DNA of 61,848 nt, filler included, from Sphacelaria rigidula (Eukaryota), in the NCBI GenBank assembly GCA_964200075.2. It is 10 parts of 10 records of this genome, joined end to end, with 100 filler letters (N's around TTAATTAATTAA, not from the genome) between each part and the next. Parts side by side here need not be neighbours in the genome. Positions count along the whole stretch, not along the records: positions 43,366 to 49,460 come from CAXNAA020022265.1; 9 more parts are not named here. One strand, written 5' to 3'. The translations under genes and the position numbers were made by a program. The notes under the pieces were generated by a model. It was not told the origin of the DNA and made no database searches. It was given only the letters and a program-made list of their open reading frames with translations. Position 1 is the stretch's first letter, and each line of letters opens with the position of its first letter. Shown in pieces: positions 1-61,848 of this stretch.

Positions 1-780
1 TTTTCGGAAATCCGATGCGGTTGGCGAGAGTCCCTGGCAAAATCGATTTGCTGCAGCTCATAGACGGGAGGCGCTCCATTGGCTTCGTGCAAGAGAATTT
101 GTTATGATCCGCTGCCATCGAGGGTGACATCATGGAACAGAATCCAGGGCCCCACCACGTTTTGCGACTTTTCTCGGCACGAAAAGGCGGGATATCACCA
201 GTCATATAACACGCGATGACTTGCGCTTTCAAAAACAACGACGGAAACTGCGGCGAAATTGTTGAACAGAAAAGTGATTTCAAGATATCCACGGGTGCCA
301 AGTCCACACGACGAATGGTGGTATCACCTGCATTTGCGAATGAATTCGGGCACAACCTGGCTAAATCGTATATTTTACTCAAACCGCACGACTCACACTA
401 CTTTGGAGACATCTTGAACGGTGCATTTTTCCACAAATGCGACCTGTGGGCCAGCGCGCAACATTTTCAAATATTATTCTGCCATTCCATTCAGGCAACG
501 GGTGGCGGGAATGTTCCAACATGCTACACATGTAAACTTTTCGTTTCATTATCGGAACCGGCGCAGCGAAACATGTTATGAATAAAACCTTACTCTCAAT
601 CGTACTTTCAACGCTCGATTTCACGGAAACATTGTTAGGTTTGCCGGCAGGGTTTTGCACCAATGTGCGAGGTAAGCGTTTTGTCCATTAATGATGCAGA
701 CACACCCGGCCGCTGAAAACCATGAAAAGCCTTCTCTCAATCGTATCGTAGATTCTCAATCTCACGAAAACATTGTTCAC

Positions 781-878
781 CATATTTCGAAGATTTGGTG
801 TGGATACGAAAATTTTAATCCTCCGGGTTCCTCATCCCCAATGGAAGATCCATCCCCAATTTGTAAGATCCCGTGTTA
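781..878. repeat. Single truncated arm of the AACACGGG foldback element
   Basis: TATTTCGAAGATTTGGTGTGGATACG...GTAAGATCCCGTGTT matches the right arm of the 1848-2290 element. Confidence 0.85.
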
Positions 879-1376
879 GGTGCGGATAAATTTGTTTCAG
901 GATGAGCGAGGCCACACATCATCACGACCGGATAGAACGTTTGCATTTTGTTTTCGATATTACTTCGATGCTAGGGTTCCCGATGTACATCCGTGACAAG
1001 AAGTCCATCCACAATTTGTAAAATCCCGCGCGCTTACAGGGCCAAGAAGGTGTCACGAAGAAACGACCATAGAGCGCATCGGGATGATGACCGGGTGATT
1101 TCATAAACTAGGTGTTCGAATTCATCACGAATGCAAGTACGGGTAGCTGGTTTCAGAAACCAGTAGGTGTTGGATTTCCTTCCAAGAATGCAGATATAGC
1201 TGGAACCAGTTCTTGAAGTTAATTTCTAAGAATGCGAATAAATATAGCTGCTCCCCGAAATCAGGTCTCAATAGATATCTCACAGGTAAATAATGCCTCG
1301 GTCCACGTTACACTTTTCCGGGTAGAGACTGCCCGTGGCATCACTCTCGCGGGTGTTATCTACCGTTTATACGCTT

Positions 1377-1686
1377 GCCCCGGTGGTGTAATGGTCCGAC
1401 TGTCGCCATTAGGGTGGAGAGAACGGGGGTTCGATTCCCGGTGCGTTGGGTTTTTTCTTCGTAATGTATGATTTCCATCGTGGAAAGCGTGAGAACGCGA
1501 GTAAACAGAAGTAGTCGACTGGATTTGTGTGACGTGAGTTGAGACGGTGCGGGAGTGCTGATCCAATCCGCGAGATCGAAAAGAAAGGAACGTACCAGGG
1601 GAGAGATGGGTTGATCCCTTGAGACCACGGACTCATCCCGAGGAAGGGGAGGGGTACGAAGTGTGAGAAAAAAAGAAAAAAAAAAC
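1377..1686 (+). mobile_element. tRNA-derived SINE-like element
   Basis: A-box TGGTGTAATGG (1384-1394), B-box GGTTCGATTCC (1428-1438), a 3' body shared with 28127-28271 and 27505-27650, and an A-rich tail at 1668-1686. Confidence 0.65.
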
Positions 1687-1847
1687 CATACAGGTGACCA
1701 CACCCCAAAATGGCAAGGGAGAGGTTTAACCAGAATGTCCAACACTGATGAAACTTTGGGTAGGCATATTTCGTCTTGCCATATTTTCCTTGGCATGGGT
1801 AGTTAATCTTCATGACCTGTCGGTCGTAGCTGCTGGAATCTTTATCT

Positions 1848-2290
1848 AACACGGGATCTTACAAATTGGGGATGGACCTTTTAATGGGGATGAGAAACCC
1901 GGAGGATTAAAATCTTCGTATCCATACCAAATCTTCGAAATACGGTTCCATTTCTTCACCTACTCACAGCTATTGACAGCTGCTACACGCCATAGAAATT
2001 TGGATTTCGATCACCAAAATGTTGGGGTCCTAGGTGAAAAAACAATTTTGGGGGATTCCGGGTGTGCGAACGGACGCCTGAACTATTCCGATTTTTTTCT
2101 TCACCTAGGACCCCAATATTTTGGTGATCGAAATCCAAACCTCCATGGCGTGTAGCAGTTGTCAATAGCCATCAGTAGATGAAGAAATAGAGCCGTATTT
2201 CGAAGATTTGGTGTGGATACGAAGATTTTAATCCTCCGGGTTTCGCATCCCCAGTAAAAGATTCGTCCCCAATCTGTAAGATCCCGTGTT
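1848..2290. mobile_element. Foldback/MITE, 443 bp, ~200-bp imperfect TIRs (AACACGGGATCTTACA...), 4-bp TSD ATCT
   Basis: The two halves are reverse complements; atct|AACACGGG...CCCGTGTT|atct; second full copy at 31875-32316. Confidence 0.9.
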
Positions 2291-5200
2291 ATCTGGCTGT
2301 TGCACCGGCTTGTGTGACCCAATTTTCATGAAAGTTTTCTTCATCCCCATTAATTTCATGTCGTAAAATCGGTTTCCGGGTTGGGAATTTTGATCACCCA
2401 TCTTCGAATCTGACATGTTCAATGCACAACATGGTCATTATCCACTCTTTTTACGTGCGTAAACGGGCGGGTCCGAGAAACCGGGCAGGCACGCGGTCAG
2501 AATAAGGAACCAGTAATCAGACGTGTGCATCTTGTGTCAGTCATCATCACCATTATTTTATCATCAAATATCGTAGATTGTACTGTAGAAAACATTTAAA
2601 ATCCAAACCGATTCACGACCCTAGTACACACGTTCTTCGATTCCTACGCGCCTGTCCGCAAAAATCATGGATAATAATCAGATCACTACGGGGGGGCGGA
2701 GGGGGGGGGGGCACGGGCACACATACACAATACACAGAAAAGCAGCTAAGAAACACCCTTATAACGCCGTCTTCGACCACCGTTCATCTGATATTGCCTT
2801 GTCCCCCCTCCCCCCTCCGCTTGTTGGGTTCTACTAACCTCCCTCCTCTTTGGTATGATTCGCTTCGCTTCCCGCGACGGTTCCACGCTGCCAAAACAAC
2901 GGAAACGATTCATCATCTAATAATATCGTATAGAACAACAGAGAACACTTGCGAGAAGGCTGGCAAGAGAACTCTAGTTTTCCCTATTTTCTTCTCCCTC
3001 TTCTTTATTGTTGCGCCACCTGCCAAGCCAGCCGAAACGATCATGATCGAAGCCTACCACAGCGAAAAAAAGTATCGTGCACCCTTCCTTTTCTATGACA
3101 CATTTCATTGTAAACTAACAAACCATCGCGAGGTCATACGACAGGGACCTGGGTCATATCGCCAGACTTCCCAAAATAAGGAAAGGGACACACTCACTGT
3201 TGACCAGCCTTCATCCACTGCACACGTTTGAACAGCAACAACACCGCCACGGAATTGTCGCAAAAACGTCATTAAGCACAGCACGCCACCGTGGCAAGGT
3301 ATATAGCATACAGGAGGGGCCATTACTCTCAACCTCGGCATATGCTGTCCCTTTCTCCCTCCCTCCTTTGCATTTCAACAGTTGGACCTGGTTGACTGTA
3401 CGCGGCAGTCAATAAATACTATTTTCCACGACGGAAGACACAAACGGGTATCAAGTAAGAAAACTAGTGCATCAATATCCAGATCCCCAAACGATGCAGC
3501 AAAAAATGCCCGCTGAATTGTGGTGCCCCCCCCCCCGCCCTTGCATCCATTTCGCGTAGTAAGTTCTTGTAACGAAGGCTATCTACCCTCAATCGTGTCA
3601 ACATGTTTGTTGCGTGAACTGCTTCCTGATTGACCCATTCATCTCCTTGTAGAGAAAGAAGTGTAGGAAATTTTCAAATTCCGCACCCCTCCTTTTTTTT
3701 TTTTGGCAAATTTGGTGCCTCTTTTACTCGCATACCCCCCCAAATAAATATGTACTCGGTATATATCTACGTCACTCGCCACACGCCCACACGACGAGCC
3801 AACATGAAAAAGACCTCGCAAGCACAGGATACAGACGCACTCGCTGCTGTTACACCATCCATCAGTCTATGTCAAACCCGTGGTCGTAATAATCATGCTT
3901 CCCTTCCTCCTCCCGGTCTCACTCAGATCACTGTGCCTCTTTTTCACTCTCCACCTTGGGATACCGTCGGAGAAAGTGGCACGTACATCTCTCGGCGTAA
4001 AAAAAGGCTGCACACATGTAACAACAGCAGCCTTCAACTCAGTAACTAAGAGCCGGAAAATACATGTATAAAAAGTGGCGATGACATGTCGAGACCCCAT
4101 AAAACACAGGACTCGTTGCGCGGACCAGTAAGGCGGTCGATTCTTTGCACAAGGTCTCTGTTTCGTTTTATTCTTGTTTCCCTGCCTAATGCAATAAGAT
4201 AGAGACGCGAAACGGCTATCGCGTGCTCTCAATATCATCAAACAACGCCCGTTCTCTCTCCCTCCCCCGCCGCCTCCAAACGAAATAAGCAACAACCGAG
4301 GAAGGACCACAGCATATGTACCTATATTATAAGGACTATCCAAATAAATGAGATCAAAGACGGGAGTCGTGTGCAAATGAATCAAGTCGGGATATTTTGT
4401 TCGAACAAGAAGCCCATGATCAAGGTGGCTAAGTGACCAGAGACATGTAACCTCCCCCCCCCCCCCCTCCCCCTACAACTGCACCTTAAAGACTTCCCAA
4501 GGGTGCCTCTAATCAGCCAGTTGGCTGTGTTTTTTCTCCAACATTTTCCGGAAGCATGACGAAATGAACCGGTTCGCGACCAAACATGTACACGAATAAA
4601 TCTCCGAACACAACACAGCAAACAGCACAGAAGCGAAAGAAAAAAAAAGCATCCTCTGTACCAGTCTGTACCGATCCCCTCCCACCCGCCGCCCCCCCAG
4701 AAAAACACTTGACAAGGAAAAAAAACGATCAAGAGAAAAAAGAGATGAAGAGAAAGAAAATATCACCATCAAAACAAATCAAAACAAAAACGCCACAAGT
4801 CAACTCGAGGTGGGGCCCCTCGACACAAAACAACACACATGTACAAACGTGAAACCAAGCACGCTCAGCCGGCAAGTAGCCAGGTGCAGAAAAGCCTAGT
4901 ATTCGATAGATTCCTCGAACCCCCATCGATTTTTCTACCGCAGAAAAGAACGGACAAGCAAACACCCTATGGGCGTCTCGTTCAAGCCGGTCCGGTCCTG
5001 CTGCGCAACGCGACAAGCCTGCGGGGATTGTCAAGATAACTGTCCCCGGGAGCAGTTGAAATACGAGAGGGCCGATCTCTCAGCTGAAACTCCAAGTGAC
5101 ACTTTGGCTGCGTATAAACCCGTCCCCACCTGGTTGACTGAGCAGACGCTCAGTTCGTGAATGTTCACGCCACGTTGCACTGAAAGAAGGGGGATAAGAG

Positions 5201-6095
5201 GCAAAACTCGTAGGGTCATCGCATTCGAAGCGCCACGCTCAACAGCACATAGTGCTCCGTGTCTCGGCATCTTTTCAGCATCTCTTTCCACGAAAAACAT
5301 GGGCGGCGCCAACGGCAAAAACGATGCGGCATACGCACTGCGTGTACTCGCGCACAAAGCTTGTAACGGTGCGTGTACCCTTTCCGAGTACGAGGTACAC
5401 ATGCGCACTACTTAGAGAAAGTACCCGAGGCTAAGGCTTTCTGTTAAACCGAACTCAAATTCACGCACTCTTGTACGCATATATCCGTGTGCTGTTCTTG
5501 TCAGCAAAAGCTATGTACAAAGAGAGAAGGCAAACATCGTCAGAGCATGACATAGCGAAACTAACTCAAAACAACAAGAGACCTCGAGGCGTGGTGGGTG
5601 GTGCCTACCGAAACACGAAGAGTCGAATGTACAAACGTAGCTACACGCTCCAAAGCCGGAGAGCCAGAGAGCGAGCGAGCTAGAGGGAGACAGGGAGCAA
5701 AGATTAGTGAGAGCGCCAGAAAACCAACAACCAAGGAACGAACGAAGAAATGGGCCGTAGATAAGCGGGCACAGCATAATCCCAAACGAACGGGACACTA
5801 AAGACGTCGCCGACGGCAACGTGATATTGTGAGAAGAGAGAAGGGGGGACGGGGGAACGGGGGAACGGAGATTGAGACGCGACCAAGCGCGAACCAGATA
5901 AAGACGCCATCATGGAGGACGACCATTTCGTTCAAAAACATCAATCAAATCGACACAAAAAAAAGGACATGAAAAAAACAAAATACGGAAAGCACAAAAA
6001 AACACTCACGAAGGAGTGTTCATTCAAAATTCAAAACCTGAAACAAAAATCACCCCAACCCCCCACACCCCCAAGTCACCCAAAAACACCCGCAC

Positions 6096-6195
6096 NNNNN
6101 NNNNNNNNNNNNNNNNNNNNNNNNNNNNNNNNNNNNNNNTTAATTAATTAANNNNNNNNNNNNNNNNNNNNNNNNNNNNNNNNNNNNNNNNNNNN
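6096..6195. other. Artificial contig spacer (N-run/TTAATTAATTAA/N-run); the same spacer occurs at 12291-12390, 18486-18585, 24681-24780, 30876-30975, 37071-37170, 43266-43365, 49461-49560 and 55655-55754
   Basis: Identical 100-nt linker with stops in all six frames, separating pieces of 6095/6094 bp (size-sorted contigs). Confidence 0.98.
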
Positions 6196-6336
6196 CAACT
6201 ATTTGTCTCACTGATTTATTCTGAGCTGCAGACGCAACTGATTTCACGATCAGGGTGCAACCTCTGCTACTACTGTTCGCTGAACAGTAGTCGGTCTGTC
6301 GTACGGACGGTGCCACGGACACGAATTCTTCCAACA

Positions 6337-6347
6337 GGTTATGAGCC
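6337..6347 (+). promoter_or_regulatory. Primer-binding site GGTTATGAGCC (half-tRNA-iMet type)
   Basis: Directly follows the CA LTR end; complementary to the GGCTCATAACC anticodon arm of tRNA-Met. Confidence 0.75.
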
Positions 6348-6531
6348 TCGATTCGCGACCAGGCATCAGGTCATCAACCTTCGACTTGAGACTACATCGG
6401 TCAGCACCAGCGAAGGGACTTCCCATCAAGGTCGTCACTGCATCAGAAAAGTGAGAAGTGTCAAGCCTTGATATTTTTTTCATTACACAAGGTTTTAAGT
6501 GTGGTGAACATTCATACACTTTTGCAACAAG

Positions 6532-9500
6532 ATGAACAGTCAGGGAGAGCCATCTGTTGCACAACTTATCAGGAGCATCAGGAAATTTGACGGAACTAAT
6601 TTCCTCGAATGGAAGCGCCGTACGCGCGCAATGATTTCCCTGACACATCCAGGGAACTCAGATATTATGAATGGGGGTACACGTCCCGCGGAAATTTTTG
6701 ATGACGTGGAGCACATTCAAGGTGCTCAATCACCCCCGATTGCAAGACCAACATCAAGATCAACGCCGCCATACCCCCGTTCCCAAGGAACTCCACCGTC
6801 TTCATCAGAAGAGGCAGCAGAACCAGAGATCCAGCAACACGAGATTCAGTTCAGGACCCGGCAGGTAGCGGAGCGGACTTATCTCAGGAGGACACTCATG
6901 TGAGAATTGTGGCCAACAGATCTAAAATTGAGAATTGGGATCGCTGTAATGAACAGTTGTTCAATATTCTTTACTTGACAACTGCAGGCCCAGCGGGCAG
7001 TTTTCTTCTTCGCTTCGAGCCGGAGGGCCATGCAAGTCCGAATGGTAAAATTGCATGGGAGGCACTGGTCGGGAAATACGAAAAATCTTCGAAGCAACGG
7101 CGGCGTATTCTTATGCGTCAGCTAGATAGCATCAAAATGTCACCTGTACAAGATCCTGACGTGTTCCTGACCAAGGTCTACGAACTGCGTGACCAGCTGG
7201 TGTACATGGGTGAACCTATATCAGATGAAAGACTTACGGACATCGTGGTGGAAGGTTTGACAGATGACTATGATCGGAGCAAGTATGATGCGGAGCGCGA
7301 TCCTGACTTCAGCATCTCCGACATCGAAGGGACAATGAGGAATATGTATTCCAATCGCGTCGCACGCGGAATTTCGTCGGAAGGGGTACGCGGTCGAGAT
7401 TCTGCCATGATAGCGACATCATCAACTAATAATTCTTCAACTCCTACACGATTCGCGGGAAAATGTTTTTCCTGTGGTAAGCCTGCTCACTATATGCGAG
7501 ACTGTCGTTCCAAAAGACAGTCCAACAGTAGCGGCAGGTCTGTTAAATGGTGTGGTTTGCACCGATTGGACAAACATGACAATAGTGAATGTAAGAACCA
7601 AATAAACAATGGAAATACGATCGGAAACCACAGTCACCATGGTGGAAACAACGATCGTCGTCGTCAACACACCCGCCACAACAACAGCCGCTCCAGCAGC
7701 AACAACAATAATTCCGGCCCCAGAGCAAACAACATCTCCAATCATCCGAATCAAGCCAACACCGTCACCATGGATCCTGCATCAACCACTTCATCAACAA
7801 CGACGTCGGCTACTATTCCTTCGAATCACCAAGCTCAAGATACCAGCGGACCTTCATCCTTAAGAGTGACCGATTCATGCTCGCCACCGAGTGGCGTAGG
7901 CTAAACATTTTTTGCCGATCCTGAAGACAAGGACATGACTCGGCCACCGGTTTCTATATTATTCAAAATGGTATGTGATTCCGGGGCTAGCCATCACTGC
8001 ATCGACAACCAAATACTGCCGAATATTGAAGCGGAGATGTTTGACAATGTAAAACTCGACCCTCCCATGAGAACTCTGACAGCAGGCCGTCATCTACTTT
8101 GCGGAACGGGAAAAGGTGTTCTTCACTCCATCGTCTGTGATCAGCAGGGCAACCAGCACTCCGACTGCCTTCCGGCCATTATTGTGCCGGGCCTCGGCAA
8201 ACATCTCTTCTCATCTGTCGAAGCATTACTGAAAGGAGTATCAACTATATTTTCGGTAAATTCTCACGTGGATCTTGGAAGCTTCGAAATTCCTATCCGG
8301 ACCGACAATTCCGGTACGCTACACTCCCTCAACATGAAAATTATTCGGGATCAGAAGACCTCCCGCACCAACTCCGGGTCTACGTTTACAGCTGAGGTGG
8401 TTTCTGGAGACTGCATGGACCAAGGGACAGCATTTACAGCTATGGCCACCGAGGACGACCCCGCGGCTCTTTCGACCACTGTAAGTGCAGAAATATGGCA
8501 TAAACGCCTGGGTCATCCAACTGAACCAGTAATGCGTCGTATCATGAATACACCCGAGGCGGGTGTCAAGTTTACAGTTTCACTTTCTTCGTGTGACACC
8601 TGCATGCTGAACAAAAGCACCCAGCAAAACCATCCGAAGACCGCGGACTTTTCATCCGTGACTGAGCGTCTACAACTTGTGACAACGGATCTGTCAGGAC
8701 CCATCACACCGACTGCATTAGGAGGGTATAGGTATCTGGCTGAATTCACCGACCACTATAGTCGATTGAAAGTTGTATACTTTAACAAGGCAAAAACTGA
8801 GGCAATTGCTACCCTGTACAAGTATGTTCAAGACGTGACAATTCCCTTAGGACTACGAGTACACCGCCTGCGTTCGGATCAGGGGGGAGAATATATCGCA
8901 GACTACTTTCGACGATACTGCAAAACTACAGGAGTTCTCCAAGAGTTCACCTGTCCACATACTCCCCAGCAAAATGATATGTCAGAACGCGACGGAAGAA
9001 CTATTCTCAGCATAACCCGCTGCCTCTTGAACGAAGGGCACCTGCCCAAGTACCTATGGGGTGAAATAGCAACGACGGCAGTATTTCTACTGAATCGTCT
9101 ACCCCATAGTAGCATCAACGGAGAAACACCGTACAACAGGATGTGTGGAAAACAGGCGAAATTGTTGTTTCTACGCACGATAGGTTCTCATGCGTTCGTA
9201 CACAAGGAAGGACACCTCAACAAACTGGAGGACAAGGCATGGGAGGGAGTTCTAATAAGGTACGACAGCGACAGCCCTTCATACTGCATCTACGACCGGC
9301 ACTACGGCAGGATTAGTAGTTCCAGAAACGTCACATTCATTGAGCAAGCATCCGGAGCTCCAACCAATTTATGGCAAGAACCAACTCCGAATACTTGGGC
9401 CAACAATACGAGGAACACACTAATCAGAATAATTTCGACTTCAACAACAACGCTTTTGAAGGTATCAAGCAGCTGGAAAATGTCGAAGATAGTTCTACTA

Positions 9501-11280
9501 CTTCAACGCATCCAATGCGACTTCGATCTGCTGGCAGTGTGGAACAGCCTACTGCAACATCTTCAACGACTAAACAGCAGTCCAATGAACTACGTAAATT
9601 AGCTCTGACGGCGGAACATTCATCACAGCAATACATGGCGCTGGAAACTGTTCTACAGTATATCGGAACGGTTTGCATAGAAATCGTAGTGCCACCTGCA
9701 TCGGATCCAGTTCCCAACAACTGCAAACAAGCATCTTCTTCACCTTTCGCATCAAAATGGAGAGCAGCCATGTTAGACTAACTCCGCAGCATTCAAGACC
9801 ATCGCGTGGCCGACACTATTCCAGTTGGAAAAGTTCCGCCGAACAACAACATAATTGGCACGAGATGGGTCTACAAGGTCAAAGCCGACGGACGATTCAA
9901 GGCCCGACTAGTTGTACAGGGTTTGGCACAACGACACGGCTTCGACTGCGGGAGCACTTTCGCAACAGTCTGCCGACTGGAGAGTCAGCGAATCCTCCTT
10001 GCGATTGCAACTGCGAAAAACTGGCCAATAATTGCCCTCGATGTACAAACAGCCTTCTTAAACGGAAAACTAACGGAGACGGTATATTGCAAACAACCAC
10101 CGGGCTTCGAGACTACGGACCCTGCTACCGGACAACCTCATGTAATGCGCCTGTCTAGAGCGATTTATGGTCTGAGGCAATCCCGTAACGTCTGGAACTT
10201 CACCATCGACTTCGAATTGAGGAAACTGGGATTTACTGCGACAGCGAGCGACCCCTGCGTCTACACGAGAGAACAAAATGACAAGTATGTCATGCTCACG
10301 TTATTCGTCGATGACATTCTCCTAACCGGACCTTCTATCAAGATTCTTTAAGATGTTCAAGAAATGCCTGAGAACAAATTTGCTATTTCGGATCTGGGAC
10401 CCGTTTCCCTCATCCTGGGTATGGAAGTCTCGAGGGATACAGAGCGTGGAACGTTGAAACTGTCACAGCATAAATACGTCATCTCCCTACTTCAAAAGTT
10501 CAACATGGACTCCTGCAATCCGGTACACACGCCCGGCGTCAACAACAGTATTCTGCCAGTCACGGAGGGGCATCTTCTAGATCAGCAAAGTATGAAACAG
10601 TACCAAGCTATGGTGGGGAGCTTGATTTTCCTGTCTCAGTGCACGAGATTTGACGTCACCTTCAGCGTCACCCAGGTCGCTCGCTATATGAGTAGACCTA
10701 CGACACAACACTTAGCGGCTGTGAAACATATTTTCCGCTACCTCAAAGGAACCCCGGACCTACCCATCGTCTACCGCTCTTCGGGGAATAATTTGGATCT
10801 TCGAGGGTTCTGTGATAGCAATTATGGAAACAGTGGCATCGAAGGAAAGATGAGATCTACTTCGGAAACGATGTTTTTTCTATCGGGTGGACTAGTGCAT
10901 TTTTCTTCAAGCCTGCAGCGGATCACAGCTACTTCAACTACGGAAGCTGAACTCATAGCTCTGGCAAGAGGAGGAAAGTTCGGTACCTACCTTTTTAATC
11001 TTCTGCGAGAGCTCGGTTGGTCATCTATTCGACCTTCGATCACCTTCTCCGACTCCCAGGGAGCTCTCCATCTTTCTTCAAATGTGAAATACCGAAACGA
11101 AAGCAAACATCTCGCGATTCGTTTTTTCAGCTTGAAAGACCTCATCACCTATGGCAAGATCACCATAAACTATATCAGAACTACCGAACAATTGGCCGAT
11201 ATTTTAACAAACTTTTGCGAGCGGCCAATCCACCGAAGACCACTCAATGCAATCGCCGATTTCGGACAATCTCCATGGAT
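6532..11280 (+). pseudogene. Copia gag-pol polyprotein with stops and frameshift
   Basis: KFDGTNFLEWK gag start; zinc knuckle CFSCGKPAHYMRDC; protease VCDSGASHH; WHKRLGH...CDTC; integrase TTDLSGP/RLRSDQGGEY; RT IGTRWVYKVK, LDVQTAFLNG, LFVDDILL; RNase H GFCDSNY, STTEAE, QLADILT; stops at ~6901, 7902, 9779 and 10349, frameshift ~9370. Confidence 0.95.
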
Positions 11281-11526
11281 GTACCGACGGAAGGAACGAC
11301 AATACTCCAATATCGAGGCTGACGTATTAACGGACGTGCGTCATTACCAGTACGTCAGTTTTAGGCGGACGTATCGACTTCCGTACGTCAAACATTTCTA
11401 CACTGCAGGCTGGGCTCTACATCGCCCCCATCGATCCACAACTTCTCAACTCCCCAACTTCTCTCATCTCCATCATCAACTCCGGGCACCATTACTTCTT
11501 CCCATTACACCCGTTTCTTCAACACC

Positions 11527-12114
11527 GTGAGTACGCCTCGCAACACCTTCACCAGCAACAACAACAACACCAACAACCGTGGGAGAGCCTCTCGTAACAT
11601 GCGCCAACATGTGAGATACCATAACAACCGTAACTCTCGCCCACAAGCGACGAGTATTCATGGTGTCACACCACGCGCTAGGGCTCAACTAAGCACAGCC
11701 GACAACGGATCAAGACGACCGATTTCAGGGACAACAATTGACTGGGGATGCAGGAAGGATCACCTCCAGCATGTTGGCGTTCCAGGTCAGAGCTGGAGGG
11801 ACAGACGGAGAATGGTCGCAAATCTCCGACGCTTCGGGCTATTCGATGAACGTGAATATCCAACCATCTTCGATTTTCTGAGTTCCCTCAGGCAACTGTT
11901 TTTTATGGCAGACATTCATATTTTCCTGGATCCGAGAGTGCTCAACTTTTTAGTTAAAGGTTGGATCAATGAGACCCCAGATGAGTTTGATGTTTTAATC
12001 TCGAAGAGGTTACACAACCAACTGACCTCAAGATTAATTCAAGTATCGGGGTCATCATCGTCGCCCGCTAGACTCAAGTTCGGGAGAGATTTGGATGCAC
12101 AAATTGCACCTTGA
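11527..12114 (+). CDS. Unknown 195-aa ORF downstream of Copia pol
   Basis: Open frame with an N/R-rich N-terminus and a globular-looking C-terminus (EREYPTIFDFLSSLRQLFF..LDPRVLNFLVKGWINE); starts with GTG, internal ATG at 11599. Confidence 0.45.
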   Translation: MSTPRNTFTSNNNNTNNRGRASRNMRQHVRYHNNRNSRPQATSIHGVTPRARAQLSTADNGSRRPISGTTIDWGCRKDHLQHVGVPGQSWRDRRRMVANLRRFGLFDEREYPTIFDFLSSLRQLFFMADIHIFLDPRVLNFLVKGWINETPDEFDVLISKRLHNQLTSRLIQVSGSSSSPARLKFGRDLDAQIAP

Positions 12115-13074
12115 ATCATGAATATGGGTTTATTTCTAAACTCGGGCAATATACAAGTACTATAGTCAGGAGCTATCTCTTGAGAATTTATTTCTTTTGT
12201 TTGTATACAGGAAGGCTGCACATAACAGTGTTTTCGTGAGATTGAGAGTGGATGATACGATTGAGAGTGGCTTTGATCATTCGCTTTAAGNNNNNNNNNN
12301 NNNNNNNNNNNNNNNNNNNNNNNNNNNNNNNNNNTTAATTAATTAANNNNNNNNNNNNNNNNNNNNNNNNNNNNNNNNNNNNNNNNNNNNGTCGTGAAGC
12401 ACGAAACCAGTTCTAACGGCTTTTATGATCATGTTCTCCTTGCATTTTTTGGGCCGGGGGGGGGGGGGGGGGTTATCTCGGCAGCAGTCTGGGGTGAATG
12501 TGCCAGCCGGGGTCACACCGGAAAGAAGCGAGGTCACACACAGGAGTTTTTTGTTTCATAATCTCATACCATGGCGCACCCTGGATGATGGCGATAGATT
12601 ACATGGTCAAAAAGTGTACGTGCTGCGTACAGTATCGACTATTGCGTTTATTGCAATAGACAATAGATTCCACTTTGTACGCAGTACACACACCATTTTA
12701 TATATAATGTAATATTTGGTCACTATCTAGAGTGTATACCATGGATAATGACCAAATATTACAGGCGTCAAAAAGTGTACCGCGTCTGTTTTCGATACGG
12801 CCTCACCAAAATACCCCAAAGCTGAGGTGGGTAATGACAGGTCGTAAAAATGGTGGGGAAACAAGAAAACTGGTTGGGTGACTGCGTGCTGTAGCACGCA
12901 GGGAGAGTTTGTTCACAATCTTACCGGAACATCTACCGTGGAAATTTTCATTTTAGGCTTAGGTGACTCAACACCAACGCAGTAAGGCATGCGAAAAACG
13001 GTGTGTATACGTCCTTTCTCACCGCCAGCCTGCGAAAAAAGGGGCGGGGGAGGCGGGCGGGGGGCGGGGGGGGG

Positions 13075-13197
13075 GTACTCGTCTGGTGCCGCCTTATTGT
13101 AGTGGCTTTTAACCATTGACCACGCATCCCTTTCGAGATGGAGCACCGTTCCTAACCCTAATAGAGACACCTATTCGATATTTTGACGCTCATTTCG
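13075..13197 (-). mobile_element. 5'-truncated 3' end of the poly(C)-ended LINE family
   Basis: Matches 45301-45420; G-rich tracts on both flanks. Confidence 0.8.
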
Positions 13198-13754
13198 TAG
13201 GGAGGGGGAGGGGGAAGGGGAGATATATGTGAATGAGAGTACGGCCACATGCAGGGAGAAAATTCCCACAAAGTGTTTGTCGGGGATGAGAATCGCGGCG
13301 GAGAGGTGGCTACTATATTGAACTGATTTATTTCATCGAACGATCAAATATTTGGAAGTTTTGGAGGTACAATAAGCAGCAGTAAAGGAAACGCGCAGGA
13401 TGACGATGAATGAGCTCAAACGTTTGTACCGTGTGTGCGTTTTTTTTTTTCCCCTTTCCCTCCTATTTTTGTCCTTTTTCGGCCAGTAGTGTTGACCACT
13501 TGGTCGATTAGAACCTTCCCGGAATATTATTATTTAGTTTGAGTGTAAACACCGATATTCGGATCTTCAGCGGGGCTGACAGCCTCAACTGCCCCTCTCG
13601 TTTTCGTCAAAATTGGCGCCTTCGGCGTCGTTTTGAGGTCTGCCAATGCCACACTCTGTCCAGGGAACGCTCCACACACCCCTTGCCCGAGAATTCTCGG
13701 TATGCCTGGGGTTTGGGTTGGGGTTAGGGATAGCATTATTAAAAAATATATATG

Positions 13755-14643
13755 CAGTGAGCTGCTCTCAGTAGTGCCGGTTGAATAGTGCCAACGACCT
13801 ATATAATGCCGGTAAAATCTCCGGGCACAGCCAGAGCTCGCAGTAGTGCCGCCTGACACTACTGACGGATGACCCTCAGTAGTGCCGGTTTGAACGGTTT
13901 TGTACCCTTAACAGTGCCGGTTCTGGACACACTCACGCACGCCTTACCCCCCACCAACCAAGCACCAGTAGGGGTACAGAAGGGTACGTGCTGGTGCAGA
14001 CCTTGCAACGTAGGGACACAATATGCCTTGTGCGGAAGGTGAACTGTGCCTGGTGCAGGCCACGACGCCAGAAGGCCGTCATGGTCACGGTTGCCAGGGG
14101 ACATGTGGCGGGAGGCTCCACGATATTAGCATGTTTGGCGACAACGAAATGCACCGCATTTGCAGCAAGTGCCTTCAACAAAAGGGCAAGCGCACAAAAT
14201 TTTCATCCGAGGGTGGTGGATCGGGGCAACTTTTGTGGCCGTACTGCTGCTGTTGTGCTAGCAGGGAAGGAAACTATTAACCTGTGAACAGGATCAATCA
14301 AGTTGAATGTGAAAAACAAAAAACATCGGGTTTAGATCTGCTACCCCGAAACCTTACGTAACGTATCCTATCGAAACCCCTTGAAACAAAGGTCCTCGTC
14401 CGTTTTGTGCTTCCGTTGGTCCCACGAAGGGCATGCGGAGCACTGTACGAACGGACGGTCGTCAGTAGTACCAGAACCGGCACTACTGAGGTATTCAGAG
14501 CCCTCAATTGTACCTGTTTTGGCACTTTTCAGAGTAGTGCCGGGCTCTCTGAGTAGTGCCGCTGTCCGTGGTGGGCACTCTAGCCTCTGCCAGACGATCT
14601 GGACAAGAGGACTATCCACGAGGGAGTCCTCCAGTAGCGCTGG
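13755..14643. mobile_element. Non-autonomous DNA-transposon-like element with repeated AGTAGTGCCGG motifs and an internal Cys/His finger remnant
   Basis: ~10 motif copies in two clusters (13770-13920, 14464-14643), in both orientations; ORF 14023-14280 has CGGRLH...NEMHRICSKC. Confidence 0.5.
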
Positions 14644-15034
14644 CCTCGTGCTCAACAAGTCCTTTCTTCTCACTTGTTATTATCATAGAGTAAACAGCTG
14701 CGGCCCGCCCCATCAAGCATGGGCCACACAGCAAGGATCATCATCCACAGGATGACCTTGTCCCCTGGTCATCATCCAGCCCACATGATACATTTACTAC
14801 GCCTTGGTGTATTTTGGCTACAGCACCCCCAAAGCGAGTTCAAGACAAACGAACGAGCTTGACAACCAACAGAAAAACAACGCGAATTCGCATGCTCCAA
14901 ATCAAAAAGAAATGCCGTACTCCGACGCTATTTCACGTGTCAGCGCCCGAGTCAGCCTCAGTTTACGCAATTCCTGCGCAACAAATGGAGACGCAGAAAA
15001 AATTGTCTTCCGAAGAGACTTCTATGTACTTTCT

Positions 15035-15335
15035 TCAGCACCGAACCCATCTCAATCGACCAAAACAATAACATGACCATTGCTTCATAGCAATTCGACC
15101 AATGGGTATACGCAACATCAAATGGGTGTTGCACCTCCAGTGCGTCGCTCTTCTGCGCGATTCTTGTACTCGGTTCTTGAAGTGCGTGGCGGTATCACTA
15201 ACCCACACACGCCGCACCCCCAAAGTCTTGCATCATTGCAACGATTACTTTGCCGTAACCTCGGCAGTGCAAGTCTCGGTTGGTTCCAACCAAACGACAT
15301 TCGACAAAACATTCGGGATAACAAACATACAGCAA
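15035..15335 (-). pseudogene. Gypsy integrase core fragment (second copy)
   Basis: LSNVVWLEPTETCTAEVTAK*...LGVRRVWVSDTATHFKNRV, with stops. Confidence 0.75.
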
Positions 15336-16079
15336 ACCATCAGGCGGTTAGTACCGTCAAGTTCGCTACTTCCGACGTACGAAAACCAAATTGAACAACC
15401 TCACCTGGCGCAATACCTTGAACAGTATCACCAAAAACGTGCCACGGGCAAGGATCAGTTTTCATACGTGCATAATTTCTTTGATCCTCAAACACACGAA
15501 AACTCGTGTGATCTCTTCTCACAGACAACGAGCCTACGCATTTCGTAGTTTCAGCTCATTTTCACGTCATCAGCAGTAGCCACCGTCTCCTACAGTCAGT
15601 ACGAGCTTCATTTCATTCATCATTCATCAGTATTTTGTTAACGGCCTCACCCTGACGGTCATCAGACACCATGCACATCAGTAGCATTCGAGCAAAAATT
15701 CCACACATGCTTGCCAAGATCCCACTCAGCATACGAAAAATCGTACATGCATGCCAATATTTGACTCAGGACCTGCAATGCAATCCGTGTTGCACAAACC
15801 ATGCATCATGCATGCTATTCAGAGCAGCACAACACAATCATACCAAATTCCACGCGTACACCGCTATTTTCCAGCGAACGCAACACGAGCACACCCGCTC
15901 TACTGTCATGCTTCATGCGCGAACAGCAACACAAATATGACCCAAAAGCACACCACAACCTTTAATCGTCAGAAAATGATTCGGAAATACCAGTCATCAT
16001 GTGTGTCCTCATGCTCAACAAGCACCCTCACAAGTACTTGCTCCTCGACAATTTTCAATCCGGAGCTCACCACTGTCAC

Positions 16080-18206
16080 TCATCTCAGGTGATCCCCGCT
16101 TTGTAGTCTTCCAGTCCGCTCCTGCGAAGTAGCAGCACTGGAACCACTACCTTTTGCACACCATAGAGCAAAACTTCCTCTCGTACGGTAGCTCCTGGCA
16201 GCCACATCTAGCACCCCCATGGTGAATCTCAACATGCCACCAAACAGCACATCCTTACTGCCGAACCAATGCGACACATACTCTGCCTCCACAGAAGCTT
16301 GCGCTTCGACGATTTCTCCTGTTTCAGTCGCTTCTTTAGGCGAAACGAGAGGTGGAACGGGAACAACCATACAGTCCCGCAGAGCAACAGCTCTCGAGGG
16401 CACCACACCATCCTCATTAAGCACCTGACCTGACATCATATGAGCAATATCACGCATCATTCGCTTACATTTACGATGGGACAACGGCGAATTGACCATC
16501 CGAAATCTACGATCCATCAATGCCTTATTAAACGCCCTCACCGCACAATTCTTCACATGTCATCCCGTATCGCCGACCCGTACCTCCGGCGACCCCATCG
16601 CTTTCGCTTTGAACCATGTCAGAAATTGCTCCGCCTCCTTCGCCTCCACATTAGACTGTGCGGGCTCCAACCACACGAAGTTGCTCGCATCGTCTTTGAT
16701 CACCAAATTATCTTGGATCGGACGTTGTCCAACCCACCATTTTCCAGCTGACCACTCGCTCCATCGCTGAGGAAATTGAATTTCATCACCTCCTCCGGAC
16801 GAATACCCTGCACCTTATCCCCACCATGCACCATATCCTCGTGGGGAGGGGATATGTGCGCCCCCACCTTGGATTCGCTCACCCGTCGTGAGCAGAATAT
16901 TTCCGGCATTTCCATCGCCGCTCTCTCCAAGCTTGACTGCAAACTGCAGTACAGTAACACAAATGCCACCAAAACTGCAACGCACGAAGCTAGCTATCCG
17001 GCCTTCACCGGATCGTTGCAATTGGGCTGAGCCTTCGCAGCCGTCGCCTGTGACTGTGGCTGCACCCTCATAGGCAGTACGGCTCCACTCTCAGGAGCTT
17101 CCTCTTCATTTCCACCTGTATCCTTCTTGCTCTCACTTTGGAACGACCACTCAGGGACGATCACCCGCCTAGCCGGAAGATAGTTGTGGTTGTTCACCCC
17201 GGTCTGCACCGGCACAGCACGCGGGCGTAACTTTTCCAAAGCCAGGGGATACAAATCTACCCTGAGTTCCTTCATAGTCGCCATGCCAAACAACACAACG
17301 TTGTCGTTGCCAGGCATGACCGCAAAAATGATTGGCGACATCTCCACAGCACCCCACGGCGTTCGCACGCTTACAGCAATAGGCACCGTCTCATCAGAAA
17401 TAGTCACGGGCGCACCCGTGGCGCTCTGTGCCATTTGCGGATTATTTCCAAATGGTAGCTGTAGCTGGGCGCATCCAAACTGTGAAGATATCTGTTGCAG
17501 CAACCCCACACTTTTTTATGTGAGTGCTGATCCAGAGTCAAGAAAAAGCGCGAGCCATAAATGAACCAACAGAACCGGATATAGATAGACCAGCGCGCAA
17601 GAATTCTGCGCTACGGTCGACAGGTACCACACCTGCCGAAGAAAACTCTGGTTAGTACCTAGAGTCACTCGACGCCAAGGCAGCGCTCCAGCACTTGACA
17701 TCGATGCTTGAGCATTCGTCGTAACAGTGGGAGATACACCCGACACGAATCCTGCCGTGCCTATGGGTTGCGAGCCTTCCGCTCCAGCACTCCCCACCAA
17801 AGTATTACCTCCTCCCACATATGTTAACCGCCCCGATACAGATGAACCTAGCGATCTAACGTCATCACTTGAAAACGCACTTAGGGATACAGTAGCGGCG
17901 GAATTACACTTCTCCGTCGCTTGGTTTCATTTTTGGCCCCTACCCGTATCTCTGGTTGCTCCGACCTTGTCCGCTATAACGACCACCTCGAGATCTTGAC
18001 CTATGTCGCGCATTTCCTGGCGCAGCGCCTTTAGCGCGAGGCTTAAAGCAACTTCTTATAATATGCCCATGGTCTCCACAATTGTAACATGAGCGAGTGA
18101 AAAACGCTCGCGAAGTCGGCAGCTGTTCCTGTTGCTTGTGCTCGCCATACTTTGACGTTTCTAATGGTTTACCGCAAACCAGCGGCATCGTTGCGAGTTG
18201 AGCCAT
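16080..18206 (-). mobile_element. Decayed Ty3/Gypsy internal region: gag knuckle, protease, integrase; RT/RNase H not seen
   Basis: CYNCGDHGHIIRSC (~18050-18090); LFLDSGSALT (~17530); ..VMPGNDNVVLFGMATMKEL; integrase LVIKDDASNFVWLEPA..GSPEVRVGDTG..NSPLSHRKCKRMMRDI (16720-16450). Confidence 0.85.
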
Positions 18207-18585
18207 GTTTTCTATGACTCAAAATCACGGATAGACTCTTGCCTTAATTGAGCGTCCTTCCAGCGGAGTGTGTTCCTCCAAACGCTGTGCGCTGTAACCT
18301 GTCTACCGTCTGCGGGCTGAACTGACTCAATGCTGCAGCTCAAGCGCTCCTCAGCCAAAAATCCTCTTCTAACAGAGTGCCGGAAGAATGCCTAGATATT
18401 ATCGCCTCTGCCAGAGCAATGCTACGGTAGGGGTGCACTTTTTTCGCGAAATTTTGTCTGGTTCAGGGGCTCCTCACGCTTCTAGNNNNNNNNNNNNNNN
18501 NNNNNNNNNNNNNNNNNNNNNNNNNNNNNTTAATTAATTAANNNNNNNNNNNNNNNNNNNNNNNNNNNNNNNNNNNNNNNNNNNN

Positions 18586-19619
18586 TTGCTCGTCACGTCG
18601 ACCATGCCCGCCAGGGCGTGTGCGGCGCAGACCTCCGCCTTCCTGCTGCCGGCTGCACCGTACGATGGAATTGTGGAGCAGCCCTCCTTGCTGCACCGCT
18701 TGCTTGTCACATCGACCATGCCCGCCGGGGCGTGTGTTGCGCAGAACTCTGCCTTCCTGCTACCGGCTGCACCAAAAGAAGGTTGAGTGGAGCAGCCCTC
18801 CTTGCTGCACCGCTTGCTCTTCACATGGGCCATGCCCGCTTGGGTGTGTACGGCGCAGAAATCCGCCTCCCTGCTACCGGCTGCACCGAATGACGGTATT
18901 GTGGAGCAGCCCACCTTGCCGCACCGCTTGTTCGCCACATGGACCATGTCCGCCAGGGCGTGTGCGGCGCAGAACTCCGCCTTCTTGCTACCGGCTGCAC
19001 CGAACGATGGTCGAGTGGAGCACCCCTCCTTGCTGCACCGCTTGCTCGTCACATCGACCATGCCCGCTCGTGCATGTGCGGCGCAGAACTTCGCCTCCCT
19101 GCTACCCCCTGCACCCAACGATGGAATTGTAGAGCAGCCCTCCTCACTACATCGCTTGTTCGCCACATCGACCATGCCCGCCAGGGCGTGTGCGGCGCAG
19201 AACTCCGCCTTCTTGCTACCGGCTGTACCGAACGATGGTCGAGTGGAGCAGCCCTCCTTGCTGCACCGCTTGTTCGTCACATGGACCATGCCCGCTGGGG
19301 CGTGTGCGGCGCAGAACTCTTCTTTCTTGCTACTGGCTGCACCGTACGATGGTAGTGTGGAGCAACCTTCCTCGCCGCACCGCTTGCTTCTCACATCGAC
19401 CATGCCCGCCAGGGCGTGTCCAGCGCAGAACTCTGCCTTCCTGCTACCGGCTGCACCGAACGATGGGTATTTGGAGCAGCCCTTCTTGCCGCACCACCTC
19501 ATATTCACATCGACCATTCCCGCCCGCGCATGTTTGGTGCAGAACTCTGCCTTCCTGCTATCCGCTATGCCCACTGATGCTTCCGTGGTGCAACTCGTGT
19601 GGATGCACATTCCAGGCAT
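18586..19619 (-). CDS. EsV-1-7 cysteine-rich repeat protein (3' end cut by contig end)
   Basis: At least 9 tandem 38-aa (114-nt) units MVDVxxKRCxxxGCSTxPSFGxAGSRKAEFCAAHAxAG (C-x4-C-x16-C-x2-H) with no stops; ATG at 19619, possible splice acceptor just upstream. Confidence 0.9.
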
Positions 19620-19924
19620 CCCCTTCACAACCGCACTACAGAAGGGACAAGGCCGCGGTAGTCCCCGCTGCCGCTGCTGCTGCTGCTACTGCTACTACGA
19701 TCCGCACCGTCACAGACTCGATCACGAGACCCGCTGACCAGTTCAGGAGCATCCTGCACCAATAAACCAGCAAGGAGAATCTTAGGGCGTGCTCATGTAA
19801 AAGATAGATGACCTGTCATCATTGTATATCGGTTGCATATCGGCCCGTGAGATAGAGTGAACTGACACATCAACCGTTGAGTTAGCAGGCGACAGAGATA
19901 AGCATTGCAGCACGGTCGGGGGGG

Positions 19925-19991
19925 CGTACTCGGTTGTTGCTTGCCCCAGTCGTTTGACCATTGACCACGCATCCCTTTCGAGACGGAGCAC
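19925..19991 (-). mobile_element. 67-nt 3' end of the poly(C)-ended LINE with a 15-bp TSD
   Basis: GCACGGTCGGGGGGG at 19910-19924 and 19992-20006 flanks the insert. Confidence 0.88.
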
Positions 19992-22900
19992 GCACGGTCG
20001 GGGGGGGGGGGCTCTTTCAATTAGGAGCGTAGTCTCGGTACGTGTTTTTGCAGGGCGGGGGGCACGACTGATGCAAAGGAAGGAGTGCCGAAGTCTGAAA
20101 AGATGCAAAAGAGTCTACAGTATCGAGGACGCTGGTATGGTTTCTCCACCCATTCGATTTACGTGACACACGACGCGCATGCGATCATTCTGTTCTCTGC
20201 ACCTCACATCGGAGTCACAGGCTGGATGAACCATCAGTACATGTCATTGATACCCCTCAACGTATAAACAATTGATGACGAAAGCCTGCACCAGGCAGAT
20301 GGTGATGTGGAGGTAGGCAGTAGACGCCGATTTATCACGTTTTCAGCGTACTGCCATGGAGACATCACCTCATCCTGTGTGGATGCACAAAGGGTGCTTT
20401 ACGCTAGGTATGGCGGCGACGGTTGTGCATACTACTGCACCCATCATACGGCACTAGCCAGGCAACATGATGATAGCCAGCTGTGCCTACATGAGTCACC
20501 CCTGTCACCACCTGCTAACAATCGGTGCCTCCCATATCTGGGGTACAGCAGGAATGACGCTGAGGGCAATGAAACATGTCTCGAAGATGAGTACACGGAG
20601 TTATCAGCGATGGTATATGTTACAAGAAAAAAACGAATTCGACAGTATTTCTCCTTGAGACTCCTGTACAATAAACCGGCATGGCGTGTTGAAGAAGGAG
20701 GCGTGTTGCCCAAAATCGAGAACGAAGCGATCATCGAATCAATTCATGGGCAGGATTTGATCTCAAAACATGATGATTTGAGCTACGTTTGGGGACACGC
20801 ACACGGAAGCTGCTACCTTGAGAAAGGAGGGACAGACGTCACCAACAGGTGGGGAACAAACTTACGCGTGAAGGCGGACCTTCGAAAACAGCTGTAGAAA
20901 CACGCAAATACGAACGTCATGACACAAAGGGCACAAAACGGCATAGCAGATTTCACGACATGAATAGATGTGCCGGAGGTACTTGGCTGACGGCTGAAGT
21001 GAGCTATGTAGTGGAAGTTTCAGCAAGATCATCCGAACCAAGCGAGGTTTTCGTTTTCCGGAGTGTGTTCCGCAGAATACTGATTTTTTTCCTGGTGTAC
21101 GCACAAATGCGCGAATCCACCATACTACGGACACGAAAACTCGTACGCACCGTTCACAATTGAAACCGTATCGCGGCAAATCTCTGTCGCCGTGTCGTGC
21201 GGTCTCGTAAAACTGATTATGTGCACTACGGAATGCCAGGCGGTGGATAACACATACCATACAGTGCAGATCTCGGTAAAGAACCCGTGCCTCACGATGA
21301 ACTCGCCTTAGAAGACGCGCGGCAATCGTACCATGTTTGCCCCCAGGTGCAAATGAGAAGTCAAACTGTGGTTTGATTTATCGCAATAACCATGTATATA
21401 TTCTTCAATGTCCTTGTTATTCAGGCGGTTGCCAATAATCCGACGACTAAGCAAAGGGTCGGTTAGTGACAGTCTTCCAGGAGCAGCAGATTTCGCAACC
21501 GTGTTGTACAACGCCGAAAACAGATGGCGCGTACGCCCGCCCACCGTGATACTTGAAATGGTTTACTTGGTGTGCGAAACAGCCGCCGCTGTACCGTCCG
21601 TTGTCCGTATTCATGTACTATACTGCCCCATCTGCACTGCAGCACTGCAGCACTGCACGCACCCTGCAGTATGCTGCTGTCGTGGTGCTGCATGCACGTA
21701 CTGAACAACTAGATGCGACGCTTATGGGTACTGGATGTACAGTTACACAGCGGCACTGGCTGCAATGTAGTGTTGCTGCATCGTACACTGTGCTGTCTGT
21801 ACTTCACGTGTGCAGCTGTATCCTTACATATGTTCTCTATCTGCACAGGTGGTCGCATCATGCTTGATGGAGGCGTTCTTGTGATCCTCTGCATCGACAA
21901 CATTCGATTTCTCCAACAGGTCACTTTTCTCAATAAGATGGAGGCGAAGAGAATCCATCAGGGGGAATCCCCGTTCGTAGTCGTTTTCTCTCTCTGAGAG
22001 GTCCTATAGGAACGGTTCGAGCAACATCTGAATCAAGCACCGGAACCTTTGTTTCTCGGAAATATGTTTTCGGGTCAGAGAAAGCGGGTTCGGAAGCGGC
22101 TGTTCGATCACTGCTTGTTTGCGTGTTTTGTCCTTGCATCTGACCACGGGTCTCAGCCAAGAGTATTCAAGTATCGAGTGAAAAGGAATACAAGTGCGCG
22201 AAGAAAACCGTGGACGTGCAAGGGGAAGTGGCTGGTGACGTGGCGGAGCTTGTGATTCGTACCTGGTTGAGCGTAAAAGCCTTTGCCGGAGAGTAACTTG
22301 TTCATGTTTCTAGGATTTCCGGCTCAGTGTAGTGACCGTAAAACCACTACAGGACGCGGTATTATTTGGTGATGGAAGAAGAGTCTGTTGCGTTCGGTGT
22401 GGTGTAGTGAGCCAAGCAACGCCGGTGTTTTGCGGATGATGTTCGCTATTTTCGGTCTTGGTTGATGTCGTGTGTATTCCTTCCTTGGTACATGAATGCT
22501 ACGGTAAGCGCATCGTTACTAACTTCTCTGTTTTGCCTTCAGTGCTGCACTTGGGAACGCGCACACGTGACGGCTGTCGGGGTCGCATTTCCCCTACTTC
22601 CTTTCCACGCCTACATAATTACAGTACCGTAGTTAACATCTGAAAGATGAGATTCCCCTAGCTTTTTCGTGGTGGGAGATATTGAAAAGTGTTTTTGCGT
22701 GCCACCGCTCATCCCAGTGAACGTTCGATCCAAACGTTTGGGGATCGGGAGATACCAAGAATTCTCTCCATATTCCAAACACAGATTTTTTATTTGTGCT
22801 CAGTTTTGAACGCCTCACGGGCCGACCGGTTTTCGGGGATCCTTATACTACTCAGCTCCAGGTTCTGACCCTGGAGCAATTTTGCTCGCTTGAAGCATTT

Positions 22901-23691
22901 TCAATCGGTTTCAATAATAAATGAAAAAAATTGCTTCTTTGAATCGTTCAATCTAATTATTGCTCTAGAGCTGAAAAATTGGTGTTTTGGACCAGGAACA
23001 GTCGATAAGATTCCTTGACGAACAAGGAACTTGTTCCAAATCTCCCCAAAAACACCAACTGAGGATTGTGTTATGAGCACGACCTACTTCTCTTCCCAAT
23101 ATCTATCGCGCCGCCAAGAGTTGTAAGCGTCAAGAACGGATTCTTGACGAGAACACTCAGAAACGTACCGAAAATTGAAAATTGAAAACTGCCCAACCGA
23201 GGTCTGAATAGCTCGGGTGGGGGTGAAACAAATTCTATCACGCTCATGAAAAGGATTTTACGGAATCCTATTATTATTCTTCACCTGTTCGTTGCGCTGG
23301 AGCCTAAACTGACTGTGTTTTGGACCAAAAGTGATCAACAACATCCCCTGTCGGCTCAGTTCGGAGGCCGTTCAATTTTGAGCACAGAGACAACTTTTGT
23401 TTCGGAATGTGTAACGGATGCCTAGTAGTATCTCCCGACTCTCAAACGGTGGGATCAACCGCTTGCTGGCATGAGCGGTAGCACGCGAAAAAAACATCGA
23501 AAATCGCCCACTACAAAGACATTACAAATCTCCCATTTCAAGTGAGAATCAGTATACATACGTACGGTACAGTACAGTACCGTTGCACGGTGGGAATATC
23601 GATAACGGAGGTTTTCTGCGGTAGATTACCGAGATGTTTGATTCCATAGGAACCGCAAACACAACACACCCCAGATGCGTCTGTAACGTTT

Positions 23692-24600
23692 CAAGGGTAG
23701 GTCGAGTAGAGTATGTACTTTCGAATACTCGAGTGAAATACTCAGGTACTTACTCTACTCGACGTTTGAGTAGGCCGAGTACGGCCTGAAAATACTCTAC
23801 TCAAATTTTGAGTACGTCGAGTACGGCCTCAAATTCTCTACTCAAAGGTCGAGTACGACCTCAAATACTCTACTCAAATATTGAGTAAGCACTCTCATTA
23901 CTACTAGAGTAAAGACTACCCCTGACCGTCGGCGACTTCGTGACGTCACTTCACACACCATGTTGAATGCATGGGCGAACGATGGCCATAAAAAAATCAA
24001 AAACGCGTGCAGGTGAATGAACCTACCTGCCCCAGCGCCCCATCTCACCAGCCCCCACCCACGGCTGTTCATACTCGATACCTCGCAACCCCTCCGGTAT
24101 TACTTTCAGTACAGAGCGCTACTCGTCATTATGGAGCAATCGAATAGACGAGTAGTCGAGTAGGCATTATCAAAATGAGCGACTCTACTGGCCAGATAGG
24201 TGACTCCTAAATGGTAGAGTCAGCGGTGGAAACAGTGCAAGACGGGAAAACATCGCAACAGTCGCCAGAGGAAGGAAGACGTTGAAGTTAGAGGTTTTGG
24301 TAAATCGGACCCGGCCTCCGATACTCTACTCAAATTTTGAGTTCGTCGAGTACGGCCTAAAATACCCTACTCAAATATTGAGTAAGCATTCTCAGTGATA
24401 CTTGAGTATAGAGTATCGCTTGAGTATGATCTCAATACTCTGCTCAAAGTTTGAGTACGTTGAGTACGGCCTCAAATACTCTACTCAAAGTTTGAGTACG
24501 TTGAGAACGACCTCAAATACTCTACTCAAACTTCGAGTACGAAAAGTATGACTCTTCGAAAATACTGAGTATTGAGTATACACTACTTGACCTACCCTTG
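23692..24600. mobile_element. MITE with ~27-bp TIRs (CAAGGGTAGGTCRAGTAG) and 41-bp palindromic subterminal tandem repeats
   Basis: TIRs at both ends; unit AAATACTCTACTCAAAKTTTGAGTACGTYGAGTACGGCCTC repeated at 23790-23890 and 24320-24541. Confidence 0.85.
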
Positions 24601-26182
24601 TAAATTTCACACCCTGGACAATAGAAGGCATCTATTGATGTAGCAATAGAATTCACCGTAATAGACGAGTATATTCTCGANNNNNNNNNNNNNNNNNNNN
24701 NNNNNNNNNNNNNNNNNNNNNNNNTTAATTAATTAANNNNNNNNNNNNNNNNNNNNNNNNNNNNNNNNNNNNNNNNNNNNGCTGGTCTCCTTATTATGGG
24801 TTACATGGTCCTTAGTCCCCCCCCCTCCCCCCCCCCCCCCCCTCCCGTGCCCCTCATCCCGTTTGTATTGCCATGAGATAAAACGTTCGAGAGCACGGTA
24901 TCTAGGGGGCACTTGGCTAGTGCAAGAGCGGAAATGACCACATACATGAAAGGAAAGACGAAGTCAATCTCCGTGTATGTATATGTATATACATATGTAT
25001 ATATTTGCATGTATATGTGATTCCAAGTCAGTTGATGACTGTGTCGTATGTTGTTCGCACAAGGTGAGACCCGGGGTTATGGAGCCCTCTGATATGCTGT
25101 CATTTTTCAAACTCGATGCCCTATACAAACGACGGTTCTCTTCTGACCGGTGGTCTGAATAAAAAAGGACTGGTACGATGGTCCGGACAAACGATGTAAA
25201 TTACACTCATGGCTATATTCGTCGACAGCGTATATCGTCGAGGCCGGTCAATAGCCCCGCGGAGTTTCTTCGGCAGTACTGCAGGCTCTTTGGCTGGTGG
25301 AGTGAACCAAGTTTTTGGTGAAGATCTTGTGCCAGGGGGATACGGTCAGCCGTGCCCAGAGCAGCTACTGTGACTGCAACCGTCTCCTCAATATTCACTC
25401 TACATATCGGTTAACATGTGCAGTTCGAAACGATGGAACGTGGCACTTGAGAATCCCTTCGATCACCGAATCGTGCAGCGCCCGACCAGTACTTTCCATA
25501 AGCGGTTATGGTAAGGTACGGGTTCGGGGTCTCCACACCCCAGAAGGTACCCTCGAAAACCAAGCAGTTTATTCAGTCGATACTCGAGATACTCTGTGAT
25601 GCTGTTGAATAAATTTATATATTCGTCACACTTTTAACCCCGCCCCTGCCCGGGGACGTGTCCGTGGATTCACCAGATCAGCACGTCGCTTTTTTGCAGT
25701 TCGGTACTGTATCGCGGATTGGACTCAGCATTCTCGTACCGCTTCAACTCTCGCCAAATCAACTGTCTTTCGCCACTCGCACCCTCATATTTTCAACGAC
25801 GGAAAACCACAGTGCTTCTCCGAAAACAAACCCGTATGCATCCAACTGCAGGGAATCTAACCCGGATTTCTCCGACTGCATTGGATCAGTTGTACCAATG
25901 AGATCATCGGTGTGCCACAGCAGTATTAGGTGGACGCTGCAATACCCCGGCGATCAAGGGTACATTAGATGCGAGAACCACCTCTGGTGTTTATCTAAAA
26001 TTTACCGCTTCTATCGTGTAGCCACAGCGGAGTCCGTAGCGGCTCAGTTGATGCGCAACAATCAATCAACGAATCCACCAACTTCCGCCTCTCCCATCGT
26101 CCGTCTGCCTCCCGCCCACTCGCCCCGCCGCTTTCAACACCCTCCTCCTGGCTGGGTGGTGGGTCTGACGGAATTTGTCTAG

Positions 26183-26393
26183 GTTTCGAGAACTTCGACG
26201 ACAAGAACGAGTTCGAGCAGCTGCTGATCAACTTCACGAACGAGAGCCTGCAGGACACGTTCAACAAGCAGGTGTTCAACAACGAGCTCAAGCTGTACAA
26301 GGACGAGGGGCTCGAGGTCACCGTGTCCAGCACGCCGGATAACACCCAGGGAATCCTGTTGCTGTCACAAAAACCCAATGGGATCATCCCCAG
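26183..26393 (+). CDS. Myosin motor domain, internal exon (switch II/relay helix)
   Basis: AG|..|GT; GFENFDDKNEFEQLLINFTNESLQDTFNKQVFNNELKLYKDEGL..PDN..KPNGIIP. Confidence 0.95.
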
Positions 26394-27504
26394 GTGAATA
26401 TCCGCAACAGTGTACCTTCTGAAGAAGCCAGTGCTTTGGCAGAAACGAAGTGCTATCACAACCCCCCCCCCCGCGCGCTTTTTGATGTTTTTTTCCCCCG
26501 CAGACGAGCCACATGCACTGCTACAAGTAATCCCGTTTACCGTAGAGTCTCGAGGAGATATTTTCAGCGATAGAACTCCCGACGGCGTGGTCACCTTACG
26601 TTTCGAGAGAGTGGCGCTTCGAGTTTCATTTTTTTCTTTTCTTTTCTGCGTAACCTTGAGTACTGATTGGTTTGATCGATTAGTAAAATTGTCGCACTTT
26701 CACTGATCCCCTGAGGAATCTAACCGCGGTCATGAGACACTGTAGACGCTGTCAAGATCAAACGAAACGGAAGCATATGTATGGTGTATCTGCAGTGGTT
26801 GTAGCTTCCCTTCGTCACTTCCGGAATTTTTTTTATCGATCGTGTATTGATATAACCTGTTTTTTGTCGTCATACTTTACCCTCGCTATCCCCCTCCCCC
26901 GTTCTCGGGAGGACGCCGTAGTCTCAACGGATCTGCTCATTTTCCCCCCGGTACGGTACGTGCCCACGCCCAACCTTTTGTGAAGCGTTGGATCATGACT
27001 ATCAGCATTCCCACTGCCTGTCTATTTTCATCGTTATCGCTTTTTGTTGTTGTTGCGAACTCGCGTTCTTGTGCTGTCCACGGCGGAAACGAAATACAGC
27101 CGGGATGCGCACCTGTTACTCCGCCGATTTTTTTATCGCTGAAGCGCGGCGTTTGTGCACATATAACGCCTTTTGCATACAACACATTAGTGTGTCTGTT
27201 TCCTCTTGGCAGGGTAGGCTGAGGAATCCTGACTCCTGCCCAATAGCGCGGTCTCTAGATAGCTGAGTCGCAACTTGCTTCTGTGGTCTTGCTTCTTCTA
27301 GCACGGCCCTATTGCCTGAAGGCCTCTGGTTCACGTGTTGAACGCACGTCGAGAAGCTCAGAGCGAGGATGTACACTGTTTCTCGAGAGATTCGCATAAC
27401 TTGACCACGGATCAGAAATGTCGATATGATGTGTCGGTTGAAAAAAATATCAGCGAAGCGGCTGAATGTCCGAGCTACCCGGAGACCGCGCCACATACTA
27501 TGGG

Positions 27505-27650
27505 AGTTTTTTTTTCTTTTTTTTTTTCTCGCACTTCGAACCCCTCTCCTTCCTCGGGATGCGTCCGTGGTCTCAAGGTATCAAACCATCTCTCGCCCGG
27601 TAAGCGCCTTACATTTTGGTCTCGTGGACTGGGTCAGCACTCCCGCAATG
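27505..27650 (-). mobile_element. 5'-truncated copy (tail only) of the SINE-like family
   Basis: Reverse-complement match to 1549-1686, including poly(A); a more diverged piece lies at ~26890-26926. Confidence 0.7.
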
Positions 27651-27861
27651 GGAGGGGTGCAGGAAAAAAATCAGTACCTCGAACCAGATCGTTGCCTATA
27701 TGCTCTACATGACTCCTGTAGCAGCTGCAGCTGCTTGTGAAGGTCTTCATACATCTTTCATGGAGTAATTTTCTGGTGAAGCCTCAGATTTGCTTTGAAG
27801 GCCGCAAAAGGGGCGGGAAGGGCGGGGGTGGGGGGGTGAGGGGGTGCGGTAGACTTGCCGA

Positions 27862-28271
27862 GCCCCGTTGGTTTTATGGCAGAACTGTCCGCATCAAGGT
27901 GGGGGAAACGCGTGTTCAATTCCTGCCAAATGCGTTCGGGAGTTTTTTTCAAAGCATCTTGATTATTAAGGCTGGAACGAAGCGTTTTCGATTCGTGCCA
28001 CATTCGTCAGGGCGTTTTTCCTCAAAGCATGTGATTTCCGACGTTGGAAGCGTACGGGGGGGAGTAGCCAAATACGTTTGTTTCGTTTGATCATGAACAA
28101 GTTTGTTTAACGGGCGTCGACGCGGTGCGGGAGTACTTGATAGTCATGATCCAATCTGTGACACCAAAATAAAGGCGTGCACCGCGGAGAGATAGGTTGA
28201 TCCCTGGAGACCATTAGACCACGGACTCGTCCCGAGGAAGAGGAAGGGTTGAAAGTGTGACTACGTGAAAA
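27862..28271 (+). mobile_element. Diverged tRNA-headed SINE-like copy in a myosin intron
   Basis: GCCCCGTTGGTTTTATGG head, B-box-like GTGTTCAATTCC, shared 3' body GACCACGGACTCGTCCCGAGGAAG. Confidence 0.6.
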
Positions 28272-28312
28272 ACACAAAAGCAGCTGAGAGAGACATTGGA
28301 ACATGAGTATTG

Positions 28313-28345
<33 letters not shown>
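28313..28345. repeat. (AAT)n microsatellite
   Basis: Seen directly. Confidence 0.95.
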
Positions 28346-28987
28346 TCAACAATGATATTAATAATAGTAATGGTGACCCCGGTGTTGGTGCGTATTTTGA
28401 GACGGAAACTCCGCGAGAGAAGCACACAACTACGATCAACCTCGAAAGCAGGTTCAGGCTACGTCAGAAAATCTAGATCTTCAACCAAATTTTCAATTTT
28501 TATTTGTTTGGACCACGGGGTAAGTCGTTTTACTTCTACAGCACATGCGTACGTACGTGCTCGCTGCTACGAGACTGCTCCGAGAGAGGAAACCCCGTCT
28601 TTCTACGTATGTCTCGTGTTGATATTGAAATGCATAAAGAAGTAGTTTACACCAAGCGGTAATAGATGCCTGGCTCTCTTGCAGTATTGCAAAGCTTCTC
28701 AGTTATCATGGTTGTGTTGTGGGCCTATTTTTCGAAATCTTACCTCAAAGTCCGTGGTTACCTACCTTTGTCGTCCTGTTTTGTGTTCGGCCAGTGGTGT
28801 ACATTCAATGAAGTGTCCAATACATTGCCATCAGAAGCTAACTCATGACTCATGCAGAATTCCGAAGCTATAAGACCTTCCACGACATCGCACTGTTTCG
28901 ACCGATCATTTCATCCCTTCAGATTTCGTCGGTACCTGTGTTGTCTTGTTCTCGAATCCCCTGTGGTGCATGCGTGCGTGTGTGTAG

Positions 28988-29099
28988 CCTGGACAATGTT
29001 TGCGCGGAGCCCGATCCAAGCGACACTCGCTATGTATACGGCCTCCACAAGATGTACTCCAGGCACCCCGGCTTTCCTAGGACCGCGCCGCAGCACATG
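28988..29099 (+). CDS. Myosin motor domain, next exon
   Basis: AG|..|GTGAGT; phase matches the previous exon (AG+C=Ser); SLDNVCAEPDPSDTRYVYGLHKMYSRHPGFPRTAPQHM. Confidence 0.9.
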
Positions 29100-30287
29100 G
29101 TGAGTCAGCCCCGCACGCGAGAGGTAAACAACATGCCCTGTTAATTGCTTTGTTGAACGCCACCGCTCACCTCCTTTTTCGCTCAAATCGTGGACCTCGT
29201 GGTAGCTGGTTGATTTGTTTCACAGCTAGTTGAGCGAGAGCTCAATTGCGCCCGAAGCCAGCAAACAGGCTGCGTGCGACAGTGAAAGATCGCTAGATCG
29301 TCCGTGATATCTCTGTTCCTTTTACGCCCGGTGGCATTTCTTTTTCTTTTTCGTGTTTGTTGTTGCGTGACATCGCCTCAAGCTATCCATTATTTGGTGC
29401 TCTGTGTTTGGTTACCGATAGCTGTCCAGGGCGTGGGATTGTCGTTTCCCAATCACTAGACGGGAGCGTCTATGCGGCCGTGCTGTGTGCTGGTTGGCAC
29501 ATGGGAAGCAGGCGGAAGCTGTGTATTGCTTTGTGGTACTACAAAGCAGTGCTGGTTGATTGATTGTCGGCGTCTTCTGCATATGCATACGTAGTGTATC
29601 GCAAAAGATGGCAGGTACTCGTCGCTGTACTCGGCAAAGCTCGTGCAGTGCTTGCTCGCTCCCCGTCTCTCTTGTATGAAATCTTGGCAGCACCGGAGAT
29701 GTGCGGAGCGTTGCACCATATTCATGTGTAGACAAGATGAGTAAAACTCTGCGTTCTCGAGCACACTATGCTTCCGACAGAAAACTGGCTGCAGTATTGT
29801 GGGAGCTGGGTGAGTGCTCCAGTTGTGGAGTCCGGGTTCCGTGGATGTACTGCAGTAGTGTGGGGCGCATACATGAAGGTTGATTGTCCTACTATACGGA
29901 GAGTGAGCCTCGTGATTTTTGGGGACCAGACAGCTAGGGAAACTGTTGGTCGTGGAGAATGACCTCTCGTGGGCGTTGCATAAGGGCCCGGGATCACCAG
30001 AGATTTCAAGAAAGTCAGGAATGTTGCTTGTCACGTGAAAAAAAAAAAAGAGAAAATGAAGAGACAAAAAATGAAAGGGAGAATCAGAAAATACCTTGAT
30101 GAATAAAAAACGGTCAAGTTGATTGCTCCTCACGCAGATGAGGATTCAGCTAGGTGACAAGACACAAAGCAAAGCCGGAGTGTTTCCGGTCCATGCTGGG
30201 TGTGGACATGCTATGCATACACCTATCGTCCCCCCTTCCCCACTTGCTTTGTTTTTCTTCCATGGCCCTCTGCATGTTTACGTCTAG

Positions 30288-30413
30288 CGCGATTGTTTCT
30301 GGGTGAAACATTACGCCGGGAAGGTTAAATACACGGTGGAGGGCTGGGTGGAGAGGAATATGGACCATGTGCCGCACTCGTTCCACGACACCTTGCAATC
30401 CAGCTCGCTGCAT
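30288..30413 (+). CDS. Myosin motor domain, third exon
   Basis: AG|..|GTGAGA, phase 0; RDCFWVKHYAGKVKYTVEGWVERNMD (HYAG-V-Y motif). Confidence 0.92.
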
Positions 30414-30805
30414 GTGAGAAGGCGTTTTCTTTGTTGTCACGGCTACACTACTCCACACTGCTGTACCGTCTGTCAGCCTCATGCATGCTTGAATATGACA
30501 CGTGAGGGAGGAGAAAAAACAGCACAACAAGAATAACACATGGACAAGTTCGGTTTTAAATTGTACTGACTGCTGTTTACAAGTAGGCCAGTGCGTGGCG
30601 TTTCAAGCATGTTGGAAACAGCAAGAACGAAAAGCTCGCGCTACACCTTCTGTCATTGAAAATCAGAAGTACCCTAAAAATGGAACGCGTACATATGTAC
30701 ACGTATACATGTAGAGAGGGAGAGAGAGATACGAAAAAGTGATGAGTCTTGGACAAGCACTTGTGTTATCCCCCCCCCCCTCCCCACGCTCCGTCCCCTC
30801 CCCAC

Positions 30806-30875
30806 GCTCCGTCTCGAAAGGGATGCGTGGTCAATGGTCAAACGACTAAGGCAAGCAACAAATGAGTACGCCCCC
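30806..30875 (+). mobile_element. 3' end of the poly(C)-ended LINE
   Basis: GCTCCGTCTCGAAAGGGATGCG...AAATGAGTACGCCCCCC, with C-runs on both sides. Confidence 0.85.
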
Positions 30876-31018
30876 NNNNNNNNNNNNNNNNNNNNNNNNN
30901 NNNNNNNNNNNNNNNNNNNTTAATTAATTAANNNNNNNNNNNNNNNNNNNNNNNNNNNNNNNNNNNNNNNNNNNNGGCAGATGCCGAGGCTGGGCCGTTT
31001 TTTAAGTTTGTCTAAAAT

Positions 31019-31678
31019 TTGAGGCTGATTTTCTTACTGACACGTGTACTAGCGGGCCGGTACTGTATAGCATCGGAAAAATCCAAAAGATTTCGGATTC
31101 GAGGCGACATCTCATTTAAACGATACGACATTCATTGCGAGCACATGAATGACTGGCACCATGCCGATTGCGTAGAAATGCGATTTAGGGTAAGCACAAA
31201 AGGCGATCAGGGTCGGAAAGGGGCGGTGCTGCTCAGATCACGCATTCGTATTCCAGGAACAATGCAGCCACAGACGGTGGGTAGTTTATTGGCTTATGCT
31301 CGGCTTATGCACCCAACTCTAAGCGCGGAAGTACCTTTGGTGGCGTACCCATCAGGAGCAACATGGACAGTATGGACGCGCAGTCAGACCACATTCACTT
31401 TGAGGACATTGGTTCAATATCAAGGTTTACATCCGCTCGAGTACGCTTTACATTCTGGGCGAATTGGAGGAGCTAGCAGACTAGCGGCAGCAGGTTTACA
31501 GCCGGCAGTCATTCAGAGAGGGGGGCGCTGGCGTAGTGGGGCATTTGTAACTACCTTCGAGCCAACCTCAAAGACTCGGGAGCAGTATCCAAAGCTTTGG
31601 CAGAAGAAGATGTATTCGCCGGAGGTATCCAGCCCAGTTAAGGTACAGTGTGGGGTGACGGTAGCGACCGAGCACTAA
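31019..31678 (+). pseudogene. Tyrosine recombinase C-terminal half of a DIRS/Ngaro-type retrotransposon
   Basis: STKGDQGRKG; YALHSGRIGGA (H-x-x-R); GRWRSGAF; a frameshift at ~31550 displaces the catalytic Tyr (YLRAN in another frame). Confidence 0.85.
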
Positions 31679-31874
31679 TAATGCGGGGTGGCCAGAATGA
31701 TCATATTCCAAGGAGTGGTACATTCCAAGGTTGTGTTGTGTGAGGTACGGGGACGTTCTGTAGGGTATGAGATTCCTTACAGAACTTACAGAACCGTCGG
31801 TAACCGGTAACACTTTCTACGATAGCCCCCCCCCCAAAAGTGCATGGCTTTGGGAGGCAAAATCTTCACGTAAA

Positions 31875-32316
31875 AACACGGGATCTTACAAATTGGGGAT
31901 GGATCTTTTATTGGAGATGGGAAACCCGGAGAATTAAAATCTTCGTATCCACACCGAATCTTCGAAATACGCTTCCACTTCTTCACCTACTGATAGCTAT
32001 TGACAACTACAACACGTCATACAAATTTGGATCTCGATAACTGAAATGTTGGGGTCCTAGTTGAAAAACCAATGTTGGGGAATTTCGGGTGTCTAACGGA
32101 CACCAAAACGGTTTCGAAAATGTTTTTTCACTGAGGACCCCAACATTTCGGAGATCAAAATCCAATTTCTATGGCGTGTAGCAGTTGTCAATACCTATCA
32201 GTAGGTGAAGAAATGGGACCATATGTCGAAGATTCGGTGTAGATACGAAGATTTTTATCCGCCGGGTTTCTCATCCCCAATAAAAGATCCATCCCCAACT
32301 TGTAAGATTCTGTGTT
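31875..32316. mobile_element. Second full copy of the AACACGGG foldback element (442 bp), TSD TAAA
   Basis: taaa|AACACGGG...CTGTGTT|taaa; colinear with 1848-2290. Confidence 0.9.
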
Positions 32317-32399
32317 TAAATCGAAATGGGAAAAGCCGAGCACAACGAGAAGCTGGGAATTCCCACGCTTGGGTTCGTTCTCGCCGATGTCGCCCATAT

Positions 32400-35300
32400 G
32401 AGACGCTTCGTCTCGTTAAGATATCTTAGCACTTTCACCACCGTTCGCCATTTCCTCTCGTACGGGTCATGCGACTGGCGAGCGAGCGCTCGTACCGATT
32501 TGCGATGTCGGGTCTGGTGACTGTTGCCAGCCACATCAGCCCCCCCAATGCGTTACCGTATGGGCAATTCACCTTTGTGTCTTCGCCTGTAGTCGGTCCC
32601 AACTTGATAGAAACAGAGGCAGGGATTTCCGAGTACCCCCTCACCTCAAAACGCTTCAGGAGCGTGTCCGTGAACGTGGTTTGCGTCACGGATAGCATGC
32701 CTCTATCCCAGTCTCTATCCACTGCGCACCCCATGTACTAGGTGGCCTTTCCGAGATTGTTCGTGGGTAACTTTTTGTTCACGATTTTGCCCACCTTTCG
32801 CACGCTTTCTTCAGAATCACTGATAAGAATGTTGTCCACACGGACAACTAAAATCACATGTACGTCTCCTGCATCCTCCGTCCTGAAAACACATGGGTCA
32901 GCCTCACACTGCACCATCCCGACATCCTTCAGTAAAGTTTGGCACAAAAGACGAGGTCGCTGCCTGTCCGCTTGCTTGATCCCGTAAAAAGATTTTTCCA
33001 GCTTCACGGTCATGTCTGTCAAGACGGAGCAACCTTCAGGCAACCTCATGTACACGTCGGTATCCATCTCTGCTTGAACGAAAGCCTGTGTCACGTCAAA
33101 ATGATACAGCGGCCACTCTTCCTGAACTGCCACTGCCATGACCAGTGTGATGGAGGCCATGGAGGGCGTTGCCGCGAAAGTCTCGAAATAGTCGACTGCA
33201 AAACGTTGTCCGAATCCTCGTGCTACCAACCTTGCCTTTACCTTCGTTACAGTACCATCTGCGTCAGTTTTTCAACTAAAAACCCACTTCGCTGAAATCA
33301 CATTTACTCCTTCCGATACAGGGCCAGTCGAAAATGCTCCAGCCTTTTCATGACCCCCCGGTTCGGCCTACATCGCGCCTAACCATGCGTCTCGAAACTC
33401 TGATTTTGCTATGTCGTCCATACTGGTGGGTGCTGCCTCTATTTCGCTTACATGTAGGCCAACCGGTGGACACAAACCGAATTCAGGCTGCCCTACTATG
33501 TTTTCCTCAGCAACAAAACAAAAAAAACACGTTTTTGGCTAACTCGTTTTGCGTTGAGGCGATCGCGTCTTGTCCGGCCACCTGTCCTGTTGCCGCGGTG
33601 ATCATCTCCATGGTTGAGCTTTTGTCCTCGGCCATTCCTGCCAGCGCCATCTCCGCTTCCTTTTTGCTCTCCTCCGCTCCGCTAGCTACCAGCGTTTCGC
33701 CTCGTGTGTGTGCCGACCCCATGGCCTCGCGCGTTTGGCTTCTCACTCGAGCTTTCCATTCTTTCCTCACTCACTCCCTGGCCTTGATCGACGCTGGAAT
33801 CCTTCAGCTCGCCCGGCGTCTGGATCGCTTGCTGTAGTGTGCGGGGGGGGGGAACGGACGGACGTGCCCATGTCACATATGTCTTGTCATGGTGATAGTT
33901 CCTCGTACAGTCAAAACTCGCATCGCGTCACGTGGGTAGCCTGGGGCTGGGCTCAAGTGCCAGCATTTTTCGACCTTCGGCTGTAATCTATATGTCCGCT
34001 TCCTCCTACATAACCCAGGTTTCAAGAACGGAATGAGATCACCGTCCGGTGGTGATCCATACCACATCTCATGCGGTGATTTGTGGTTCGGGTTAGCCGA
34101 GGTAGCGGTACAGTTCAGGGCGTGACACGCCCAGTTTGCCTGCTCAGCCCACAGGTTGTCACCATTTGGGATGCGCTCATCTGGGTACAACTCAGATGCT
34201 TGGATTCTGGCCTCAAGGCCAGCTGTTTCGATGATACCCAACGCTCGCTCTACAACACCGATAAACTGGGGTGAGTCGGCAGTTGTCTTCTCCTGTTTGA
34301 TCTTTGCCCTGTCGCACAGTTCACCAAATGCACCCTCCGAGAATTCACCCCCGTCATCGCTACGGACTATCTCAACTTTTTTCGGAGAGACCCATGCAAT
34401 GTATTTCACAAAGTATCTCTCTACCTCATCCTTCTTCCGGAGAAAGTACAGCTTTGTGTGCCGTGAGTGATCATCTCGGACTATCATCGTGTACGACTTT
34501 TCCCCGTAAGACTTGACTGGTTTCGGCCCGGAAAGATCTACAAACACCCTAGACGCTGACTTAGCTACTCTCGTGTGCGTCGATCTTGGAATCGACGCCC
34601 GCAGTCCCTTCACCTCTGAGCAGTCGCGGCAGGGCTGTAGCTCCCCAAGTAGCTGGTTTCCCTGCTGCTTCGCCGTCTTTCGCAGTAAGTCCTCGTGGAC
34701 GTGGGCGTGGGCACAGTGGTATTCGTTCATGTCAGCGATCTGGGGGCTAGGCGAAGCCCCGGGGCAATAACAGCATATGCCGGAGCACACTTGTCATTCC
34801 CACTTTGGTGGAGGCGGCGGGCGTGCATTTTCAGTTGACGTAGTCGTCCGGGTATTTTCAGTTTTTTGCCTGAATTGAGATCTACCCTGAAACCTGCACG
34901 AAAACCAGCGTAGGTGTGTCCCATGTTTTGGACCCTCGTGGGTGACAAGAGGTGATGACGGACACCAGGTACGTGGTCAACATCCATTAATTTGAGGGTC
35001 ACATCCTGTCCGTCAGATCTAAAGGCAAGAGACAAGAATCCTCTACCTACGATCGGGTAAGTACTACCTCCCGCGCACCGTAGTACCCTACCCTTGCACT
35101 CTCTGTACCCCGTCATCCCATGGAAATCGTGGGAGAAGTGCTGGGTAGGCCCCGTGTCAAATATCCACGGTTCGTCCTCACCCTGCTGACTATCACCCCC
35201 CGCTTAACACTCAATGCATACTCGCCTGTGTCGCCGTTGATGGTGGTGTCGAGAGAGGTGAAAGCCTCCCCGTCCGCCACCGAACAAATGGAGGAGCTGT

Positions 35301-36781
35301 CGCTATCGTCGGCCGCGCCCATCGCCATCACCACGTCTTCTTTCTTCGCTGTCGATCTCGGACAGTCCCACAACGTGTGCCCCTGCTGACCGCACCTCCC
35401 GCAGTATCTCTTCGGGCAGTTCCTGTCTCGGTGTGTCGTGTCCTCGTCGCAAACGTGGCAGCGGAGCAGCTGCCCATTCGCCGGTTTGCCGTCCGACGAT
35501 GCCGACCCAGAGCTACTTGAACTCTGGCTCCCGCCGTTTCTCTGACCAGAGCCCTGGGGTTTTCCTGGTTTTCTCTCGCGGTGTGCACCGCTCGGTTTTC
35601 CGGTCCCACCTTTGGTAAGGAGGGCTTGGTCGCCCGGGGATGACTTTTTTCCCCGGGCAAGTCCCTGCTTCAAAGGTGTGGATTCGAAGCGCTTTCGGAC
35701 CCAAGTTAGCACAACCTCCCGTGCCAGCGGCCCCTCTCGATCCTCCAGCAACTACTTCTGAATGTGATACTCGAAGGGCAATGCGTTGAGGTATTTCAAG
35801 AAGATGTGGTTTTCGCTTAGTGGTTGGTGCTCCTCGTATGTGTTCAGGTTACGTGCAATTTCCTCCATCTCGAGCAGCTTCTGCTCTGGATAATCACAAA
35901 CACCAATCTTGACTCCATCGGACTTTTCCATCAAAGCGGTTCTCGCCTCATTTGTTTTGGGGCGAAAGACATCCTCGAGTTTTCTCCAGACCGCACCAGG
36001 TGAGGGGACCCTGAGCAAAATATCTTGCTCCCTCTTTCCTTCTGAACTAGCAACAAGCATCCGTGTCGCCCTCACATGGGCTGCCACTGTGTCCTTCCCG
36101 TGTCTACTTTCCAGATACCCCAGTGCTAATTCAGGGTCACCGACATCTACGTCGTGCGAACTATCGCCGGCCATGGTAAACATCCAGTCAATTCCCTCGC
36201 CCCTCGCGAAGTTGACCAACCCATGTCTGTACCGAGCATTATCAGCGTTGTTCCCTGAACATTTTGGGACGTTCTGTCGAAAAACGGGAACCCCTAACAC
36301 ATTTCCACCTGAATCGTTGACTAGGATTGACTCACGTACGGGGACAAAGCCCCTATAGCTCCGTCACTTGTGGCCTCGTTGTCCACTGCGTCGCGCGCTC
36401 CTTCCTCTGGAACAGCTTGACTCTCGATGTACCGTCGGTCTCTTCGAACTCCGGCACCATGTCGCTCTGCTGTTCTGTTCGTGTTGAATTCCCCCTGTTT
36501 ACTATGGGAACCATCACTATTGAGGACGCCATTGGTTTTTGCGCCCCCGGCCCCACTCACTGCCCTCATATCGTCCATGTTGCTCTGTAAGGCAGCTTGG
36601 TTTAACTGCAAATCACCCTGCTCACCGACTACCTTGATCTGCCAGTTTGCCCAAACGGTTGTAACACTGGTGTATTCCGTGGCCCGTGGCGAAGGATATA
36701 TAGTTTTATCTTCTATATTATTGGAGAGTACCTTGACGGAGTCGACCCTATGATAGAAGGATCAGATGTGGAGTGGGCTCA
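32400..36781 (-). mobile_element. Decayed Ty1/Copia element (gag, PR, IN, RT; truncated before RNase H)
   Basis: Knuckles CHVCDEDTTHRDRNC and CGRCGQQGHTLWDC; WIFDTG; YHCAHAHVHE; RVFVDLSGP, IVRSDDGGEF; LVARGFGQR, HFDVTQAF, VTRPDIAN; many frameshifts; PBS remnant TGAGCCC near 36775-36781. Confidence 0.92.
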
Positions 36782-37629
36782 GGTGGCAGCGCAGCAGCCG
36801 GCCTGAGCGTGGTACTGTAGTCACACATACTTGACTACCAGTACCCGTGCGTCGGCATAAATCTATCCGCACATGTGCATGTTCACTCAGTGTATCCGTT
36901 CACATGAACAGAGACCGGGAGTGCATAAGAGGCACATAGTTGCGTCATAACACAGGCGGTGGTGTTATTGTCGACCACCTGATTATTGCGCCTCATGTTT
37001 TTGCTGTGCAGTCTGTAATGTATCGTGCCGCGGCTGCACGTGCGGTCTGCAGCGTACTGGATCTTACAGTNNNNNNNNNNNNNNNNNNNNNNNNNNNNNN
37101 NNNNNNNNNNNNNNTTAATTAATTAANNNNNNNNNNNNNNNNNNNNNNNNNNNNNNNNNNNNNNNNNNNNGTATTCATCGTCTAATCAAGGGGAAGATGA
37201 CCATCTGCTCAAAAGTTTGGGCCCATATTTTCTCGTTGATTAAATTTCATGTCCAGTAATTCCCATACCTAAGGGAGATAGCGCCAACACTAAAATCTTC
37301 ATGAAACTCCCGATCGATGCATTCAGCGGGTGGCGACGAATTTTGGTTTGGAGAACCACAAAAGAGTGCCGAATAAAAAAAAATGGGCCTTCATTTTTTT
37401 CAATTTTTTTTCATAGAGGTTAGGGCGTTCTCGTGAAGAAATGGTCTTCACCATAATAGAACGCCCTAAACCGGTGAAAAAACTTGAAAAAAATCAACCT
37501 GACCCCTTCTTTTTTGTTGAATATGCCTTAGAGAGCGCCCATACCAAATTTCAATGCACGAAAACCAAACGCGGGCCGGTGAGTGGCCTGCGAAATACTG
37601 TTCCGAATTTCTACCGACCCGGTTTTTGA

Positions 37630-37900
37630 TAGGCCTATGCTTTTTTATACATTTAGAGTTGGACCCTGAAATTTGGTATGGACGGTGCATAGGGCATAAA
37701 CAAAAAATTACTGGAGTACCAAAAGTTTTTTTTTTCGAGTTAAGGGCAATAACCGGTTTTCAGGTATCAGTAAAATGCCCCTAACCCGAAGAAGGAAAAA
37801 AGTCTTTTGGTACCGAAGTAATTTTTTTTTCATGCCTTATGCATTGTCCATACCAAATTTCAGGGCCCAACTCTTCATGTATAAAAGAGCATGGGCCTGC
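37630..37900. repeat. Imperfect inverted repeat (~120-bp arms, ~27-nt spacer)
   Basis: GAGTTGGACCCTGAAATTTGGTATGGAC vs GTCCATACCAAATTTCAGGGCCCAACTC, and flanking sequence. Confidence 0.8.
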
Positions 37901-40900
37901 AAACTTCAAATCCGCCTCTAGGCTGGCCCAACTCGTACTGTGCTTGAGCGCGTACGCAATTCGATCACCCACCCCAACACGCAGCTCAGTCGGTGGACCC
38001 TGCCACAAAATTCGATGCCCAAGTTTTCGCCAACAAGAAGAAACGACAAAAGTGTGGTGTCGGTTCAGGCACACGTTTCGCTGCGGTAACGATGTGTGTG
38101 GCGGCCACGGCCGCTGCAGTTCTTGTTTTTGTCTTGTTATGTTCGGAATGACGGTAAACGTGGGGTGGCACCCCGAGGGCGTGTGTTTCCATAGTAGTAC
38201 AGCAGCAGCAGCTGGACACTATCAATTTTGCAATAAGAGAAGCTGATGCATCCTGTGTTCAGGTTCTAAAAAACACTGCAGAATTGTGTTGTGTTCAGTG
38301 TAGTACCCTGTACTCCATATGATGGGGTCAGGTTTTCGAAAAGTTCTGCTTGCTTTAGAAAAAGTATTCTGAAAAAAACGAGACAGTTTTCTTGTCACAG
38401 AAATCCAATGCCGAATCTGGAACAGCCTGAGACAACGACCAATTTGAAAATTGGAATGGAAACTTGTGCGCCATATCTCGAGATAGATTATGAGCGCGCC
38501 CCGTCACATTATGACCGCGCACGACTAGACGACAGTGGACAACCTCGGGAGCGAATCCCGACGAGACTTGGTCTTTGTGTTGATCAGGCAGATGGTCGTA
38601 GTTCTACATCCATAATACTCTCTCCATGATAAGTTGTTGCGGGACATTTTGCCCGCTGACAATATCGCAGATCCTAGCATGGGCCAATGACACAACGGCG
38701 CGCGTGCAGCGCTTCCATCAACGGAACTTGGTGCCGTCAAAAAAACAATTTGCTCTCGACGAGCTAGCTAAGTTACAGGTGGCAGGTAGCTAGCTCTCCC
38801 GCATTACTGTTTCAATAGACGAACTTGCAGAGGATGCAACATAAATGTGGAGATGCACAGTAGCTGTGAAGCTTGCTCGAGTCTTGCAGCAAACAATAAC
38901 GTAGTATTCACGGGTGCTTATTCGTTCGAGACAGAATAAAACAGTGTCTCCTGTCAAGGATACCACTGAAGGTGAAGTGAGAGAGTGGCAATGGTAGGGG
39001 AGATTGACATTGTCGAATCCAAGTCACGATCGCTCCCAAGCACAATCTTGGGTCACTGGAGGGGCGCGTGTCAAACCAGATTGTATCTTCGTTTAACTTA
39101 CTCCTGGCGTGCCTACCTTGTGCGCTCTCACCACCGATCTGCTGCAAGTTACGCATCCTAGAGCTACTTCACAAAACCTCATCATAACAATGGCAGCACG
39201 TTATCTACTGGATTATTCCGAGTAGTACGTTGCCTACAACGAACGGTAAATAAAATGGTTACGTTGAACCGTCACAAATCGTATTGCTACATATTATAAG
39301 CCTAGATCAACACAGAAAAATGCACTGTTGTACGACATCGCAACCGGCGCTTCACAAACTATCGTGAGCAGCAAACGGGGATGAATCTAAGAAAGGGTAC
39401 AACCCAGCTCCCGCAACCAGTCTGTGCCACGCACCTCCTTCCATTCAGAATCATGAAAAAATACATTCTCGCAAGTGTGGTACCAAAGCCGCAGCGTTAC
39501 CAAATAACAACTTCTACATCATGTGCATCGATCGGAAAAAACAACACACAATGCAAGGAACACTGCAGCACGAGGGTTATACACACATTTAGGGCACCAG
39601 ACCAAGTCATTCTCGGCACCAAGGAACCGACCGGCACACCTACTCTCGAAAATCGAGCAGCACAAGTAGCACGGCGAACACCCGATACAGTGCGGCGAAC
39701 CCCCGTGGCAAATGTCTTTCAAAGCCCACGTTCAGAAAGCACGTAAGAAGGACACTTTTTACCCCCCCCCACACGCAGTGTGCAGCTCAGCTTCAAGAGG
39801 CTGCAAGCCCGTACGTCTGGAGTACAAGTACAGATTCCTTTAGTCTGGCATATATGAGTGATGGATGGCAACAAACCGGGCCCTTTTTCAGGGTACCACG
39901 ACAGCTTGAGGCTAACACTACGAAGTATACTCCAGTAGACAACTGCAATGTATAACGAGCGGCACATAATCTACCTCAGTGTACAACGAGCCTGTGTACC
40001 ACGTGAACGATTCCGTGTGAAGCACATTCGTAAGGCTCACCCTGAGTATCCTAGGACAGACCATCACCTTCCACACAGGCAAAATCTTCTCCTTGTCCTC
40101 AATACAACGATCAGGTGCTTTGACACAACAAATGAGAATGCTCAGCAAAACAATACACAAAATACTCGTGTTCCGTAGGGATTCACGATCAACACCGCAA
40201 ATTACTCGGGTAGTTACACCCCGAGGTTAACGTCGAGCAGACACAGAGCCCGCCGTTTATATGACCGCAAAAAACACAGCCCCGGGGGCAACTCGAAGAG
40301 TACATCGCAATCTACCGAAATACGCGGCACACTATGCCACACGGGTACACCGGCTGCACGGTCGTACACGCAGCGGAAGGCACTACAGCAACAGCAGAAC
40401 TAGCGATGTAGCTGCGGTGTAAGCTATTACTTCGAGACCCGGGAGCAGCCGACCCGATGATGACGTGTCCTCATTCACCTGTCGAAACAACCCAAGCAAC
40501 CGCGAGATTTCGACTTAGTCCATCAAAATGCCTTTCTCAAGTTGTGATTAAGCCTGCGCATGATGGTGAAATTCCTTCTTGCCAACACAAAACTGTAGGG
40601 CTATTCTCCCGTGGAATGCCGACGCCATGACACATAGCGCCGACACGCCAATTGGTCAACGTCCACTAAGCTTGAAGCAACGAACAAAATTCGCACATCC
40701 AGCACAGACCAGTTCAGTTTATGCCGATCGATCAAACACCCGCTGCTTCGGCGTAGTGTCACAGTTCGACCATTTACTTCGTCAGACATGACCTACAAGC
40801 GAGGTGAAACCACCCATTCAGCGGCGGTTGACGGCTACTCCTGACCGGACGTAACAACTCATCATCTGCGCGTGAAAATTGATCTCCCGCCAGCTTCTAC

Positions 40901-42439
40901 ATAGGTGTGCTGTTTGTCATGAACCCAGTGACGTACGCCCATCATGCCGTGTGCAAAGAAGAGCGAGTGTGCTGCGCATGCTGCTGGCACCCAAAAAGTG
41001 AAGTGGCTATTTGATGGTAACGCAGTCGTGATTAGGAATCGTCGGCACTGACACTACGAAAGAGTGACGGATATAGATGGTGATTGATACGGACGATATA
41101 CCGCGAAAAAGTACCCACCTCTGCCTCAGCACAGGTGTCCACAATCCCGAAGGTTCGGTTCAACGTCGAGTCTTCATCCAGAGCGACAACGTTGTCGAGA
41201 GAACCATTGCAAGAGCCGAACCCGCACATTCCAAAGGGAATCGGTTGTGCAGGGTAGTAGTACACGAAGTCGATGCACCTGACACCCAACACAGCGAAAA
41301 CACCGGAAAATGTTGCGCGGCCTGGCGAGGGTTATACCGAGAACGCTCGAGTGTAGCGCACACAGCGTCATGACCTAGCAAATCAAGTGACGCACAACAA
41401 GTCATTGAAACCGTCTTTTATCGACACCAAATAGATTGGTTTTCCAAACAGGGCAGTTTCTTCAACTCCCACAGACAGCACTGCACAAACTCCTCGACTC
41501 GACGAACACACTCACATCTCGTCTTCAGAGCCAAGCCCGAAAGATACAGTCTCCCCAGGAATCTCAGCATAGTCCGTGTCGTAGTAGCAGTGTGTCTCGA
41601 ACCTGTCTCCTTTCTAGTGAAGCACACAAAACGTACCGTGATATGTGGACAAGTGGAGAAACCAGAGGAGTTTGAGAGTACTGCACAAAAACAACTAAAA
41701 CTCGCCGCGACAACATCGGCACGAAACACAGCGGGAAACCCCGATCGTCGAACAAGCGCACAGCTGCACAGGTTATGGACAGGTGCATCAGCGACGACAT
41801 CGCTCAGCGTTGAGTCACGGGAAGTCATTCATCTACTGTACCATGACATTGACGGAACAACGGCAGCGATCCATGTCAAGCCAAGCTGGAGAACCTACAC
41901 GGTACAGTCGAGTGCCAGAGTTGGAAGTATTGCACCGAGCACACACACGTGGGTGTGATTGGTTGATTGGTTGATTGATTAACTATGGCACTTCAACTGA
42001 CCCCGCAGGGATCCAGCAGTGGTCACATGATAGACGTACCCAAGACAACACAAAACCGAAGCACTCGCTGAAGAAAAAGAAGGAACAGAAAAAGTCGAAC
42101 AGAACGACACAGTTAGGGGTGCGAATCGCTCACAAAATATGTAGGAAGTTTTCCCCCAAAAGTGTACTGGCTCTTCCTGATGGACAAATCAAGCTAGCCA
42201 GTCAGAAGCAAAGGACCCGTCTGGTCGCTTCCAAGAGGACCCTGGAAGGCCTTCTGCGTAGATCACACACTCTGCCGCAGGTACGTTGCTCACGGGCGTA
42301 CTGATGAATCATTTTGCCAGTAAAGATTTTTCCGATGCAGATACCGACTTTGGGAGTGACTACAAAGACAAATTAAAACAGAGAGTACAACAGCAGCAGT
42401 TCAAGGCAGTACGAAAGCTGTGTGGTACAGACAGTAGAG

Positions 42440-43172
42440 TGCAATGTTGTCTCATTTTCCCCCCCAGTGATTTCCTTCCCTTCTTCGATGGGCACCATGA
42501 ATGATCAGATTACACAAAATCTTTGAAAAGCGTTGAACATGTGAGCCTCTCCGGCGGGTCACCTGGGTCTTGCGTTCATCTTTCAACTCAAAATTATGCC
42601 ATTGCACAACAGATTACTCTCCCTGAAGGTGACTGTTTATGAATGGATAAAGCCGAAGAAGGCCCAGTACCGCGCAGGAGAGGGTTGTCTTCTCTCCCGC
42701 CCCCCCCTGCGTTCCTTCCCATTGCTCCCATCATCTGTGGCCATTACCATGGACCAGGCTACAAAAAACCTTTCGAGAGCGTAAACTCGTCCTGCCCCTA
42801 GCTCTGGAATTGAACCCTTGGACCTCCACGGTGGGTAATCTGTATCTTACACTCATCTTTCAAGTCAAAATTATGCCAATGCACAACATATGACTCGCCC
42901 TGAAGGTGGTTATATAGAGATGGGCAAAGCCGAACAAGGCACAACAGTACCGTACAGAAATGTAGTCCAGTCCAGTTCAGCATAGTGTTGTCTTCTCTCC
43001 CTCCGTGCGTTCCTTCCCACTGCTCTAAATAACTACGGGTATCACCATGGACCAGATTGCAAGAAATCTTTGAAGACTGCGAACTCGTCCTGCACCCAGC
43101 TATGTACGTGAACCGTTCGGTCTTCACGGTGGGCAATCTGGGTCCCGTTCACATCTCGAGTCAAATCATGCC
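42440..43172. repeat. Diverged ~280-300-bp tandem repeat (2 full and 2 partial units)
   Basis: TCAAAATTATGCCA.TGCACAACA, CCCTGAAGGTG, TGCGTTCCTTCCCA, ACCATGGACCAG and AACTCGTCCTGC recur in the same order. Confidence 0.8.
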
Positions 43173-43365
43173 AAGTCAGTATATGTAAACACCACAGGCA
43201 CCGTAGGTAAGGTACCGTACCGAGCGTACCCCCGGTATTTACCGGGGTATCCCATACCGTGGTATNNNNNNNNNNNNNNNNNNNNNNNNNNNNNNNNNNN
43301 NNNNNNNNNTTAATTAATTAANNNNNNNNNNNNNNNNNNNNNNNNNNNNNNNNNNNNNNNNNNNN

Positions 43366-43487
43366 CGGTTGACCATTGACCACGCATCCCTTTCGAGACG
43401 GAGCGAAGGGGGGAGGGGGGCGTACTCATTTGTTGCTTGCCTTAGTCATTTGACCATTGACCACGCATCCCTTTCGAGACGGAGCAC
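43366..43487 (-). mobile_element. Two head-to-tail LINE 3'-end copies joined by a G-run
   Basis: GACCATTGACCACGCATCCCTTTCGAGACGGAGC twice, separated by GAAGGGGGGAGGGGGGCGTACTC. Confidence 0.88.
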
Positions 43488-44463
43488 AAAACCCATGGGT
43501 TATGGGCCCCCAAGATAAGAAACTAACCTTTGGGATAGTTGATACTGTGTGGTATATGCTCTCAATGTAGACAAACAATCATACATTGGGATTCCGAACA
43601 AGTTGCGCATGTGAATTGAGGTATATATGCTGAGGGGTTGATAATCCTGATTATTTCTGGAGAATGACCGACGGCGGTAAAATATCTGCCTGAAAAGAAG
43701 GGGTGCTTGCGAAAACGAAAACTGAGGCAGAGTTGATCAAAACTCACGGTGAAGGAAACATAACCTGGCTGGTCGGGGATACGTAGCATGCTACCACGGC
43801 TGACACGAGTACAAAAGACTGTCGTGTGTGCGTGTTTCCACTGCCTTGTGTCGGGGGGGAAGGGAAGTGTGGTGATGGGTTTGTGGTTATGGCTGACGCG
43901 ACCAGCCAAAAAGCAACCACAAAATGCAGAATGGGCATTTTGTGTCCAAAATGTTCCTGGCGTGAGAACGCAACCCCCGTACCTCCCGGCTCAGTCGTCG
44001 TTGAATCATACATTTCGAACAATCACACACTCATCAGTTATCGAGGACAAGGGCGTGGCCTGAATGTTAAACGCTTCGAAGCCTCTCTGTCCAGGGGCTT
44101 GTCGGGGAACGAGGAAATAATTGAACAGCGAATACACCTGCTGTACGGTATAGCTATACAGTAGTCCACATTCTTCTTATCCGAGCGGTTTTGGAACCGT
44201 CAAGAGCCAGTTCGACGTGATGAGGACCGTTTCAAGACTCTCAGAACCGGCTGATGACACAGTAAGAAACGGTGCGACGTAGTGAGAATCGGTTCGACGT
44301 TCGTAACAAGAATGGGTTGGAGACTCCGAAAACTTGCTCCAGGCAGATACCGAGAAGAGTTTCGAGTGTGTTGACAGCTACACCCGAAAAACAAATCACG
44401 AGAGCATTTAAACGTCTTCCGTCTGCTTCCCCCCCCCCCCCCCATTTACATCCCGTAGCTCAC

Positions 44464-44562
44464 CGAGTTGAAGGTCAGCTTGAAGTTGAAGTGCCGCTGC
44501 ATCTCGAGCTTCTGATTCTCCGTCATGTTAAAGTCGCGCATGTACTCGGACAAATACTCCAC
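44464..44562 (-). CDS. CNBD-type cation channel, C-linker exon
   Basis: CAG|VEYLSEYMRDFNMTENQKLEMQRHFNFKLTFNS|GTGAGC; 99 nt, in phase with the 48337-48470 exon. Confidence 0.8.
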
Positions 44563-45300
44563 CTGCTTGTTTATAGATGGGTACATACACGGAAAGTAGA
44601 ACCATCAGCGGACGAAACACGGATTCTAGACGGGAATGCGACAGCGACGTGAACGCGTCCGCGTAAGCATGTGTCATTATGCACAACGAATATCTTCCCC
44701 CCTACCCCGCCCGCGCCCCCCTCCCGAGTATTTCGGTGCTAGCGACACTCAAAAGTCGTATCATTAGAAAGATATCGTCCAGATCTGTCCTATGCACAGG
44801 GGTAGTTCAGACCTATACAGGGTATTTCCCCGTCGAGAACGTCGACAGTGATACTGTATATATACACACACATGTACATCTCGCCGCGCCCCGGGTACTC
44901 CATTGGCAGTTGTGGGAGAGGATAAAGTGGTGAGTTCGAATCCCGACAGCTTGGCACGTGATTTACAAGGAACTCGTCGACATATGACGATCCCCAGTTT
45001 TGCGAAGAAGAATATCTTTGGTTGGTCGTGTCTCGTCACGAAAAAATCGGAGCGAAAAAATGAGTCCGGTATGAGCGTGTCGGCGAGTTCTTGCAAAGTT
45101 CTTGCAAAGTTCTTGTTGGTACTGCCTTCCGTCGTGTAAAGCGCGAGGGTGCAAGTGAACAAGAAATATGAAAGTGGAGTGGCTGCAAGAGTGCTGACCA
45201 AATTCTTAGTAACACATTGCAAGGAGGGTGCCGGGAGAGAGATGGCCTCGTCTGTCTTGAGAATCCGGAGTCATCCTGATCAGGGGGGGAAGGGGGGGGG

Positions 45301-47095
45301 CATACTCATTGGTTGCTTGCCTTAGTCGTTTGGCCGTTGACCCTGCATCCCTCTCGAGACGGAGCACCGTTCCTACTTCTAATAGAGGCACCTCCAACAT
45401 TTGCGCGCTCGTTCCGTTTCTTCCACAAAAACCTTGTACATATCTTATCCCCTTCCTATTTTGCCGTGTGTGGCCACCACCTATCTCCTAGTATAGCGAT
45501 CGATTTCTCGCTGCTGTCCAATGCATCAAACGACTTCATGCCACCTTTGTTTACTTCACACATTTCCCCCCTCTGACACGTCCCGTTCCTCCTTGTGTAC
45601 TATAATATACTTCACATTTCTGTCACTATATGAGTTCTGCTCTGTACTGCTTTGCCACAAGGGCAATTCTGTGCATCTACTTCCTCCTCGATACGACTAC
45701 TGGTATATCTCTTTCTCCTTTCCGGCAGGTCCAGGTCCCCTACCCGAAATCGCAGTTTTAGATTTTTCGTCGCGTCCATTGGGCCATACAGGTATGTTTT
45801 CATCCCCATCCCCTCTCTCAACCCCCCGTATATCTTCAGGTGTTTTTCCTCGTCTACTTTGCGTCTGAGCGCTTCTTTCCCCCTTATTTTTGTCATGTTT
45901 CTTAATTTTGTCTTGTACCCCGCACCTTCACCTATCGGCAGTATTTCGTCCTGGTTTCCTCCTATCTCCCTCCATACTTTCTCGACTTCTTTTATCCCAC
46001 CATATATTCCAGCCTGCCCTTTCGTAATTTCTTCCCTACGGCCCTATCAACTATGGCTGGCATTCCCGTCATGTTCATCACGCCATGTTGCCATCTGAAC
46101 TTTCGAAGTCTCTATTTGTTTGGAGTGGATACAGTCCCAACTCTGTTCTCAATGCTGTATTACTCATCGTTTTTGAGCATCCAAGTATTTTTTTAGCTGC
46201 TATCATCTGTTCTATTTCCAGCTTCTTCACCAACTTCGCGTTCCCCTCCCATACTCCTCCTGCATGTTCCAGCTTTGGTACAATCACGTTCATCAGACTA
46301 CATCTCTTTACCCTCGCATCTAGGTTCGAGTCTCTGAGAATCACGTCTATCTTGCTTACCTGTGTCTTACCCTTTTCTATAACTTTGATTATTTAGGCAC
46401 CCCAAGAACAGTTTTTTAAGATCAGTTTTTTAAGATCTCTACGCCAAGGTATGTGTACTGGTCTAGGGTCGGCACTATTCTTCTTCCCACTTCCATTTGA
46501 ACTCTACCGGGTTTTCCTCATCTCCGCTACATTCAAGTACCGCGCATTTGTTTGCGTTCGCTGTCACTCTCCGTTTCCTAGTGTACTCTAGCGCCTTCTC
46601 TATTCGCTGTGCAATCCTTCTGGCGTTTCTGATATCCTCACGACATCATCCGCGAACATCAATCCTGATACCGTACCCTCCCTTACCTTGACACCTTGCT
46701 TTGCTGTTTCCATTGCTATTATCAGGTCATTATTGTAGTAAATACTTGGAATAAAGTGGGCGATAAGGTACATCCTTGTGCAACTCCTTGTAAAATATCA
46801 ACACATTTCGATATTTTCCCGTCTAGCATCATCGCACTTTTCGCCCATTCTGTAATCTTCTACATCATTCCCCACACTGTCCCTCTGATCCCAGTTGCCC
46901 ACAACTTTTTCACAGCCCATTTCTCCACGCTGTGCCATAGGCCTTCTGTACGTCTAGCAATAGACAGCACGTTGTCAGCCCGGCATCTTTCCTATCTTGA
47001 ATAATCTCACCTAATGTGTACACATGATCTACGCAACTACGGTTTGGTCTAAAACCTGCTTTCCCCTGGCCGATTTTTTTCTTCCTTTTTAGCAT
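45301..47095 (-). mobile_element. 5'-truncated, decayed LINE (RT plus C-terminal Cys knuckle) in the channel intron; ends TGAGTATG+(C)n
   Basis: AGFRPNRSCVDH, LDVQKAY, GVAQGCTLSPTLF, MFADD, LRTELGLYPL, CPCG..SRTHIV..; the frame ends ..KASNQ* just before the C-run. Confidence 0.92.
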
Positions 47096-47612
47096 CAGGA
47101 GAAAGGGGAGGGCGGTGTAGTCGTAAGACCACCGACCTCGCGTCTCTACAAAGCCGGAACGTAGTACGGCGAACGTTTCGCCGGACCAGGCTGGCAATCA
47201 CCAACTGCACAGCGCCGTGATGCGTCCGGCGAGTCGCATGAGGGGTGAGTTAGCTGCACCCTACTAAGATGATTCGTCCCGAGGCGTACTAGTTATCTCA
47301 AATGGATAATAGCCTCGAATGAGTTGCTACATTGTCTGGTATTGCCTCTAGCAGAGAAAGCCACTGGCTACGCTGCCCCATGGGTGTCTCACCATGTGCA
47401 CACTACGAAGTACGATCACCCTCTTCGAGCGGAGTTGAGGTTCTCCACCCCGCACATCATGATCTGACTCGACCATCATCATAGTCCACCGCTAAAAACT
47501 GCAAGTGGGGGCCCCGGAAACCTGGTTGCCTAGCTTACGCAATGAGAGGCGTGTATTACAGGGTCCTTGCCCGCCGACGCGAACCCTCAATGATGAGGGG
47601 TAGTAGATGAGG

Positions 47613-47783
47613 CGGGGGGGGGGGGGGTCAATAGTATGTCGAAAAAATGGATAGGCAAAGACAACCCGTATATAATTGGGCGCCTGATCTCGCCCACCCC
47701 CCTGGCTAANNNNNNNNNNGGGCCAGATGAGCAGAGGGGGGGGGTGTATTGGGGTGTGCCCCCCCGCCACGCCAAACCGAAAA

Positions 47784-47822
<39 letters not shown>

Positions 47823-47903
47823 CAATAGTATGTCGAAAAAATGGATAGGCAAGTACAACACGTATATACTTGGCGTACTGATCTCGCTCACTCCCTTGGC
47901 TAA
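47613..47903. repeat. Two ~85-bp direct repeats, each preceded by a long G-run
   Basis: (G)n-TCAATAGTATGTCGAAAAAATGGATAGGCAA...TGGCTAA at ~47627-47709 and 47821-47903; a 10-N gap lies between them. Confidence 0.75.
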
Positions 47904-48336
47904 TGCGCAAGTGATCCCCGTCACAGAAGGAGGTACCCAGATCGGCTTCGATCGGGTAGAGAAGGAGAACGAACATACCGACAAGCACGCCATCAACGAT
48001 TGGCGCGCACTCTAATGTTACTCAAGGCTGCAAGAAAAGAAAAACACAGACAAAATGTTACAAGACTGCAAGAAAAGAAAAACTCAGAGATACTACCGGT
48101 AAAAGCAAGTTGCAGAGCAGGCACGAGCGGAGACATTACCTGATTCCGAAGGAGGACTCGTCGCGAGGGGCTGACGGAGAACGTACAGGTATCATGAACG
48201 GAAAAAAGAAATGCGGGGGTCGAGGGTTGAGATCCCCCTTGGTGTTGTCTACGAAATACAACTAATAGGACCGTTCAGTCACCTTTTGATACCACAATAG
48301 CAGAATATGAAGAAGGCTACGATGTGGAAAGCGTAC

Positions 48337-48470
48337 CTGCTGCTTCTGCAGTCGATGCTGTGGGTCGAGGTTGAGCACAATGCTGACGAGAGCGCCGATC
48401 ACATACGCGAACAGCGTGGTTCCCGCAACCTCGCTGATCAATGCCGTCATCATCTCACTCACGTTGTTGG
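48337..48470 (-). CDS. CNBD-type (KCNH/HCN/CNG-like) cation channel, S6 exon
   Basis: AAG|xNNVSEMMTALISEVAGTTLFAYVIGALVSIVLNLDPQHRLQKQQ|GTACGC, typical of post-pore S6 and the C-linker start. Confidence 0.82.
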
Positions 48471-51400
48471 CTTGTTGTTGTTGTTGTTGTTGTTGTTATT
48501 GTTGATTTGGCCGGGGTTGGAGGGAAAGGGGGGACAAGTGCGGGTCACGAAACAGTAAGAACTAAAGCAGATGCGCGCAGTATATCGTGATTTATCACAA
48601 CAGGGATACAGTACCGACCGAGTCTCGGCGCGGGCTGTAGCGGATGAAAACTATAATATAACATGTTTGTACGCCGTGGTTTCCCTTAATTTTTACAAAT
48701 GTGGTTTACTTCTGAGAGGTCTTTCCTGTTGCGATGACGGGTGAGCTGACCTCACGTGTATTCAGGAACTCGTGGCGATTTTGTACTCGAAGGGTGCACA
48801 TCTTATGATGATTCCTGTAATGAATGAGTGCGATCTGAAGAGATGGTTGCTTGCGCAGGATTTTGCTGCTGGTTCGAATTCGCAGCGTGGTGACCGTTTT
48901 CCAAAATCGGACCGAAGGACAACAAAGCATTTGTTTGTCTTCACAAAACCGCAATGCTGCGGCCCCCGACGACGTAGTGGCGAATACATGCAGCCAGTTA
49001 GCGCTTCGGGAACCACCTCGTAAGAGTGAGGGAGTACTTTTTCGCCAGAAGTATATGTCGAGGGTACCAGAATGTGTCGCTAGCACATTGCCAACACTGA
49101 CCGGTGAGAGCTACTCCAATACCAGTAACAACAGCAAGAGACTCACGGATCCGATTCCTGCCCCAGTCACCGCGGTAATGCAACAAAAATAAATCCGAGA
49201 AGATAGTTCTGTGTCAGGTCGGGGGGTCGGGGGGACGGAGGTGGGAAGGACTTGCATCGGTGCGCATATCCTTTCTTTCTCGACACTTTCGACGATAGCC
49301 CCCCCCCTCCCACCCCCCCCCAAAGGTGCCCTGGTGAAACACCCACGAGGCAGTGTATAAGCTATGGCTGTCTTTGGAAGTGGCGATACCAGAAAATAAA
49401 GCAACTCATTGTAGGCTGTCATCCAAATGCAAGATAATCAATAGGCTTTGGGCCGAACAANNNNNNNNNNNNNNNNNNNNNNNNNNNNNNNNNNNNNNNN
49501 NNNNTTAATTAATTAANNNNNNNNNNNNNNNNNNNNNNNNNNNNNNNNNNNNNNNNNNNNATACAGGACGGTGCGTATGTACGTCCGGAATGCTTCAATG
49601 CGTATATCCGTTTCACATGACATCGGCACAGCGCAAGTGCTGGAATGCGCATGTTGGCGAAAATGCCCTGGCTTATTTTTGCTTTGTAGTATCTAGTCCT
49701 GAACCGAGCATTCGATCGAAACTGCAACTTGCCAGCCGCGATGTTTACATATTGTTGTTAGTGTACACAGGCAGCAGTGACGACATCATGACTGCTGCTA
49801 TTAGCCCGTGGAATGCGGTATACAGAAGATAGTCAAAACCGCTCTTCACACGTGGCTTCCTGCGCTTTATTCGTCCGATGTACGCCCAGGCGACTTCCAT
49901 GTGTGACGGGTACTTGCTGTTGTAACGCGAAGTTGCTTTGCACAGCAACACAGAGTAGCTTCTAATCGATGTACACAGGCAGTAGACAGCAACTTTCTTC
50001 GATTGTCGTTGGTGTACAGACGCAATGTACAAATATCTCGCCTGCCCAGTCTCATATTTTCCTTCTGTTATCTTGTTACTAATCCACACAGACAGCAGTG
50101 ACAGCAAACGTCATGGCTGTCTTCGGTCTTTCAAAGGCAGTGCATCGAACATAGAAAATATCGCGCTTGAGGCTCTGGCTTGTGCGCTCGACAGCGCAGA
50201 GACAACACAGCCGATCTTGATCAGAGCAAACTATATGGCTCGTGGTACTTTATGTTGGGAGAATAAATTGCCCCTCGTACACAAGCGCATACAAGATATC
50301 AGCACCACATGACAGGACAGTAGATACAAACACATAACCTTCAAAACGAAGTTTGTCCCGTGTTGCATTGTTCACATTTTGTTAATAGTATTCACAGTCA
50401 GTTACGGAATACATCATTGCTGTCTCCCGACTGTGAAAGGACCAAAGGACCGCAATAACAATTGGGCGCACCGGCTTAGCTTCTGCGCTGGACCCAACAC
50501 TCTTGACATGAAACAGACGCGTCAAACTTTTCGGTGACCGCGTTGAGCCTTTCGGCGGCAGCCTTGAGTTCTTCTTCAGCCTTCTCCGCGCGTTGACGCG
50601 CCGCCTTGACCTTGCGCGCGGCTGCCAAGGCACAGGATAAGTCTTGACCGGTTTTCTCCTTGTACTTCGTCCATGTTGCGCGGGAGTCCGTTTTGTTTTT
50701 GAGTTTCGAAACACCAAGCTTTTGAGAATTCCGCATTTTTCACCTCGACACACGCTGCTGTTCCTGAAGCCGCAAGTGCGGATTTTTCAAAGCGGATATC
50801 TCGGCAAAAAGCAGAGGATTGGAGGGCGGTTTGATGCGTGCACTTCCCACACACCAGAACGTTTCGGAGCCAACATGGCTTGCCGTAACGCGTGCCGCGG
50901 AGCCCGCAGCACTCTGCAAACCGCCCAAAATATACGAAAAACGCGTTCTCTTCGACGTTCGGGGGCGTTTCGGATCCGCTGTGGGGAATTGAGCAAACCC
51001 GTTTTGGCGCTGAATATATCTAGTGTGTGCGCGGGGGGCTGTCAAGTGCCACAGGCCGGTTTGCTTTCTGCTTCGAGAATTACGCGATGAAAAAATTACA
51101 GCTGTCGCATACTAAACGTAGGTAACTTGGGGTGAAGCGTATGTTCTGTTCGGCACAGGTTCGGCACAGGTTCGACCAGTCAATGACGTCTGCAATACGT
51201 CTTCAGTATCCCTCCGCGTTCGTATTTTTTTCAGTTGACCACGGAATTTTGGTCGGTAAGGCCTTCATTCACCCCCATAACATTTACTTCACACTTGCAC
51301 TGCTGTGTAGATGCCTGCCGAAGCAGCGGTCTAACTCACAGGTATAAACCTGTGAGGGAACTCTGTGGTGAGCCGAGCTCTCGCAGACTTCATGGTTTTG

Positions 51401-51749
51401 AACTGAACCAGTCTAGTTTGAAAATATGCAAGTGTGCATGAGGGAATCGGGGTAAAACATTATAAAGTAATCCTTGTCCGGAGTACAGAGATTGTATTGT
51501 GATGTGTGAAGATCACGCAAGCATAATTCTAGCTACGGACTATAAGCGGGCTGACGTGTTCTATGTTGAAGTAATAAAAGTCCAGAAAAGCTTGTGTTCC
51601 GGATCTGAACGTCAGAGCAGTAAGGGTATGTTGAAGGTTAGGTTCAAGAAACAGGACGTCATTTTGACCTGTATCGGACTTCGTACAGAACAACTAGCAG
51701 TGGGGTGTACTCTGGGTCTGAAGAATGGGTGATCATCGGCGGTGAAAAA

Positions 51750-54700
51750 TGGCATCGATGATCAATTCCCTATTTTCATTGAACAGGCTTTTGCGGGTCG
51801 GCACCATCAACCCCTCCCCTTTGATGATCTTGAGCAACTGATGAACGCCCTCCGAGATTTCGACACGAACACCTCTGCGGCCGTAGCATTTTAGCGTTTA
51901 GGTAGTGGTAGTGCCGACGGTGTAACAACCAGAGCTAGACATTTCGCCAAGACGTTACATAGTAAACGTTTTGGGGGTGTCATGGGCATTGATGACGTGT
52001 ACCAAGAGGAAGATACAGAAATGCAATATGTTAATTCCAGAGGGCAGAAACACAACCACCGGTTTGAGGAAAAGGTCGAGATCCCCCCTTTCACGAATGT
52101 TTCAACCGTCGTGGAGCAAGAAATGCCGCGCGCAAAGCATTCGCTCATTTATGTTCAAATTTCGGCAGCTCGAAGCACCTTCTTGCCCGAGCTTGTCCTC
52201 AAGAATTGATGAATAAGTCGGGCATTATTCATCATAAAATCGGGGAAGGGTCCCCACAAGAAATTTCTGAATAATGGCGACGATGGCAGCACCGGCTGTG
52301 TGCCCACCAACGTGATAGAAACAAACCTTGGAGGTGCAACGATGGAACTCGGGCCAGTTCATCGACAGTACTTCAGCCCGTATGACGTATTGTAGGACCT
52401 GACCTTCTCGGAAAGATTGAAAATACTAATGTCGTTTCTGTGTCTAGTCCGCACAATCCAACTGGCTCGTTCTTGCATGGGAGGACTACTAGTTGGGGGA
52501 ACGGGGGAAATGCGTTCCCGCCGTGTAAGAATTGTGGTGCCGATGAAACACTGATATCCAACGTAGGGATTGATCATCCTCGTGAAGGTTTCAAAAATTG
52601 GAAAGACATCACAATCCTGTACAGATCAGAGTGTCAGCCAGTCTGTAGGCACTTTAATGCAGACGGGTGCAAGTGGGGCCTTAGCGTTGACAGCTTGCGC
52701 GACACCCCAGTCTGGCCGTCGGAATGGTGCATCGGGTAGGGGTAGCTCCCCTAGTTGTGCACAAATTCTAAGCGATATTCTATGTGAAAGTAAAACATCG
52801 GGTGCACAAGCAGGCAGCCGACATGAATCATTCGAGCCGTCGGTTGTAGCTAGGGTTATGGATGGACCCGATGCGATTGTACAGTCGCAGAGTAAAGAGC
52901 ACCCAGAAGGACAAGTAAGCATCCAGGGTGAGGTAGGAGAACCACATGATCGAGATATAGCTCAAAGTAGCCCTCGACACCCATTTGGACCGGGGAACAC
53001 ATGCAAGGATCGTCCCCCCGAATGTTTTACCGTGCAAGGCAGAACAGCCCGCATCGGCAAGAGCAATAGTAATAGTAGTGACCCGGTTGGTCGAAATCAC
53101 ATTACTCCCGCCGAAACAAAATCTTCGACTCTCTGCGGCACTTCTGCCCGCAGCAGCCGGGATAACAGTAATGCTCCGGTTTAGGAAAAAGAAAATTGCC
53201 CGCGCCGAGATTTCCACCGTGCATGAAGAAACGAAACGCACCAGTTCGACAATCAGTAGCATTAAGGTAGGTGGAGGTGAAATTTCCGTCCGCGTACCAT
53301 ATCTAGTCAGGTTGCGCGAGGAAGGAAAGGACCTTACGTGGAGGCAATTCATCAAGTAATGGGAGGGGAAGTGAGTTTACACCGCAAAGAAATTTCGACC
53401 TTGGTGCAAAATGTTTCAGGCCCAAAGGCGACTAGAACCTTGGAGGTTAAGGCTTTGGTGAACACGAGAAGTCCCGCGACGTTCTTTCATTACAAAATAT
53501 GGAAAAATGTGGTTGATGTCGGGGGCTAGCATATCCTGGGGTGGTTTTAATGGTGTCCCGCTGTGTACTTTTTCACAGGTGCGGTTGAATATCAGACTGT
53601 GGCCTAGAAGACCCAACCCATGAATTTCAGTTCAGAACGGACGAGCATGTCTAGCAATTTACGCCCATGTTGTACCTGATGGAACAATTAACTATAACGT
53701 TCCAGTAGGACCTGATGGCCTAGGTTCATTCCCGGTCAAAACGTATCGTGATGTGAACCGACGAGAAGCAGTCATGACTCTGCAAGGAAACAACATTGAC
53801 TCCGTTGATCGTGCGTTTGCGGAACAAGTCCGCAATGCTGTTGGCTTCGTTGAACCGAAATCGTCAACAGCTCAAGTTAGAGTAGTGTACAAGTTAGAGT
53901 AGTGTACAATGGATCTCATGATATGGTACGACCTGATACATTGACATTGGTTCTTGTCAAACCATGTAACATGGACGGAACGCCCACCGAGAGTGGCTGT
54001 TATTATGTGCCTCTGGATTCAGATTGGTCCCCACATGACATGATCGTAGAAGCAGGTGAATCCATTATCCCTCTCCGTTATACCAGTTTAGAAGGACAGA
54101 TGTTGCCTCCGAACACCACTCTAGGTTTTGCTGGAGCACCTTTGGAACCATGCTCTCTGGAGGACGTTAAGATCTCTGAGAAAAAGGATCTTCAGCCCAA
54201 AGAGGTATTCACGGTAGACCAGAATTTAGAAGAACCTCCGGTCTTGGCAGACCTGAACGGTGAACAACAACGGACATAAAGGGATATATGGGCGAAACTT
54301 CCCACACATATGCGGACAATAAAGTTTGGGTTGGAAGGTGCACATTGGATGGTTGAGGACATTGAGAATTTAGGGGAACGGTTGTGCAAACATTCACGTC
54401 GAGTTTCAAAAGACGAAATGGATTTGGGGTATTGCCCTGTAGATCCATTTATGATTGAACTCAAACCGGGGACGAGGTCCGTTAATCAGCGCCCGTATCG
54501 TCATAACGCGGCGGTCCCAAAAAAAGTAGAAGTGGAAATCGATGGCATGCTCGCAGCAGGCATTTTGAGGAGATCATATTTCAACTGGGGTAACCCGCTC
54601 GTAGTGGTGAAGAAAGCGGATGGGCCCATTCGGATTACGTGCGACTACAAGAAGCTGGATGACAGTACGACAATTCCGAAGTCACCCATTCCGATTGTTG

Positions 54701-55130
54701 AGGAACTCTTGGATTAATTGGGGGGTGCCAACTTATTTTCATGTTTGGACATGACTTCCGGTTACTTCAACGTGGCTATGCACCAGCACTCAATTCCTTT
54801 GATGGCGGCTTGCACGCAAAGTGGTCTCTATGAAAGGTTAGTTATTCCGATAGGGTGCAGTGGAAGTCCAGGTTGGTTCCAGGCTATCATGTCGAGAATA
54901 TGTGATGGTTAGGAACGATGTCGACTGTATATTGATGATGTCCGTACTTTCAGTGGAACAGGGAGGCAAAATTGTGGAGGACTTGGAAGGTCTTTTTCAA
55001 CGACTGAACAAATACAACCTGAAGCTGGCACCGAAAAAGCCACATGTTGGAGCGAGAGAAACAAGATTTCTAGGGCATCACATTTCCGCCAATGGGATTT
55101 CTCTGGATCAGGAAAAGGTACAGGCTTTAA
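51750..55130 (+). mobile_element. Decayed Ty3/Gypsy internal region (gag-like, protease, RT)
   Basis: VKALVNTRSPATF (degenerate DTG); IELKPGTRSVNQRPYRH, NPLVVVKKADGPIRITCDYKKL, LDMTSGY, LYIDD, RFLGHHIS; many stops; truncated before RNase H. Confidence 0.9.
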
Positions 55131-55754
55131 CCCTTTTCGCGATTAAAGCTCACCAACACCACATTCACGACGTGTTTGTAAAATAATACGAAGTAATAAA
55201 TAAGTCTGGGAGCGACCTGTCCAATCAAGGCGAGGCGAAATTTATCGATCACATCAGGACGACCAGTGGAGGGGAGGGGCTGTTGCCGGGAGTGATGCCA
55301 CTGCAAAGTTGGTGTACCCTGTCCCTGGCCCACAAAAAATCCTTCGAAGCAAAAGAAAGCCCACGTTGTCGGGGCTCGGATCCCCGAATTTTTCATTATT
55401 TACTTGCATTTTATGTAGGTCCGACCTTTCATCCCCCGAATTTTTGTTGGGTCTCCATCCTTTAGTAAACCCTAATTGATAACACTAACATGTAGTGCTC
55501 GGGGGAAATTCGGGAATAAATGTACCCTACATACAATACTATATATGTGGTCATGTTCACAAGGCGACTGAATGTGGCAACGCTGTGGGACGAGAGACGG
55601 AGCTAGAGGCATGAGTTCTGCGTATCCCTCTGTCGAAGCGGTACAAGCGGCGGTNNNNNNNNNNNNNNNNNNNNNNNNNNNNNNNNNNNNNNNNNNNNTT
55701 AATTAATTAANNNNNNNNNNNNNNNNNNNNNNNNNNNNNNNNNNNNNNNNNNNN

Positions 55755-56395
55755 CTTTCCCTTCAAACCACTGACCATTATACCGTTCGGTGCCCGGAGT
55801 GCACCTATCCCCTTGTCCATCTTTCCTGCCTGGTTTCTCGTTATCCCTTTCATCCCTGCCTACATTTGTTCCATCCCGGCGTCGACTTCTGTATTTGTTT
55901 TTTCCACTACACCTCCCCAAACTTCCTTTTTTTTCTGCTGTACCATCCTTTCTACTTTCTTCCGAGCTTTGGTATACTCCTCCCATCCTTCCGTACTTTT
56001 GTTAGACATCCATCTCGCGTGGGCCTCTCTCCTTACTCTGATAGCCCCTTTCCCTTCCTCATCCCACCATTTCACTGCTCTGTTGCATACTATCAGTTTC
56101 TTCTCTATGACTTTACTCGCTGTGTTCTTGACCAGCTGCTCCCATCCTTCTACAATCTTTGCTCCTCCCCGATTTCTTTCCATTTCGGCATCAACTCTAT
56201 ACCTACGCGTTCCAACAGCTCCGAAAATTTCACTGCATTTTGGGCCATCTCCTCTTGGAACTCTTGCCGTGTCTCTTTCATATCTAGTTGATCGACTCTC
56301 CATTTGTACAGCTTCTTACACCGCCTGTTTCTTTTAGCTCTCGTCTGTTGCCTTTCTGCCCATATTAGGCGGTGATCTGTGGTTTCCACGTCCTA
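55755..56395 (-). mobile_element. LINE fragment (end of APE endonuclease and EN-RT linker)
   Basis: ETTDHRLIWAE, KWRVDQL, AVKWWDEE..AIRVRREAH; frameshift ~56240. Confidence 0.75.
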
Positions 56396-56852
56396 TATAT
56401 ATGGCAGTGGCGTCGTACACCACGATTCTCACCGGTTTGAATGGTTCTACGGGGTGGTCTTCGTACGGGTTGCGAATTGTTTGCAGTATTGCTCATAATA
56501 TCGTGCTGAGGCCGGCGTCTATTCCTCTTCTTTGGGGGGGAGGGGGGGGGGCATATGTATGTTCGTATTCTGTCCTTTAAGCGGCAGCATCATTTGATGC
56601 AATAGCGGGAAGCACACACGACATAATAAACTGCAAGGAGATCTTATTTTTCACCCCCACGGGCTGGACACGTTCACACCTGTCCAAATTCGGGACCTTG
56701 TGCAACTTACCTTGTGCAAGGTACCTTGCAGGACCTTGCGCAACGTACCTTGCGGAGCCTGACACATTGTCAAATGCGGATAACCTACCTTGCCAGGCCA
56801 GGTGAGGCAAGGTGCCAGCAAGGTCCTGGAGCCTGCCCCCAGTGGCCACCTG

Positions 56853-57217
56853 TGAGGAATAATGTCTAATGACGTAGGTTATGCGACTACAGTCACGTGA
56901 ACAGGACGAGCAGCTGGGTTGCCCATCACCCCACTTCGGTCAGTCCATCTTGGTTCTTGGCTCGGGTGCCAACTATCTGACTTGCTCTAGGGGTTAACAT
57001 GAGTTTATGTGGTGAGTCTGTGTGTGTGGTACTGAATTGAGGGATATTGAGCGTGTGTTATTGTGTGACTGAGGTTCATTGGAGTCTGGGAAAGTAAACA
57101 GGGTAAAGAGAGATAATACAAACGTGTTCTAGAACTATCTATAACTGCTGCTATTTACCTGAGCCAAGGTGCTGACTGTTGTTCACGCACTTGAGTTATG
57201 TGAACGCTTACCCCTCA
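56853..57217 (+). repeat. 5' LTR (TGAGG...CCTCA)
   Basis: Near-identical to 61517-61848; short inverted termini. Confidence 0.88.
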
Positions 57218-57861
57218 TCAGAGCGGTCAATTACGCTAGCGGAAGAGTTACCGCCGGTGCAGAAGGGTTTGAGATTGAAGAGAGTTTGAGCAAGAGGAGA
57301 GTTTGAGTCGACTTGAGAGAGTTTGAGCAAGAGCAGAGTTTGAGTCGAGGGTTATTTGAGAGAGAGATGTGAAGGTGTTCAGGTTTGAGTACAGGTTGAG
57401 CAGGTTGACAATTTGACTAGGTTTTGATGGGGAAAAGAATCAACACCCCACAATGGAAGAGCAAGTGGGATTTCTGACTGAACAGATGAACAGGATGCAG
57501 CAGACAATTAGCAACACACCGGTGATGCCTGCTAGTACAGAACAGCAAGCACCGTTCCACATCCCTCACACCCCCAATTCCCATCGCATTCGTAGCAACA
57601 AAAGCATCCTAGCTTGGGACGAAAAAGCTGCCACATCTACCAATGTCAGGGATAGGTTCGAGGTGTTCAACATCCAGATGTGTGCCTATTTTAAAGATGA
57701 AAACTGCTATGACGCTTTGCTAGTTGAAAACCCCATCAGGGTACACCGTGGAAATGAGGAAGGTTTTCGAGCAAGTTTTGGAAACGAAGCAATCGACAAA
57801 GCCAAAAGGGCCATGAGGATAATACTCGATAAAGTAACATTTCCCCCTTTGGTAAGGCATA

Positions 57862-57871
57862 TGAGTACGCT
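57862..57871 (+). mobile_element. 10-nt micro-insertion (TGAGTACGCT) matching the LINE 3' terminus, with a 19-bp TSD
   Basis: CCCCCYTTGGTAAGGCATA at 57843-57861 and 57872-57890; removing the 29 nt restores the gag frame. Confidence 0.75.
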
Positions 57872-59820
57872 CCCCCCTTGGTAAGGCATATCGATATGCT
57901 TGCGAACCCAAGTCAAGCATGGAATTATATCGTCCGGTACTACAGGATTCCAGCAGCTACAGAAAAAACCAAATTGGAACACGACTGGCAAACGCTGCAG
58001 ATGGCTGACGGTGAATTGCCGATGAACGTTCTCTCTCGGGCCCAGTTTATTCGTAAGACGTGCGAAGAATTCGATGTCGTTTTCTCGGACTGTGAAGCGA
58101 ACAGGCATATGGTTGATGCCTTTCATCAGAGTACGAGCACGAGCGTAGGAATATACTAACACTACGAGAGATAAGCATGGATGAGGGAACCCGCCGCCAG
58201 CTAGGAAACGCGTATGCAGAAGCGCAATTGTTGGAAGAAAGGCAGAGAATAACCTTGAACCGTGCACTTTCCGCTTCTAGTACTGGTGGAAGGGGCAATG
58301 GCTCACCTGGCAAAAGGCAGAACGGGGGGAACCGCAGATCCCACAATCCGCAAAACCAACACAACCATCACATCCCTCCAAACCCACACCAATCCAACTT
58401 ACATACTCGCCATGGTCCACAGCGACACATCAGCAGTGGTCATGGTGGTCGAGGGAGGTGGCATTCCCCGAGACAACAGCCATGGCGACCAAACAGTCCG
58501 TGGAGTCATTCGGGACCAGGCCGTGGTAGGGTTCACCAACCTAGTCAACGAACCCACCAAATTCGTGGCCCTTTTAATTGTCCCAATTGCCCTCCTCGCC
58601 AGTACCACGCGCAGCATACCAACGTCCAGCAACCCCCGATTCCCCAGCAATTTCAACCAACATACACAGGCCCAGATCACTACCGTTCCTCAGGTAATCA
58701 GGGCCCATCACACCACCAACAACAGTCCAACCACATAACCAACCATACACCACCACAATCCCATTACCCGCATCCACAACACCAAATCCACGAACATCCA
58801 CCACAAGCCAACACCGATCAGCAGACTGATCCCGCCTACCAGCACCATGAGAGCGTTGATAACTTTGTCTATGAGGACAATGCTTTCAACGATACCGGTT
58901 TTGCCCATACAGTCCAACATCATACATCCCAACATCAACTGCAGCCGCAACCTACCACCATCACGGAACACCTCCCCCACTACACACCACCTCCATCATC
59001 CAATCACCATCAGCCACAGTCTTCAGAACACAATCAATCCCAATACCATTCCTCGTCAACCGCACCACAAACCTATCGCTCATCACAGCTACCACCGCCA
59101 GACCACTCCCACCATGATCTTTCCTCCGCTGCACCACCACCACCATACTCGTCACTCTACCACGAGCCATCCGACATATATTCCCATCCGGTAAACCCCC
59201 ACCACACGTCCACTGCCGATCTTCCGCTTGCTGATAACCCTGGTGGTAGTGTGTACATGGCACTCTCTGCCGTACCAGAGAAGTCAGTCTTTAGTTTGGG
59301 TAATTTCGATATGGAGGGTAGGATGTTGCATCAGATGGAATCTCTGCCCCTTTCTGATTCAGAATTGTGGATTGCAGACTCATGTACAGTGCACCACATC
59401 ACGGGCAACATGACCGACGTTTTCGATACTCGTCCTCCACCAGTGGGGGAAGAGAATGTCATTCTAGGGGGTGGTAAAATCCTCTCGGTTAAGGCTGTAG
59501 GGAGTCTCAAGTCGAACTTTCATCAAGCACCTGCGAACAACTCCCCCCATGATGATTCAGTGTGTGTACTGCTGACGGATGTGTGTGTTTTGGAGGGAAC
59601 TCAGTCCAACCTATTCTCTATCCACAGGGCTCAAGAGAGCCAAGAAGCCATCTGCGATAAAGTAGGTAGGTGTGCATCTAACGGCAGACTACGGTTCGAC
59701 TACAACGACCGTACATCATCACAATTCGCCACACGCCTGCCATCAACCTACGGACAGCTTCGAGTAGTCACTCCTGTTGCCGCCACTGAGAGTGACACTA
59801 CATCCATCCCACAACAAGCT

Positions 59821-59985
59821 AGTGTCAGTAGGATTCCCCCGGGTTTCGATTCTGCTCTCCAACGAGATAGTGTCCGTAAGATCCCCCCGGATTTTGCCTC
59901 TATCCCACAGTGAGTTGGTGTCAGTGAGATTCCCCCAGGTTTTGATTTCGCTCCACAACGAGCTAGTGTCCGTAAGATCCCCCCG
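59821..59985 (+). repeat. 48-bp (16-aa) coding minisatellite with ABAB structure
   Basis: SVSRIPPGFDSALQRD / SVRKIPPDFASIPQ*V / GVSEIPPGFDFAPQRA / SVRKIPP. Confidence 0.85.
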
Positions 59986-61516
59986 AATTCTGCTTTCCCC
60001 CCCCGGCCGAGTGTCGACCGAAATTTCCGCGAATATTCTGGTACTCAGTTTTCAAGTGTTGGGAATTTGAGTGAGAGGGAGAGAAAGCACATGGCACTGG
60101 CATCCAACCAAAGACCCTCCACGGACGACCATCCATAACGTCAAATGAACATCACCAACAGCGTCGCGTCGACGGTGACTCATCAGCAATTTCACACAGC
60201 GGCGTCGCTCGACGGCGGGGGGAGAGGGGAAGCAACAGTGATCGCGTCGCCAACGCCGCCGATATACCGACATTATCGTCACCCTTCCCCGTTGCCGCAT
60301 AACCACAGCTATCACCTACTACCACAGCTACACTTCCTACTCCTGCTCCTACAGTTCCGCGGTTGATTCCCGCTCCAATAGTCCCACGGTTGCACCACAC
60401 GCGACAACCATCATCATTCCCAGTCCCTTTATCATCGCCGAAAACACTGCAGTCGCCTCCTACTACCACCTCCTCTGCCAACAACATCTCCAAAAACGTA
60501 ACGACAACCGCTGCCGCTGCCGCTACCACCGACTCTGTCTGCGAGAACTTTTCACGCATGGCGCGGTGTCGGTCATATTGAGGAGGGGGGCGCGTGGGGA
60601 CTCCCATGCGGTTGAGTACGAACAGTCAAGGAAGCTGGGGGGGCAAGGAAGCAGGCGGGCACGACAATGGCATGAAGATACGGAAAAGCATATTGATTGG
60701 GATGGAGCGCAAAGATGGATTCGATGCTTTTGACCAGAGGAGGAACGCAGAGGTCGGAGATAGATGTTGACATCTCCAGCTCATCAGTAGGTTTACACTT
60801 CGCACGGTTTGTGTTCGAGGTTTGACACCTGTAGGTTATGCGAGGATGCATTTATGCGACTTTTGTCTGGCAGTGGTGATTTACTTGATGAGTCATCAGA
60901 CTTGAAGTAGTTGATGAGTGGCACGCTTTACTGGGCATTTCAGGATTAGCTGATAATCATTTTGCGTGGAAAATTGGCGTGGGTCTAGAATGTTTGAACA
61001 TCCAGGCTCGAGCCTTTCATTTTACTTGTAAACCTCGGCCATATCCTTTTGAACTGTATCGTATGTTCACTCGTAGTTCCGTTCGAGTTTGATCGGATAA
61101 ACCTCAGTTTCTAGTATCACCGAGATGCCAACGTAGATTGATTTATTTCTTTGTCTGCATTCGATTTGTGAGAAGAGTGCAAATGTTTTGAAAGAAGCGC
61201 TATGTCCACGACAGCAAGTGACATAGGTTTGGGGGGGAAAAAAATGTTGGTACTATTTTCTGGGTAATTTATGATTTTTAAATAATATATTTGTGGAGTT
61301 TGAGCACGGCTTGAGATATTTTCGTTTTATTGTGTCGGGTTATGATTTTTTCATGCCGGTTATCAACAGTATAGGTTTTCAAGTCATGGCTGAGCCGTGA
61401 ACAGGGAGTCTAATGACTATGCTCACGCTCTGCCATGAACAACGTTGATGTAGGATACAGTGCGGTACAGATAGCATGCACCATGTTGCAATTGCGGAGG
61501 ATTTGGTAACCAATCA

Positions 61517-61848
61517 GAGGAATAATGTCTAATGACGTAGGTTATGCGACTACAGTCACGTGAACAGGACGAGCAGCTGGGTTGCCCATCACCCCACTTC
61601 GGTCAGTCCATCTTGGTTCTTGGCTCGGGGCCAACTGTCTGACTTGCTCTGGGGGTTAACATGAGTTTATGTGGTGAGCCTGTGTGTGTGGTACTGAATT
61701 GAGGGATATTGAGCGTGTGTGATTGTGTGACTGAGGTTCATTGGAGTCTGGGAAAGTAAACAGGGTAAAGAGAGATAATACAAACGTGTTCTAGAACTAT
61801 CTATAACTGCTGCTATTTACCTGAGCCAAGGTGCTGACTGTTGTTCAC
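61517..61848 (+). repeat. 3' LTR (cut by window end)
   Basis: ~5 differences from 56854-57186 over ~332 bp. Confidence 0.92.

Follow-up and report, generated by a model that had tools for sequence, protein, structure and literature searches.

A probable RTE-X-type LINE of the brown alga Sphacelaria rigidula whose copies end at C-runs

The DNA analyzed here is a stretch of 61,848 nucleotides from the genome of Sphacelaria rigidula (hereafter the window), consisting of ten pieces of approximately 6.1 kb each, separated by N/TTAATTAATTAA spacers. On the minus strand, a decayed and 5'-truncated LINE (copy C, positions 45301–47097) extends from the middle of the reverse transcriptase (RT) domain to the stop codon, interrupted by frameshifts and stops, with the 3' end …AATGAGTATG. 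Its ORF fragments contain the RT motifs FRPNRSCVDH and FADD and a CPCG…H…C motif; a Pfam search of 7 fragments returned just one sub-threshold match to RVT_1 (1/7). Over 1818 alignment columns, copy C is 77% identical to an intact element in an external locus (L005, see below). The 5' boundary of the copy lies somewhere within 47087–47097, and its end (…TGA GTATG) is immediately followed by a C-run. This run opens the candidate 3' target site duplication (TSD) located directly 3' of the copy (45279–45300, C9TTC7TGAT), and a degenerate candidate 5' TSD is located directly 5' of it (47094–47112, CCCTCCCCTTTCTCCTGAT). A possible degenerate TSD had been proposed for this copy in the initial annotation. 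The two strings are indeed alignable (16 of 21 positions match in a local alignment, with one 2-nt gap), but the TSD is weak, because both are low-complexity, C/T-rich strings.

When up to 3 mismatches were allowed, the terminus GCAAGCAACMAATGAGTAYG matched the window at four positions (19925, 30851, 43421, and 45301), against 0.01 matches expected from dinucleotide shuffles. A blastn search of the window with the long copy as query revealed an extra diverged copy (13059–13172) and a partial unit (43366–43404). All visible 3' ends, at the long copy and at five further sites in the window, adjoin a C-run: C9TTC7 at 45301, C6TC6 at 43421, C7 at 19925, C10GC6… at 13076, CTC6 at 57869, and C5, followed by the end of the piece, at 30870. 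This confirms the terminus and adjoining run described in the initial annotation. Thirty GAGTAYG heptamers occur in the window; in five of these a run of C≥5 starts within 2 nt, and all five are LINE termini. The end of the reading frame had also been placed correctly, as intact relatives end in …NGQMTKASNK and a stop codon (…GCA AGC AAC AAA TGA), followed by GTACG and the C-run. Likewise, the proposed lack of a poly(A) tail and, essentially, of a 3' UTR held, with the stop codon TGA located 5 nt before the end of the element and the C-run directly after it.

Several of the remaining copies are very short. Copy A (19925–19991, minus strand) is a solo 67-nt 3'-terminal unit, comprising the last 19 codons and the stop codon, then GTACG. 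It is flanked by a 5' TSD consisting of C12 and GACCGTGC (19992–20011) and a 3' TSD consisting of C7 and GACCGTGC (19910–19924). Copy B (57863–57869, plus strand) is an extreme 5' truncation, in which the inserted sequence is GAGTACG only. Its 5' TSD is C5 TTTGGTAAGGCATAT (57843–57862) and its 3' TSD is CTC6 TTGGTAAGGCATAT (57870–57891), of which the 14-nt stretch TTGGTAAGGCATAT recurs unchanged in the 5' TSD. The terminus that had been noted at 57862 is thus accompanied by a C-run, but represents only the last 7 nt of the element. Copies A (19910–20011) and B (57843–57891) are the only two with clean TSDs, and both TSDs begin with a C-run; therefore, a C-run was present in the target before insertion. 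To this extent, the proposal that the copies target C-runs is borne out by both sites. For copies C and E, the TSD candidates are degenerate, with C-rich sequence on either side.

Copy E is a diverged 121-nt 3' fragment (13076–13196, minus strand) that shares 74% identity with the long copy and ends in GAGTA, with the tract C10GC6GCCCGCCTC5GCCCC on its 3' side (13040–13075) and a C-rich 5' flank, …CTCCCCTTCCCCCTCCCCCTCCCTAC (13197–13225). A C-run adjoins the terminus noted at 13075, but the copy ends in GAGTAC plus the run. A head-to-tail pair is present on the same strand: its upstream member, copy D, is a solo 67-nt unit (43421–43487) with a 5' flank that is devoid of a C-run, and the linker C6TC6TTC (43405–43420) joins it to the second unit, D' (43366–43404). 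The latter is cut by a piece boundary of the joined window, and not by the start of a contig as had been annotated. Copy F (30806–30875, plus strand), a 65-nt unit with C5, is cut by the end of its piece; its 5' flank (30770–30805) contains C11, then an exact 18-nt tandem duplication that also covers the unit's first 7 nt.

Within 25 nt upstream of the copy junctions, C≥5 is found at 4 of 7 (base rate 2.4%), and C≥4 at 6 of 7 (base rate 7.0%). The suggestion that the family could have seeded the G/C homopolymers of this genome fared less well: the window contains 37 C/G runs of at least 7 nt, and only 6 of these are part of recognizable LINE copies or their TSDs. Separately, an 82-nt repeat (47614–47903) that ends in …ACTATTGA and a C-run is a candidate second C-tailed family; however, its two copies lie on either side of a 10-N gap and could be a duplicate created during assembly. 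A 25-nt match between 31810 and 49283 is too short for interpretation.

Pattern scans of metagenomes and genomes yielded three loci and one locus, respectively, and the same terminus with a C-run was present in all four of these loci from other assemblies (C8, C10, CCTC7…, and C13). The sequences beyond the C-run are mutually unrelated (best local scores 10–16). A scan of viral contigs for the terminus pattern gave 0 matches, and a search of genome G001 with a 76-nt unit identified the L005 copy alone, the other four matches having E-values of 0.3 or higher. In L005, the full element is at least ~5.15–5.2 kb and holds an intact ORF of 1359 amino acids; full-length relatives have one endonuclease-reverse transcriptase ORF of approximately 1360 amino acids. 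The domains Exo_endo_phos (residues 170–392), RVT_1 (residues 740–989), and also Exo_endo_phos_2 all lie in this single ORF of 1359–1360 amino acids, in the order N-terminal AP-type endonuclease, reverse transcriptase, and C-terminal Cys/His motif, and the C-terminal peptide of the relatives is …KASNK. For the full-length copy in L005, neither a 5' end nor a TSD could be located. No C-run of 5 or more occurs in the 1067 nt preceding its ORF, and the best match to the 3' flank in that region (11 of 12 positions) lies inside a G-rich string; therefore, the 5' end probably lies beyond the contig.

The last ~100 nt are 91–94% identical among five copies, versus 70–84% in most of the bins upstream. 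As the ORF reaches to within 5 nt of the end, the last ~67–100 coding nucleotides would double as the 3' module that has to be recognized by the enzyme. The fold predicted for the 67-nt unit consists of a closing helix and two hairpins, with z-scores of -2.4 and -0.9, and a compensatory change was found in 0 of 21 pairs among 9 sequences.

Contigs from four sequencing runs of two studies were aligned to the window at 90% likeness. The terminus recurs in all four runs, as do 5' flanks rich in C and units arranged head to tail with C-run joints. The 67-nt unit is carried by tens of thousands of contigs, with C-rich 5' flanks in thousands. The consensus of the loose ends to the left of 19949 corresponds to the terminus followed by a G6 run on the plus strand (99, 81, 104, and 24 contigs). 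Hundreds of contigs in each run break at 19988–19991; at 19988–19990, 476 contigs of run X1 have a G-rich continuation, equivalent to C-rich sequence 5' of the unit, and 599 contigs run on into the body of the LINE. Contig joints lead back from the 5' end of one unit to the run that belongs to another, and derive from other repeat copies. In none of the four runs did a contig join across copy A, as one from an empty site would.

Membership of the RTE-X clade is defined by the placement of the RT domain among RTEX references, either in a phylogeny or by an RTclass-type classification. The element shares with RTE-X a single ORF with the endonuclease followed by the RT, the lack of poly(A), and a very short 3' UTR. 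Ectocarpus proteins are 60–72% identical to the query, with the best match at 60% across the full RT region. A PDB sequence search with the protein gave L1 ORF2p and R2 at about equal E-values, and the matches in a protein atlas were generic EN-RT clusters. In the supplementary material of PMC12477816, the Ectocarpus elements are classed as RTE-X by best blastp matches to RTEX-4_NV and RTEX-1_BF. Our assignment to RTE-X follows this published classing of the 60–72% identical relatives rather than a tree of our own, and the RTE/RTEX affiliation guessed at in the initial annotation agrees with it.

The novelty implied there does not stand. For the Ectocarpus LINEs RTEX-1/2_Ec32, the 2025 supplementary table (PMC12477816) already records "(C)n 3'", "(C)n termini/TSD", and a TSD that is "C-rich". 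The same table describes RTEX-N1_Ec32 as an element that "can be present in tandem" and that shares 60 bp of the 3' end, and the non-autonomous RTEX-N1/N2 have only ~60–100 bp of the 3' end in common. Going by these table descriptions and the Ectocarpus proteins, rather than by consensus nucleotides, the family analyzed here resembles RTEX-1/2_Ec32 in its single EN-RT ORF, (C)n 3' end, C-rich TSDs, and C-terminal peptide, and resembles RTEX-N1/N2_Ec32 in its short relatives with ~60 bp of the 3' end and its tandem copies; a 3' end of ~60 bp in short or tandem derivatives is thus found here as well as the (C)n terminus and C-rich TSDs of the RTEX-1/2_Ec32 type. The table gives a length of 5.5–5.9 kb for RTEX-1/2_Ec32, versus the at least 5.15 kb seen in L005. 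For Ectocarpus, 4100 intact RTE-X copies have been reported. The genome is a different one, and solo 67-nt units are prominent here, unlike in the description of RTEX-1/2_Ec32. The main text of PMC12477816 holds no discussion of the C-run or of a mechanism. The descriptive features of the family are therefore already catalogued, the supplementary table being the only record found, and a literature search on poly-C or C-rich LINE tails with homopolymer targets and on brown-algal LINEs found no paper on the mechanism.

We consider it probable (roughly 70%) that the copies represent an RTE-X-type LINE of a brown alga that uses a C-run for priming. In the mechanism that we propose, the endonuclease would nick the bottom strand inside or at the edge of a G-run, and the freed 3' G-run would pair with a 3'-terminal C-run of the RNA, most simply obtained by read-through into the run left by an earlier insertion. 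Reverse transcription would then begin exactly at …GUACG, and a top-strand cut ~8–15 nt downstream would result in a TSD starting with C's. Since the C-run would be duplicated by each insertion, the landing site would be renewed, giving rise to tandem units. Reverse transcription may very often stop once it reaches the 5' limit of the 67-nt module, and abundant solo units would be the result. A C-run on the RNA and priming by a G-run would constitute an uncommon and testable mechanism.

The 67-nt units might instead be a separate minimal non-autonomous element, or the tail common to longer SINE-like elements, that is mobilized by the LINE in trans. All four short units start within 2 nt of one base, the contigs break at 19988–19991 in hundreds per run, and the Ectocarpus elements RTEX-N1/N2 have only ~60–100 bp of the 3' end in common, according to the table in PMC12477816. 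Against this, copy A is bounded by TSDs and contains the 67 nt alone, the unit sequence is identical to the coding end of the LINE itself, and truncation also occurs elsewhere, as shown by copies B (7 nt), E (121 nt), and C (1.8 kb). We regard a separate element as a reasonable possibility, though one with the odds somewhat against it, and the insertion mechanism would be unchanged under either reading.

A second alternative concerns the priming step. The endonuclease could by itself direct insertion by nicking G/C-runs, with an RNA that ends in …GAGUACG without C's and that does not need to pair, as for R2Bm, such that all C's are derived from the target. Both clean TSD pairs hold the C-run in either copy, and their run lengths (5' versus 3': 12 versus 7 for copy A; 5 versus 1+6 for copy B) do not favor templating from the RNA: copy A has fewer C's in its 3' run than in its 5' run, therefore no C's need to come from the RNA. 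Base pairing is, moreover, dispensable for some LINEs, as stated in PMC6007223. Conversely, copy B is richer in C's on its 3' side (CTC6) than on its 5' side (C5), a C-run follows every source copy, so that read-through RNA would carry one, and the exact start of the cDNA at …GTACG in all copies is a register that is easier to explain by a flanking C-run on the RNA. Targeting by the endonuclease alone seems fairly unlikely to us.

Much less probable is a true added tail, with C's added after transcription or untemplated G's added by the RT, for which a C-run in the target would not be needed. Such a tail would account for a C-run on all copies whatever the sequence beyond it, and for lengths that vary from 5 to 13 or more. 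An insertion-made run would, however, be confined to the 3' side, whereas C-runs are also found in the 5' TSDs of copies A and B and in the 5' flanks of E and D', and C-rich 5' flanks are present across thousands of contigs. Finally, although sequencing is prone to errors at homopolymers and the sequence of two copies stops immediately after the run, chance, an assembly artefact, or an internal C-run with a consensus that continues into a poly(A) 3' UTR can be discarded, as they are contradicted by the shuffles (0.01 expected versus 4 matches), by the same end in four independent assemblies and four runs, and by the unrelated sequences past the run.

Target-primed reverse transcription of L1 primes on T-runs. 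The proposed C-run priming resembles it in that the homopolymer of the RNA end is mirrored at the start of the TSD, in the 5'-truncated copies, and in the variable TSDs of 15–20 nt; it differs in using C/G rather than A/T, in a run that does not come from polyadenylation, and in the RT clade. An L1-type poly(A) LINE as such was rejected, as no copy is followed by an A-run and C's open the TSDs. LINEs of the R1 clade (such as Waldo, Mino, Kibi/Koshi, and SART/TRAS) have simple repeats or telomere repeats as targets, inserting at a single fixed register of the repeat, and the downstream repeat on read-through RNA sets the start of reverse transcription. The analogy to these is functional only, as their targets are di- to penta-nucleotide repeats and the clade is another one. 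We know of no homopolymer C/G target for the R1-clade simple-repeat LINEs, and none was found in the literature search. For RTE LINEs, a correlation between the 3' repeat and the first base of the TSD has been described, and base pairing has been proposed (Nishiyama and Ohshima, 2018; PMC6007223). As far as described in that source, RTE-clade LINEs resemble the present family in the lack of poly(A), the very short 3' UTR, the identity of the 3' repeat base and the first TSD base, the presence of the LINE 3' tail on SINEs as well, and the base pairing proposed between the nicked strand and the end of the RNA. They have (GGTTTT)n or (CAA)n ends, an overlap of 1–2 bases, and a T-stretch ~10 nt upstream of the cut, whereas here a C homopolymer is used and the entire run lies inside the TSD (PMC6007223).

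Because the descriptive facts are already present in a curated library, the value of these observations lies in the mechanism and not in the discovery of a family. In the most far-reaching version, the elements would be obligate homopolymer hunters, for which the 67-nt module and a read-through C-run form the whole cis-requirement and a nicked G-run serves as primer. They would then be the only known C/G counterpart of the A/T priming of L1, and, as every insertion duplicates its landing site, the targets, the tandem arrays, and much of the G/C homopolymer excess of the genome would be products of the family itself; we consider this full set of claims doubtful. The C/G runs brought by the 67-nt unit are places where assemblies are prone to break, which is of relevance for the annotation of brown-algal genomes. 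The 3' ends of LINEs are nearly always A-rich or consist of short microsatellites. A LINE lineage that relies on a C homopolymer would offer a natural way to test a long-discussed question, namely whether the endonuclease or primer-template pairing determines target choice in target-primed reverse transcription.

The long LINE copy (45301–47097, minus strand; copy C) lies in the piece 43366–49460, its frame split into at least seven ORF fragments with the RT motifs …GFRPNRSCVDH… and …FADD… and, further on, a CPCG…H…C motif. It begins within the RT domain (5' boundary at 47087–47097), and its 3' end reads …GCAAGCAACCAATGAGTATG, followed by C9TTC7. The initial annotation had placed the same terminus at several sites, each visible 3' end at a C-run, and this was borne out: the window holds four matches to the 20-nt terminus (three mismatches or fewer), where shuffles would yield 0.01, blastn contributes a diverged copy (copy E, 13059–13172) and a partial unit (D', 43366–43404), and a C-run adjoins all visible 3' ends. 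The heptamer GAGTAYG occurs 30 times in the window, with a run of at least five C's within 2 nt after five of these, all five being the element termini. The window is not one contig but consists of ten pieces, each some 6095 nt long, with 100-nt spacers of N and TTAATTAATTAA between them; truncations at piece edges (30875, 43366) reflect sampling and not biology. Arrays of 32–42-nt units at 23751–24541, built from GAGTACG and a near-complement (…CTCAAATACTCTACTCAAAG…), have the heptamer in common with the LINE terminus, without a C-run after it.

A search with a 143-aa fragment of the long copy returned 14 relatives, and also a Sphacelaria rigidula (brown alga) protein. Two of the relatives are full-length (P0005, 1360 aa; P0010, 1328 aa) and carry Exo_endo_phos/Exo_endo_phos_2 and RVT_1 on a single chain. 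Their C-terminus, …NGAPSRKGCVVNGQMTKASNK, is exactly what the 67-nt terminal unit encodes ahead of its TGA, so the frame proposed earlier, which stops just before the C-run with only GTACG between, is right. An intact 1359-aa ORF, 88% identical to P0005, is present on L005, a 5259-nt contig from a metagenome-assembled genome, and the long copy is 77% identical to this contig over 1818 columns; no recognisable 5' end was found in the 1067 nt upstream of the ORF. Residues 1–170 of P0005 (L005 3680–4192), the approximately 170 aa ahead of the endonuclease, gave no Pfam match. The closest named relatives are Ectocarpus proteins (60, 48, and 72% identity, with 56% of the query covered in the third case), and the Ectocarpus protein P0017 has the same C-terminal peptide as the full-length relatives. 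An inverted and degenerate resemblance to the 3' module, in which 13 bases match the reverse complement of GGTGCTCCGTCTC exactly, occurs at L005 4740–4800 (minus-strand reading), some 600 nt upstream of the intact ORF; it may be an old fragment, in inverted orientation, of some related element.

Exact-pattern scans located the terminus at three metagenome loci and one locus in a genome collection, and not in viral contigs. A C-run follows in 4/4 of these loci (C8, C10, CCTC7TCCTCCC, C13), and the sequences beyond are mutually unrelated (best local scores of 10–16, a handful of matching bases). For the copies examined this excludes a consensus running on into a poly(A) 3' UTR, in agreement with the description of the element as a LINE without poly(A).

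For members of this lineage in Ectocarpus, the C-run feature is already on record. In the accessible parts of a 2025 Ectocarpus transposon survey, RTE-X comprises seven families and 16,418 copies (3.41% of the genome), and the most abundant of these families, RTEX-N1, has its 3' end in common with autonomous RTE-X elements (PMC12477816). Its supplementary curation table describes RTEX-1_Ec32 (5867 bp, best blastp RTEX-4_NV) as 'single EN-RT ORF; (C)n 3'' with a 'C-rich' target-site duplication (TSD), RTEX-2_Ec32 as '(C)n termini/TSD', and RTEX-N1 as 'can be present in tandem' and '60 bp 3' end 83% RTEX-1/RTEX-2'; RTEX-N2 has a length of 188 bp. In the main text, 'C-rich' is absent and the mechanism is not discussed. 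The copies in the window have a C-run at every visible 3' end, and copies A and B a TSD that starts with one. For the sister RTE clade, Nishiyama and Ohshima (PMC6007223) showed a match between the repeated base of the 3' microsatellite and the first TSD base, and proposed RNA-guided choice of the cleavage site and/or base pairing at initiation. A full-text literature search returned nothing relevant on poly-C or C-rich tails or homopolymer targets of non-LTR elements.

Copy A (19925–19991, minus strand) is a 67-nt insertion flanked by C12+GACCGTGC on the 5' side and C7+GACCGTGC on the 3' side. Copy B (57863–57869, plus strand) consists of the last 7 nt of the element only, GAGTACG, inserted at 57863 between C5TTTGGTAAGGCATAT and CTC6TTGGTAAGGCATAT, with 14 identical bases past the run. 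In both the duplication starts with the C-run, which thus belongs to the target, inside the TSD. Around copies C and E the sequence is C-rich on either side, with no clean repeat, and the degenerate TSD proposed for the long copy is weak; the proposed targeting of G/C runs is supported by A and B. A run of at least five C's lies within 25 nt upstream of four of seven 5' junctions (A, B, D', E; strict count) versus 2.4% of random window positions, and one of at least four C's at six of seven versus 7.0% (binomial probabilities of approximately 1e-5 and 1e-6). The one exception is unit D (43421–43487, minus strand), where an upstream C-run is absent. The 5' junction of unit F (30806–30875, plus strand) lies within an exact tandem duplication of 18 nt (CCCCTCCCCACGCTCCGT) at 30777–30813; the duplication takes in the first 7 nt of the unit and therefore arose during or after insertion.

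A TSD that opens with the C-run is what one would predict from a bottom-strand nick at or inside a G-run that then serves as primer, and copy A fits a nick inside the C12 run that left seven G's for this purpose. We favor, at a probability of roughly 0.7, an RTE-X LINE that uses target-primed reverse transcription to insert at C/G-runs: the bottom strand would be nicked at or inside the G-run of the target, and the exposed G-run would prime on the C-run of a read-through RNA. The initial interpretation is thereby partly supported: the C-run terminus is confirmed and C-run targeting holds, while priming on oligo(C) RNA is what we infer. That the endonuclease alone picks the run, pairing not being needed, appears unlikely. 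A tail made at insertion is very improbable and conflicts with the C-runs present on the 5' side. An artefact, or a run internal to the element, is scarcely credible.

The short units A, D, D', and F (4/4) begin within 2 nt of the same base, and contig breaks cluster at that point too. Over the last approximately 100 nt, identity between five copies is 91–94% (the final 21 nt of four sequences being fixed by the search pattern), compared with 70–84% for most bins upstream; in two of the upstream bins it is likewise high, at 90–91%. In relatives only about 40–46% identical (P0018–P0043) the peptide …GCVVNG..AMAA. is still found at the end. The terminal 15 or so codons thus seem to be conserved far beyond the family, possibly at the RNA level. 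Folding predicts a helix between the first six bases of the unit and its terminal GAGUAC, with two hairpins inside; as compensatory change was seen at 0/21 pairs, the fold is a suggestion only. The terminal coding stretch probably doubles as a recognition element for the reverse transcriptase, and reverse transcription would often stop, or switch template, at the 5' edge of the module.

Five public sequencing runs from two studies match parts of 44900–47300 (four under one organism label, one 'algae metagenome'; none recorded as RNA). Comparison of four runs with 19600–21600 at 90% likeness matched 26382, 11154, 19776, and 3620 contigs, nearly all on the 67-nt unit; all are Logan contigs, so that these figures give neither copy number nor RNA ends. 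Left of 19949 (plus strand), the loose-end consensus GGGGGGCGTACTCATTTGTTGCTTGCCTTG, the terminus and then a C-run in the element sense, occurs in 99, 81, 104, and 24 contigs, and at 19948 another consensus (111, 84, and 107 contigs) carries a different terminal sequence, again with a run after it. To the right of the unit, the sequence extends into the LINE body in 599, 394, 539, and 168 contigs, and at 19988–19990 a G-rich continuation, C-rich on the 5' side of the unit, is found in 476 (X1), 397 (X3), 465 (X4), and 101 (X5), with an agreement of only 0.40–0.44; all these counts are among the loose ends listed, beyond which there are 417 more such rows. Joints going back 70–72 nt, from 19990 to 19917–19921 with as little as GGG between the sides, show head-to-tail units joined by a C-run, as in the pair 43366–43487. 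An empty site for copy A was not seen in the four runs at this likeness.

The family had also been proposed to seed the G/C homopolymers of this genome. This is plausible, as the run is duplicated with every insertion, although recognisable copies or their TSDs hold only 6 of the 37 C/G runs of at least 7 nt in the window. Other repeats were observed as well. Two copies (87% identical, 82 nt) of a unit ending in …TTTTTTCGACATACTATTGA flank a 10-N gap at 47614–47903 (minus strand), with C14 after one and C35 after the other; they may represent either a second family of C-tailed repeats or a duplicate made in assembly. A common 25-nt string, …ACGATAG with C9–10 and then AAA(A/G)GTGC, at 31810–31835 and 49283–49321 (plus strand), is another repeat boundary at a C-run, too short for classification. 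A 114-nt tandem repeat (8.6 copies, 82% matches) occupies a piece start at 18586–19560.

The interest of the family lies in its proposed mechanism. The 67-nt units may be a minimal non-autonomous element, the less likely reading in our view, as opposed to truncated LINE copies; the insertion mechanism would be identical in either case.
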